64,000 bases of DNA from Escherichia phage vB_EcoM_Alf5, in the sequence record KX377933; one strand, written 5' to 3'. A program made the position numbers and the translations under genes. Every line of letters begins with the position of its first letter. The first letter of the stretch is position 1. The notes under the pieces were generated by a model that did no database searches, was not told the DNA's origin, and saw only the letters and a program-made list of their open reading frames with translations. This document shows positions 1-64,000 of this stretch, piece by piece.

Positions 1-6019: not shown

Positions 6020-6220
6020 ATGAGTGAGACCGTTTATAAAGAACTTTATGAAGCTAACAAGAAGTTAGAGTTTATGCAGAATACTATCATGGCAATTGCA
6101 GACAGACTATCTGTAGCAACAGGTATTGATATTAAAGAAGCATCTATGGATGCACTTCTTGATGCTGTTGATGCAAAGTTCGAAGTTAAGAAAGAAGAGA
6201 CTGCTACAGACTCTGAATAA
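6020..6220 (+). CDS. hypothetical small acidic protein
   Basis: ATG 6020 after GGAG; 66 aa; immediately upstream of terminase. Confidence 0.45.
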   Translation: MSETVYKELYEANKKLEFMQNTIMAIADRLSVATGIDIKEASMDALLDAVDAKFEVKKEETATDSE

Positions 6221-6241
6221 TTCTATTTGCGGAGGCGCTTA

Positions 6242-7843
6242 ATGGACTTAAATGCTGTTAAGCAGAAGCGAGTGGAAGATGTTAGGAAAGTCCTAGCTGG
6301 AGAGTTGGGGCTTTCTGATGAAGTAAAAGAAATTATTAAATCATTCGGTAAAGACCCCTCTAAATTCCTTCCAACTCAAATTCTGACTTTATTAAGATAC
6401 ACACCAGACCAAGTTCGCCTCATCTTTAAATTGATGACTGATAAGAACTATGTAGCACCTCAACCGGGTTCTCAAGAGGTCTTTTTAAATACTAATGCTG
6501 ACTTGGTTCTCTATGGTGGTGCTGCTGGTGCTGGTAAAACTGCCGCATTGTTAATGGACTCTTTAAGATTTATTGAAGACCCTAACTATAATGCTGTATA
6601 TTTCCGTCGAAATACAACACAGTTACAAGGTGGTTTATGGCCTGCTGCAAAGAAACTATTTGGTAAGTTTGGTGGGATTCCTCACGAGCAGAAAATGACT
6701 ATCACATTCCCTTCTGGGGCGACTATCAAGTTTACCTATCTAGAACTTGAAAAGCACGCTGAAGGTCATCAGGGTATTGAATACTCAGCTATTTACTTTG
6801 ACGAAGGTACACACTTCTCTGCTTCACAGATTTCATACCTACAAACTCGTCTACGTTCTGGTGCTGAAGGTGATTCATACATGAAGATTTCCATGAACCC
6901 AGATAGAGACCACTTTATTTACGATTGGGTAGAACCATTCTTAGATGAAGAAGGTTACCCAGACCCTGAAAAGTGTGGTCGTATTCGTTGGTATGTAATG
7001 AATGATGGTGTGATGGTTTCTGATTGGGAGAGAGACAAGATTCTTGAAATGTTCCCTCTTGAGATTCCTCAAACATACACCTTCATCTCTGGTACGATTG
7101 ATGATAACCCAATTCTTGACTTCTTAGAGCCAAAGTATCGCGGTAAGCTTGAAAACAACACTCCTGTAAACGTTGCAAGACTTCGTTTCGGTAACTGGAA
7201 GGCTCGTGCAGAAGGTTCAAACTATTGGCAAAGACAATGGTGTGAGATTGTTGATTCACTCCCAGAAGATGTATTTGATGTTAGAGCATGGGACTTAGCA
7301 GCAACTTTACCATCTGAGGTTAACCCTAATCCAGACTGGACAGCAGGTGTTAAGATGGGTAAATCTAAAAAAGACGGTTGCTATTATATCATTGATGTAG
7401 TAAGATTTAGAGATAGACCCTCTGGAGTCGAAACACAAATTAATTTGACTGCTGAAAGTGACGGTAAGCGAACTGGTATTTTTATCCCTCAAGACCCAGG
7501 CGCTGCTGGTAAATCCTACGCAACATCCCTCATCAGGAAACTTGCCGAGAAAGGCTATCGTGCAAGAGCTAAACCAACAAATAAAGATAAAGTTACCCGC
7601 TTTGCGGGATTTTCTGCTGCTTCTGAAGCTGGACTTGTAAAAGTCTTGAGAGGTAGTTGGAATGAAGCTTACTTTCAAGAGCTTGAAGGCTTTTGTGGTG
7701 ATGGCAAAACTAAAGATGACCAAGTGGATGCTACCAGTGATGCTTTCAACAGTCTTAACGAAGTTAAATTATTCAAGCCACCATCAATGGGTGCTCACAC
7801 AGACTTAGTGAGAGGAAATCCATATGAGGGGCTTAGACGTTGA
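6242..7843 (+). CDS. terL: terminase large subunit
   Basis: Walker A LYGGAAGAGKTAAL; ~530 aa; GGAGG 6231-6235 before ATG 6242 (ORF-track 6227 is an in-frame TTG). Confidence 0.85.
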   Translation: MDLNAVKQKRVEDVRKVLAGELGLSDEVKEIIKSFGKDPSKFLPTQILTLLRYTPDQVRLIFKLMTDKNYVAPQPGSQEVFLNTNADLVLYGGAAGAGKTAALLMDSLRFIEDPNYNAVYFRRNTTQLQGGLWPAAKKLFGKFGGIPHEQKMTITFPSGATIKFTYLELEKHAEGHQGIEYSAIYFDEGTHFSASQISYLQTRLRSGAEGDSYMKISMNPDRDHFIYDWVEPFLDEEGYPDPEKCGRIRWYVMNDGVMVSDWERDKILEMFPLEIPQTYTFISGTIDDNPILDFLEPKYRGKLENNTPVNVARLRFGNWKARAEGSNYWQRQWCEIVDSLPEDVFDVRAWDLAATLPSEVNPNPDWTAGVKMGKSKKDGCYYIIDVVRFRDRPSGVETQINLTAESDGKRTGIFIPQDPGAAGKSYATSLIRKLAEKGYRARAKPTNKDKVTRFAGFSAASEAGLVKVLRGSWNEAYFQELEGFCGDGKTKDDQVDATSDAFNSLNEVKLFKPPSMGAHTDLVRGNPYEGLRR

Positions 7844-7859
7844 TAGCTAGGTGAGAAGA

Positions 7860-9326
7860 ATGGCAGATATTACAGAAACACAAGAAAGCTTACCACCATT
7901 TAGAATGGGTGAAGTAGGTTCTTTGGGTCTGAAGGTTAAGAATGGAAGAATCTATGAAGAACCTCGTCAGGCACTAAGGTTCCCTGAAAGTATTAAAACT
8001 TTCCAATTAATGATGCGTGACCCTGCTGTAGCAGCATCTGTAAATATTATTAAGATGTTTGTCAGAAAAGTCAACTGGAGATTCGTACCTCCAAAGGGAA
8101 AAGAGCAAGACCCTAAAATGCTTGAAAGAGCAGACTTCTTTAATTCTTTAATGGATGACATGGAGCATGATTGGGCAGATTTTATTAATTCTGTAATGTC
8201 ATTCTGCACTTATGGGTTCTGTGTTAACGAGAAAGTTTATAAGAAGCGACAGGGTAAAAAAGGAAAGTACCAGTCAAAATTTGATGATGGTCTAATTGGA
8301 TGGGCTAAATTACCAATCAGAAACCAATCAACACTTGATAAGTGGTATTTTGATGAAGACTTTAGAAAAGTTACTGGTGTCAGACAAAATCTGAGAAATG
8401 TTTCACATATTGCTGGAGCAATTAATCTTGGAGAGAGACCATTAACAAGAAAACTTCCACGAGCTAAATTCATGCTGTTTAAGTATGATGATGAATATGG
8501 AAACCCAGAAGGTCGTTCACCATTACTTAATGCTTATGTACCGTGGAAATATAAAGTACAAATTGAAGAGTATGAAGCTGTTGGTGTTTCAAGAGACTTG
8601 GTAGGTATGCCAAAGATTGGTTTACCACCTGACTATCTGGATGAAAATGCAGAACCTGAAAAGAAAGCTTTCGTACAATACTGCAAAACTGTTGTTAACG
8701 ATATGATTGCTAATGACAGAGCAGGTTTAATCTGGCCTAGATATATCGACCCAGATACTAAAGAGGATATTTTTGAGTTCTCATTAGTTTCTAGACAGGG
8801 TGCTAAAGCATATGACACAGGTTCTATTATTGACAGATACTCCAAGCAGATTATGATGGCATTCATGTCAGATATTCTTGCTATGGGTCAGTCAAAATAC
8901 GGTTCATTCTCTCTTGCAGATTCTAAGACAAGCTTATTGGCGATGTCAGTAGATATCCTGCTGAAGCAAATTAAGAACGTAATTAACCGTGATTTAGTTG
9001 CACAGACTTATGCTCTTAATATGTGGGACGATGAAGAACATGTGCAAATCACATATGATGATATCGAAACTCCAGACCTTGAAGCAATTGGTTCTTATAT
9101 TCAAAAGACTGTTGCAGTAGGTGCTTTGGAAGTTGACAAAGAGCTATCTAACAAGCTTAGAGAGCATATTGGTCTTCCTCCTGCTGATGAGTCTCAACCA
9201 GTATCTGAAAAGCTTTCTCCAAATAGCCAAAGCCGCTCAGGAGATGGTTATAAGACCGCTGGAGAAGGTACTGCAAAGACACCTTCAGCGAAAGACCCAA
9301 GCACAGCAAATAAGGCAAATAAATAA
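7860..9326 (+). CDS. portal protein (putative)
   Basis: ~490 aa ORF directly after terminase; Ser/Gly/Lys-rich C-terminal tail; assigned by position and size. Confidence 0.55.
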   Translation: MADITETQESLPPFRMGEVGSLGLKVKNGRIYEEPRQALRFPESIKTFQLMMRDPAVAASVNIIKMFVRKVNWRFVPPKGKEQDPKMLERADFFNSLMDDMEHDWADFINSVMSFCTYGFCVNEKVYKKRQGKKGKYQSKFDDGLIGWAKLPIRNQSTLDKWYFDEDFRKVTGVRQNLRNVSHIAGAINLGERPLTRKLPRAKFMLFKYDDEYGNPEGRSPLLNAYVPWKYKVQIEEYEAVGVSRDLVGMPKIGLPPDYLDENAEPEKKAFVQYCKTVVNDMIANDRAGLIWPRYIDPDTKEDIFEFSLVSRQGAKAYDTGSIIDRYSKQIMMAFMSDILAMGQSKYGSFSLADSKTSLLAMSVDILLKQIKNVINRDLVAQTYALNMWDDEEHVQITYDDIETPDLEAIGSYIQKTVAVGALEVDKELSNKLREHIGLPPADESQPVSEKLSPNSQSRSGDGYKTAGEGTAKTPSAKDPSTANKANK

Positions 9327-9826
9327 TGGCTGAAGTTATCTCTATTTCAAATGCTACACGAGTGCATTCGTATAGAGGTGTTCTTATTATCACTGACAAA
9401 TTATCTGTAGAGGCTGGCTCAAGGGTCAGCCTTTCAGGTTATGTAAGTGATGGTGGAGCCTCTGACGTTTTCACTATTTGCAGGTTACTTGATGCTCCAA
9501 TGAGTGGAAAACCGTTTATTTCAGGAAATTGTAGTGAAATTGTTAAAATTCCATTTGACAGTTCATGCCTTTTGGGTGTAAAGTTATATAACTGCGAGAA
9601 TAAACGTATCAATGTTAATAGCATTGAAGCCGCTTTCATTACCCTCGACACTGCATTTCAATCTCCAATGACAGTTAATAAAGAAACAAACAGACTTGAG
9701 TACATTTTTTCACAAAATGATTACAAAGTACTTGTCAAAGGTAAAGTATATGATATGATTGTAAATGTGGTAGATGAATCTGGTAACCATTCAACAGTCC
9801 TTAAACAAAAAGTAAGGTTTAATTAA
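9326..9826 (+). CDS. hypothetical head-module protein
   Basis: 166 aa ORF between portal and protease; no family recognised. Confidence 0.4.
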   Translation: MAEVISISNATRVHSYRGVLIITDKLSVEAGSRVSLSGYVSDGGASDVFTICRLLDAPMSGKPFISGNCSEIVKIPFDSSCLLGVKLYNCENKRINVNSIEAAFITLDTAFQSPMTVNKETNRLEYIFSQNDYKVLVKGKVYDMIVNVVDESGNHSTVLKQKVRFN

Positions 9827-10158
9827 TGGGAACATTAACTATTGATGGTAAGAATAAAATCCTCGCCACGCTAACCCCAACGACTATTATTTTACACAAT
9901 GTAGACCCAACGGCAGACCCTACAGCAAATAAGGTTACTCAGCCAGTGGCTATTTATTTTTCTGAACCGGATAATGGCTTAATTGCCTCAGAAGACACAG
10001 TTAATATTACTGTTCCAGCTTCTGCAACGGTCTCACACTATAGCTTGTGGGATGCTAACGATAAATGCGTGGCAACTGGTGCTCTTAGCAAACCTCAATT
10101 CTTTGCTGAAGAAGGTATCTATGTTATCTCTTCAGTCTCTGTAGATTTAAACAAATAG
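9826..10158 (+). CDS. hypothetical head-module protein
   Basis: 110 aa ORF, start abuts the upstream stop. Confidence 0.4.
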   Translation: MGTLTIDGKNKILATLTPTTIILHNVDPTADPTANKVTQPVAIYFSEPDNGLIASEDTVNITVPASATVSHYSLWDANDKCVATGALSKPQFFAEEGIYVISSVSVDLNK

Positions 10159-10169
10159 GGTGAGTAAAA

Positions 10170-11516
10170 ATGAGTTCGAATATCTTCAGACTTGCTGATA
10201 GATTATTCAACCAACCTTTACTAGCCACTGAATCATTAGCTCACTCAGCAGCAACTTATGTAAATAACAGATTGCTGGGTGATGTCCAAGCAGCAGTAAA
10301 CTTTGATAAACCCAAAGGTGAAGCAAGAAGTCTTTTAAAAGTGAAAGATGACATTGCTATTATCCCTATTATGGGCGGTTTAACCCATCGTATGACATTC
10401 ATTGATGCAATGTGTACAGGTGGATTAAGCTCTTATGAAGGTTTGCGTAGAGGCTTTGACGAAGCTTTAGCAGATGAGTCAATCAAGACTATTGTTCTGC
10501 ACATTGATTCTGGTGGCGGTGAAGCTTCAGGTTGCTTTGAATTAGCACGTCACATTATGGCTTCAAGAGGCCAAAAGAAAATTATTGCTTATGTGGATGA
10601 GTTCGCTTGTTCCGCTGCATACGCTCTTGCATCTTCTGCTGAAGAAATTATTGCATCACCAGATGCAGATGTTGGTTCTATTGGTGTAATTATGGTTCAT
10701 CAGGAATTAACTAAAGCATTTGAAAAGAATGGCGTAACAATTAACGTCATCAAGGCTGGTGAGTTTAAAGGTATGGGTTCACCATTCCAAGCACTTTCAG
10801 AAGAAAGCAAAGAAAGACTTCAAAAGAGAATTAATGATACCTACGCAACCTTTACAGGTTTTGTAGCTGAATCTCGTAATCTCTCTGAAGAAGCTGTAAA
10901 GAATACTGAGGCGAATGTTTATTCTGCTCAGGAAGCTCTTGAACTTGGTTTAATTAACTCAATCATGTCTCAAGATGATTTCTTAAATTACTTACAAGGT
11001 TCTGAAGAGGCTCCTGTAAGTTTAAACGTTAACAATTCAGGTGAAGAAATGACTGAACAAGAAAAGCAAGAACTAGAAGCTTTGCGTCTTCAGGTTGCTC
11101 AAATGAAAGCTAAAGAACAGGAAGCTGCTTTGTCAGATTTGACTAATAAGATTTCTGCTTCTGCTGAAGCTTTTGGATTTGATGCAAAAGAAGCTGCAAC
11201 GACTATTTTAGGTGCTGGTCTTGATAACCCTCTGAGTGTTCTGTTTATGAATGCTATGGAAGGTGCTAACCAGAAACTTAATGAAACTATCGCGTCCCAT
11301 GCTTCTGCAATGGAAGAAAAAGAATCAGAAATCACCAAGCTGAAAGAAACCGCTGGTGCTGTTCTTGAACATTCCAACGCTATGGAAGAAGTGGGTAATG
11401 ACGGCGAAGCTGATTTGGTTGAAGAAGAAAAAGAACCAGCTAAGAATGCTTCCGAAGACACCGCTGAACAACGCAAACTGGCTCTCCAGAATGCTCTAAA
11501 ATCTCTTATCAAATAA
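10170..11516 (+). CDS. prohead protease (S49/SppA-like) fused to scaffold-like C-terminal domain
   Basis: S49-type core (IIPIMGG...HIDSGGGEASG...FACSAAYALA...SIGVIMV) followed by a Glu/Ala/Lys-rich coiled-coil tail. Confidence 0.7.
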   Translation: MSSNIFRLADRLFNQPLLATESLAHSAATYVNNRLLGDVQAAVNFDKPKGEARSLLKVKDDIAIIPIMGGLTHRMTFIDAMCTGGLSSYEGLRRGFDEALADESIKTIVLHIDSGGGEASGCFELARHIMASRGQKKIIAYVDEFACSAAYALASSAEEIIASPDADVGSIGVIMVHQELTKAFEKNGVTINVIKAGEFKGMGSPFQALSEESKERLQKRINDTYATFTGFVAESRNLSEEAVKNTEANVYSAQEALELGLINSIMSQDDFLNYLQGSEEAPVSLNVNNSGEEMTEQEKQELEALRLQVAQMKAKEQEAALSDLTNKISASAEAFGFDAKEAATTILGAGLDNPLSVLFMNAMEGANQKLNETIASHASAMEEKESEITKLKETAGAVLEHSNAMEEVGNDGEADLVEEEKEPAKNASEDTAEQRKLALQNALKSLIK

Positions 11517-11527
11517 GGAACACAATA

Positions 11528-11905
11528 ATGGCATATCAAGGTTTTACTAAGTTAGGTAACAGAGAACCTCTGAATGATATCATTCTTTGGGAACAGATTA
11601 CCCCAACAGGCCACTCTCGTAAAGAGTACACTCCGGTTGCTTCAACAGAATACCGTGTAGGTGAAGTTCTGAAAGCAGACGGTACTAAGGTACAAGCTGG
11701 AGAAGAAGCCCAAGCAGACTCTGTATGTATCGTTAATTTCTACGCAGACCTGCAATTGTCTTATCATGGTCAGTTGAAAGTGGTAGGTATCCACCGTGAT
11801 GCAGAACTAAAAGACCTGCTGACTCTTGAATCAAGCGTTAATGCTGCTGAAGTCAAGAAAGCTCTGGCTGCTAAAGGTATTGATTTCGTACCAACTGGCC
11901 TGTAA
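11528..11905 (+). CDS. head decoration protein (putative)
   Basis: 125 aa ORF between protease/scaffold and major capsid; assigned by position only. Confidence 0.3.
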   Translation: MAYQGFTKLGNREPLNDIILWEQITPTGHSRKEYTPVASTEYRVGEVLKADGTKVQAGEEAQADSVCIVNFYADLQLSYHGQLKVVGIHRDAELKDLLTLESSVNAAEVKKALAAKGIDFVPTGL

Positions 11906-11938
11906 TAACAATAATAAGACATTCTGGAGAATTTTACA

Positions 11939-13048
11939 ATGTTGACTAATTCTGAAAAAAGCAGATTTTTACTTGCTGACCTGACTCGTGAAGTCCAGTC
12001 TATCCCAAACACTTATGGGTATATTTCCAACTTAGGTCTGTTCCGTTCAGCACCACAAACTCAGACAACCTTCCTGATGGACTTGACAGATTGGGATATC
12101 AGCTTGCTTGATGCTGTAGACCGCACTAGCCGTAAAGCTGAAACAAGTGCTCCTGAGCGTGTTCGTCAAATCAGCTTCCCAATGCTGTACTTCAAGGAAG
12201 TTGAAAGCATTACTCCTGATGAGATTCAGGGTGTACGTCAGCCAGGTACTGCAAATGAACTAACCACTGAAGCCATCGTTCGTGCTAAGAAGCTGATGAA
12301 GATTCGCACCAAGTTCGATATTACTCGTGAGTTCTTGTTCATGCAAGCTCTGAAGGGTAAAGTTATCGACGCTAATGGTGTTCTGTACGCAGACCTGTAC
12401 AAACAGTTCGATGTAACTAAGAAGACTATCTACTTCGACCTTGACAATCCGAACTCTGATATTGATGCTCACATCGAAGACCTACGTATGCACATGGAAG
12501 ACGAAGCTAAGACTGGTACTGTAATCAACGGTGAAGAGATTCACGTAGTTGTTGACAGAACTTTCTTCAGTAAACTTACCAAGCATCCGAAGATTCGTGA
12601 CGCATACCTTGCACAGCAGACTCCGCTGGCATGGCAACAGATTACTGGCTCTCTGAGAACTGGTGGTTCTGATGGTGTTCAGGCTCATATGAACACGTTC
12701 TACTACGGTGGTGTTAAGTTTGTCCAGTACAACGGTAAGTTCAAAGACAAGCGCGGCAAGACCCATACTCTGGTTAGCATCGATGGTGTTACTCAGGATG
12801 GAACTGTAGGTGTAGGGCACGCTTTCCCTAACGTTTCTATGCTTGGTGAAGCAAACAACATCTTTGAAGTAGCTTACGCTCCATGTCCGAAGATGGGCTA
12901 CGCAAATACTCTGGGTCAGGAGTTGTACGTATTTGAATACGAAAAAGACCGTGATGAAGGTATTGACTTTGAAGCTCACTCTTACATGCTGCCATACTGC
13001 ACACGTCCTCAGTTGCTGGTAGATGTTCGTTCTGACGCTCAAGAATAA
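11939..13048 (+). CDS. major capsid protein (putative)
   Basis: 369 aa ORF after protease and decoration genes; synonymous-looking codon usage and TAA stop; assigned by synteny. Confidence 0.6.
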   Translation: MLTNSEKSRFLLADLTREVQSIPNTYGYISNLGLFRSAPQTQTTFLMDLTDWDISLLDAVDRTSRKAETSAPERVRQISFPMLYFKEVESITPDEIQGVRQPGTANELTTEAIVRAKKLMKIRTKFDITREFLFMQALKGKVIDANGVLYADLYKQFDVTKKTIYFDLDNPNSDIDAHIEDLRMHMEDEAKTGTVINGEEIHVVVDRTFFSKLTKHPKIRDAYLAQQTPLAWQQITGSLRTGGSDGVQAHMNTFYYGGVKFVQYNGKFKDKRGKTHTLVSIDGVTQDGTVGVGHAFPNVSMLGEANNIFEVAYAPCPKMGYANTLGQELYVFEYEKDRDEGIDFEAHSYMLPYCTRPQLLVDVRSDAQE

Positions 13049-13069
13049 TATTCTTAAGGAGGGTTATGA

Positions 13070-13519
13070 ATGTGTTATACAGGCGACCCAGCCAATAACC
13101 CTCTTGATAGAGTAAGAATCCTCTGCACAGACACTAATAATGATGAAATTCTTATTGAGCAGTCTGTGCTAGAGTGGTTCTATCTAGAATCTGGAAAGGA
13201 TGAAAAGAAAGCAGCCATCAAAGCTCTTAAATATTTACTCTTTCAAGTAGCCAAGATGGGAGATGAGAAGGTTGGTGGTGTTTACTTACGTAACTCTTCC
13301 AGATTCAAGTCTCTGAAAGCTGTTTATGACGACCTTGTTAAAAGCTCTGTTTCAGGACTACCCTATGCAGGTGGTATTAATCAGTGTGATATTGACATGC
13401 GTCGTCAGAATCCTTGCTCTGTCAAGAAATACACAGAATATGGTGATGCTGCCAGATACGAAGGCAGAGATTACTGCAACCGTGTTAATGGCGTATTTAT
13501 TATCGAGCGAGATGAATAA
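13070..13519 (+). CDS. hypothetical head-tail joining protein
   Basis: 149 aa ORF after GGAGGG RBS; lies between capsid and tail genes. Confidence 0.4.
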   Translation: MCYTGDPANNPLDRVRILCTDTNNDEILIEQSVLEWFYLESGKDEKKAAIKALKYLLFQVAKMGDEKVGGVYLRNSSRFKSLKAVYDDLVKSSVSGLPYAGGINQCDIDMRRQNPCSVKKYTEYGDAARYEGRDYCNRVNGVFIIERDE

Positions 13520-14001
13520 TGGTTAAAAGGGTTATTCACCCCGCTAGAGCAAAATTAGTCGGGGCTATGAAGAACTTGCAAACGGCTAATGCTCAAGTTG
13601 GGTATTTTCAAGAACAAGGTCAACATAGCTCTGGTTTTTCTTATCCTGCTTTAATGTATTTACAAGAAGTTATTGGTGTTCCTTCAGCTTCTGGTAAAGT
13701 ATATCGTAGGTTGTTTGAAATCACTATGATGCTAAACAAACAGACCTTGTTAGAGCAGACTAAGAAGAATCTATATAAGCAACTTAGCAGTCTCAACACA
13801 GACACTTCAAATACCTTAGAAGCATTTGCAAAGAATGCTCAAAAGGCAATTAAAAGAGGTTTTGGTAATTCTGCTATCCTCCCTCCTAACGCACCTTCCA
13901 CAGTCAAGAAAAAAGGCTTTAACGCACCTCTTGTTGAGACAGGTGACTTAAGAGATAACCTTGCTTATAAAATTTCTACTAAGAAGGGTATTAAGAAATG
14001 A
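13519..14001 (+). CDS. hypothetical head-tail joining protein
   Basis: 160 aa ORF, start overlaps upstream stop (ATGA). Confidence 0.4.
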   Translation: MVKRVIHPARAKLVGAMKNLQTANAQVGYFQEQGQHSSGFSYPALMYLQEVIGVPSASGKVYRRLFEITMMLNKQTLLEQTKKNLYKQLSSLNTDTSNTLEAFAKNAQKAIKRGFGNSAILPPNAPSTVKKKGFNAPLVETGDLRDNLAYKISTKKGIKK

Positions 14002-14399
14002 GACTCTTAAACAGACACAGCTTTGTAGTAAAGCGTAAAGTCTCTGAAGACGGTTATTATAATGATGATGGTGATTGGGTAGCTTCACAAGATATTGTAG
14101 AGGTTAACTGCAAAGGTAATATCCAGCCATATATCAAAGGTTCTGTAAAGAATGGTACACAGATTGCTTTACCGGAAGGTATCAGGCTTACCGATACAAG
14201 AATCCTGTATACCACATATAGACTTAGAACTTCAGATGATGTAGAGTGGAATGAGTCTGATATTGTTATGATTGATGGTCATGAGTATGAAGTATTTATG
14301 ACTATGGATTGGTCACAGCAATTAGCCCATACATCCCATTATGAATATATCATTATTAGAAGGGATAAAATGAATGCAGTTAGAAACAGCAGAACTTGA
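13998..14399 (+). CDS. hypothetical head-tail joining protein
   Basis: 133 aa ORF, 4-nt overlap with upstream gene. Confidence 0.4.
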   Translation: MRLLNRHSFVVKRKVSEDGYYNDDGDWVASQDIVEVNCKGNIQPYIKGSVKNGTQIALPEGIRLTDTRILYTTYRLRTSDDVEWNESDIVMIDGHEYEVFMTMDWSQQLAHTSHYEYIIIRRDKMNAVRNSRT

Positions 14400-14973
14400 A
14401 AAAGGTCTAGTTAGAACCTTAGTGGGTGTTATTGGTCACAGACTAGCTCGTGATAAAAATAATAGACCAAATGTAATTAGAGCTTACCCTTCTGATAACT
14501 CAAATGACAAAGGTTTAAAACCTGACCAGCCATTTATTACCGTATATTGTCAAGATGCTGCAACACCTTATGGTTGGGTTCTTGATAAGTTTGTTGAGGA
14601 TGATGTAGTTTGCTACAGAATTGCTTTTCAGATTCCAGTATTAATTACGGTGAATGGTAAAGGTGCTCACAGTATTATGCTTGAGCTTAAACAACGATTA
14701 GAGATGAGTTCAGTCAGAGATTTAATCCTTGAAGAAACAGGAGCTACAGTACTAGACACTGGAGCTATCCCGAATGACTATACTTATCTCAATACAGATT
14801 TCGAAAATTCTGCACCTCTTGTTGTAACTCTTGTAAAAAACTCAGTCCTGAAGGATGAACGTGGAAGTATTATTGAGCGTGTCATTGTTGATGGTGAGTT
14901 GGTTTATGAAGAAGGACAAGAGCCACCAGAATATACTATCCATCTAGATGTAGACTCCAAAGGGGTAAAATAA
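14374..14973 (+). CDS. hypothetical tail-completion protein
   Basis: 199 aa ORF overlapping the upstream gene end; immediately precedes the sheath candidate. Confidence 0.4.
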   Translation: MQLETAELEKGLVRTLVGVIGHRLARDKNNRPNVIRAYPSDNSNDKGLKPDQPFITVYCQDAATPYGWVLDKFVEDDVVCYRIAFQIPVLITVNGKGAHSIMLELKQRLEMSSVRDLILEETGATVLDTGAIPNDYTYLNTDFENSAPLVVTLVKNSVLKDERGSIIERVIVDGELVYEEGQEPPEYTIHLDVDSKGVK

Positions 14974-16326
14974 ATGTGGAATCCAATTGTTAATGTAGAT
15001 ATTACATTGAACACCGCAGGAACTACAAGAGAAGGTTTTGGTTTGCCACTATTCTTAGCTTCAACAGATAACTTTGAAGAAAGAGTACGTGGTTACACTT
15101 CCTTAACTGAAGTTGCTGAAGATTTCGATGAGAATACTGCTGCATATAAGGCTGCTAAACAACTTTGGAGTCAGACTCCTAAAGTAACTCAGCTTTATAT
15201 CGGTAGACGCGCTATGCAGTACACTGTATCAATTCCTGATGCCGTTACCGAAAGTACAGACTACTCAATTACTGTAGCTGTTGGCGGTGGAATTTCTCAA
15301 CCATACCAGTACACAGCACAAGATTCAGACACTGCTGAGGTAGTGTTGCAACAGTTTAAAACACAGATTGAAGCTGACCCAACAATCAAAGATAAGGTTT
15401 CTGTGAATGTAACTGGTAGCAATGGCTCTGCCACAATGATTATTACCAAAGCTGGTGATAATGACTTTGTGAAAGTAACAACCACAGCACAGACTGTATA
15501 TATTGCAAGTACAACTGCTGATACAGCAGCAACTGCTCTGGCAGCTATCGAAGCTTACTCTACTGACTGGTATTTCATTGCAGCAGAAGACAGAACTCAA
15601 CAGTTTGTCTTAGCAATGGCTTCTGAGATTCAGGCTCGTAAGAAAATCTTCTTTACGGCTAACTCCGATGTAACAGCCCTACAAGGTACAGAATTAGCCA
15701 GTGCAAATGATGTTCCAGCACAGCTTGCTAAGAATATGTACACTCGTACAGTTTGCTTGTGGCATCACGCAGCAGCAGAAGATTATCCAGAGATGGCATA
15801 CATTGCTTATGGTGCTCCATATGATGCAGGTTCAATTGCTTGGGGTAATGCTCAGTTAACTGGTGTAGCAGCTTCTCTACAACCATCTAATCAGAGACCT
15901 CTGACAAGTATTCAGAAGTCTGCTTTAGATGTACGTCACTGTAACTTTATTGACCTTGATGGCGGTGTTCCAGTGGTTCGTAGAGGGATTACTTCTGGTG
16001 GGGAATGGATTGATATCGTCCGTGGTGTTGACTGGTTAGAATCAGACCTGAAAACTTCTCTGAGAGACTTGCTAATTAACCAGAAGGGTGGTAAGATTAC
16101 TTATGATGATACTGGTATTACCCGTATTCGTCAAGTCATTGAAACCTCTCTGCAAAGAGCAGTCAACAGAAACTTCCTGTCATCTTACACAGTTAATGTT
16201 CCTAAAGCCTCTCAAGTTGCTTTAGCAGACAAGAAAGCGCGTATCCTGAAAGACGTTACCTTCGCAGGTATCTTAGCAGGGGCTATCTTGGATGTTGACT
16301 TGAAAGGTACAGTGGCTTACGAATAA
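14974..16326 (+). CDS. tail sheath protein (putative)
   Basis: 450 aa ORF followed by a ~150 aa tube-sized ORF, chaperone pair and tape measure, the order seen in P2/Mu-type contractile tails. Confidence 0.5.
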   Translation: MWNPIVNVDITLNTAGTTREGFGLPLFLASTDNFEERVRGYTSLTEVAEDFDENTAAYKAAKQLWSQTPKVTQLYIGRRAMQYTVSIPDAVTESTDYSITVAVGGGISQPYQYTAQDSDTAEVVLQQFKTQIEADPTIKDKVSVNVTGSNGSATMIITKAGDNDFVKVTTTAQTVYIASTTADTAATALAAIEAYSTDWYFIAAEDRTQQFVLAMASEIQARKKIFFTANSDVTALQGTELASANDVPAQLAKNMYTRTVCLWHHAAAEDYPEMAYIAYGAPYDAGSIAWGNAQLTGVAASLQPSNQRPLTSIQKSALDVRHCNFIDLDGGVPVVRRGITSGGEWIDIVRGVDWLESDLKTSLRDLLINQKGGKITYDDTGITRIRQVIETSLQRAVNRNFLSSYTVNVPKASQVALADKKARILKDVTFAGILAGAILDVDLKGTVAYE

Positions 16327-16341
16327 TAGAGGTAAATTGGA

Positions 16342-16788
16342 ATGGCTATGTATCAGCAATATTCCCCTAAAGACGTTGTATGTAGCTGGAACGGCATTGC
16401 TATTGAAGGCTTTGCTCCAGACTCATTCTTGCGTCTACAGAGAACATCACCACTTGTGACACCAGTTGTTGGTGCAGGTGGTCAGGTTGCTCTGACACGA
16501 AATGCAGACAAGACAGGTACTATTGAGATTGAGTTAATGCAGACTTCTCTCTCTAACCAGATGCTTTCTGCAATTCAAGCTAAACAAGACAATATGGAAC
16601 TTGAAGAAGATATCTCTTCTAACTTCGTAATCTACGACCCATCAGGCTCTGTTCTGGCAACTGGTATCAACGCTTGGTTGCAGGAGTTACCACAGATTGA
16701 ACTTGGTCGTGACCAGAACTCTAAAACTTGGATTTTTGGTTGTGAGAAGCTAGACTACACTTCTACAATTCCAGCGTCAAGTGTTTAA
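16342..16788 (+). CDS. tail tube protein (putative)
   Basis: 148 aa ORF immediately after sheath candidate; followed by a strong terminator. Confidence 0.45.
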   Translation: MAMYQQYSPKDVVCSWNGIAIEGFAPDSFLRLQRTSPLVTPVVGAGGQVALTRNADKTGTIEIELMQTSLSNQMLSAIQAKQDNMELEEDISSNFVIYDPSGSVLATGINAWLQELPQIELGRDQNSKTWIFGCEKLDYTSTIPASSV

Positions 16789-16797
16789 TAAATCCTA

Positions 16798-16832
16798 TAA
16801 GGGGGAGACTTTAAAAGGTCTTCCCCTTTTTT
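16798..16832 (+). terminator. intrinsic terminator
   Basis: GGGGGAGAC-TTTAAAAG-GTCTTCCCC hairpin followed by TTTTTT. Confidence 0.7.
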
Positions 16833-16861
16833 GTTTCTTTTAAAAGTATTAAGGAATCACA

Positions 16862-17260
16862 ATGAAAACAGAATCTAGAGTAATTAATGGTAAGAAAGTA
16901 AATATCGTTCTGCTTGGGGCAAGAGATGGTATTAAGATGTCTATGAAGTTGGGTAAGATTGTTGTCCCAACCTTTGCACAGATGCTATCAAGTCTGACTG
17001 ACAAGGGTAAGAAAGAAGCTCCAATGGTTCCATTTAAAGAACTTGTTGAAGCTTGTTTTGACAGAATTGAAGAAATTAACCTTGAAGAGATGGCTACCCT
17101 GCTGTTTCAAGGGGCAACTGTTGATGACTTCCCACTTAATATTGATACGTACTTCCAAGCAAACTACGGTGAGTTTATTGATTACTTAGCATTTGCGCTG
17201 GAGGCAAACTTCGGAAGTTTTTTCGAAGCAAGCATTTTCAAAAGCCTAACTTCTCAGTAA
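16862..17260 (+). CDS. tail assembly chaperone (putative)
   Basis: 132 aa ORF upstream of tape measure; slippery heptamer near its 3' end. Confidence 0.45.
   Translation: MKTESRVINGKKVNIVLLGARDGIKMSMKLGKIVVPTFAQMLSSLTDKGKKEAPMVPFKELVEACFDRIEEINLEEMATLLFQGATVDDFPLNIDTYFQANYGEFIDYLAFALEANFGSFFEASIFKSLTSQ
17218..17224 (+). promoter_or_regulatory. candidate -1 programmed frameshift site (T_TTT_TTC)
   Basis: Heptamer T TTT TTC in the zero frame of ORF 16862-17260; the -1 frame is open from here into ORF 17263-17502. Confidence 0.45.
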
Positions 17261-17262
17261 AC

Positions 17263-17501
17263 ATGGGTAACACTCTACAGACACCACTAACTGATGCTGC
17301 TGTAGAGGCAACCTATGAAGAAGCAGACGAGATGAAATTTGTGCTTGCTATTTATGGTATGGAAGGGTGTAAAGAAACACTTGACCAACTCTTTGCTATG
17401 ACATTCTCTGATTTATTATCATTGAGACAATTTCTTGAGATTCAGAGGTCGTATAAAGAGGAAATTGCTTACAACGAACTTAGAAGAGCAGGAAAAATGT
17501 A

Positions 17502-17502
<1 letters not shown>
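17263..17502 (+). CDS. tail assembly chaperone frameshift extension (putative)
   Basis: 79 aa ORF in the -1 frame relative to the upstream chaperone; ends at the tape measure start. Confidence 0.4.
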
Positions 17503-25503
<8,001 letters not shown>

Positions 25504-25505
25504 TA

Positions 25506-26654
25506 ATGGCAGTAGGTGAAATTCAAATTAGTGCCTTGCCTCAAGCAGCCTTACCAATTGACCTTAGTGATATCTTCCATCTTAAACAGGGTATCGAGGA
25601 TAAGAGATGTACTCTTGAGCAATTACTTGCTCCACACTCAAGCCTAAGAAATAACCCACATGGTGTTACTAAGACACAAATTGGTTTAGATAACGTTATT
25701 AATGCTCTCCAGTTAGTTGCTGAAAATAACTTATCAGATATTGTTAATGTAGCTGAGGCAAGAGCAAATCTACAGATTATGTCTTCAGAAGAGGTTAATA
25801 ATCTTATTCAACAGCATATTGATGATAAGAGCAACCCACACAATACTACTAAGGCACAGGTTGGGTTAAGCAATGTTCAGAACTGGGTGACATCTAACCT
25901 TTATAATGAGGATGCAGATAAGTATGCTACAGCAAGAGCAGTAAATAACTTGTACAAGGCTGTTCAGGCTTCTTATCCAGTAGGTACTATCCATCTCTCT
26001 ATGAATCCTGCAAACCCTTCTACATATTTAATTTGTGGAGGTACTTGGGAGTTAGTTTCAAAAGGAAGAGCACTTGTAGGTTATGATAGTGCTTCTAGGC
26101 CAGTTGGTTCAACGTTTGGTTCGCAGACTACTGCACTGACAGTTAACAACATTCCTGCACATACTCACTCAGTATACGTCACTGGTGGTGGTCACACACA
26201 CGGTGCAACGGCCTCTATCAGTGCTTTTGACTACGGTACTAAAGGGACTACAACGTTTGACTATGGAACAAAGACTGTATCTACTTATGACTATGGTAAC
26301 AGAACAACCAGTGCTGCTGGTTTAACACAAACAACATTCATTAATCGTGGTTATGCTGATGGTGGTTGGAGAGGTTTATCAGTTGAGGGGGCAAGCTATG
26401 ACCCAAGAGCTACGCTGACAACAGCTAACAACCACACTCACTCTGTAGCAATTGGTGCGCATAATCACACAGTGGGGATTGGTGCTCACAGCCATTCTGT
26501 TGCAATTGGTTCCCACAACCACTCAGCAACAGTAACAGTAACCGGAGCAGGTGAGCATTCGCACTCTGGCACAACTGGCACAACTGGTTCTGGTCAAGCG
26601 TTTAGCGTTGAACAGCCATCCTTCGTATTGTATGTATGGCAGAGAACAGCTTAA
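25506..26654 (+). CDS. tail fibre protein with His-rich C-terminal tip
   Basis: C-terminus has repeated HxH motifs ([37 protein letters not shown]) and ends ...GSGQAFSVEQPSFVLYVWQRTA. Confidence 0.6.
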   Translation: MAVGEIQISALPQAALPIDLSDIFHLKQGIEDKRCTLEQLLAPHSSLRNNPHGVTKTQIGLDNVINALQLVAENNLSDIVNVAEARANLQIMSSEEVNNLIQQHIDDKSNPHNTTKAQVGLSNVQNWVTSNLYNEDADKYATARAVNNLYKAVQASYPVGTIHLSMNPANPSTYLICGGTWELVSKGRALVGYDSASRPVGSTFGSQTTALTVNNIPAHTHSVYVTGGGHTHGATASISAFDYGTKGTTTFDYGTKTVSTYDYGNRTTSAAGLTQTTFINRGYADGGWRGLSVEGASYDPRATLTTANNHTHSVAIGAHNHTVGIGAHSHSVAIGSHNHSATVTVTGAGEHSHSGTTGTTGSGQAFSVEQPSFVLYVWQRTA

Positions 26655-26664
26655 TTTCTTTACA

Positions 26665-26686
26665 GGGGCTGTATAGCCCCTTTTAA
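26665..26686 (+). terminator. intrinsic terminator
   Basis: GGGGCT-GTAT-AGCCCC hairpin followed by TTTT. Confidence 0.6.
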
Positions 26687-26700
26687 GAGGAAAATTTATA

Positions 26701-29034
26701 ATGGCAGATTACAAGTTGAGTGAATTAAACTCAATTGATACAATTCGTTCAGACGACCTCCTTCATGTCAGGGTTAAAAAGAGACCTGAAATGCTGGGTG
26801 ATGAAGACCGTCGAATGACCTATCAAGACTTCTTAGCGTCTTTTAAACTAGAAAGATTTGTTCAGATTGCTGGTAGCACTATGACGGGTGACTTAGGGAT
26901 TGTTAAGTTACTTTATGGTGGTAAGGCAGTCTTTGACCCTACAGGCTCTTCTGAGATTACTATGGGGGATGTTTTAAAGACTTTTAAAATTAATGCAAAT
27001 GGTCTTAAACTAACTATTGCAGATGCTTCAAGGTCTGCAACTGTTTATCATACTCTTAATAAGCCAAGCCCTAATGAACTTGGGATGAGAACTAATGCTG
27101 AGAATGATGCTAGATATGCTAGATTAGAAGTACTAAATACTTTTAAGTCTAGGCAGACAATTGTAGCAGATGGTCAAGCACTGTTGTTAAGAAGTGCAAC
27201 TGATAGCCCTTCTCTCTATGTTAGAGGTCAAGACCCATCTGGAACTAATAAATGGTATGTTGGATTTAATACTTCAAATGTTCTTGGATTATCAAATGAA
27301 GCCTCTGGCACGACATTGACATTGGATTCAGCAGGTATTAATTCTAATAAGAATTTAAATATCACTGGTCAGGTTAAACCTTCAGACTGGTCTAACCTAG
27401 ATGATAGATACTTTACCCAAACATTGGCTAATCAAAGATTTGCACAGTTGGCTGGTAATAACACTTTTAACGGCACTAATACATTCAACCAACTGAGTGT
27501 TTTCAAAAAAGATGGTGAAGCAATTAGGCTACAGAATGCCAATGCTGCACAACCATTGTACATTAAAGCAATTGATAGCACAGGTGTCAACAGATGGTAC
27601 ATTGGTAATAGTAACGAAGGTGATAACGTAGCTCTAGAAAACTACAAAACTAGTGGCAAGATTACTGTAGGGACAAGTGTTAATATCAATAAAACACTAA
27701 CTGTAACTGGTCAAGTTCAACCTTCAGATTGGACTAACATTGACTCTAGATATATTCCGGCAGCAACATTAAGCACTCTTGCAAAAATTAATGCTAAGAA
27801 TACTTTTTCTCAAGGTCAGATTATTAAGGCTGATGGAGAGGGTATTAGGCTTCAAGGGGTAAATGATACTGGTGGTTTGTTCTTGCAAGGTTATACTTCT
27901 GATGGTGCTAAAAAGTGGTTTATGGGTACTAATGCTTCAGGAAACTTTACTATCAGGGAGATGGTGTTAGGTACTGAACTGTCTCTTAGAGAGAACTATA
28001 TCCAGTTTAATAAGAATGTAACAATCACTGGGCAGGTTCAACCATCAGACTGGACTAACCTAGATAAAAGGTACTATACCGGTTCAGCATCAAACGCCAG
28101 ATACATGTATGCAGGAAAAACTGGTGAAGGTGATAATGATGCTGCTATTGCTTGGGATGCTAAGACAGGGCTGTATAATGTCAAGACTGGAGCTACATCA
28201 TCAAATCTTTTACTTCAGTTATATCAGGGGTCTGAGTCATCTACACCGTCTGCGCAGCTAAGATTTAAATGGGCGAATGGTGGTATGTGGTATAGGACAT
28301 CAAGAGATGGTGTTGGCTTTGAGAAAAGTTGGGCTATGGTGTACACAACTGCACAGAAGCCAACCCCTTCAGATATTGGTGCATACACTAAAGCAGAAAC
28401 TGACCAGAAGATTGCACAGGCAGTAAGTGATTCAACAGACCTTAATAAAATCTACCCTGTTGGTATTGTAACGTGGTTTAACAGTAACGTTAACCCTAAT
28501 ACAGCACTGCCTGGTCTAACTTGGACGTACCTTAACAATGGTGTAGGTAGAACAATCAGGATTGCAGCAGCTAACGGTTCAGATGTTGCTACAACTGGTG
28601 GTTCAGATTCTGTAACGTTATCTGTTGGTAACTTACCTTCACACACACACAGTTTTTCTGCTACTACTTCGTCTTTTGACTACGGAACAAAAAACACTAA
28701 CACGACTGGTGCTCACACACACTCTGTAAGTGGTTCTACTTCATCTGCTGGTAACCACAGCCACTCTATTTCGTGGATTGGTCAGAACTCACAGCACTAT
28801 TCCGGTGGTGGTGGTGGTTACATTGGTACAGGGCCGGGTTACACCGATGCTAACGGTGCTCACACCCACTCTGTAAGTGGTACTGCCGCTTCTGCTGGTA
28901 ACCATGCTCACAGTGTTGGTATTGGTGCTCACAGTCATACAGTTAGTGGTAACACTGGTGGTACAGGTTCTGGTTCAGCATTTAGTGTTACTAACCAGTT
29001 CTATAAGTTAATGGCTTGGGTGAGGACTGCTTAA
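26701..29034 (+). CDS. tail fibre protein with tandem repeats and His-rich tip
   Basis: 777 aa; three ~110-aa tandem repeats each ending [IV]TGQV[KQ]PSDW[ST]N[LI]D.RY; C-terminal HxH repeats and tail ...[22 protein letters not shown], paralogous to 25506-26654. Confidence 0.65.
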
Positions 29035-29041
29035 TCCCTTA

Positions 29042-29070
29042 TTGACTGATTGTTAAGATGGTGTTAATAT
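29042..29070 (+). promoter_or_regulatory. sigma70-like promoter (TTGACT-17-TAATAT)
   Basis: TTGACT 29042-29047, 17-nt spacer, TAATAT 29065-29070, upstream of the ORF at 29114. Confidence 0.5.
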
Positions 29071-29113
29071 TCTTTATAAGTATTCTCACCATCTTGGCTG
29101 ATGAGGTGATTAA

Positions 29114-29308
29114 ATGCCTACAATCCTAGCAATTCTCCTAAAAAATCTAGGTAGTTTCTTCTGGAAACTCATTTTATCTCTTCTAAGTGAATACATGATT
29201 GAGAAAGTGTTCTTTAAGCTTGCAAGATACCTTGCGGGTAAGACAGACACGCCTATTGATGATGAATTCGTAGATAACTTAGAAAAAGCTTTTAAGGGGG
29301 AGAAATAA
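29114..29308 (+). CDS. small hydrophobic protein (holin-like candidate)
   Basis: 64 aa; hydrophobic N-terminus ILAILLKNLGSFFWKLILSLL; follows promoter at 29042. Confidence 0.35.
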   Translation: MPTILAILLKNLGSFFWKLILSLLSEYMIEKVFFKLARYLAGKTDTPIDDEFVDNLEKAFKGEK

Positions 29309-29680
29309 ATGAAGTGGATAGAGGAAGCTTTTAAAAATAATATTGGTGCAATTGTTGTTGGTATTTTTAGTGTTATTGGGATGTATACCACGAAGCAAGT
29401 TTCAAGTGGTAAGCAAGAGGTGTCTGTCACAACAAAATTACAGCAGCTAGATAATTATAGCAAATCTAATTACTCAGCTATTCGTGATTTACAGTCTGAC
29501 ATAAGACTTATTCAGTTAGGGATGGAGAACCAGAAAGTTCAGTTAGAGAATGTTAAGGGTGAGAATGCAAAACTTACCAAAACTCTTGATAAATTCTCTG
29601 ACAGTGTGAATAATCTGGCTCAATCAGTATCAGCCCTCCAAGCTATTACTGAAAAGAACACAAAGAATACTGAAAAATAA
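29309..29680 (+). CDS. membrane-anchored coiled-coil protein
   Basis: 123 aa; N-terminal helix IGAIVVGIFSVIGMY then heptad-like Q/L/N-rich region. Confidence 0.4.
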   Translation: MKWIEEAFKNNIGAIVVGIFSVIGMYTTKQVSSGKQEVSVTTKLQQLDNYSKSNYSAIRDLQSDIRLIQLGMENQKVQLENVKGENAKLTKTLDKFSDSVNNLAQSVSALQAITEKNTKNTEK

Positions 29681-29682
29681 AA

Positions 29683-29722
29683 TTTAAGGCTCCTTTTTAC
29701 GGGAGCCTTTTTTTTTTTTTTG
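29683..29722. terminator. bidirectional intrinsic terminator between convergent genes
   Basis: GGCTCC-TTTTTAC-GGGAGCC hairpin flanked by a 14-nt T-run; lies between plus-strand stop 29680 and minus-strand stop 29725. Confidence 0.7.
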
Positions 29723-29724
29723 TT

Positions 29725-30624
29725 TTACTTACCTACTGACAGAGGTGCTTCAATCTTTCCTGCATGTTGGTAGTTGCTAATACCACCAATAAAATCACTT
29801 GCGGTAAGGTGTTTTAGGTCACTTATCGTGTTAAGCTGCACACCAATCTCAAAAGTAGGCGCATGGAACTCTTTATTGTTCATCAGTTCATAAACCTGCT
29901 TCATATGGTTCTGATAAATCTGAGTATCCCCAAAGACACCTATCAAGTACCGTGGAGTATATCCAGTCATCTTGCAAAGTACTTCCAGAATAAAACCATA
30001 AGATGCAATGTTAAATGGAAGACCTAAAAAGGTGTCTACAGAACGTTGATACCATTGTAAGTCAACTTCACCCTCGTTAGTGATATAAATCTGAAACAGA
30101 ACATGACAAGGTGCTAAAGCCATCGAGTTGGCTGCAATATCTGCTGCATTCCAAGCATTAACAAGCATGTAACGGTCTGTGATATCACCTTTCATCTTCG
30201 TTACTAAGGTCTCTAACTGGTCTACAACACAACCGTTATGACCTTCAAAGTTTCTCCACTGAACCCCGTAGATTCTACCACCTGCATCTTCTAACCAGTC
30301 TTGTTCAGAAGAATAGTTAGAGCTTAACCAACGTTTAAAATCATCTGACCAGATAGTCCAGCGTTCCCCATCATTTTCACCCCAAGTACGGTAGCGGAGT
30401 TCACCAAGTTTATTCTCACCATTCAGGAACCATAAAGCCTCCCCAATGACTTGCCGCGTAAACACCTGTTTAGATGTTAAGAGTGGGAAACCAGTTCTCA
30501 TATCAAAACGAAATTGTGGTGGAGCAAATGCAGAGATAACATCTCCAGTTCGTGTAGTACGCAGTTCACCAACTGATAAAACATGGTTCAGGATATTTTT
30601 GTAGCTTGTATCTGCTTGTGACAT
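29725..30624 (-). CDS. thyA: thymidylate synthase
   Basis: 299 aa with the conserved active-site stretch MALAPCHVLFQIYI. Confidence 0.85.
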   Translation of the reverse strand: MSQADTSYKNILNHVLSVGELRTTRTGDVISAFAPPQFRFDMRTGFPLLTSKQVFTRQVIGEALWFLNGENKLGELRYRTWGENDGERWTIWSDDFKRWLSSNYSSEQDWLEDAGGRIYGVQWRNFEGHNGCVVDQLETLVTKMKGDITDRYMLVNAWNAADIAANSMALAPCHVLFQIYITNEGEVDLQWYQRSVDTFLGLPFNIASYGFILEVLCKMTGYTPRYLIGVFGDTQIYQNHMKQVYELMNNKEFHAPTFEIGVQLNTISDLKHLTASDFIGGISNYQHAGKIEAPLSVGK

Positions 30625-30625
30625 A

Positions 30626-31171
30626 TTAAAAGTGCCCTTTTACTTGTGGAACATAGATTTCAAAAGTTGCTTTACCATCCTCTGATGGTTTTGACTGTAC
30701 CTTTGTAAACACACGGTTATCATACAGCTTCTCAAAGAAGTTTTCAAAAGGTAAATGCACAGTGGCCTCTTCAGTAACTTTATGGAAAACAGTATGGAAC
30801 ACCACACTAGCATACGGTAAAGCATTGACAAGGATACCTGCACCACCAATTACAAAGACATCTTCATCAATAGAGCTATCAAGATACTTCAAAAATGCTC
30901 CAAATGACTCTTTACTGGCTTTAGCATACATTACATCATCTTTGCCAAAGTCTATGCCTAAGTATGGTACAGAATTTGTTAAGATGAGGTTTGCACGTTC
31001 TGGTAAAGGTTTACTACCCAGAGTCTTAAAAGTCTTATTACCCATGACTACTAAGTTATTTTTAGTGAGTCTCTTAAACTCTTGCATGTCCTGTTTATGT
31101 CGAGGCCACGGCATACCAGTCGGTGTACCAAATTCACCGTTTTCACCACTTGCAAATATTAGTTTAATCAT
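30626..31171 (-). CDS. frd: dihydrofolate reductase
   Basis: 181 aa; N-terminus MIKLIFA...GMPW..., VVMGNKTF motif; adjacent to thyA. Confidence 0.8.
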   Translation of the reverse strand: MIKLIFASGENGEFGTPTGMPWPRHKQDMQEFKRLTKNNLVVMGNKTFKTLGSKPLPERANLILTNSVPYLGIDFGKDDVMYAKASKESFGAFLKYLDSSIDEDVFVIGGAGILVNALPYASVVFHTVFHKVTEEATVHLPFENFFEKLYDNRVFTKVQSKPSEDGKATFEIYVPQVKGHF

Positions 31172-31428
31172 TTTGTAAACCCTTTCTTAATGAACCAGTT
31201 GATGACACTCTTCACAAATTTACTACGATGGTAGATAAAATGTGGAGAGGGTTGGTATGAACCATAAGCCCAGAAAGCGATAATTTCATTACACCCTGTG
31301 CATCGGGTACTTTCTTCAGCAATATGACCGTTGACTATTTCACTTACCTCACCTTGTAAGTCTGTACACCCACAATGTGGACATCGGATAGGTGTTCCAT
31401 CAGACTCATAGCAGTGTTCAATTTTCAT
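31168..31428 (-). CDS. small zinc-ribbon protein
   Basis: 86 aa with CPHCGC...CTGC Cys pairs. Confidence 0.45.
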   Translation of the reverse strand: MKIEHCYESDGTPIRCPHCGCTDLQGEVSEIVNGHIAEESTRCTGCNEIIAFWAYGSYQPSPHFIYHRSKFVKSVINWFIKKGFTK

Positions 31429-31944
31429 TTATTTAACCTCAAAAACTGGCTCAAGAACCAATATAAAGTCTACACAGTCATCTTCTTCATCCAGAATACC
31501 ATCAAAGTTCTTAGGAACGAAGTCGAAGAGGCTCATAACAAAGCAGTCAGAAGTGACCTTGATAGTTCCTCCCATGTTCTCTACAGTCAACACTGTACGA
31601 CTTTCTTTTACCTCCCTCAGAAGATTACCCACAAAGTCGTCTAAGAAGTACTTCATCAGTGACTTGAAACCTTTAGGGTAATCTGTACCAGAGTATGTTT
31701 CAATCTGAGGAACAAGCTTAACATTTATACTAGTCTTTGTTAAGAACGTTTTAGAGAACATACTATCAGGTAACTTACAAACAGTCTTTCCAGTACCTTC
31801 ATGCTCAATCTCAACAAAACCAGCTTCGTCGCCACATGTAACTATTTTAAAAGATGCTTCATTCTCATACTGTGAAGCCATAAACTTTTTAAGCATCTCT
31901 TTAAGGAAGTCTGCATGAGCATCTTGTAAGAAGATATCAATCAT
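31429..31944 (-). CDS. hypothetical protein
   Basis: 171 aa ORF tightly packed in the minus-strand operon. Confidence 0.45.
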   Translation of the reverse strand: MIDIFLQDAHADFLKEMLKKFMASQYENEASFKIVTCGDEAGFVEIEHEGTGKTVCKLPDSMFSKTFLTKTSINVKLVPQIETYSGTDYPKGFKSLMKYFLDDFVGNLLREVKESRTVLTVENMGGTIKVTSDCFVMSLFDFVPKNFDGILDEEDDCVDFILVLEPVFEVK

Positions 31945-31957
31945 AGTTAATCACCTA

Positions 31958-32317
31958 TTATGGGAACAAACACTTAATGTCATCGTTTTTGAAAACAAAA
32001 CTTGTGTAATTATGACCATCAACATCCAGCCAAACAGCCTGAACATCTACACCATCAAGATTTTGGTAAAGCTCTTTGATGAAGTGGTCTTTTACAATCT
32101 GACTGCTAGTTGTTTCCAACTTAATGTTCGAGATTGCTGAACCTACAGCCATATAGCCCATGACACGTTTCTTCTCAGTATGCTTAATCTTACCATCTTT
32201 GTAAGCCATAATGAGATTGGAAAGAATCTTTACACCGTAATACTTTTCAAGGTGAGTAGGTACACCATAAAAGCCTAATGCGAAGTTTTCAGAGTGGATA
32301 ATGTTTTCACGTTTCAT
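31958..32317 (-). CDS. hypothetical protein
   Basis: 119 aa ORF in the same operon. Confidence 0.45.
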   Translation of the reverse strand: MKRENIIHSENFALGFYGVPTHLEKYYGVKILSNLIMAYKDGKIKHTEKKRVMGYMAVGSAISNIKLETTSSQIVKDHFIKELYQNLDGVDVQAVWLDVDGHNYTSFVFKNDDIKCLFP

Positions 32318-32318
32318 A

Positions 32319-32648
32319 CTAGTCTGCCAACCTTAAATTGAAATTAACACCAAATTTTTCACATACTTCCAACATATACTCAAGGGAAACATTACCAGTG
32401 AGGTGGATTATGTTGGATACACGAGCCTGAGAGATACCACAAATTTTAGCAACTTGCTCTTGAGAAAGACCTCTTGATTTAATCTCTCTCTTAAAACGAT
32501 GTGCAACGAAGTCTCTCATTTCATCTACATCCATTGGACAAATATAACTCTCCATTTCAGCCTCTCTATCAGCCTCCCAATCATCTTGTGGGGCATAAGG
32601 GTCAAAAACCTCATTCATCTTTCTTCTTCCGTTTGCGTGAAGTGTCAA
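32319..32648 (-). CDS. helix-turn-helix DNA-binding protein (XRE-like)
   Basis: C-terminal HTH-like stretch LSQEQVAKICGISQARVSNI; acidic N-terminus. Confidence 0.5.
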   Translation of the reverse strand: MTLHANGRRKMNEVFDPYAPQDDWEADREAEMESYICPMDVDEMRDFVAHRFKREIKSRGLSQEQVAKICGISQARVSNIIHLTGNVSLEYMLEVCEKFGVNFNLRLAD

Positions 32649-32823
32649 TCAATGAATCTATGTTTGTAGCCCTAACCTTTTCACGTTCATCATTAAGATA
32701 ATCGTCAAGAGCCTTTTCAATCTGTGAATCATCTTGACAGATGACTGTAAAGACTGTAAAGCCGTCTGTATCGTCAATTATCTTACCATAACCGCTTCTG
32801 GGATGTAACTTTTTAAGAGCCAT
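32611..32823 (-). CDS. hypothetical small protein
   Basis: 70 aa ORF overlapping the downstream gene start. Confidence 0.35.
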   Translation of the reverse strand: MALKKLHPRSGYGKIIDDTDGFTVFTVICQDDSQIEKALDDYLNDEREKVRATNIDSLIDTSRKRKKKDE

Positions 32824-32824
32824 A

Positions 32825-33208
32825 TTAGATACCTGTGCAGCTTCTGTTTTCTAAGAAATACTCAACACCATACATAGCTTTTTGCATCAAATCTTCTTTA
32901 AACTGGATACGATGGTTGAGCATAGCCTGTACATCAATATCATCATGGTGCTTCTCTTTAATATTTGCAGATTGCAGGAAATACTCTGCAAGAACGCGAT
33001 ACTGGTAGTCAGTTACCTTATCAGTCATCTCTGTCAAAGACTCTTCAGAGATTGGTTTAAGTAGCTCACCATTAGCTAGAGCAACACCTTTTACAATCTG
33101 GCAAGTATCCTCTGGAACACCTGATAAGTCCACATTTGGAAGTTCTGTTGCATTGACTGGTAAATTCATTGCCATAACCATTGCAGCAGCTAATAAAATC
33201 TTTTTCAT
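32825..33208 (-). CDS. secreted/periplasmic protein (signal peptide)
   Basis: N-terminus MKKILLAAAMVMAMNLPVNA looks like a cleavable signal peptide. Confidence 0.5.
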   Translation of the reverse strand: MKKILLAAAMVMAMNLPVNATELPNVDLSGVPEDTCQIVKGVALANGELLKPISEESLTEMTDKVTDYQYRVLAEYFLQSANIKEKHHDDIDVQAMLNHRIQFKEDLMQKAMYGVEYFLENRSCTGI

Positions 33209-33299
33209 AATGACCTCAAAGTTATATTAAATTTTGTATTACATTGAGTATAAAAATAAGCTATAACACCTGACTTGTCAACAGATTTTATAGCTTATT

Positions 33300-33600
33300 T
33301 GGCAGATTTTTTATAAGGCTACTGCCATCCTTCCATACCTTACCTTACCACACCTAACCATACCTAACCAAACTACACCATACAATACCTTGTTAAAAGA
33401 CCCTCTTAAAGACCTTTTAAAAAGGTAAGTCTCATTTTAATGTAGCTGAGACTAACTACCCGCACCTTACATCGCCATACCCAACCAAACCCAACCAGAC
33501 CGCACCTTACAGCGCCTAACCTTACCTGACCGAACCATACCTTATTAAAAGACCCTCTTAAAGACCTTTTAAAAAGGAGCCTCCGAAGAGGCTGCCTAGT
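33300..33600. repeat. composite repeat element, copy set 1
   Basis: Two G-free C-rich blocks with CC-heptamers every ~10 bp (33323-33393, 33462-33543), each followed by the 33-mer TTAAAAGACCCTCTTAAAGACCTTTTAAAAAGG (33393-33425, 33545-33577); hairpin AGTCTC/GAGACT at 33425-33461. Confidence 0.7.
33577..33600 (-). terminator. intrinsic terminator (minus strand)
   Basis: On the minus strand GCCTC-TTCG-GAGGC hairpin followed by a T-run, just after the stop of gene 33605-34045. Confidence 0.55.
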
Positions 33601-33604
33601 CAAC

Positions 33605-34045
33605 TTAGAAAGGTTTTCTACGTTGCTTGTTAATGTTAGCCTTCATAGCAGCTAAATGGTTTTGCTGTTCAATCAGTCGTGAACGTTCTTGATGGCTAAG
33701 TGCCATAGTGTTCACATTCTCAATCGCTTGAGTGGCTTGCTTTAAAGCTCGACCAATCTTACCAGACATTTTACGTTTTGCAATAGTTGCTTGATGCTTA
33801 GGTTCAACCACACGATAACCAACACCCATTGAAGCAACCAGATAAATCTTCTCTTCTTTAAGAAGCTTCTCAATAAACTTCTCAAGTCGGTTTAGACGTG
33901 TAAGCGCATAAGCCTTCATTTCATCTTCGTACTTAACAATGTCACCTTGATAAGTTGGCTTCACAATACCTAAGAAGGTGTCCATCTCAGAATGTGATAC
34001 AGTGTCACCGTAACTAAACTTTGCTGCTAATGCTTTCGTATTCAT
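33605..34045 (-). CDS. hypothetical protein
   Basis: 146 aa ORF; basic C-terminus. Confidence 0.45.
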   Translation of the reverse strand: MNTKALAAKFSYGDTVSHSEMDTFLGIVKPTYQGDIVKYEDEMKAYALTRLNRLEKFIEKLLKEEKIYLVASMGVGYRVVEPKHQATIAKRKMSGKIGRALKQATQAIENVNTMALSHQERSRLIEQQNHLAAMKANINKQRRKPF

Positions 34046-34047
34046 AA

Positions 34048-34653
<606 letters not shown>

Positions 34654-34699
34654 TTAGTTGATTGTTAAGTTGTTTGTAAAGAACCCTCAACAGAAGACT

Positions 34700-34965
34700 C
34701 TTTAGAAACTTGGTAGATTTTTAACGTGGCTACTACCATCCACCCATACCAGACCTAACCCGACCGCACCGAACCTGACCAGACCTCACAGCGCCACACC
34801 TCATTAAAAGACCCTGTTTAAAGACCTTTTAAAAAGGTAAGTCTCATTTTAATGTAGCTGAGACTAACTACCCATACCAAACAGCACCGCACTATGCCTT
34901 ACCCCACCTCACCGAGCCTCGCCCCACATCACTTAAAAAACCCTTTTCAAAGACTCTTAAGTGAT
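34700..34965. repeat. composite repeat element, copy set 2
   Basis: Second copy of GGCTACTRCCATCC + phased C-rich block + 33-mer (34804-34837) + identical hairpin GTAAGTCTCATTTTAATGTAGCTGAGACTAACTACCC (34838-34873) + second C-rich block and a degenerate 33-mer. Confidence 0.7.
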
Positions 34966-35181
34966 GTTGGTGAGTACCCGTTGGTTTATGCTGCTCAGTA
35001 TACTCACCAAATTTTCTATGTCAACAACTTTTTATAAAAAAGTTCTGATAGCTATATGTGTCACGAAACAAAAGATTGTAAACAAGACACCCATTGCAAA
35101 AGATGTGTCCAAAAGCTTACTTGCAACGTATGACAATACAAAGACAACCAGTATAAACAGAATGACTGTACTGAACATAGT

Positions 35182-36318
35182 TTATTCATAATCCCTAATA
35201 ACTAGCCCTACAGGGAACTGTAAAGACCCCTTACGAGTCATCTTCTGGAACTGAACCGTTAAAGGTTTCCCGATAAACTCTTCAGGGTGTTCAGCAAGAT
35301 ACTGTTTCTTCTCGTGAGTAGTCTTCCATGAAACATCTACAAAGACGTTAGGAAGAGTCTCTACAACGAACTTACCATGACCACGCTTATCGGTCTTGAC
35401 ACCAGTCACTTTAAACTCTTCAGTGTGCATCTTCTTGTGCTTAATCAAGAAGTATGAACGGTGACAACACTCATAGAAGGAGTCTTCAGAGATTGAACGG
35501 TACATTGCACCTTCAAACTTAGCTTCAACCCACTTATCATGAGCTTCATCAAACTCTTCCCAAGAATTTACACGGATAGTCTGTACAGGAACAACTCTAC
35601 AGGTATCCCCAAGCTCAACAATAGGTGAGTTATCAATAACTTCACGACGTTCAGGCCAAGATTTTGAATTGTCGCAGATATCATACCAGTAGAATTTAAG
35701 AAGGTGACGGTCTGGATTGTCAGCATTCTTAATCATAGACACAATGTCTTCTAAGTCCCAACCATGAGCATAAATCTCGCCATCAAAGTCTTCAACTTGT
35801 GGATGTAATTTAAGCAACAAAAGCAAATCTGGGATTAGTTCTTCTGGAACGTTGTAAACAGTATTCTCACGAGAATAAGCCGTGAAACTAACTGAATCAT
35901 CATCTCTTGAAATTCTACAACGAACACCATCAAGTTTTGGTTGAGCATCAGCAGGGAACTTCAGGTACTTCGCATGACTAACCTTTGCAGCATCATGAGC
36001 AAGCTGTACACCTACCTTCTCAGTATTCTGTGCAGACTCTTTTGTGTAAGCATAACCTTTACGGTCAACTTGCTTTTTATACTTAGCAGCAACTTCAAAG
36101 AGAGCTTGCTGTTCAGCGTTACGCTCATTCTTTTTACCGATGTTTTTAGGTTCTGCTGTATACTCTTCAAACATCATCTTGCCATTTTCTTTACCATAGG
36201 TTGTAATAACTTTGTCACCTACAGCAACGCATGACCAGACGTTGAAAGAGCCATCTTTATTTTGTTTGTATAGGATTGTCATTTTATTCCTCTGAGTGAT
36301 ACCAAGTGTTGCAAGCAT
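35182..36318 (-). CDS. ATP-dependent DNA ligase
   Basis: 378 aa; adenylation motif I KLDGVRC (KxDGxR). Confidence 0.75.
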   Translation of the reverse strand: MLATLGITQRNKMTILYKQNKDGSFNVWSCVAVGDKVITTYGKENGKMMFEEYTAEPKNIGKKNERNAEQQALFEVAAKYKKQVDRKGYAYTKESAQNTEKVGVQLAHDAAKVSHAKYLKFPADAQPKLDGVRCRISRDDDSVSFTAYSRENTVYNVPEELIPDLLLLLKLHPQVEDFDGEIYAHGWDLEDIVSMIKNADNPDRHLLKFYWYDICDNSKSWPERREVIDNSPIVELGDTCRVVPVQTIRVNSWEEFDEAHDKWVEAKFEGAMYRSISEDSFYECCHRSYFLIKHKKMHTEEFKVTGVKTDKRGHGKFVVETLPNVFVDVSWKTTHEKKQYLAEHPEEFIGKPLTVQFQKMTRKGSLQFPVGLVIRDYE

Positions 36319-36475
36319 TACATGCGTAAATCTCTAAGTCATTTTTATCCGGTTTATGAAAACAGTTTGCTCCGCAGTGGCAACGAAATGGCTTTCCACC
36401 AACTGTCAGGACGAAGGACTGAATCTTTCCATCAGGAGTTCGTACAGCATTTTTATGCTTATCTTCTTTGTTCAT
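36284..36475 (-). CDS. small zinc-ribbon protein
   Basis: 63 aa with CHCGANC...CNACN Cys pairs. Confidence 0.4.
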   Translation of the reverse strand: MNKEDKHKNAVRTPDGKIQSFVLTVGGKPFRCHCGANCFHKPDKNDLEIYACNACNTWYHSEE

Positions 36476-36777
36476 TTCCTCTTGCCACCAATTTCTACGT
36501 CAATAACTTGAACATCACCAGCAACATCAAACTTATGAATGATGCTTTCCACAGTGTAAGTCCAATCCTCAATGCGAACCAACTCACCTTCTCGTGGGAC
36601 GATTGGATTACGTTGAGCTACCGTTGTAGTGGAGTGAACAACATCATAACGATAGATATAGTTTACTAATACTTCCATCGTTAAAACCTCACTCAATAAC
36701 CGTAGTATGTGATTGACCATTTTTGCCATAGCTATAAGATGTTGTTGTTTGAGAGTTTGGGCATCTGACAACAACAA
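36472..36777 (-). CDS. hypothetical protein
   Basis: 101 aa ORF overlapping neighbours by 4 nt. Confidence 0.4.
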   Translation of the reverse strand: MLLSDAQTLKQQHLIAMAKMVNHILRLLSEVLTMEVLVNYIYRYDVVHSTTTVAQRNPIVPREGELVRIEDWTYTVESIIHKFDVAGDVQVIDVEIGGKRK

Positions 36778-36946
36778 TATCTCTGCTTATAGCATCACCA
36801 TTGAGTTTGTAGATTTTGCAGTCTTGCATCTCTGGAGGGAGGCTGTAAGAAGCATCTTTGTTTTCATAAGATGGGTTGCAGCCAGCCAGAAAAATTACTC
36901 CAAGTGCAACCATTGCTTTCACACAACTCTTAACCTTATTGTTCAC
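36689..36946 (-). CDS. putative lipoprotein
   Basis: Signal peptide with lipobox-like LAGC (MVALGVIFLAGCNPS); overlaps the neighbouring ORF in another frame. Confidence 0.4.
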   Translation of the reverse strand: MNNKVKSCVKAMVALGVIFLAGCNPSYENKDASYSLPPEMQDCKIYKLNGDAISRDIVVVRCPNSQTTTSYSYGKNGQSHTTVIE

Positions 36947-37078
36947 GATAGTCTACCTCTCTGTATGTTTTTAAATAGTGAGTGATGAGTTCTGGTAATT
37001 CACTACGTTTAACGTTTGAACGAAGAAGTGTCCAGTCAAAACCTTTACCAACCCTTCCCCAGAGACTGTACATTTTCT

Positions 37079-37312
37079 TCATAGCAACTCCAGAATATCA
37101 ATACGTTCGCCTTTGAGTACTCCAGTACGGTCTTTTGCAATCTTACCGTCAACGATAAGGATGTGTGTAGACCTTAAAGCATCGTTGTTAAAGGTTTTTA
37201 CGAACTTGCTAGGCATGACTACAATGGACATCTCCTGAATTAACTCTGGAGTGTAGCAGTTATCATGAAGTTGCTGAATAACGTCTGCAAGTGTCATTTT
37301 TGATGTCTCCAA
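37079..37312 (-). CDS. hypothetical small protein
   Basis: 77 aa ORF. Confidence 0.35.
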   Translation of the reverse strand: METSKMTLADVIQQLHDNCYTPELIQEMSIVVMPSKFVKTFNNDALRSTHILIVDGKIAKDRTGVLKGERIDILELL

Positions 37313-37503
37313 TACTCAATGTCAATAAGTTCTTGTGCAATGCTTTTTAGATTACCTTTCAAGAAAACCTTCTCAGAACCTGAAAGAGATGAATTGTCAA
37401 TTAACCTGTTCATTCTCTCAAACAACTTCTGCTTACGGTTCTTGATAGTTTCCTTTGAAGCACCTTTCATCATTGCTGCATGGGTTCTTCCACGGTGGCT
37501 CAT
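37294..37503 (-). CDS. hypothetical small basic protein
   Basis: 69 aa ORF, Lys/Arg-rich. Confidence 0.35.
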   Translation of the reverse strand: MSHRGRTHAAMMKGASKETIKNRKQKLFERMNRLIDNSSLSGSEKVFLKGNLKSIAQELIDIEYWRHQK

Positions 37504-37554
37504 AAGCCCTCCTATATAAGATATAGTATAAGGTACTCTTCCATGAGCACCTTG

Positions 37555-38106
37555 TCAAGATAGTTTTGCAAACTCTCCGTGGAGCTTAATAGCAGCTTCA
37601 CAGTAAGCTTTATGGGCTTCTTCTGGTGTGTCAAACATACCAAGATGATAGTTTTTACCTTGTAAACGTATCATTGCTCGAAACATTTTACTTATCTTCT
37701 GTACACCTTTTGGCAACCCAGATGGGGACTCTCTTGACCGATTGCAAGAGTTTTGTGAAGCTGTACAAACCCTTAAATTCAAGTACCTATTGTCCCAACC
37801 GTCCCCATTCTTATGGTCAACCTGTAAGGTTTTATCAGGTAGATATCCATCCATATACAAGATAACTAAACGATTTGCTTGGTAACCCCTTCCATCAATC
37901 AGCAACTGAACTGACTTGTGTCCATCAGTATTTGTTCTGTAGTTTCCAGCCCTCTTACCTCCAAATCTAGAGTTAAAGTTTGCATTACCTTCTCTAAACT
38001 TCCAAGTAAAGACCCCTGTTTCGGGGTCGTAGTCCAATAGCTCCTTAAGACGAATTTCTGTAATCATTTCAACACCATCAATGCACTTCCAACCAGCTCT
38101 TACCAA
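37555..38106 (-). CDS. HNH endonuclease with AP2-like DNA-binding domain
   Basis: HNH motif QVDHKNGDGWDNRYLNLRVCTASQN; C-terminal AP2-like segment GKNYHLGMFDTPEEAHKAY; overlaps the 3' end of the polymerase gene. Confidence 0.65.
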   Translation of the reverse strand: MVRAGWKCIDGVEMITEIRLKELLDYDPETGVFTWKFREGNANFNSRFGGKRAGNYRTNTDGHKSVQLLIDGRGYQANRLVILYMDGYLPDKTLQVDHKNGDGWDNRYLNLRVCTASQNSCNRSRESPSGLPKGVQKISKMFRAMIRLQGKNYHLGMFDTPEEAHKAYCEAAIKLHGEFAKLS

Positions 38107-40777
38107 CCTTACCTGTGCCAGTTACAAGCGTCTCACTCTTCAAACCTAAATTCTTAGATGCCTGACCATACATCCAGTCAGTTATGGCTTTAACTTCTTG
38201 AGTCATACTTTCTGGGCACTCCCAACTGTTTTCATCGTGGTATGCCAGCAAAAGCCTAGCACCAATTGCTGGTTTTCGTCCATTTAATTTTGTCAACCCT
38301 TCTTCACATGCTCTTCTACAAGCAAGGTTAATTGCCTCATTTTGAATCTGAGCCTCTGAACCCATCAAAAGATAGTTCAATAATTTGTGTGGAGATTTAC
38401 ACCACAACCAAGCTCCTGCAACCTTTACAAAACCTCCTTTAGAGATTGCAGCAGTCTTACCAAACACCTCTTCAAGTGCCTTTTTAGTTGCTTTGTAGTC
38501 AGCTTCCAAGTCATCTAGCAGCTTCTTAATTTTAGGCAAACGAATAAAGTAAGTCTGTTTAGTCAGTGCTCCTTCCTGAGTAGTTGCAGCTTTAATCGTC
38601 TTAGCAAACTTCTCATCACCTGCACCGAACAGCAGTGCATAGATACCATTCTTAGCTTTCTTACGACCTTTGCTAATCTCATGAAGAAGATTCTCATCCT
38701 GAGTAGCTCGACAAGTCAAGATATCCTGCTCATCATTCAAGCTAAAGTAAATACTGTTCAGTGTATGTGCATCAGTCCCTGAATAGACAACGTACAGGTC
38801 ATTCTCAGAGTCATAGCGAAGGTACTTATCAATTTCTGGGTTGAGATACTCATCAAAATGTTTGCAGTAATAGCGTCCATCTTCTTGACGAATGAACTCA
38901 ATCTCTTCTTTACCTTGCGTTACCGCTTTGGTGAAGTCTTTGTCACCCATAAAGTTACAAAGAAGAACTAGCTGGGCTGAGTTCATGTCTACAGAGACAA
39001 CGTTAGTCCCTTCCTCACAAATCCACACTGCCCTCATTGGTTCCCCATAGACAGCAGCACCAGACGGTACGTTTACAATACCATATTGTGTCATACGTCC
39101 AGTTGAAGTACCAAACACCATTGCACCAGCACTAAGGCGACCATCAGGACGAATCTGGTTCAACCAACCTTTTTCATCATCTTTTGAGTTCTCAATAGTT
39201 CTGCGTCGGTGCATTAAAGTATAGTACTTAGCAATCTTCTGTCCAAGCTCACCTTCAATCGTATCATAAGATGATTCAGTAAGTTTTGGTGAAGTACGGA
39301 TTAAGCAAGGCTCAAGCAAATCTGTGTACTTCTTCACAGACCAGTTATGCTCAATGTACTGTACACCTTCGTGCTCAACATAGCTCAAACCACACCGCTC
39401 AACCATTTCCTGCCACTTAGGATGTTTTGTAATCATCTTTTTATTGTCTTTGAAACGACAAACTTTGACAGGGCGACCGTCTGAGTCTTTCTTGTAGTTC
39501 CAGTCATCTGGAATCCAACCAACTGATTTCAAGTAGTCTTTAACAACTGCTACCTGAGTCATACGAGAAACTTCAAACTCAATTGGTGTATATGGTGCAT
39601 CAATCAAACCTGTGTAGCGACTTGACTCAAGTTCAAAGTGGTTAACAACGTGGCTGTTATAGTACTTCACAGTTTTGACTGTTTTTACTGGCTTCCAGTC
39701 TTTGCATTTCTTACCAATCTTTGCATTCAACTCATTGCAAATTGCACGAGCATCCTTCATTGCTACAAAACCTTCCTTGTACTCTTCACCAGTTACAGAG
39801 TTGGTTGGTGTATAGCAATTCCTTTTTTCAATGTTAAAAATCTTTGTAGTTGGCTTACCAAATGGTTTGATTTCATAAGTCTGCATCTCACCATTACGTA
39901 CCTGCTGACGGTACTTTGTCTTAGGGTACTTGGTAATTCTCTTCAGTCCATCTGCATGACCAAATGTTTCAACATACTCATTCCAAGCCCTTGCAAACTC
40001 TTCTCCAGTGACTTTACCTTTGGTCTTAATAGTTGGAGGAAGATGTGGTTCAACCTCTGAAGCAAGCTCATTAGTCAACTTGTCAAGTTCCTTTACATGG
40101 AACTCCATAAGCTCTTTATCAGCTTTCCAACCATTGATAGCTTGCTGGCTCATCCAGAAAGATGTCTCTTTAGCTCGCATGTAAGTCTCATAAGTGTCTA
40201 TACCACACTTCTTAAGCTTGAGATACTCGTTATCAAGTGCCCGTTTAGTTTTGGCATTAATACGGATATCTTCTACAACACGAGTGAAGATTTCTGCATT
40301 CCACACACCCCAATGTTCAATCTCTGGTTTACGGACACCAACACGAGCACCCCATGCAGCCAAACCATGAGCACCTTTATAGCCCTTTGGGGTTGGCCTA
40401 TCCATCCACTGAACACGAGACTGGATAAGAGAGTCCTGAAAGAAATTACTCCACGGTTTACACTTTGGATTATCAAAGTTCCATAAATCAGGTGCAATGT
40501 GATTGAAAACCCACCAGTCATAACCGAGACCATTATGGATGCAAAGACGTTTTGCCTTTAACGCAAATTCAACACCTTCACGTAAACCACCTTTGATGTA
40601 CTTAGTGTACTTGTGACCGAGGATAGGCTCATCTGTAAAGACCCATACAGGTGGCTCTTCATCGTCAGATTTATAGTCTGCAAAGGCCATTACGTGAACT
40701 TTAGTGAACTCAAGGAGTAAACCATCAGTTTCTGTATCACCAACCAAATGTAAGTTTTTAAAATCTACGTTTTCCAT
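38078..40777 (-). CDS. DNA polymerase, family A (T7 gp5-like) with 3'-5' exonuclease domain
   Basis: Exo I DTETDGL, motif C-like YHDE; blocks recalled as matching T7 gp5 (ALLFGAGDEKFAK vs GFLYGAGDEKIG); start moved to the second ATG (40777) with GAGGGAG RBS. Confidence 0.85.
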   Translation of the reverse strand: MENVDFKNLHLVGDTETDGLLLEFTKVHVMAFADYKSDDEEPPVWVFTDEPILGHKYTKYIKGGLREGVEFALKAKRLCIHNGLGYDWWVFNHIAPDLWNFDNPKCKPWSNFFQDSLIQSRVQWMDRPTPKGYKGAHGLAAWGARVGVRKPEIEHWGVWNAEIFTRVVEDIRINAKTKRALDNEYLKLKKCGIDTYETYMRAKETSFWMSQQAINGWKADKELMEFHVKELDKLTNELASEVEPHLPPTIKTKGKVTGEEFARAWNEYVETFGHADGLKRITKYPKTKYRQQVRNGEMQTYEIKPFGKPTTKIFNIEKRNCYTPTNSVTGEEYKEGFVAMKDARAICNELNAKIGKKCKDWKPVKTVKTVKYYNSHVVNHFELESSRYTGLIDAPYTPIEFEVSRMTQVAVVKDYLKSVGWIPDDWNYKKDSDGRPVKVCRFKDNKKMITKHPKWQEMVERCGLSYVEHEGVQYIEHNWSVKKYTDLLEPCLIRTSPKLTESSYDTIEGELGQKIAKYYTLMHRRRTIENSKDDEKGWLNQIRPDGRLSAGAMVFGTSTGRMTQYGIVNVPSGAAVYGEPMRAVWICEEGTNVVSVDMNSAQLVLLCNFMGDKDFTKAVTQGKEEIEFIRQEDGRYYCKHFDEYLNPEIDKYLRYDSENDLYVVYSGTDAHTLNSIYFSLNDEQDILTCRATQDENLLHEISKGRKKAKNGIYALLFGAGDEKFAKTIKAATTQEGALTKQTYFIRLPKIKKLLDDLEADYKATKKALEEVFGKTAAISKGGFVKVAGAWLWCKSPHKLLNYLLMGSEAQIQNEAINLACRRACEEGLTKLNGRKPAIGARLLLAYHDENSWECPESMTQEVKAITDWMYGQASKNLGLKSETLVTGTGKVGKSWLEVH

Positions 40778-40837
40778 TTTTACTCCCTCTAAAATCATTA
40801 ACCTCATACATTACTGCAAAAAATTATAAAAAGCAAG

Positions 40838-40866
40838 TTGACAATGTACTTGACAAGGTGTTAATC
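40838..40866 (+). promoter_or_regulatory. candidate sigma70-like promoter in divergent control region
   Basis: TTGACA 40838-40843, 17-nt spacer, TTAATC 40861-40866 (weak -10); second overlapping TTGACA at 40850. Confidence 0.3.
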
Positions 40867-41034
40867 TTTGCGAAGTGGGTTTTTACTTAAAAGGTTACTT
40901 AACAGTTTAACTATACAGATACTTTAAAACTCTTAAAAGATTATTTAATAGCTTTTAAAAAGCTTTAAAGTATAACGTATAGAATACGTTAAGATAAAAG
41001 ATTAAAACTTAATAGTTACTTAAAAGAGGCTTAC

Positions 41035-41457
41035 ATGCAGAAAATGTTTGTTCACCCAGACATAGCTGACTTTGTTAGAGCTTTGCAGAAGTTGGAAGAA
41101 CTTGACATTGCTGCTCAACGGGAATATGCTCACCATCACAGGAGAATGGTTGATATACAACATGAAATAGAGTTATCTGAAAACTATGAAGATGACTTAA
41201 AATGCTCTGTGTTTGAGCATATGAAAGATGTTGCTACAGCGAGACGTAAAGCTAAAGACACAGTTGCTTTACTAGATTCTCTTAAAAAGAGGTTGCAAAG
41301 TGGTACAGACCTGTGTAATCTAGCGTCACTGATTAACGATGTTGAAACTTCTTGGGATAGGCACTACTATCCACGTTCTGAAAAGACACTTGACTTTTCT
41401 TCATCCGAAAACTTAAAATGTTCTAGAAAGAAGCTTAACCAACTGAGAGAGAAATAA
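41035..41457 (+). CDS. hypothetical protein
   Basis: 140 aa ORF, first gene of the plus-strand block. Confidence 0.45.
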   Translation: MQKMFVHPDIADFVRALQKLEELDIAAQREYAHHHRRMVDIQHEIELSENYEDDLKCSVFEHMKDVATARRKAKDTVALLDSLKKRLQSGTDLCNLASLINDVETSWDRHYYPRSEKTLDFSSSENLKCSRKKLNQLREK

Positions 41458-41458
41458 T

Positions 41459-42259
41459 ATGAATATCGATGTAGAAAAGATGCTTGAAGAAAAAGGTATT
41501 GACGAAGCATTTTTAATCAATGCCGTAGAAAGCATGGCTATGATTCTTCGTGGGAACAACTACACAGAACAGTTTATGCCTGCAAGCTATAATCTGCCTG
41601 AAGACAAGTCTGATAACGGTGCTTTTGCAGAACAGGTTAACATGATGTTGACAGACACTACACTTGCTCTGGCATCTATTGCGGTTGGTGTTGATGCACT
41701 TGCTGAGTTCATTTTTTATGAAATGCAAAAGAATGACTATATCAGGATGTCAGACGAAGATAAGGAACTGTTGCTGACTAAGGACACTGATTTCATTATT
41801 GATACGCTTATCTCATCAACAAGTGCTGTTATGGCTGCTCTTGAGAAGCGTATGGAAGAGAAACTTTCACGATATGAAAAACTTGATTGGGGTGTAGAAG
41901 AACTAAACCAACGAATCAAGGAGATTATCCAGCAAACTAAAGAGTCTTTGGAAGAAGCTGTTGAAAATGACTCTGTAGCTGATATAGAACCACTTCAGGT
42001 GAAAGTTGCACTGATGATTCCAGCTATCTCTACGATGATGAATATCGTTGCACTAATCCAACTTTCACAGATGATGGGTATGAGTATTGAGTTCATTGAG
42101 GAGATGACTGGTGGTGTCAGTCTGCAAGCAATCAATGATGTTTTGGTGAACATTGGTGCTTCAATCATTGAAGAGAAACTACGCATTAACTTTGGTGATG
42201 ATTTTGTGAAGCAAATCTCAGCTATGGCTGAAAAAGAGTCTGCTGAGCAACTGCACTAA
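41459..42259 (+). CDS. hypothetical acidic protein
   Basis: 266 aa, Glu/Asp-rich; followed by terminator. Confidence 0.45.
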   Translation: MNIDVEKMLEEKGIDEAFLINAVESMAMILRGNNYTEQFMPASYNLPEDKSDNGAFAEQVNMMLTDTTLALASIAVGVDALAEFIFYEMQKNDYIRMSDEDKELLLTKDTDFIIDTLISSTSAVMAALEKRMEEKLSRYEKLDWGVEELNQRIKEIIQQTKESLEEAVENDSVADIEPLQVKVALMIPAISTMMNIVALIQLSQMMGMSIEFIEEMTGGVSLQAINDVLVNIGASIIEEKLRINFGDDFVKQISAMAEKESAEQLH

Positions 42260-42275
42260 ATCTTTATAAATCTTA

Positions 42276-42301
42276 AAAGCCTCCTTAGTTGGGGGCTTTT
42301 T
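42276..42301 (+). terminator. intrinsic terminator
   Basis: GCCTCC-TTAGTT-GGGGGC hairpin followed by TTTT. Confidence 0.6.
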
Positions 42302-42320
42302 AGTAATTAAGGGAGATAAA

Positions 42321-43064
42321 ATGAGTAATATTATCGCATTTACTGGAAAGGCACGTTCTGGAAAAGACACCTCATGTTCTATTGTGAAGAACATCTTAGA
42401 GGATGAGTACGGCTACAATGTTGCTGTAATGGCCTTTGCAGACAACCTTAAACTGTCTGCATCAAAGATATTTGACCTGACTTGGAATGACCTGTATGGT
42501 GAAACTAAAGAGACTCCACAGGTATTTGACTTATCATATCCTGAACTGATGTTTAAAGTTACGGAAGCTATGGAGTTCACCTTCAGAGATGAACGTTACC
42601 ATATGGACTTCAAGCTTATGTCAGAGTTAACCGGACGATTAATCATGGAGCTTAAGAAGGTTGCTAAACCGACTCTATTGACACGTCTGGGGTTTAGCAA
42701 AAAGTATAAATTCTCATCAAGACAAATTCAACAGGTTTGGGGCACTGAAGTTGTCCGTAAAGTAATGGGCGACAAGTTCTGGTCTAAAGACCTTGAAAAA
42801 AGAATGGTTAGATTCCATGAAATGTGCTCACTTAGAAATCAATATGGTTTTGTATTAATCAGTGATTTAAGATTTGACTCTGAAGCTGAATGGCTGAGTA
42901 GATTTGCACACCAAACTATTGAAGTAAAAAGAGACAATGTGGACAAAGTTTCATCACATGTTTCAGAAAATGGGATTTCTACAAAATATGAGCGTGACAT
43001 TATTCATAATAATGGTACTCTTGCAGACCTTGAGAACAAGCTAAGAGCCATCATTAAAGTTTAA
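42321..43064 (+). CDS. deoxynucleoside monophosphate kinase (T4 gp1-like)
   Basis: N-terminal P-loop IIAFTGKARSGKDT, matching the T4 gp1 start as recalled. Confidence 0.55.
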   Translation: MSNIIAFTGKARSGKDTSCSIVKNILEDEYGYNVAVMAFADNLKLSASKIFDLTWNDLYGETKETPQVFDLSYPELMFKVTEAMEFTFRDERYHMDFKLMSELTGRLIMELKKVAKPTLLTRLGFSKKYKFSSRQIQQVWGTEVVRKVMGDKFWSKDLEKRMVRFHEMCSLRNQYGFVLISDLRFDSEAEWLSRFAHQTIEVKRDNVDKVSSHVSENGISTKYERDIIHNNGTLADLENKLRAIIKV

Positions 43065-43072
43065 AAGAGAGA

Positions 43073-43273
43073 ATGAAGATGAGAGTAAAAGACAATTTTA
43101 AAGTTATTGACCACCGTTTAGTGGAACTCTCATCTCTTTCCAATGAGGTAATGATTGAACGTCTTAAGAGAGTTGAATCACGAAGGAAAGAGATTGCAGA
43201 TGAAATTCATGAACTGGACAAGATTGAAAATGGATTGAAGGCAGAACTACAACGAAGAGGTGCTAATGTCTAA
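43073..43273 (+). CDS. hypothetical small coiled-coil protein
   Basis: 66 aa ORF overlapping the primase-helicase start. Confidence 0.4.
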   Translation: MKMRVKDNFKVIDHRLVELSSLSNEVMIERLKRVESRRKEIADEIHELDKIENGLKAELQRRGANV

Positions 43274-45251
43274 AGGTCGTAAATTGAAAGAGGCTGGTCA
43301 GTTTGTTGGTCATTGTGCATGTCCACGTTGTGGTTCATCAGATGCTGGTTCAATCTATCATCATGACGATGATTCTTATTCGATGACTTGCTTTAGTTGT
43401 AAGAAAGGTTTCCCAGAGTGGGATTTTGATAAAGGACAAATCGTGAGCACTTATTCTACTGGTTCAGACAATAAAAACCGTACTTTCCGTGGAATGGATT
43501 TAGACGATGTAAAAGAAAACCTAGAAGCAATGGACTTGAAAGACAGGAAGATTCCTGCAAAAGTTCTTGAGCGTTTGGGTATTAAGGTTGACATTGACAG
43601 TGATGGTGAAATTGACGCACATTTCTACCCAACTTACAAACGTAATGAAGATGGTAAGCTAGAACATGTTGGCTACCGTGTTCGTCACCGTTACCCAGAA
43701 GACCATCCAAAAGAGCACCTACGTGGTAAGCTAAAAGACTTTTCTGGTGGTGTTGGAGACATTAAAGGTGAACTGGCAATGTTTGGTTCATGGATTGCTC
43801 CAGAAGGTGGTAACCGTCTATTCATCTGGGAAGGTGAGATGGAATGTGCGACAGCAATCTACATGACCTCTTTGGCGATTAAAGATAAGTCTCGTCGTAA
43901 GAATTACTGTCACGTATCTGTCCCATCAGGTGCAAACATTAAGTCTATCAAAGACAACTATCAGTACATCACATCATTTGATGAGATTTACTTGTGCTTT
44001 GATAACGATGAAGCAGGTGCTAAAGCTACCAAAGAGGCTGCTGGCATTCTCCCTATCGAGAAGGTTCGTTTATTCCAGTATCCAGAAGGTGTAAAAGACC
44101 TTAACGAATGGTGGACAAAGTTCTATAAAGAGAAAGATACAGTTCTGGAAGGATTTAAGCAGCGTATCTACAATGCACCTCGTTACTGTCCTGCTGGTAT
44201 CAAGAACTTCGCAGATGGTTTTGAGGCAATGAAGAATCGTGGTCAGATTCCATTGATTCCTTTCCCAGAATCATTCGGAGATTTGAACAGACTGACTTAT
44301 GGTGGTTATGGACTAGGTGAGATTACAACTCTGGCAGCACCATCTTCAGTGGGTAAATCAGCATACACTCGTGAAATGATTTACACAGCTTGGAAAGAAA
44401 CCGATTACAATATTGGTGTAATTCCTGTAGAAGATACCTATGAAGAGTTGATGGAGATGCTCTGTGCAATCCACCTTAGCAAGCAGATTTCTGAGATTCC
44501 TTATGATGAACGTGATTGGGATGAATTGAAGGAGGCACACGCAGAACTGTCTAAAGGTCGTCGTATCCACATCGTTGACCATCAAGGGGCAATTGACCAA
44601 GATAACTTGCTGGAATTTGTTGACTATCTTGTTAATAGTTTAGACTGTAAGATTATTATTCTTGACCCTATTACGTTGGCTCTGTCACGTTCAGATACGG
44701 ATGAAGAGGAAGTTTTGTCTGAGCTATTGCGTCGTTGCAAACGCTACCAGTATGCACAGGTGAACGTCTGTCACGTTCGTAAGAGTGCAGGTGGTCAGAA
44801 GGCTAACTCTGAAGGTGGGGATATCTCTGAAGAGGATATTAAAGGCTCTGGTGCGTATTTCCAGATTTCTATGAACAACATTCTGTTAATGCGTAACAAG
44901 GTTGACCCAGACCCTGTTAAGAAAAACTTGACAAAAATCAAGCTAACTAAATGTCGTCGTCACGGTAAGTCAACGGGTATTGCTGGTCATACTTGGTACA
45001 ATCCAGATACAGGACGTCTCATTAAAGCATCTGGTTGTGGAGTTGACATTGATGGTGCAGCAGAAAATATTCGCCAACAGTTTGGCATTGGTGAAGCTGA
45101 AGACCATTACGATGACTCTTTGCCACATTATGAGGATGAAGTGTTTGACCGTGAGACTGGTGAAGTCTATACTGAAGAGCAGCGTCAAAGCTCAACGATT
45201 CCACCTGTATTAAGTGAGGATGCAGATGACTGCCCATTCGAAACTGAGTGA
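43266..45251 (+). CDS. DNA primase-helicase (T7 gp4-like)
   Basis: N-terminal zinc ribbon CPRCGSSD...CFSCKKG; TOPRIM-like FDNDEAG; Walker A LAAPSSVGKSAYT; ATG 43266 after GAAGAGG. Confidence 0.85.
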   Translation: MSKGRKLKEAGQFVGHCACPRCGSSDAGSIYHHDDDSYSMTCFSCKKGFPEWDFDKGQIVSTYSTGSDNKNRTFRGMDLDDVKENLEAMDLKDRKIPAKVLERLGIKVDIDSDGEIDAHFYPTYKRNEDGKLEHVGYRVRHRYPEDHPKEHLRGKLKDFSGGVGDIKGELAMFGSWIAPEGGNRLFIWEGEMECATAIYMTSLAIKDKSRRKNYCHVSVPSGANIKSIKDNYQYITSFDEIYLCFDNDEAGAKATKEAAGILPIEKVRLFQYPEGVKDLNEWWTKFYKEKDTVLEGFKQRIYNAPRYCPAGIKNFADGFEAMKNRGQIPLIPFPESFGDLNRLTYGGYGLGEITTLAAPSSVGKSAYTREMIYTAWKETDYNIGVIPVEDTYEELMEMLCAIHLSKQISEIPYDERDWDELKEAHAELSKGRRIHIVDHQGAIDQDNLLEFVDYLVNSLDCKIIILDPITLALSRSDTDEEEVLSELLRRCKRYQYAQVNVCHVRKSAGGQKANSEGGDISEEDIKGSGAYFQISMNNILLMRNKVDPDPVKKNLTKIKLTKCRRHGKSTGIAGHTWYNPDTGRLIKASGCGVDIDGAAENIRQQFGIGEAEDHYDDSLPHYEDEVFDRETGEVYTEEQRQSSTIPPVLSEDADDCPFETE

Positions 45252-45660
45252 TAGTTATAAAAGAGAGGGGTTCACACCCTTCTTTGAAGAAAAAAGTTTA
45301 AATAAATTTCAGGAAGAGTGTTTGACAAAGATTGATAGGTTCTATAGAATGCTCTACATGAAATGTGATGGCGGTGTTGAGGTAGAAGAAAAGTTCCATC
45401 ACAGTATTATCACAGTCACTATTACTATACCTGAACATAATATTGGTTGGCTGTTTATAATGAAAGAAAATGTGTTTGAATATCAAGTATATCGGAGAAT
45501 ATCATGAAACACTCTAAAGCATTTGAAAAAGTTTTTGGGGATTCCTTAAAAGCCACTGCTGGAAAACCAGCAAAGTACTATGAAGAGAAACGTGTAAGAA
45601 CTGGAAAAACTGCACGTAAAGCAGCTTCTAAAGATAAGCACAACTTCCAGTAATTAGTAT

Positions 45661-45689
45661 TTGACAATAGAGTATCAACAAATTAGAAT
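45661..45689 (+). promoter_or_regulatory. sigma70-like promoter (TTGACA-17-TAGAAT)
   Basis: TTGACA 45661-45666, 17-nt spacer, TAGAAT 45684-45689, upstream of the SSB-like gene. Confidence 0.5.
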
Positions 45690-45725
45690 TGGTACTCTTC
45701 ATAAATTGAGATAGAGGTTTAAATA

Positions 45726-46583
45726 ATGTCTAAAGTTGTTAAAATGAAAGCTCCGGTAGAGAAGTACAACGGTACTGAACGTCAAACTCTGCGTTACCTA
45801 CTGAAAGATGTCTGGTTTTATTACCTGAACACTTCACCACGTCCGGGAAAAGGTAAGTCTATTGATAAGAAATTCCCAGGAAAAGATTGTAACTACAGCG
45901 TATCAATTCTGGCAGAAGACGGTAACAAACTGTTTAAAGAGTTTACTAAGTCTAAGAAAAATCCAGAAGGCTGGGATAAAGTTACTACTGAAGCAGTTGA
46001 TGCAGATGACTTCGAAGAGAAGTTTGGTTGTAAACCACCTTTTGAAGCAGACACTTACTACATCTTGAAAGTAAGTCGTGCAGCAGCTTATAAAGATGGT
46101 GCTGTATGGACAGCTAAACAGTCATTCCCTGTAATGCTGATTGAAGAAGTAAATGGTAAGCGTGTAGCTGTTAAGCAGCCGATGAAGAAAATCAAAGCTC
46201 AAGCATCTGATAAACATGAAGATGACAAGAACTATGATGTAATTCATCCAGATATTGCAGTTGGCAACGGTTCTTTTGGTAGTGTGATTCTTTCTACTCA
46301 CTTCTACACTTTTGAGAACAATGTTCTGACAAAACCTATTCAGGAACAGTTTATCATTGACACTCTTGTACCTTACACTGGTGGTAACGGTGCTAATGGT
46401 GAGCCTGAACTGGATGAAGATGAACTGGCTATGCTTGGTCTTGACGGTGTTGAAGATAACGGTGAAATCACTGAAGAAGACGCAACAGACCATAAACCTT
46501 CGAATGCTTCTGATGATGGTGATGATGAAGATTTGCCAGACCCAGATGACGAAGAAGATGAAGACTTCGATACAGAAGACTAA
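45726..46583 (+). CDS. single-stranded DNA-binding protein (putative)
   Basis: 285 aa with strongly acidic C-terminal tail DDGDDEDLPDPDDEEDEDFDTED; preceded by promoter at 45661. Confidence 0.55.
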   Translation: MSKVVKMKAPVEKYNGTERQTLRYLLKDVWFYYLNTSPRPGKGKSIDKKFPGKDCNYSVSILAEDGNKLFKEFTKSKKNPEGWDKVTTEAVDADDFEEKFGCKPPFEADTYYILKVSRAAAYKDGAVWTAKQSFPVMLIEEVNGKRVAVKQPMKKIKAQASDKHEDDKNYDVIHPDIAVGNGSFGSVILSTHFYTFENNVLTKPIQEQFIIDTLVPYTGGNGANGEPELDEDELAMLGLDGVEDNGEITEEDATDHKPSNASDDGDDEDLPDPDDEEDEDFDTED

Positions 46584-46600
46584 TCTCTAAAAGTTACTTT

Positions 46601-46630
46601 AAAGCCCTGTACTCAGTATGGGGCTTTTTC
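46601..46630 (+). terminator. candidate intrinsic terminator
   Basis: AAAGCCC...GGGGCTTTTT short hairpin with T-run. Confidence 0.45.
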
Positions 46631-46645
46631 ATATGGAGAGCCATA

Positions 46646-47686
46646 ATGGAGAAGTACACATTAACAAAACTTCCCGATTCAGTTACACATGTTTTTATTG
46701 ACTCTGACAGTATTGCCTATAAAGGTGCTTGTGTAGTTGAGAAAGCAAAGTATAAATACGTCAATAAACTCACAGCAGAAGAATCTGAACCATTTGACAA
46801 TGCGAAAGATGCTGCAAGATGGTTAGCAGACCAGAGAATCCTTGTGGAAGAACTTGGCCTGACATTTGATGAAGATGAATGGGAAAGACAGACTTGGAAA
46901 GAAGCTAAGAGTGAAAAAGAAGCTATCATGGCTACTCAACAGGTTCTTCAGGAATGGCTCAAGGTTGTTGGGAAAGAGAGAACTTGGGTGGGTTATTTAA
47001 CAGAGAAAGGTGTGCATAAACATAAAGACATTAAAGGTCTTGAGCACCAATATCAAGGTAACCGCAAAGATGCTGTCACACCAACACACTTAGTTGCTTG
47101 TCGTGAATATCTTTTATCCAGACCAGAGTTCAAACTCTTAAGGGGTGGCTTCGAAGCCGATTCAATCGTAATTGCTAAAGCTGAAAAGATGGGTAAGAAA
47201 GCTGCTCTTATGAGTATTGACAAAGACCTTCGACAAGCTGAAGGAACTTATTGTATTGATATGACTTATGAAAAGTCACCACTAATTTTTATCGCTGATA
47301 ATAATGTTGGTGATATCTGGGATTGCCCTATCAAATCAAAACCAAAAGCTGCAAAAACAGTTGGTGTAGGTTTTAAATTCTTGTGTTATCAGGCTGTTGC
47401 TGGAGATAATGCAGACAACTACTTTGGCCTTAAAGGTGCTGGTAAAGTAGCTGTGATGAATGCTTTAGAGGGTAAAGAAACCTACAAAGAGTGTCTTGAC
47501 GCTATCTATGAACTTTATGCTAAAAAAGACTCTTATACCTATGTGTCATGGGATGGTCAGACTGTTACAAAGACACCGTTAGAGTTAATGGAACAGCATT
47601 TCTGGGTGGCATATCAAGAGAGAAATCCAAAAGATAATTTCTCTTTTAAGAAATATAATTGGGAGCCATGTATGAATGAAAATTAA
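46646..47686 (+). CDS. 5'-3' exonuclease (T7 gp6-like, FEN family)
   Basis: Acidic clusters in T7 gp6-like spacing (HVFIDSDSIAY, SIDKDLRQ, AGDNADNYFGLKGAG). Confidence 0.55.
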   Translation: MEKYTLTKLPDSVTHVFIDSDSIAYKGACVVEKAKYKYVNKLTAEESEPFDNAKDAARWLADQRILVEELGLTFDEDEWERQTWKEAKSEKEAIMATQQVLQEWLKVVGKERTWVGYLTEKGVHKHKDIKGLEHQYQGNRKDAVTPTHLVACREYLLSRPEFKLLRGGFEADSIVIAKAEKMGKKAALMSIDKDLRQAEGTYCIDMTYEKSPLIFIADNNVGDIWDCPIKSKPKAAKTVGVGFKFLCYQAVAGDNADNYFGLKGAGKVAVMNALEGKETYKECLDAIYELYAKKDSYTYVSWDGQTVTKTPLELMEQHFWVAYQERNPKDNFSFKKYNWEPCMNEN

Positions 47687-48173
47687 AGGATTTGGCAATT
47701 GCCCCACCTATGGTCATTGGGTATCTTTATGTGGGGAAGTTGACCCCACTAAACATTTTGGCTTTGTCTATTTAGTACACTGTAAGAAGACTGGACAATA
47801 CTATATAGGAAAGAAACAGCTTAACAGTGTGACCAAAAGAAAAGTTGCTGGGAAGACTCGGAAGAAGGTAGTCACTAAGGAAAGTGATTGGATGACTTAC
47901 GAGACCTCTTCTGAGTATATTAAAAAAGATATTGAAAGCTTTGGAAAGGAATCTTTTGACTTTTACATTATCCAAACCTACTACACAAAAGGTGGCCTAG
48001 TTTATGGAGAAGCAAACCTTCAACATAAGTTCGATGTAATGACAAAAAGGATTGACTCGAAGCTCAGACTCTTCTACAATGCCAATATTGCAGCAATTAA
48101 GTTTATTACTAAAGAAACTTATGAAGATGCTGAAAAAAGAATCCATAAGGTAATGAAAGCAAATTGTGCTTGA
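47676..48173 (+). CDS. GIY-YIG-like nuclease domain protein (putative)
   Basis: FGFVYLVHCKKTGQYYIGKK fits the GIY-(10)-YIG pattern; 165 aa. Confidence 0.4.
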   Translation: MKIKGFGNCPTYGHWVSLCGEVDPTKHFGFVYLVHCKKTGQYYIGKKQLNSVTKRKVAGKTRKKVVTKESDWMTYETSSEYIKKDIESFGKESFDFYIIQTYYTKGGLVYGEANLQHKFDVMTKRIDSKLRLFYNANIAAIKFITKETYEDAEKRIHKVMKANCA

Positions 48174-48179
48174 TAACTA

Positions 48180-48443
48180 TTGAGAGAGAATAAAATGTTT
48201 AACAAAAGTAAAGCTGTGAGCCATGTAGCAAAAGTTGACAGCAAGATTGAAGAACTTGAGCGCATCCTTGCAAATGCTAGAGAGTCAATAATTAAAGAAG
48301 TTGAATCTGTTGAATCTCAAATGCAGCACCTAATGCTTAAACGTCAAGAGCTACGTGAGCATCTAGAATATATTGAAACACGAGAGCTAAAGGTTAACAA
48401 ATATTTTAAGGAGTCCGAATGTTTAACTCAAGAGAATCAGTAA
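48180..48443 (+). CDS. hypothetical coiled-coil protein
   Basis: 87 aa ORF. Confidence 0.35.
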   Translation: MRENKMFNKSKAVSHVAKVDSKIEELERILANARESIIKEVESVESQMQHLMLKRQELREHLEYIETRELKVNKYFKESECLTQENQ

Positions 48444-49174
48444 AAAACTGGAACCTTCGTTGTGGAAACACTCAAAAGCAACCTTACAGTGATGAGTATT
48501 GGGAATCTTTAAAATCTCAATCTCTGTGTATGCTTGAAGAAGCAAAAGAGCTTGTAAAAGCAATTGAAGAGAAAGACCCCATTGAAACACTGGATGCTCA
48601 GGCAGATTTACAATATGTTCTTGACGGCTTGATTTATCTGTCACAACATGACCATAACGGTGCTATGAAAGCTGTTTGCCATAATAATGACCTGAAGTAC
48701 ACAGATGACTATGAAGAAGCTTTAAAACGTCTTGCAGACATTGAAAAGCGTACTGGTCAAGAGTGTATTATCAGAATGTCAGTAGTTGATGGTAAAGAGT
48801 GGTATGCGATTGTTCGTGCAGCCGATGGGAAGATTATGAAGCAATCAAATCTCCCTAAAGTACAGCTTGGTGAATACATTGTAGAACTTGAAAGCCAAGA
48901 ACTTTTTGTGGTAGTATCTGAGACATGCGTTATCTGCAAAGGTATTGTAGGTAGCTTAAAGGATTTGGGTGTAGATGGTTTTGTAGAAGTTAATCCAATT
49001 ACCTCTAAAGCAGATAAAGACTTCTGTAAAGAGAATGGACTATGGATTGCAGATATTGTCTATTATGATGGTGAGCAGTTCCATGTAACCTCATACCCGA
49101 AACTGAATTATGATGCTAATAACCTGAAGTGCTGGTTAAAAGGGGTTGGTTATAATGGATTCACAGAACATTAA
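48419..49174 (+). CDS. hypothetical protein with MazG-like N-terminal region (putative)
   Basis: N-terminal helical E/D-rich pattern (EYWESL...LEEAKELVKAIEE...ETLDAQADLQYVLDGL) resembles MazG-type NTP pyrophosphohydrolases. Confidence 0.3.
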   Translation: MFNSRESVKNWNLRCGNTQKQPYSDEYWESLKSQSLCMLEEAKELVKAIEEKDPIETLDAQADLQYVLDGLIYLSQHDHNGAMKAVCHNNDLKYTDDYEEALKRLADIEKRTGQECIIRMSVVDGKEWYAIVRAADGKIMKQSNLPKVQLGEYIVELESQELFVVVSETCVICKGIVGSLKDLGVDGFVEVNPITSKADKDFCKENGLWIADIVYYDGEQFHVTSYPKLNYDANNLKCWLKGVGYNGFTEH

Positions 49175-49478
49175 TAAAGAGGGTGTGGCTCAGAAGAGCC
49201 ACTTCTCAAACTACAATATTTCTATGACGGTGTTTATGAATGACCCGTTACTTGAAAAGTATGGTGAGACTCCAGATACACTTCTGGATAATGAACAAGT
49301 TTTAAAAGCAGTCCTGTACAAATACGGGATTGACATTGAGAAAGAGTATTCTTTTGAAATCTGCCAACACAGAAATACTTTCGGTAAAGTTGTGATGGCT
49401 CCACTCTTTATGGGTGTAGAAAGGACTGATTATGGTTGGCTGTATCTAAAAAGAAACTTGGAGAAATACCGTGTCTAA
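49146..49478 (+). CDS. hypothetical protein
   Basis: 110 aa ORF. Confidence 0.3.
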   Translation: MVIMDSQNINKEGVAQKSHFSNYNISMTVFMNDPLLEKYGETPDTLLDNEQVLKAVLYKYGIDIEKEYSFEICQHRNTFGKVVMAPLFMGVERTDYGWLYLKRNLEKYRV

Positions 49479-49806
49479 AACAAAAAAGCTATCTTATGAT
49501 GACATCATCTCAGGTGCTAAGTTAGGTGTTGACAGTATCGGACAAGATATCAAGCACGGGGACACAGTTATGTACTGTGATGACCGAAGAGGAAGAAGCG
49601 CAATCTTGTTTGGGAGAATTGTTTGCAAGATGCGAGGTAATTATGTTGTTGCAGACATGGATGTGAACGTTACACAAAAACTTGAAACGATTATGGGTGA
49701 TAATACACCGTCATGGCTCCTGAATTGTATGCACACTTCTTCAGTCACAAAAGTAAGTGATAAGTTTTACGATATGTGGCAGAATGAGCAAATTTTCAAG
49801 ATTTAA
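49471..49806 (+). CDS. hypothetical protein
   Basis: 111 aa ORF followed by terminator. Confidence 0.35.
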   Translation: MSKTKKLSYDDIISGAKLGVDSIGQDIKHGDTVMYCDDRRGRSAILFGRIVCKMRGNYVVADMDVNVTQKLETIMGDNTPSWLLNCMHTSSVTKVSDKFYDMWQNEQIFKI

Positions 49807-49812
49807 ACTATG

Positions 49813-49834
49813 GAGCCTCTTCGGAGGCTCTTTT
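49813..49834 (+). terminator. intrinsic terminator (UUCG tetraloop)
   Basis: GAGCCTC-TTCG-GAGGCTC followed by TTTT. Confidence 0.7.
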
Positions 49835-49852
49835 CATCTGTAGGATTCGAAA

Positions 49853-52087
49853 ATGATTAAGACAATTAAAAAATCAAATGGTACAGTAGTAAGCTTTGAC
49901 CCAGAAAGACTGAATAAGTGGGCATCATGGGCAGATAAACGTGGGATTATCTGGTCAGAAGTCACTATGGAAGCTATGAAACGTGTTTATGAAGGATGCA
50001 CCACAAAAGAGATGCACCAAGCCATGATTGATGTTTGTGTTGATAAACAAACTCAAGAATACTCAGATATGGCTGGACGGCTACTTTTGGGTATTATCTA
50101 CAAAGAAGCCTTTGGAGGCTTTACTAAGGTTCCTACGCTGGTTACCTTCGTTAAAAATATGGAGAGAGCAGGACTTTGGGAGAAGATGGATTATTCACAG
50201 GAAGAGCTTGAATACCTGCAAGGTTACATCGTACACTCAAAAGATATCTCTTACGGTTATGCAGTCTTGAAACAGTTCAGAGACAAGTATGGTATCCGTG
50301 ATATTAAAACGGGAAGACTTTTTGAGTCACCACAATTTATGTTTATGGGTATGGCTATGAAAGCTTTTGAGAAGCAACCAAAGCACCGTAGACTGCAAGA
50401 TGTTATCAAGCTGTACACTTATCTATCTGACCTGAAGATTAATGCTCCTACACCTTATTTAAACGGTTTAAGAGCTACTAAATCAGGCTATGCATCATGC
50501 TGTTTGATTAAGGCAAATGATACTGCTGAGTCTCTCGGTATTGCTGCAAAGGTTGCTTATGATATGACCACAAAGCAAGCTGGTATTGGTATGCTGATGG
50601 AGACACGCACTATTGGTGATGGTATCCGTCAAAATACGATTGAGCACATGGGTAAACTACCTTATTACAAGCTTGTACGTTCATCTGTAGAGGCAAACAA
50701 ACAGAAGAGTCGTGGTGGTTCAGCTAATAACTTCTACACTGCTCTAGACCCGCAGATTGAAGATTTACTGCGTTTGAAGCACCCTACAACGGTTCCTTCT
50801 AAACGTATTAATGAGATGGACTACTCATTCGGCACAAACGATTATTTCTGGCAGTGTGTTCAGTATGATACAGATTGGTTGCTATTCTCTTACAAAGATG
50901 CACCAAAACTCTATGACATGTTCTACACAGCATCTGCTGATGAGTTTGCTATGGCAGTTGGTCACGCAGTACATTCAGGAGTTAAGCACAGACGAGTAAA
51001 GGCTCGTGAAATTGCTAAGCTGTTTATTCAACAGCGTTATGCTACAGGTCGTGTGTATCCATTCTTCACTAACAATGCAAACACACATACACCATTTAAA
51101 GAGCCTTTGAAGATGTCAAATCTTTGTATGGAAATTGTGTTGCCAGTGTATGGTTTTGAGAAAGAGACAGACCTTTACAGAGACGATGCTGTGAAAGAGG
51201 ATGGTGAGGTGGCTCTTTGCTTCCTAGCTAGTTTGGTTGCAGGGAGAATTTCAGAAGATGAATACGCTGACGTTGCTTATTATGCTCTTGCAATGGTTGA
51301 CTCCGTTATTGACCTTATGGATTATCCGTATCCGTCGATGCGTAACCATGTTCAGAAGCGTCGTTCTGTTGGGATTGGCCTTACAAATGTGGCTCATTAC
51401 CTTGCGAAGAACTACGTGAACTACTCTTCACGAGCAGGTAAAACGAAACTTCATGAACTTGCAGAGATGCACTCTTACTATCTGCATGAAGCTTCTCTGA
51501 GACTTGCTAAAGAGCGTGGTGTTCCAGAGTACATGAAGTTCACTAAGTATCCTGAAGGCTGGGTTCCTCCAAAGACAGCTAACAAGAAGATTGATGAAAA
51601 GCATGATGCAAAACTACGATATGATTGGGATGACTTAGCACAACGTATCAAAGAAAATGGTGGAATCCGAAACTCTGTATTAGAAGCTTACATGCCTAAT
51701 GAGAGTTCTTCACTAGCAACTAATACGACAAACGGCTTGTACCCAATTCGTGACTTTATTTTAACTAAAAAGTCTGCAACTGGTAACGTACTGTTTATTG
51801 TTCCAGATTATGAAGAGTTGAAGTATGTCTATGAAATTGCTTGGGATATTGACACCTTTGATATGATTGATTGTTATGCAATTGTTCAAAAGTTCACTGG
51901 TCAAGCTATCTCTTCAGACTTCTATGTTGACTATGCAAAGTCTAAGAAGGTATCATTGGCTCAAGCTCTGAAGTACATGATTTATGCCAACTCAGTAGGT
52001 ATGAAAACCATGTACTACCTTAACAGTCGCATTGGTGTAGGTAAATCTGCGCTGCAAGATGCTTATTGCGAGGGTTGTGGTGTTTAG
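49853..52087 (+). CDS. nrdA: ribonucleotide reductase class Ia alpha subunit
   Basis: 744 aa; ATP-cone-like N-terminus, NLCMEI and C-terminal YCEGCGV Cys pair. Confidence 0.85.
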   Translation: MIKTIKKSNGTVVSFDPERLNKWASWADKRGIIWSEVTMEAMKRVYEGCTTKEMHQAMIDVCVDKQTQEYSDMAGRLLLGIIYKEAFGGFTKVPTLVTFVKNMERAGLWEKMDYSQEELEYLQGYIVHSKDISYGYAVLKQFRDKYGIRDIKTGRLFESPQFMFMGMAMKAFEKQPKHRRLQDVIKLYTYLSDLKINAPTPYLNGLRATKSGYASCCLIKANDTAESLGIAAKVAYDMTTKQAGIGMLMETRTIGDGIRQNTIEHMGKLPYYKLVRSSVEANKQKSRGGSANNFYTALDPQIEDLLRLKHPTTVPSKRINEMDYSFGTNDYFWQCVQYDTDWLLFSYKDAPKLYDMFYTASADEFAMAVGHAVHSGVKHRRVKAREIAKLFIQQRYATGRVYPFFTNNANTHTPFKEPLKMSNLCMEIVLPVYGFEKETDLYRDDAVKEDGEVALCFLASLVAGRISEDEYADVAYYALAMVDSVIDLMDYPYPSMRNHVQKRRSVGIGLTNVAHYLAKNYVNYSSRAGKTKLHELAEMHSYYLHEASLRLAKERGVPEYMKFTKYPEGWVPPKTANKKIDEKHDAKLRYDWDDLAQRIKENGGIRNSVLEAYMPNESSSLATNTTNGLYPIRDFILTKKSATGNVLFIVPDYEELKYVYEIAWDIDTFDMIDCYAIVQKFTGQAISSDFYVDYAKSKKVSLAQALKYMIYANSVGMKTMYYLNSRIGVGKSALQDAYCEGCGV

Positions 52088-52142
52088 TTTTAACAACTAT
52101 GAGGGTCGTAAAAGACCCTCTAAAAATAACTTTGGAGAGACC

Positions 52143-52400
52143 ATGAAAGATTTAATAGAAAAACATGAGCGACCTATATACTTGCTCCATAAGCCTCGGA
52201 AAACGATGTACTATGTGAGTAGCACAGACATGATGATAAAACAAAATGATGACTCATGGGTTGCTGGTATCTCTTACATCTCTACAGCAGATGGTAAAAT
52301 CTACGCAAGACCTTATGAGATGTTTAACAAAGAAAATTGGGAAGTTTTAGACAGAAAACAAGCCTTAGAAATGATAAAGAAAGGAGAAATCACGCTATGA
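52143..52400 (+). CDS. hypothetical small protein
   Basis: ATG 52143 after GGAGAG; stop overlaps the nrdB start (ATGA). Confidence 0.4.
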   Translation: MKDLIEKHERPIYLLHKPRKTMYYVSSTDMMIKQNDDSWVAGISYISTADGKIYARPYEMFNKENWEVLDRKQALEMIKKGEITL

Positions 52401-53470
52401 TTAACCAGCACCCAATCTTTTTAGGTGGTGAGAGAAAAACTTTTGACTCACTCAATAAGCACTACCCAAAAATCTTTGAACTTTATAAACAACAAAAAGC
52501 ACAAGATTGGTCAGAAGATGAGTTCCCTTTTGAACAATCACGTCTTGATTTTGAGAGTGTCCCAGCATCAATGTCAGGTGTAATGCTTGAGATTCTTAAG
52601 TGGCAATGGGAAGCAGACACTCAAGTTGCTAAGAGCTTGGCATTTGCCTTTGCACCCTTTATCTCTGACGACATCTATGCAACTGCAATTATGAAGCAGT
52701 CTGAGATTGAAAACCTACATGCTCTTACTTACTCAGAGATTGTAAGACAATGTATTAAAAACCCTGAAACAATCTTAGATGAGATTAACCAGAATGTTGC
52801 TGTGCAAGACCGATTAAAAACTGTGAATCGTGTTCTTGAAGAATTACTGGATGAGGGTATAAACTATCGGCTGAGTTATGTGCGTGACTCACTTTTGGAC
52901 AAAGACCCTTTACACTTCCATAAAGTGATTCTAAAAGGTCTGTTTGCAGTGACTGCACTTGAAGGTATATCTTTTATGGCATCCTTTGCATGTACCTTTG
53001 CACTTGATGCTCAAGATAAATTTCAGGGTATTGCTCAAGCTGTCCAGAAAATTATGCTTGACGAAATTCTTCACACTAAAATTGATATTGAAGTTTTAAA
53101 AGAAACTTTAAGAGATGATGAGTGGCAGAAAGCTTTTCAACAAATTCTTCCAGAGATTAAAGTAATCTTAGATGAAGTAGTTGAAAGTGAAGAAAAATGG
53201 TCGTATTATATCTTCTCTGAAGGGCGTGCTGTAGTTGGCTTAAATACAAAGCTTCTTCATGAGTGGGTTTACTATAATGCTGCCCCACTGTATGATATGT
53301 TTGGCATTCCAAGAGATTTTGTAGCTCCTAAAGAACCACCTTTGAAGTACATGATTAAGAAGATGGAAATTGATAAAGAGCAGAATGCTAATCAGGAGCA
53401 ACAGAACGGTGCGTACCTATTGAATACTGTTGTAGATGATTTGAATAGTGGATTTTTAGAGGTTCCTTAA
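52397..53470 (+). CDS. nrdB: ribonucleotide reductase class Ia beta subunit
   Basis: Follows nrdA; ~357 aa; ATG 52397 after AAGGAGA (ORF-track start 52337 lies inside the upstream gene). Confidence 0.75.
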   Translation: MINQHPIFLGGERKTFDSLNKHYPKIFELYKQQKAQDWSEDEFPFEQSRLDFESVPASMSGVMLEILKWQWEADTQVAKSLAFAFAPFISDDIYATAIMKQSEIENLHALTYSEIVRQCIKNPETILDEINQNVAVQDRLKTVNRVLEELLDEGINYRLSYVRDSLLDKDPLHFHKVILKGLFAVTALEGISFMASFACTFALDAQDKFQGIAQAVQKIMLDEILHTKIDIEVLKETLRDDEWQKAFQQILPEIKVILDEVVESEEKWSYYIFSEGRAVVGLNTKLLHEWVYYNAAPLYDMFGIPRDFVAPKEPPLKYMIKKMEIDKEQNANQEQQNGAYLLNTVVDDLNSGFLEVP

Positions 53471-53712
53471 TGACTTATGTAATTTACTCCAAAACTGGAT
53501 GCCCTCAGTGTGAGACTGCAAAGAATTTTGCAAAAGCTCGCGGTATTGACCATGTTGTGAGGATGTTAGGGCAGGATTATGAGCTATCAGAACTAATGGA
53601 TATTGCACAGATGCCAGTTCGTCAGATGCCATTCATCATGAAAACTGATGGACAAAACCTAAAACCTGTTGGGACGCTACAGAATTTTATGGCAGAGGTG
53701 AATAATGCTTAA
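53470..53712 (+). CDS. glutaredoxin/NrdH-like redoxin
   Basis: 80 aa with N-terminal CPQC dithiol motif; adjacent to RNR genes. Confidence 0.6.
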   Translation: MTYVIYSKTGCPQCETAKNFAKARGIDHVVRMLGQDYELSELMDIAQMPVRQMPFIMKTDGQNLKPVGTLQNFMAEVNNA

Positions 53713-53911
53713 ACGCCTTTGGGAAGGTTTGGTTATTGATGCACCAGTTATTGTAATTGGTATGCTTATTGCTAACCTATTTACTGACTTTAAACAAGGT
53801 TTGTTGTTTGGAGCCATGTTACTATGGGTTATCTTTGAGATATTAGAGATACAGTTAGGTATCACTGAAAAACTAAGAGAACTCTTTGCGAAGTTTTCTA
53901 AAAAGATTTAA
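53705..53911 (+). CDS. small membrane protein
   Basis: 68 aa, two hydrophobic segments. Confidence 0.35.
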   Translation: MLKRLWEGLVIDAPVIVIGMLIANLFTDFKQGLLFGAMLLWVIFEILEIQLGITEKLRELFAKFSKKI

Positions 53912-53916
53912 AATGA

Positions 53917-53941
53917 AAGGGTCTCTTCGGAGACCTTTTTA
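53917..53941 (+). terminator. intrinsic terminator (UUCG tetraloop)
   Basis: GGTCTC-TTCG-GAGACC followed by TTTTT. Confidence 0.65.
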
Positions 53942-53959
53942 GCATATAAAGGGGCAATA

Positions 53960-55156
53960 ATGAACAAAGTACAGATTATTAAAAAGAACGGCTCACTCGA
54001 AGAACCAGATATCAAAAAAGTTTTAGCAGCAGTCACTAAGTCAGCTAATAGGGTTGGGTATAAAGAACTACCACCAGATGTTACCCAAGCTCTTGAGTCA
54101 GCATTTATGAGGATTCTGGTAAAATCCACTAAGCAGAATAATTTACTCATTTCAGTAAATGATATTCACAGTATTGTTGAGGGTGCTTTGGCAGAAGTCA
54201 ATCACGAGATTTATGAGTCTTACTCAACATATAGAAATTACCGTAAAGAAGTTGCTCAAAATTGGGATGAACTCTACCAGAAGACCAAAGATACACTCTT
54301 CTTAGGCGACAGAGAGAATGCTAACTTTGACAGCAGTTTAATTTCTACAAAAGGCTCAATTATTCGTGGTTACCTGACTAAAGAAATCTTTAAACAGTAC
54401 CATTTAACACCAGAGGAACTTGAAGCCATTGAAAAAGGGTTTATCTATATCCATGATTTAAGAGACCTAATTTTTGGTGGTATCAACTGTTGCCTGTTTG
54501 ACATTGGTAAAGTGCTGAAAGGTGGCTTTGAAATGTCTGGCATTGAATACTGTGAACCGAAGTCTGTGCTGTCAGCCTTACAGGTTATTGGTGATGTAGT
54601 TCTTTCAGCAACTGCACAGCAATTTGGTGGCTTTACTTTAGCAGAGATTGATAAGGTACTTGTACCGTATGCTAAGAAGTCTTTAGTGTACCACTCAGAG
54701 AAAGCTGAAGAGTACGGAATCCCTAAAGAGCAACACTATAATTACGTAATGGAGCAATTACAGAATGAGTTAACACAAGGTTTCCAATCTCTTGAAATGA
54801 AACTTAACACTGTTCCTTGCAGTCGCGGTGATTTTGCATTTACTACTCTGACATTTGGTCTGTTGGAACCAGATATGCACAATGAAGATAACCGTCTTCA
54901 GTTTATGATTGCCAATACAATCCTTAACGTAAGGATGAACGGGCAAGGAAAAAGCAAAAAACCTGTTGTGTTCCCTAAACTTGTGTATATCTATGAAGAA
55001 ACGAGACATAAGCTTGATGTATGCCAAGCAAGGTTGTTTGAAAAAGCTATTGAGTGTTGCTCTAAAGCTATGTATCCAGATTTCTTAAGTGTAACTGGAC
55101 ATGGTGCTGTAGCAGAGGCTTTTGAGCGTTCTGGTAAGGTAATTTCCCCGATGGGT
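53960..55156 (+). CDS. nrdD: anaerobic ribonucleotide reductase, exon 1
   Basis: 399 codons ending ...GKVISPMG, then TAA at 55157-55159; continues in frame at 55899. Confidence 0.75.
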
Positions 55157-55898
55157 TAACAAGCTCTATAGCTCATCTAAAACGTGCCTAAACAGGGAAA
55201 CTCTACAGATGTAGACAATCCTGTGCTAAATGATGTACGATGTAAGAAACTATACAACATAGGAGTCTTACATGCCAAACTATCACGTCACTGAAGATGG
55301 AAAAGTCTTTAGGGAAAATGGTGTAGAGCTTACGCAGTGGAAATCCAACACTGGGTATATGAAAGTGAGGTTTTACGGTAAGAAGAATCGTGACATGTAT
55401 GTCCACAGGTTAGTTGCTGAGAAATATGTACCTAACCCGAACAATCTTCCAATTGTAAAACATAAGGACGATAACAAACTAAATAACCACGTATCTAACT
55501 TAGAATGGGGTACTCATTCTGATAATGCTAAAGAAGGTTATGAGAATGGATGTTACAAGTTCCACAAGCGTTCATATGCCGTGAAAGCCACACACAAAGT
55601 GACAAAGGAAGTTATTGTTACTAAGTCAATACGAGAGTTATCCAATATACTTGGATACAATCGCAAGACCATCTCTTCAATATTGAAGGGTGTAAAAGAG
55701 CATAATAACTTCGAATATGAGTTTGAATACATCTAAATGCCGAACGACTAACCGTGATGAATGTAGCGGTGTAGGGTCAAGCGACTCGAAATGGTACGCT
55801 ACTTAGAAATAAGTAGAAGATATAGTCTGGACTTACTGGCGACAGTAAGCAGCTTGAATAAAGCGGGGTAAGCTTAGCGAACTTACCTGAACAATAAG
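55157..55898 (+). mobile_element. self-splicing intron (group I inferred) interrupting nrdD, carrying a homing endonuclease ORF
   Basis: 742 nt between exon 1 ending in U (55156) and exon 2; last intron nucleotide is G (55898); boundaries inferred from reading-frame continuity. Confidence 0.6.
55272..55736 (+). CDS. HNH homing endonuclease (intron-encoded)
   Basis: AGGAG before ATG 55272; HNH motif VKHKDDNKLNNHVSNLEWGTHSDN; lies wholly inside the nrdD intervening sequence. Confidence 0.75.
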   Translation: MPNYHVTEDGKVFRENGVELTQWKSNTGYMKVRFYGKKNRDMYVHRLVAEKYVPNPNNLPIVKHKDDNKLNNHVSNLEWGTHSDNAKEGYENGCYKFHKRSYAVKATHKVTKEVIVTKSIRELSNILGYNRKTISSILKGVKEHNNFEYEFEYI

Positions 55899-56846
55899 TG
55901 TAGAGCATTTTTATCACCATACCATAACGAATATGGTGAAGAGTTTTATGTAGGTCGTGCTAACATTGGTGCTGTATCTTTGAACTTACCAATGATTTAC
56001 CAGTATTCTAAAGAGAATGGATTAGATTTCTGGAAAGAGCTTGATAAGTACCTAGAAATGATTCGCAGCTTCCACAAGAAACGTTATGAAATGATTGCTA
56101 ATATGCCAGCAAGTTCTAACCCTCTTGCATTCACACAAGGTGGTCTGTACAAAGGGAATAAGAAACCTACTGACAGGGTTGGTTGGGATATCGTGAAGTC
56201 CTTCACAGCTTCTTTTGGGGTTACTGCGCTTGATGAGCTATCTGTTCTTGCTGAAGGTAAACGACTTCATGAAGTTGGAAGCTGTAGTTTTGCATACGAT
56301 GTTCTGGAATACATCAACATGAAAACTGAAGAGTTTAAAAATGAAGATGGCTTCTTATATGCAGTCTATGGTACTCCAGCAGAATCACTTTGTGGAACTC
56401 AGCTAAAACAGTTCAGAGATATGTTTGGCGTTATCAAAGGTGTTTCTGATAAGGAATACTTTACAAACAGCTTCCATATGAATGTTGCAGCAGACATTAC
56501 ACCATTTGAGAAGCAGGACTTAGAAGAACCCTTCTTCCATATCTGTAGAGGCGGTAGAATCCAGTATGTAAGAGTAGCTAACCCAGAAAACTTATCAGCA
56601 CTTAAGAGTTGTATTACGAGAGGTATGTTGAAAGGTTTCTATCAGGGACTTAACTTTGACTTAGCAATCTGTGAACATTGTGGTAACAGACCAAAGGCTG
56701 ATGTTGAAGAATGTGAGGTTTGTCATTCACACGATATCTCTGTGATTAACAGGGTGTGCGGATATCTGGGATGGACTAAGATTAAAGGTGAATCCCGAAT
56801 GAATGATGCAAAAATCGCTGAGATTCGTGACAGAATTTCTATGTAA
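55899..56846 (+). CDS. nrdD: anaerobic ribonucleotide reductase, exon 2
   Basis: In-frame continuation CRAFLSPYHNEYG...; C-terminal zinc ribbon CEHCGN...CEVCHSHD and glycyl-radical motif RVCGYLG; joined product ~714 aa. Confidence 0.7.
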   Translation, partial: CRAFLSPYHNEYGEEFYVGRANIGAVSLNLPMIYQYSKENGLDFWKELDKYLEMIRSFHKKRYEMIANMPASSNPLAFTQGGLYKGNKKPTDRVGWDIVKSFTASFGVTALDELSVLAEGKRLHEVGSCSFAYDVLEYINMKTEEFKNEDGFLYAVYGTPAESLCGTQLKQFRDMFGVIKGVSDKEYFTNSFHMNVAADITPFEKQDLEEPFFHICRGGRIQYVRVANPENLSALKSCITRGMLKGFYQGLNFDLAICEHCGNRPKADVEECEVCHSHDISVINRVCGYLGWTKIKGESRMNDAKIAEIRDRISM

Positions 56847-56908
56847 AACTTGACAAGGTGATGTGGGTCTTGATAGGCTTGCATCACCTTTTTATTTGGA
56901 GTTACATT

Positions 56909-57244
56909 ATGGACTTGTGGCTTTATGTAGCAGTTTGTGGGATTGTATGTCTGATAATCTTATTTATTCTTGGAGTAATGCGATTTAGAGATATTATACA
57001 GTCAGATTTTTTGCCTGAGTTTGCCATGATGGTTGGAGTTATTGCACTTTGTGTCTTGGCGGTGTTCTATTCATACAAAACTGTGATACGGATGAAGGCA
57101 AACAATTGTGTAAAAACTCATCAACATCGTGAGGTTACTTATTTTGTGAGTGTACTTAGTGGGAACACCACTGTACTTGTCCCACAAACTTCTGTAGAGT
57201 ATCTTTACACATGTGATAATGGTAAAACTATATGGTGGAATTAA
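56909..57244 (+). CDS. small membrane protein
   Basis: Two hydrophobic helices; ATG 56909 after TTGGAG (ORF-track start 56858 is GTG). Confidence 0.35.
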   Translation: MDLWLYVAVCGIVCLIILFILGVMRFRDIIQSDFLPEFAMMVGVIALCVLAVFYSYKTVIRMKANNCVKTHQHREVTYFVSVLSGNTTVLVPQTSVEYLYTCDNGKTIWWN

Positions 57245-57447
57245 CAATGACAACAATCTTAAATGTATTGACACCCATACTACACATAGTAATCTTCTTC
57301 TTTGGTGTTAGTGTTATGGTATGGGGTTTTTCAGACCCACAATGGAATTTCTCATATCATGGTAAGATGGATTTATGGTCATGCTTCAAACCATTTTTAG
57401 GGTTAGCTATAGCATTCAGTGCATTACCAACTAAGGTGAAATTATGA
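57232..57447 (+). CDS. small membrane protein
   Basis: 71 aa, hydrophobic. Confidence 0.35.
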   Translation: MVELTMTTILNVLTPILHIVIFFFGVSVMVWGFSDPQWNFSYHGKMDLWSCFKPFLGLAIAFSALPTKVKL

Positions 57448-57839
57448 TTAAGTTAAACCAAAAACAGTTAGAGTGGATTAAAGATTACGCCTCAGAGTGT
57501 GGCTCTTGCGAAAAGAATCACGTAAGATACTCAACATTCCACACGGTCTTCACATTGTACATCAGCGACAACGTTCTAAGTGATTCTGTAGAAGATGGTG
57601 TAGCATTACCTAATGAATTACTTGATAAACTGGCTGTAGTCTCTGGAACTTGGTCTGAAGAGGATGGTCATGAACTATCTAACGATATTGTCTTCTACAG
57701 TCTTGAAAACATTATGAATCCAGAGTACATTATGCTAATGACTTGCGCACAAGATTGTGTACCATTACAAAACTTCATTAAAGAGCACTGTGAAGAATTT
57801 ATTACTAAACAGGTTCCTTGTCAGGTGGTATTTGAATGA
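57444..57839 (+). CDS. hypothetical protein
   Basis: 131 aa ORF with 4-nt overlaps to neighbours. Confidence 0.4.
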   Translation: MIKLNQKQLEWIKDYASECGSCEKNHVRYSTFHTVFTLYISDNVLSDSVEDGVALPNELLDKLAVVSGTWSEEDGHELSNDIVFYSLENIMNPEYIMLMTCAQDCVPLQNFIKEHCEEFITKQVPCQVVFE

Positions 57840-58135
57840 GTAAAACAATTCGAAGAAAAGGTTTAAAGAACGTTCATGGACTTTATGAGTGGAGAAATGA
57901 GGTACGTAACAGAGAAAATGCTTCAGAGGTCTACTACCACTCTGATATGATGTCTAGAAAGGGTGGCTCTTACGACTTCACAAGCCAGCCTTGTAGAGAA
58001 ATTAAGAGGGCTACTAAACGTCTTACAAGAACACAAATAAGGCAGCTTTCTAAGACATCCTTCTTAGATGAAGACTTTGACATTGATAGTAAGTCTCCAA
58101 AGAAAGCTGCTAAGAACACTTATATGTATTGGTGA
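57836..58135 (+). CDS. hypothetical protein
   Basis: 99 aa ORF. Confidence 0.4.
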   Translation: MSKTIRRKGLKNVHGLYEWRNEVRNRENASEVYYHSDMMSRKGGSYDFTSQPCREIKRATKRLTRTQIRQLSKTSFLDEDFDIDSKSPKKAAKNTYMYW

Positions 58136-58144
58136 GGTGACTAG

Positions 58145-58630
58145 ATGAATTACATGGAGATTAGACCATTTGACACAGCTAATGGTGAAGGGGTTCGTGT
58201 AAGCCTCTTCGTAGCTGGCTGTAAACATCACTGTGAAGGCTGTTTTAACAGGGAGTCTTGGAAGTTTAATGCTGGTAAAGTGTTCACTTATGCAAACCTA
58301 TACGGAATCATCCAGTTAATGGGTGACGATGCTGTCAGTGGGCTGTCAATACTTGGTGGAGAACCTCTGGATGATAGAAATATTCAAGAGGTTACCGACA
58401 TATGCAAACGTGTTAAAACTGTTTACCCAGAGAAGACTATATGGCTCTGGACAGGTTTTCAACTACACGAAAAAATTCACCTAGATGTGATGAAATATGT
58501 TGACGTGGTGATTGATGGTAAGTATGATTCATCTAAACCAACAGTTAAGCCATATCGTGGTTCTGATAACCAAAACCTATGGAGAAAAGAGTATGGGTGG
58601 CAAGGTGATTGTCAGTGGAGAGCCGAGTAA
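58145..58630 (+). CDS. nrdG: anaerobic ribonucleotide reductase activating protein (radical SAM)
   Basis: 161 aa with Cys cluster CKHHCEGC near the N-terminus; ~1.3 kb downstream of nrdD. Confidence 0.7.
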   Translation: MNYMEIRPFDTANGEGVRVSLFVAGCKHHCEGCFNRESWKFNAGKVFTYANLYGIIQLMGDDAVSGLSILGGEPLDDRNIQEVTDICKRVKTVYPEKTIWLWTGFQLHEKIHLDVMKYVDVVIDGKYDSSKPTVKPYRGSDNQNLWRKEYGWQGDCQWRAE

Positions 58631-58666
58631 GTCTCGTCGTAAAGTGGGTTACGGAAAAGGTGAAAT

Positions 58667-58970
58667 AATGGTTCTTTCTTTTAACAGTGCTTTATTAGGT
58701 ACTTACAAAGTTAAGACCGAACTCCTTGATGAATGGAGAAAGTATACAAACTCACTTTTCGGTAATGTTGGAATGGAAGCCTTAGCAGAGATTGAGAAGG
58801 CTGGAACATTTGAAGTTGTCGGTAAAGGTCACTACACAATGTTCTACAAAACAAATTTAAACGTCGGAGACAGTATTGTTGGTGTCACTGAAGAAGAACT
58901 TAAAACATTTTGTGAAAAGATTGAGAGAGATACGAAATGGGAATCTGGAATAGTTTTAAATCAAAAGTAA
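58667..58970 (+). CDS. hypothetical protein
   Basis: ATG 58667 after AAAGGTGA; ORF-track start 58512 overlaps nrdG. Confidence 0.35.
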
Positions 58971-59194
58971 AAGCAGCACTAGCTTCATTAGGTATGCTCA
59001 CTGGAGTTGATGTGACTCATCTTATGCAGAACTTCAAGATGGATGAGAAGCTGGCTAATGAGATTATGAAAAGTATCTATGTAGGCCGTGGCAAAGGTGG
59101 TAAGAAACAAGCCCATCGTCCGTCTGGTGCAGCAGCTATTAAACGAGCAGCTAAGAAAGCTCGTAACCGTAAACGTAATAATAAGGCTAAATAA
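58937..59194 (+). CDS. hypothetical basic protein
   Basis: 85 aa with Lys/Arg-rich C-terminus. Confidence 0.35.
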   Translation: MGIWNSFKSKVKAALASLGMLTGVDVTHLMQNFKMDEKLANEIMKSIYVGRGKGGKKQAHRPSGAAAIKRAAKKARNRKRNNKAK

Positions 59195-59196
59195 TC

Positions 59197-59517
59197 ATGA
59201 GCAAAATCTATAACACTCGCAAATTACAGATTTTCGTACTGTGTCAGTTTATGGCTAAAGAATACAACTTCTACTATTGTGGTACAGGTTTTATTAGCGA
59301 TGATGATGGCTCATACCTACCATTTAAAGAAGCTGTGAAGCTCTTTAATGAAGAGAAAAACTCTAAGAAAGATATCGAAAAGGTCAAGCTAACCTATAGC
59401 AAGAAAGATAAGAAGATTATCTGCCTAGATAACTTTGTAAAAGTTACTGGAGAAGCAAAAGAGTTTATGGATGAGAGTGAGATTTCATTCACAAGCATCT
59501 TGAAAGTAGTTCAGTAA
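59197..59517 (+). CDS. hypothetical protein
   Basis: 106 aa ORF followed by terminator. Confidence 0.4.
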   Translation: MSKIYNTRKLQIFVLCQFMAKEYNFYYCGTGFISDDDGSYLPFKEAVKLFNEEKNSKKDIEKVKLTYSKKDKKIICLDNFVKVTGEAKEFMDESEISFTSILKVVQ

Positions 59518-59529
59518 ACAGATACTATA

Positions 59530-59558
59530 AGGGAACTGTAAAGGTTCCCTTTTTATTT
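59530..59558 (+). terminator. intrinsic terminator
   Basis: GGGAAC-TGTAAAG-GTTCCC followed by TTTTTATTTT. Confidence 0.65.
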
Positions 59559-59568
59559 TGGAGATGAT

Positions 59569-60084
59569 ATGTATCTGTCAAAACTGAAACGTTCGGCTGC
59601 AATGTCAGTTCTAAGACTCAGCTTTGAGGAACGTCAAGAGTTCATTGACTCCCACCAATACGACCCTTCTAACTCGAATCACATGGTTCTTTGGAATCGT
59701 GATAACTTCCGTGAAAGAGCACTTGTCCGTTATTACCCACACTACACAATAGATAACCTGTATGAATGGTGTGTTGTGAAGAACACTATTGCAACACTGA
59801 ACAATCTTTGCAGGTATACAGGTAAGCAAACATTTACATTAGGCCACCACAAACCCGTTACAAAGGGTGGTGAGCATCACTGTGCAAACTGGTTTATCCA
59901 GACTAAACTTGATAACCAGAAGCAAGGAGATAACCTTCTAAGCACACCTAAGATGACCTATGAAGAGCAAGAGAAATATATCAAAAATAATATGCCAGAT
60001 GTGCTTGACAACAACTATACAGATTTGGCAATATCTCTCCTGTTGAAGTTCGAGACAGTTTATAGGGCAACTTATAATGGCTAA
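59569..60084 (+). CDS. HNH-like nuclease (putative)
   Basis: Motif TLGHHKPVTKGGEHHCANWFIQTKLDNQKQGDN. Confidence 0.45.
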   Translation: MYLSKLKRSAAMSVLRLSFEERQEFIDSHQYDPSNSNHMVLWNRDNFRERALVRYYPHYTIDNLYEWCVVKNTIATLNNLCRYTGKQTFTLGHHKPVTKGGEHHCANWFIQTKLDNQKQGDNLLSTPKMTYEEQEKYIKNNMPDVLDNNYTDLAISLLLKFETVYRATYNG

Positions 60085-60355
60085 AGAAAAGTGGGAGATT
60101 TTACCATTAGTCAGTGAAGGAGGTAATGGTTGTGAGATGTACATGATACGTGGTCATGTTCCAGAACCAATTGCACTTGAGATGGTAAACAACTTTACAG
60201 ATGGTTCTTACAAAGACTTAGGAGAGCCAACTATAAAGCAGCAATGGGTAAAGCCTGTACCAGACAGCACAGGTAACTGTAGTGTACTTTACCACGTTGT
60301 AGACCCTGTAAAATGCAAATCTGCAATGGCAGTAACAAACGTAACTTTTGATTGA
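60077..60355 (+). CDS. hypothetical protein
   Basis: 92 aa ORF. Confidence 0.35.
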   Translation: MAKEKWEILPLVSEGGNGCEMYMIRGHVPEPIALEMVNNFTDGSYKDLGEPTIKQQWVKPVPDSTGNCSVLYHVVDPVKCKSAMAVTNVTFD

Positions 60356-60366
60356 GAGAGAAAACT

Positions 60367-61248
60367 ATGAAAACATCTATCCGTGTCACAATTCATTCAC
60401 CGACTAAAGGAACTCATGAAGAAGAGTTTAACATCATCCAATTCCCTTCTGGTGAGATTGGTGGCCACTTTTCACAAGAGCTTGTTGATTTTACTGCTTA
60501 TGCAGCATCATCTATTAACAATGTGGTTATGATTGTAAAGGGTTATGACAAAGACACACTGTTTGCTGTGGCACTGGCTAAAGAAGCAATTGACGATTTA
60601 GTTCCTCATGATTATGCCCTGAAGACTGTCATTTTTTACTACTTGCCAAATGCACGATACGACCGTCACATGTTTAAAGGCGACGCAGCAGCTTTAAAGG
60701 TTTTTGCTAAACAGGTAAATGCAATGGGATTTGGTGCAGTCTGTGCAGTTGACCCTCACAGTTATGTACCAGATAACCTGTTTAACTGCTTCCAAAGTAT
60801 TCCTCAAAAGGAGATTGCAGTCCACTATGCAAATGACCCTCTAATTGATTACTTAGTAGCCCCAGATGCAGGTGCTTCTAAGAAGATTGCAGAGACTGCT
60901 AAAGAGGCGGATAAACCATATATCACAATGTCTAAGGTGCGAAATCTTAAGACTGGAGAAATCACTGGTATGCGAATCCTTGACGATGTTGATTTGACCG
61001 ATAAAACCGTCATGATTCTTGATGATATCTGTGATGGTGGTCGAACCTTCGTAGAGGCAGCTAAACACCTACGTGAAGCAGGTGCAAAACGTGTTGAGCT
61101 TTATGTAACACATGGTATCTTCTCTAAAGGTGTTGAAAACCTTCTTGACAACGGTATCGACCATATTTACACTACAAACTCTTTAGGCGAAGCTAAAGAC
61201 CGTGGCTTAACACATTATGGTCAAGTTACTGTAGCAAACCTTGATTGA
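60367..61248 (+). CDS. PRPP-synthetase-family phosphoribosyl pyrophosphokinase (candidate ADP-ribose pyrophosphokinase)
   Basis: PRTase-type motif VMILDDICDGGRTF and Prs-like VELYVTHGIFSKG; ATG 60367 (ORF-track 60352 is TTG). Confidence 0.7.
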   Translation: MKTSIRVTIHSPTKGTHEEEFNIIQFPSGEIGGHFSQELVDFTAYAASSINNVVMIVKGYDKDTLFAVALAKEAIDDLVPHDYALKTVIFYYLPNARYDRHMFKGDAAALKVFAKQVNAMGFGAVCAVDPHSYVPDNLFNCFQSIPQKEIAVHYANDPLIDYLVAPDAGASKKIAETAKEADKPYITMSKVRNLKTGEITGMRILDDVDLTDKTVMILDDICDGGRTFVEAAKHLREAGAKRVELYVTHGIFSKGVENLLDNGIDHIYTTNSLGEAKDRGLTHYGQVTVANLD

Positions 61249-61257
61249 AAGTTTATA

Positions 61258-61278
61258 GGGGCTTGAAAGCCCCATTTT
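61258..61278 (+). terminator. intrinsic terminator
   Basis: GGGGCT-TGAA-AGCCCC followed by ATTTT; between the two cassette genes. Confidence 0.5.
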
Positions 61279-61293
61279 GAGAGAGATTAAAAG

Positions 61294-63075
61294 ATGACTA
61301 AATCACTTTATGCAGTACCAGCAGGTTTAAACGCAGATGCTTACAAATCTGGTCATGTTTACCAGTACCCTAGTGCAACAGAATATTTGATGTTCAACCT
61401 GACACCACGTAGCGACAAATGGTTTAACAGTCCATTAGCAATTGATGGTGTAGTCGCTTTTGGTATTCAACGTTTTGTTAAAGATTACTTGATAGACCAC
61501 TGGAATGCTACGTTCTTTGAACGTGACAAAAAAGAAGCAATTGACGAAATCTTAGAAGTCATGAATGGTGTTCTGGGCAAAGATGCTATCGGTCGAGAGC
61601 ATTGGGAAGCACTTCACGACTTAGGTTATCTGCCAGTTGAAGTATACGCTGTAGAAGAAGGCACAGTTGTCCCTATGCGTGTCCCAATGGTTGTCTTCCA
61701 GAACACTGTTTCAGGTTTCCATTGGGTAGCAGGGTATCTGGAAGATGCTTTCTCTGCTGAGATTTGGAAGGCTTGTACCATCGCAACTATTGCATTGCAC
61801 TACAAACGTATCTGTAAGAAGTGGGCTGACATTACTTGTGACAATGACTTACATTTACCTTATCAGTGCCATGACTTTGCTATGCGTGGTATGTCCGGCT
61901 TTACTGATGACGCATTTAATGCTGTAGGCCACTTGACCAGCTTTAAAGGAACTGATAGCTTCCCTGCTGTATATACAGCTAAACGCATCTACGGGCAGTC
62001 TTACCCAATCTCTGATATTGGTAGCTCTGTACCAGCCACTGAACACTCTGTAATGTGTGCAAACATTGCTTGGGAAGGTGGTAATGAGTTGATTGAAGAA
62101 GAAAGACGCTTTAAAGGTGAGTTACAAACCTTCCGTCGCTTCTTAACAGAAACTTACCCAACTGGTATTGCAAGTATTGTTTCAGATACTTATAACTTCT
62201 GGAGAACTGTGTCAGAAATCTTACCAGCACTTCGTAAAGAAATTATGGAACGTGATGGTAAGCTGGTAATTCGCCCTGACTCTGGAGACCCTGTACATAT
62301 TGTCACGGGTTATAAAGCAATCCACTTAGAGTGTGCTAAGAAGGCTTATTATGAGCACCTAAGCAAGCTGGAAGCCAGTGACACAATGTTGAATGCTGTT
62401 CTGAACATGAAGCTTGAAAACATCAGCTACGGTATTGCTGGATGGCTACTGTCAGAAGGCTACGAAATGGTTGTTGACAGAGAAGACTTTGAAGCTGCTG
62501 ATACGGTGATGTTGAAAGATGCTTATATGGTTGGTTCTGCAAACGTTGTAACACGTCCTGTAGCTGAAATTGATGGAGCTATTAAGACACTGTACAACAT
62601 CTTTGGTGGAACTATTAACTCTAAAGGGTTTAAGGTACTGGATGAGCACATCGGCCTTATCTATGGTGACTCCATCACGCTGGAACGTGCAAACGAAATC
62701 CTGAAGCGTCTGTATGAAATGGGTTTTGCAAGCTCTAACGTAGTGTTTGGTGTAGGCTCTTACACTTACCAGTACATGACTCGTGACACCTTTGCATTTG
62801 CTGTCAAAGCAACTCTTGCAAGCATTGGTGGTAAAGAGATTATGCTTGCAAAAGACCCTAAAACAGATAGTGGTGTTAAGAAATCTGCCTTTGGTGGTGT
62901 ATCACCTATGTGGGATGGTGAAAAGCTGAAAGCCGTAGATGGCTATGGAATACAGAGTTTTGCAGATGCACTTGAACACCCAGCTTGTGCTTTACGTTTA
63001 GTCTTTAGCAACTCTGAGCAGTTCGGCTACACAACTCTTGGTGATATTCGAAATAATATTGACAAGCAGCTTTAA
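61294..63075 (+). CDS. nicotinamide phosphoribosyltransferase family protein (candidate nicotinamide ADP-ribose transferase)
   Basis: 593 aa; HLTSFKGTDSFPA...SVPATEHSVM matches the NAMPT active-site region as recalled. Confidence 0.75.
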   Translation: MTKSLYAVPAGLNADAYKSGHVYQYPSATEYLMFNLTPRSDKWFNSPLAIDGVVAFGIQRFVKDYLIDHWNATFFERDKKEAIDEILEVMNGVLGKDAIGREHWEALHDLGYLPVEVYAVEEGTVVPMRVPMVVFQNTVSGFHWVAGYLEDAFSAEIWKACTIATIALHYKRICKKWADITCDNDLHLPYQCHDFAMRGMSGFTDDAFNAVGHLTSFKGTDSFPAVYTAKRIYGQSYPISDIGSSVPATEHSVMCANIAWEGGNELIEEERRFKGELQTFRRFLTETYPTGIASIVSDTYNFWRTVSEILPALRKEIMERDGKLVIRPDSGDPVHIVTGYKAIHLECAKKAYYEHLSKLEASDTMLNAVLNMKLENISYGIAGWLLSEGYEMVVDREDFEAADTVMLKDAYMVGSANVVTRPVAEIDGAIKTLYNIFGGTINSKGFKVLDEHIGLIYGDSITLERANEILKRLYEMGFASSNVVFGVGSYTYQYMTRDTFAFAVKATLASIGGKEIMLAKDPKTDSGVKKSAFGGVSPMWDGEKLKAVDGYGIQSFADALEHPACALRLVFSNSEQFGYTTLGDIRNNIDKQL

Positions 63076-63088
63076 AAGTATATGATAA

Positions 63089-63112
63089 GAGGCTCCTACG
63101 GGAGCCTTTTTA
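63089..63112 (+). terminator. intrinsic terminator
   Basis: GGCTCC-TACG-GGAGCC followed by TTTTT. Confidence 0.7.
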
Positions 63113-63125
63113 ATTTCTGGAGAAG

Positions 63126-63473
63126 ATGATGGATAGCCTTTCTATATGGTTTAACAAGAAACCTGTGCAACCAAAATACTTACAAGTTGCCTATACAGAC
63201 ATCCTTGAAGTTCTCGGTAAAGAAAAGTTTGAAAAGTTTTGTGAAGGTATCTACAATCACCACTGCCAATTTGCTACAAAAGAAGGTATGTTTGTCATAG
63301 AACAATTCTTTGGCAGAGACCCAGATGACTACGAAGAGATTAGCTTTGTAATGAAATACATGATAGAGTATATTGAAAATCGTGGATTCGAAGTTAATCC
63401 TGAATTTTATGAACATGAGGGTGTACCTTTAGCAAAAGGTTTCGATGGCATACTCGTTAACTGGACTTGGTGA
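63126..63473 (+). CDS. hypothetical protein
   Basis: 115 aa ORF. Confidence 0.4.
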   Translation: MMDSLSIWFNKKPVQPKYLQVAYTDILEVLGKEKFEKFCEGIYNHHCQFATKEGMFVIEQFFGRDPDDYEEISFVMKYMIEYIENRGFEVNPEFYEHEGVPLAKGFDGILVNWTW

Positions 63474-63814
63474 AAACTATGAAAATCAAAGAAATGAATA
63501 TCAACATTGTCTTAGAAGAACGTTGGGAGAATATTAAGAGACCTGAAGATGGTAAAAAGTTCCTTAACAAAATTTTAGTAGCAGCTAAAGAAGAACTGAC
63601 TGGCAAGATTGCAGCAGCAATCACAATAAAGGTTTGTGTAAAAGGTCTTCCAGACAATCACCAATTTGCGCTTGACGAGTTTAAAGAAAGCTTCTACAAT
63701 CCAAACAAACAGATGCTTGAAAGCAACTTTGCAGTGTCTACAAGTATCGTCCATGACAGAAGCTTTATCCTTTACAAGAATATGAGAGGTGAGTCATGCA
63801 AGCATATTGGATAG
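63467..63814 (+). CDS. hypothetical protein
   Basis: 115 aa ORF. Confidence 0.4.
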   Translation: MVKTMKIKEMNINIVLEERWENIKRPEDGKKFLNKILVAAKEELTGKIAAAITIKVCVKGLPDNHQFALDEFKESFYNPNKQMLESNFAVSTSIVHDRSFILYKNMRGESCKHIG

Positions 63815-63972
63815 AAATTTTACTGTCACTTGGTAGTGTAGCAGTATTTGTTTACCTTATTTGCAAGTACTATGCAGAGCACAAGAAGTGTGACTACTGT
63901 AACGGAGAAGGGTATACAAGAGCAGGTTGTTGCCCTATGTGTGGTGGTTCTGGTAAAATGTTTAATAAGTAA
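63796..63972 (+). CDS. small membrane protein with CxxCxGxG zinc-finger repeats (putative)
   Basis: 58 aa, below ORF-track cutoff; GAGAGGTGAG before ATG 63796; hydrophobic N-terminus then CDYCNGEG and CPMCGGSG. Confidence 0.3.
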   Translation: MQAYWIEILLSLGSVAVFVYLICKYYAEHKKCDYCNGEGYTRAGCCPMCGGSGKMFNK

Positions 63973-64000
63973 TTTAACAGTAAACTAAGAGGAAAGTATT

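Follow-up and report, generated by a model that had tools for sequence, protein, structure and literature searches.

A probable Felixounavirus copy of the NAD+ reconstitution pathway NARP1 in Escherichia phage vB_EcoM_Alf5

NAD+ reconstitution pathway 1 (NARP1), consisting of Adps and Namat, was discovered and defined on genes 79-80 of phage Bas63 (JohannRWettstein). Deletion of NARP1 renders Bas63 sensitive to SIR2-HerA, and ADPR-pyrophosphate (ADPR-PP, m/z 720.010) was detected in vivo only when the wild-type phage met a defence system (Osterman et al., bioRxiv 10.1101/2024.02.11.579819). In an independent study, deleting g79 or g80 singly lowered plating on Sir2-HerA by a factor of 1e4-1e6, and the counter-defence phenotype of the operon is documented in both studies. 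The in vitro reactions and crystal structures come only from the homologues of the Bacillus phage SpβL1, whose Adps and Namat are biochemically characterised (Namat structures 9W5W and 9W5X; NAR 2026, PMC12774641). Bas63 Adps purified poorly, according to the authors (bioRxiv 10.1101/2024.02.11.579819).

In the mechanism proposed for the pathway, host defence systems (SIR2-HerA, Thoeris, DSR1/2 and similar) cleave NAD+ into ADP-ribose (ADPR) and nicotinamide. Adps would then pyrophosphorylate the free ribose of ADPR with ATP, yielding ADPR-PP, and Namat would exchange the pyrophosphate for nicotinamide, producing NAD+ directly. NAD+ could in this way be regenerated without an NMN intermediate and without an adenylyltransferase.

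Judged by sequence, a cassette in phage Alf5 is an orthologue of Bas63 genes 79-80 and belongs to this published, already known type lineage. The window analysed here, a 64-kb stretch of Alf5 DNA, is of Felixounavirus (Felix-O1) type and collinear with Bas63 over 60.3 of its 64 kb; Alf5 is a distinct isolate. A Prs-family gene and a NAMPT-family gene lie next to each other on the + strand (Table 1), an arrangement that was originally predicted and on which open reading frames, Pfam and PHROGs agree. The genes have the same order and the same lengths (882 and 1782 nt) as bas63_0079/bas63_0080, and the 45-nt spacer with its hairpin is also shared. The pair is kept in 257 phage records, 220 of which cover at least 80% of the locus. 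We estimate a probability of about 0.9 that this locus represents NARP1 in its Felixounavirus form, based on orthology, synteny, signature motifs including the Namat clamp and catalytic residues, predicted fold and the lack of any detected NMN adenylyltransferase (NMNAT). The original prediction called the pair NARP1-like; this reading was right but understated, as the locus falls within the type lineage itself. Alf5 Namat and Adps, including the divergent N-terminal allele of the latter, probably share the activities of their orthologues.

Table 1 Features of the Alf5 NARP1 locus and its surroundings (window coordinates)
Feature	Position	Strand	Description
Upstream intrinsic-terminator-like hairpin	59529..59551	+	9-bp stem then UUUUUAUUUU; -12.4 kcal/mol, z -2.2
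Neighbour ORF, 171 aa	59569..60084	+	Orthologue of Bas63 gp77, 92% identical; outside NARP1
Neighbour ORF, 92 aa	60077..60355	+	Orthologue of Bas63 gp78, 99% identical; phrog_4726
adps, predicted ADPR-pyrophosphate synthetase, 293 aa	60367..61248	+	ATG start; RBS GAGAGAG upstream
Divergent allele block in adps	60379..60891	+	Codons ~5-175, N-terminal domain; DNA comparison with Bas63
Adps motif NARYDRH	60649-60669	+	Conserved
Adps catalytic loop K190-x-R192	60928-60945	+	K190 in MSKVRN
Adps ribose-phosphate loop	61021-61047	+	DDICDGGRT
Spacer hairpin	61258..61273	+	GGGGCU-UGAA-AGCCCC (6-bp GC stem) then AUUUUG; folding, same in Bas63
namat, predicted nicotinamide ADPR-transferase, 593 aa	61294..63075	+	Pfam, PHROGs, orthology, motifs, fold
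Namat selectivity-clamp loop	61405-61443	+	PRSDKWFNSPLAI
Namat catalytic His251	62035-62055	+	In ATEHSVM
Namat insertion, 15 aa	62065-62109	+	Lineage comparison
Namat R327	62266-62292	+	In VIRPDSGDP; equivalent to SpβL1 R306
Namat insertion, 77 aa	62344..62574	+	Residues 351-427; lineage-specific; sequence and structure comparison
Namat selectivity-clamp helix motif	62755-62787	+	GSYTYQYMTRD, residues 488-498
Intrinsic terminator, strong	63087..63110	+	10-bp stem, U-run; -16.6 kcal/mol, z -3.3

The two genes had been described as bracketed by terminators. This holds for the 3′ side, where the strong terminator directly follows the namat stop codon, and a hairpin is also present in the spacer; directly upstream of adps there is none. 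The 11 nt between the stop codon of the preceding ORF and the adps ATG are unstructured (-1.9 kcal/mol, z +0.55). Going upstream, the first such element is the hairpin two ORFs before adps, so the terminator-bounded unit, for which it forms the 5′ boundary, spans four ORFs (59569-63075) rather than two. The spacer hairpin possibly acts as a partial terminator, an attenuator or an RNA-stability element. An alternative TTG start of adps at 60352 overlaps the stop of the upstream ORF. The first ORF of the unit has no match in the Pfam scan and only a weak HNH-type PHROG similarity; the GIY-YIG identity given to Bas63 gene 77 in PhageMaP was not reproduced. The same work found Bas63 gp77 to counter the Ec67 retron 10-fold.

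The adps product matches Pfam Pribosyltran and Pribosyl_synth as well as PHROGs phrog_619 (E 6e-97). It is 78% identical to Bas63 gp79 (229/293 residues), one of the seed queries of the Adps clade, and scores 97 bits against SpβL1 Adps compared with 59 bits against E. coli Prs. It stays below every NCBIfam Prs equivalog cut-off (best 103 bits, cut-off 296). SpβL1 Adps likewise fails, whereas E. coli Prs scores 532; the broad subfamily model TIGR01251 is barely passed by the Alf5 protein (119, cut-off 113). The orthology and these scores point to the phage Adps clade and not to cellular Prs. Plain identity was rejected as a separator: SpβL1 and FADO Adps reach 28% with the Alf5 protein, and E. 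coli Prs reaches 25%; even the range of 28-34% for the biochemically characterised SpβL1 Adps is barely above the E. coli value, a low similarity that counts against the NARP1 reading. The separation is therefore made only by bit scores, equivalog thresholds and Bas63 orthology. The catalytic K190 aligns with K162 in the HKQRN loop of SpβL1 Adps, where the K162A mutant is inactive. PDB matches include no solved Adps structure, the top ones being archaeal and human Prs. To our knowledge, there are no signature residues by which specificity for ADPR can be told from specificity for ribose-5-phosphate.

The namat product matches Pfam NAPRTase and NAMPT_N and PHROGs phrog_448 (E 2e-201). It is 98% identical to Bas63 gp80 (582/593 residues), with the two insertions and the two clamp elements present in each, and 43-49% identical to SpβL1 Namat. 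A sequence search of the PDB gave 432 bits with SpβL1 Namat (9W5W/9W5X), compared with 180 for Xanthomonas Nampt and ~140 for human NAMPT. In the predicted structure (pLDDT 93.8), the fold is closest to the solved Namat structures: the top Foldseek matches are 9W5X and 9W5W (TM 0.95, E 3e-53), with H. ducreyi NadV and human NAMPT ranking lower. Both comparisons favour the Namat assignment implied by the original prediction over NAMPT/NadV. NCBIfam contains no dedicated Adps or Namat model, and its NAMPT-type equivalog NF006629 has no power to discriminate, since the two Namat proteins both pass it.

The clamp loop carries the residues S-D-K42-W43, the same as in Bas63 Namat. The third residue of this loop is R, K or Y, and the fourth stacks on the adenine if the third is K or Y; in Bas63 Namat the stacking role was assigned to this fourth residue. 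SpβL1 Namat uses Arg40 for adenine stacking, while the Alf5 lineage has K42-W43 at that place. The aromatic residues of the clamp helix are absent from true Nampts, which read GGALLQKVDRD (7YQO) and GAQTYQRNTRD (9KE8). H251 and R327 are invariant in 53 homologues. SpβL1 Namat lacks both the 15-aa and the 77-aa insertion; the latter is also absent from FADO Namat and NAMPTs. The 77-aa insertion is predicted to form an ordered α/β mini-domain (pLDDT about 93-97), and its absence from the crystallised enzyme may count against the NARP1 reading. The SpβL1 genes are likewise adjacent, but abut without the spacer and hairpin of the Alf5 pair.

The absence of an NMNAT near the cassette, part of the original prediction, was confirmed and also holds more widely. 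Fifty unassigned ORFs of at least 60 aa in the window, outside the structural module and the clearly annotated large replication and nucleotide genes, were scanned with Pfam, and none matched a CTP_transf_like/NMNAT, Nudix or NadR-type family. The corresponding scan of the Bas63 region beyond window coverage was also negative, and tBLASTn with the E. coli proteins NadD and NadR, run over all of the window and the complete Bas63 genome, returned only noise (best E 0.34). This distinguishes the locus from NARP2 of Vibrio phage KVP40 (Nampt/NadV and Nmnat/NatV). Both employ a phage NAMPT-family enzyme against NAD+-depleting defences, but NARP2 requires Nmnat and uses PRPP, while the Alf5 enzyme has a Prs-family partner and an adenine clamp, and neither the scanned window ORFs nor the rest of Bas63 yielded an Nmnat, Nudix or NadR gene. 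NARP1-AP (Adps-Adpp-Namat), described in Vibrio phage Gary (bioRxiv 10.64898/2026.01.28.702374), shares the Adps and Namat core and adds the phosphatase Adpp. Membership would call for a Macro-domain gene no more than two genes away from the pair, and the four flanking ORFs in Alf5 contain no Macro or RyR domain.

The database annotation of nearly all relatives, together with the Pfam and NCBIfam family assignments, would fit a boost of classical NAD+ salvage, with PRPP supplied by the Prs-like enzyme, NMN formed by the NAMPT-like enzyme and NAD+ completed by host NadR or PncC/NadD. For the Bas63 orthologue this is largely refuted, as Bas63 NARP1 still overcomes SIR2-HerA in a host without pncC and nadR (bioRxiv 10.1101/2024.02.11.579819). 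SpβL1 Adps gives no product in a PRPP-synthetase assay but forms ADPR-PP from ADPR, and Namat offered both substrates makes NAD+ only. With an adenine clamp that true Nampts lack and a Prs-like protein under all Prs equivalog thresholds, salvage is very improbable as the function of the Alf5 pair. Namat does retain PRPP-to-NMN activity in vitro (bioRxiv 10.1101/2024.02.11.579819), so some classical salvage flux is possible. The cassette also lies just downstream of nrd genes, in a region containing nrdA/B/D/G, glutaredoxin, dNMP kinase, thyA and frd, and the Prs-like enzyme could raise PRPP for phage nucleotide synthesis with the NAMPT homologue being incidental. That hardly seems credible given the strict pairing of the gene with a clamp-bearing Namat across hundreds of phages and the low scores against Prs equivalog models. 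Moreover, the single g79 deletion shows its phenotype specifically on hosts with the defence, just as the g80 deletion does.

A difference from Bas63 NARP1 is a sharply bounded block of ~510 bp in adps with 63-78% DNA identity, compared with 92-98% in the flanks on both sides. In the protein, the N-terminal ~175 residues are 66% identical to Bas63 Adps, while the C-terminal 118 residues are 96% identical. That 34% of these N-terminal residues differ from the genetically tested Adps may also weigh against the NARP1 reading. The two Felixounavirus alleles are 71% identical, no closer to each other than each is to the allele of another genus, and both are widespread; the allele swap is old, an ancient polymorphism. 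Within an otherwise unchanged pathway, the Alf5 allele could alter the function of Adps relative to Bas63. The change might concern its substrate range, regulation or oligomerisation, or let it evade a host factor by which Adps is bound or sensed. We regard this as unlikely. The dN/dS of 0.16 indicates purifying and not diversifying selection, there is no change in the NARYDRH…ALKVFA motifs, in the K-x-R loop or anywhere in the C-terminal substrate-loop domain, and both alleles have near-identical Namat partners. Phage ECML-1 carries an HNH endonuclease inside the adps-namat spacer. Co-conversion from this endonuclease was considered as the origin of the mosaic, but is unsupported because the divergent block has a boundary at either end and does not adjoin the spacer.

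A broader and rather doubtful possibility is that the NARP1 cassette forms the core of a dispersed, still-evolving counter-defence module. Selection by host factors that act on Adps through binding, inhibition or sensing might then underlie its polymorphism, or the polymorphism might mark a change in substrate range or regulation. Felixounaviruses might in addition complete a "split" NARP1-AP through the unlinked gp95, an Adpp-like Macro-domain gene that lies ~7.8 kb downstream in Bas63, past the end of the Alf5 window. Such a gene would escape the published screen, which covered only genes up to two away from NARP1. A split NARP1-AP, if true, could extend protection to aRES-type defences.

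The Alf5 locus matters mainly as a correction of annotation and leaves the current understanding of the NARP1 pathway unchanged. In relatives, the pair is labelled "ribose-phosphate pyrophosphokinase" and "nicotinamide/nicotinate phosphoribosyltransferase". With these old labels and without NCBIfam models for Adps and Namat, standard annotation does not reveal the counter-defence function. Where Felix O1-group phages considered for therapy carry NARP1, they would be predicted to withstand NAD+ depletion by SIR2-HerA, Thoeris and DSR-type systems.

The Prs-family and NAMPT-family ORFs, adps and namat, are separated by 45 nt. ORF calls, Pfam and PHROGs place both exactly where the original prediction had them. 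The product of adps (Adps, ADPR-pyrophosphate synthetase) contains the Pribosyltran and Pribosyl_synth domains and belongs to phrog_619 (E 6e-97), while the product of namat (Namat, nicotinamide ADPR-transferase) contains NAPRTase and NAMPT_N and belongs to phrog_448 (E 2e-201). The proposal that the pair constitutes a NARP1 pathway is correct, as indicated by orthology to the operon of phage JohannRWettstein (Bas63), the clamp and fold of Namat, the Adps scores and the absence of an NMN adenylyltransferase (NMNAT). NARP1 is already known, and the Felix-O1-type lineage is its type example; the value of the present analysis lies in a corrected annotation and some small leads. The 2.9-kb locus occurs in 257 phage records; almost all are of the Felix-O1 type, with Escherichia, Salmonella, Shigella and Citrobacter as hosts.

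Features of the adps-namat region and of other genes in the window
Feature	Position	Strand	Description
Deoxynucleotide monophosphate kinase	42321-43064		Pfam DNMK, E 4e-20
nrdD (anaerobic ribonucleotide reductase), split	53960-55159 + 55980-56846		span 53960-56846
HNH_3 endonuclease ORF	55272-55736		within the segment splitting nrdD
Closest terminator 5' of adps	59529-59551		two ORFs earlier
ORF 5' of adps	59569-60084		orthologue of Bas63 gp77, 92% identical
adps	60367-61248	+	ATG, 293 aa; ribosome-binding site GAGAGAG
adps-namat spacer hairpin	61258-61273		6-bp GC stem, then AUUUUG
namat	61294-63075	+	593 aa
Namat insertion, 15 aa	62065-62109		relative to crystallised SpβL1 enzyme
Namat insertion, 77 aa	62344-62574		relative to crystallised SpβL1 enzyme
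Sigma-70-like match	63059-63086		TTGACA, 16 nt, TATGAT; 11/12, best in region
Terminator 3' of namat	63087-63110		strong; -16.6 kcal/mol, then U-run

Over 60.3 of its 64 kb, the window aligns collinearly with Bas63 (MZ501086, a Felixounavirus) at 87-98% identity, in circular permutation (window 6020-64000 equals Bas63 1-56379). Within the phage collection, no record comes nearer to the window than about 97%. The genes (882 and 1782 nt) and the spacer have the same sizes as in bas63_0079/bas63_0080. Namat is identical to its Bas63 counterpart at 582 of 593 residues and Adps at 229 of 293; the Adps of phage warpig is 100% identical to that of the window, as is the Namat of phage vB_EcoM_Alf5 to the window Namat. 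NARP1 was discovered as Bas63 genes 79-80. Deletion of this operon renders Bas63 sensitive to SIR2-HerA, ADPR-pyrophosphate is seen only with wild-type phage in defence-carrying cells, and the effect of the operon is retained in a host without pncC and nadR (bioRxiv 10.1101/2024.02.11.579819). An independent knockout screen found a 1e4-1e6-fold plating defect on Sir2-HerA for single deletions of g79 or g80; the Ec86 retron and hhe gave smaller effects.

The homologues of Bacillus phage SpβL1 have been characterised in vitro. SpβL1 Adps converts ADPR and ATP to ADPR-PP and yields no product in a PRPP-synthetase assay, while SpβL1 Namat forms NAD+ from ADPR-PP and nicotinamide and prefers ADPR-PP over PRPP (bioRxiv 10.1101/2024.02.11.579819). 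NAD+-depleting defences release ADPR and nicotinamide, from which the cassette would rebuild NAD+ directly, driven by ATP. We consider this the likeliest mechanism, with a probability of roughly 0.9. Some uncertainty persists because the enzymology was performed on SpβL1 rather than Felixounavirus proteins, because in its N-terminal half Adps is not the same allele as the Bas63 one that was tested genetically, and because Namat keeps some PRPP-to-NMN activity in vitro.

A NARP2 system, which combines Nampt and Nmnat, is rejected: the scanned window ORFs and the searches of Bas63 revealed no NMNAT, Nudix or NadR gene. Among 50 unassigned window ORFs, Pfam detected no CTP_transf_like/NMNAT, Nudix, NadR, Macro or RyR domain, and tBLASTn searches using the E. 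coli proteins NadD and NadR returned only noise, both in the window and in all of Bas63. The part of Bas63 that the window lacks holds no NMNAT either, bearing out the predicted lack of this enzyme. No ADENYLYLTRANSFERASE was found in the window scan and the Bas63 genome, and no accessory genes in the window scan; the locus is therefore a plain two-gene NARP1. The lack of Macro and RyR domains among the 50 scanned ORFs rejects, for this locus, the Adps-Adpp-Namat arrangement (NARP1-AP) and the RyDEP-containing variant.

Beyond the window, about 7.8 kb past namat, Bas63 encodes a Macro-domain protein, gp95, annotated as 'putative phosphatase' (Bas63 63278-64063; 18278-19063 in our Bas63 sequence L002). 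It shares 29% identity (E 8e-15) with the Macro protein of Vibrio phage Cody, whose gene lies between adps and namat in the NARP1-AP layout. The Adpp preprint screen covered the two-gene neighbourhood of NARP1, with gp95 outside it; gp95 may be an unlinked Adpp that this screen overlooked.

The Namat assignment draws on sequence and predicted structure. Namat is defined by a catalytic core resembling that of Nampt, together with an adenine 'selectivity clamp' (NAR 2026, PMC12774641). The window protein contains the clamp motif GSYTYQYMTRD (residues 488-498; GSFTYQYNTRD in SpβL1), whereas two true Nampts lack the clamp aromatics (GGALLQKVDRD in Xanthomonas 7YQO, GAQTYQRNTRD in H. ducreyi 9KE8). 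Its clamp loop S-D-K42-W43 is the same in Bas63, where the stacking role was given to the fourth residue (PMC12774641). An alignment of 53 sequences shows no variation at His251 and Arg327 (SpβL1 R306). Sequence scores are 432 bits for SpβL1 Namat, 180 for Xanthomonas Nampt and ~140 for human NAMPT. The AlphaFold2 model (pLDDT 93.8, pTM 0.91) best matches 9W5X and 9W5W (TM 0.95, E 3e-53), with H. ducreyi NadV and human NAMPT ranking behind.

Compared with the SpβL1 and FADO enzymes, Felixounavirus-type Namat has two insertions, of 77 and 15 aa. The longer is predicted with high confidence (pLDDT about 93-97) to fold into an ordered alpha/beta mini-domain. Across 53 homologues, the two sites are hot-spots of length variation (14-91 aa and 7-45 aa). 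Klebsiella, Cronobacter, Kosakonia, Phytobacter and Erwinia have chromosomal homologues (P0068, P0072, P0079, P0086, P0104, P0116) that are 495-496 aa long, lie on contigs as large as 6 Mb and are annotated as nicotinate phosphoribosyltransferase. Since they have the Namat-type motif GS[YF]TYQYNTRD, they may be bacterial Namat, not NadV.

Membership of the Prs-family protein in Adps is supported mainly by orthology. Plain identity is non-discriminating, at 28% for the SpβL1 and FADO proteins and 25% for E. coli Prs, while BLASTP gives 97 bits for SpβL1 Adps against 59 for E. coli Prs. Both the window and SpβL1 Adps fall below all curated Prs equivalog thresholds; E. coli Prs scores 532 bits. 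K190 is the conserved catalytic lysine, equivalent to SpβL1 K162, whose alanine mutant is inactive (bioRxiv 10.1101/2024.02.11.579819). A PDB sequence search found no solved Adps structure, and Adps is not known to have a sequence signature of its specificity.

The DNA identity of adps to Bas63 drops only across 60379-60891, a sharply bounded block encoding the N-terminal domain (63-78%, against 92-98% on either flank). The dS is ~1.4 in the block, 0.39 in the 3' half and 0.16 in namat; dN/dS of the block is 0.16. Window-type and Bas63/ECML-1-type alleles are 71% identical, and the Mooglevirus allele is equally divergent from either (71-76%), while members of the genus share 91-97% identity in the DNA on either side. 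The block has the appearance of an ancient polymorphism that recombination has maintained, each allele being functional.

The cassette had been described as bracketed by terminators. This holds 3' of namat, but not directly 5' of adps, where the 11 nt following the preceding ORF contain no structure. The spacer hairpin is identical in Bas63. In the Felixounavirus ECML-1, a gene for an HNH endonuclease of 163 aa is inserted into the spacer (3391-3882 of our ECML-1 sequence L010), and further relatives give two-piece matches at the locus. The sigma-70-like match, which overlaps the last namat codons and runs up to the terminator hairpin, could be a promoter of the downstream ORFs at 63126-63814. 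Bas63 gp77 was called GIY-YIG and reported as a modest, 10-fold counter to the Ec67 retron (PhageMaP), so the terminator-bounded unit, which includes its orthologue, may be a small counter-defence cluster. The window orthologue gave no hit in Pfam and, in PHROGs, just a weak one of HNH type (HHKPVTKGGEHHCANW motif).

Because a phage dNMP kinase is reported to trigger the NAD+-depleting Kongming defence (PMC12774641), the phage may, speculatively, carry a potential Kongming trigger together with its remedy, NARP1. The interruption of nrdD is likely an intron, as the Bas63 annotation joins this gene from two pieces and lists a homing endonuclease with it.
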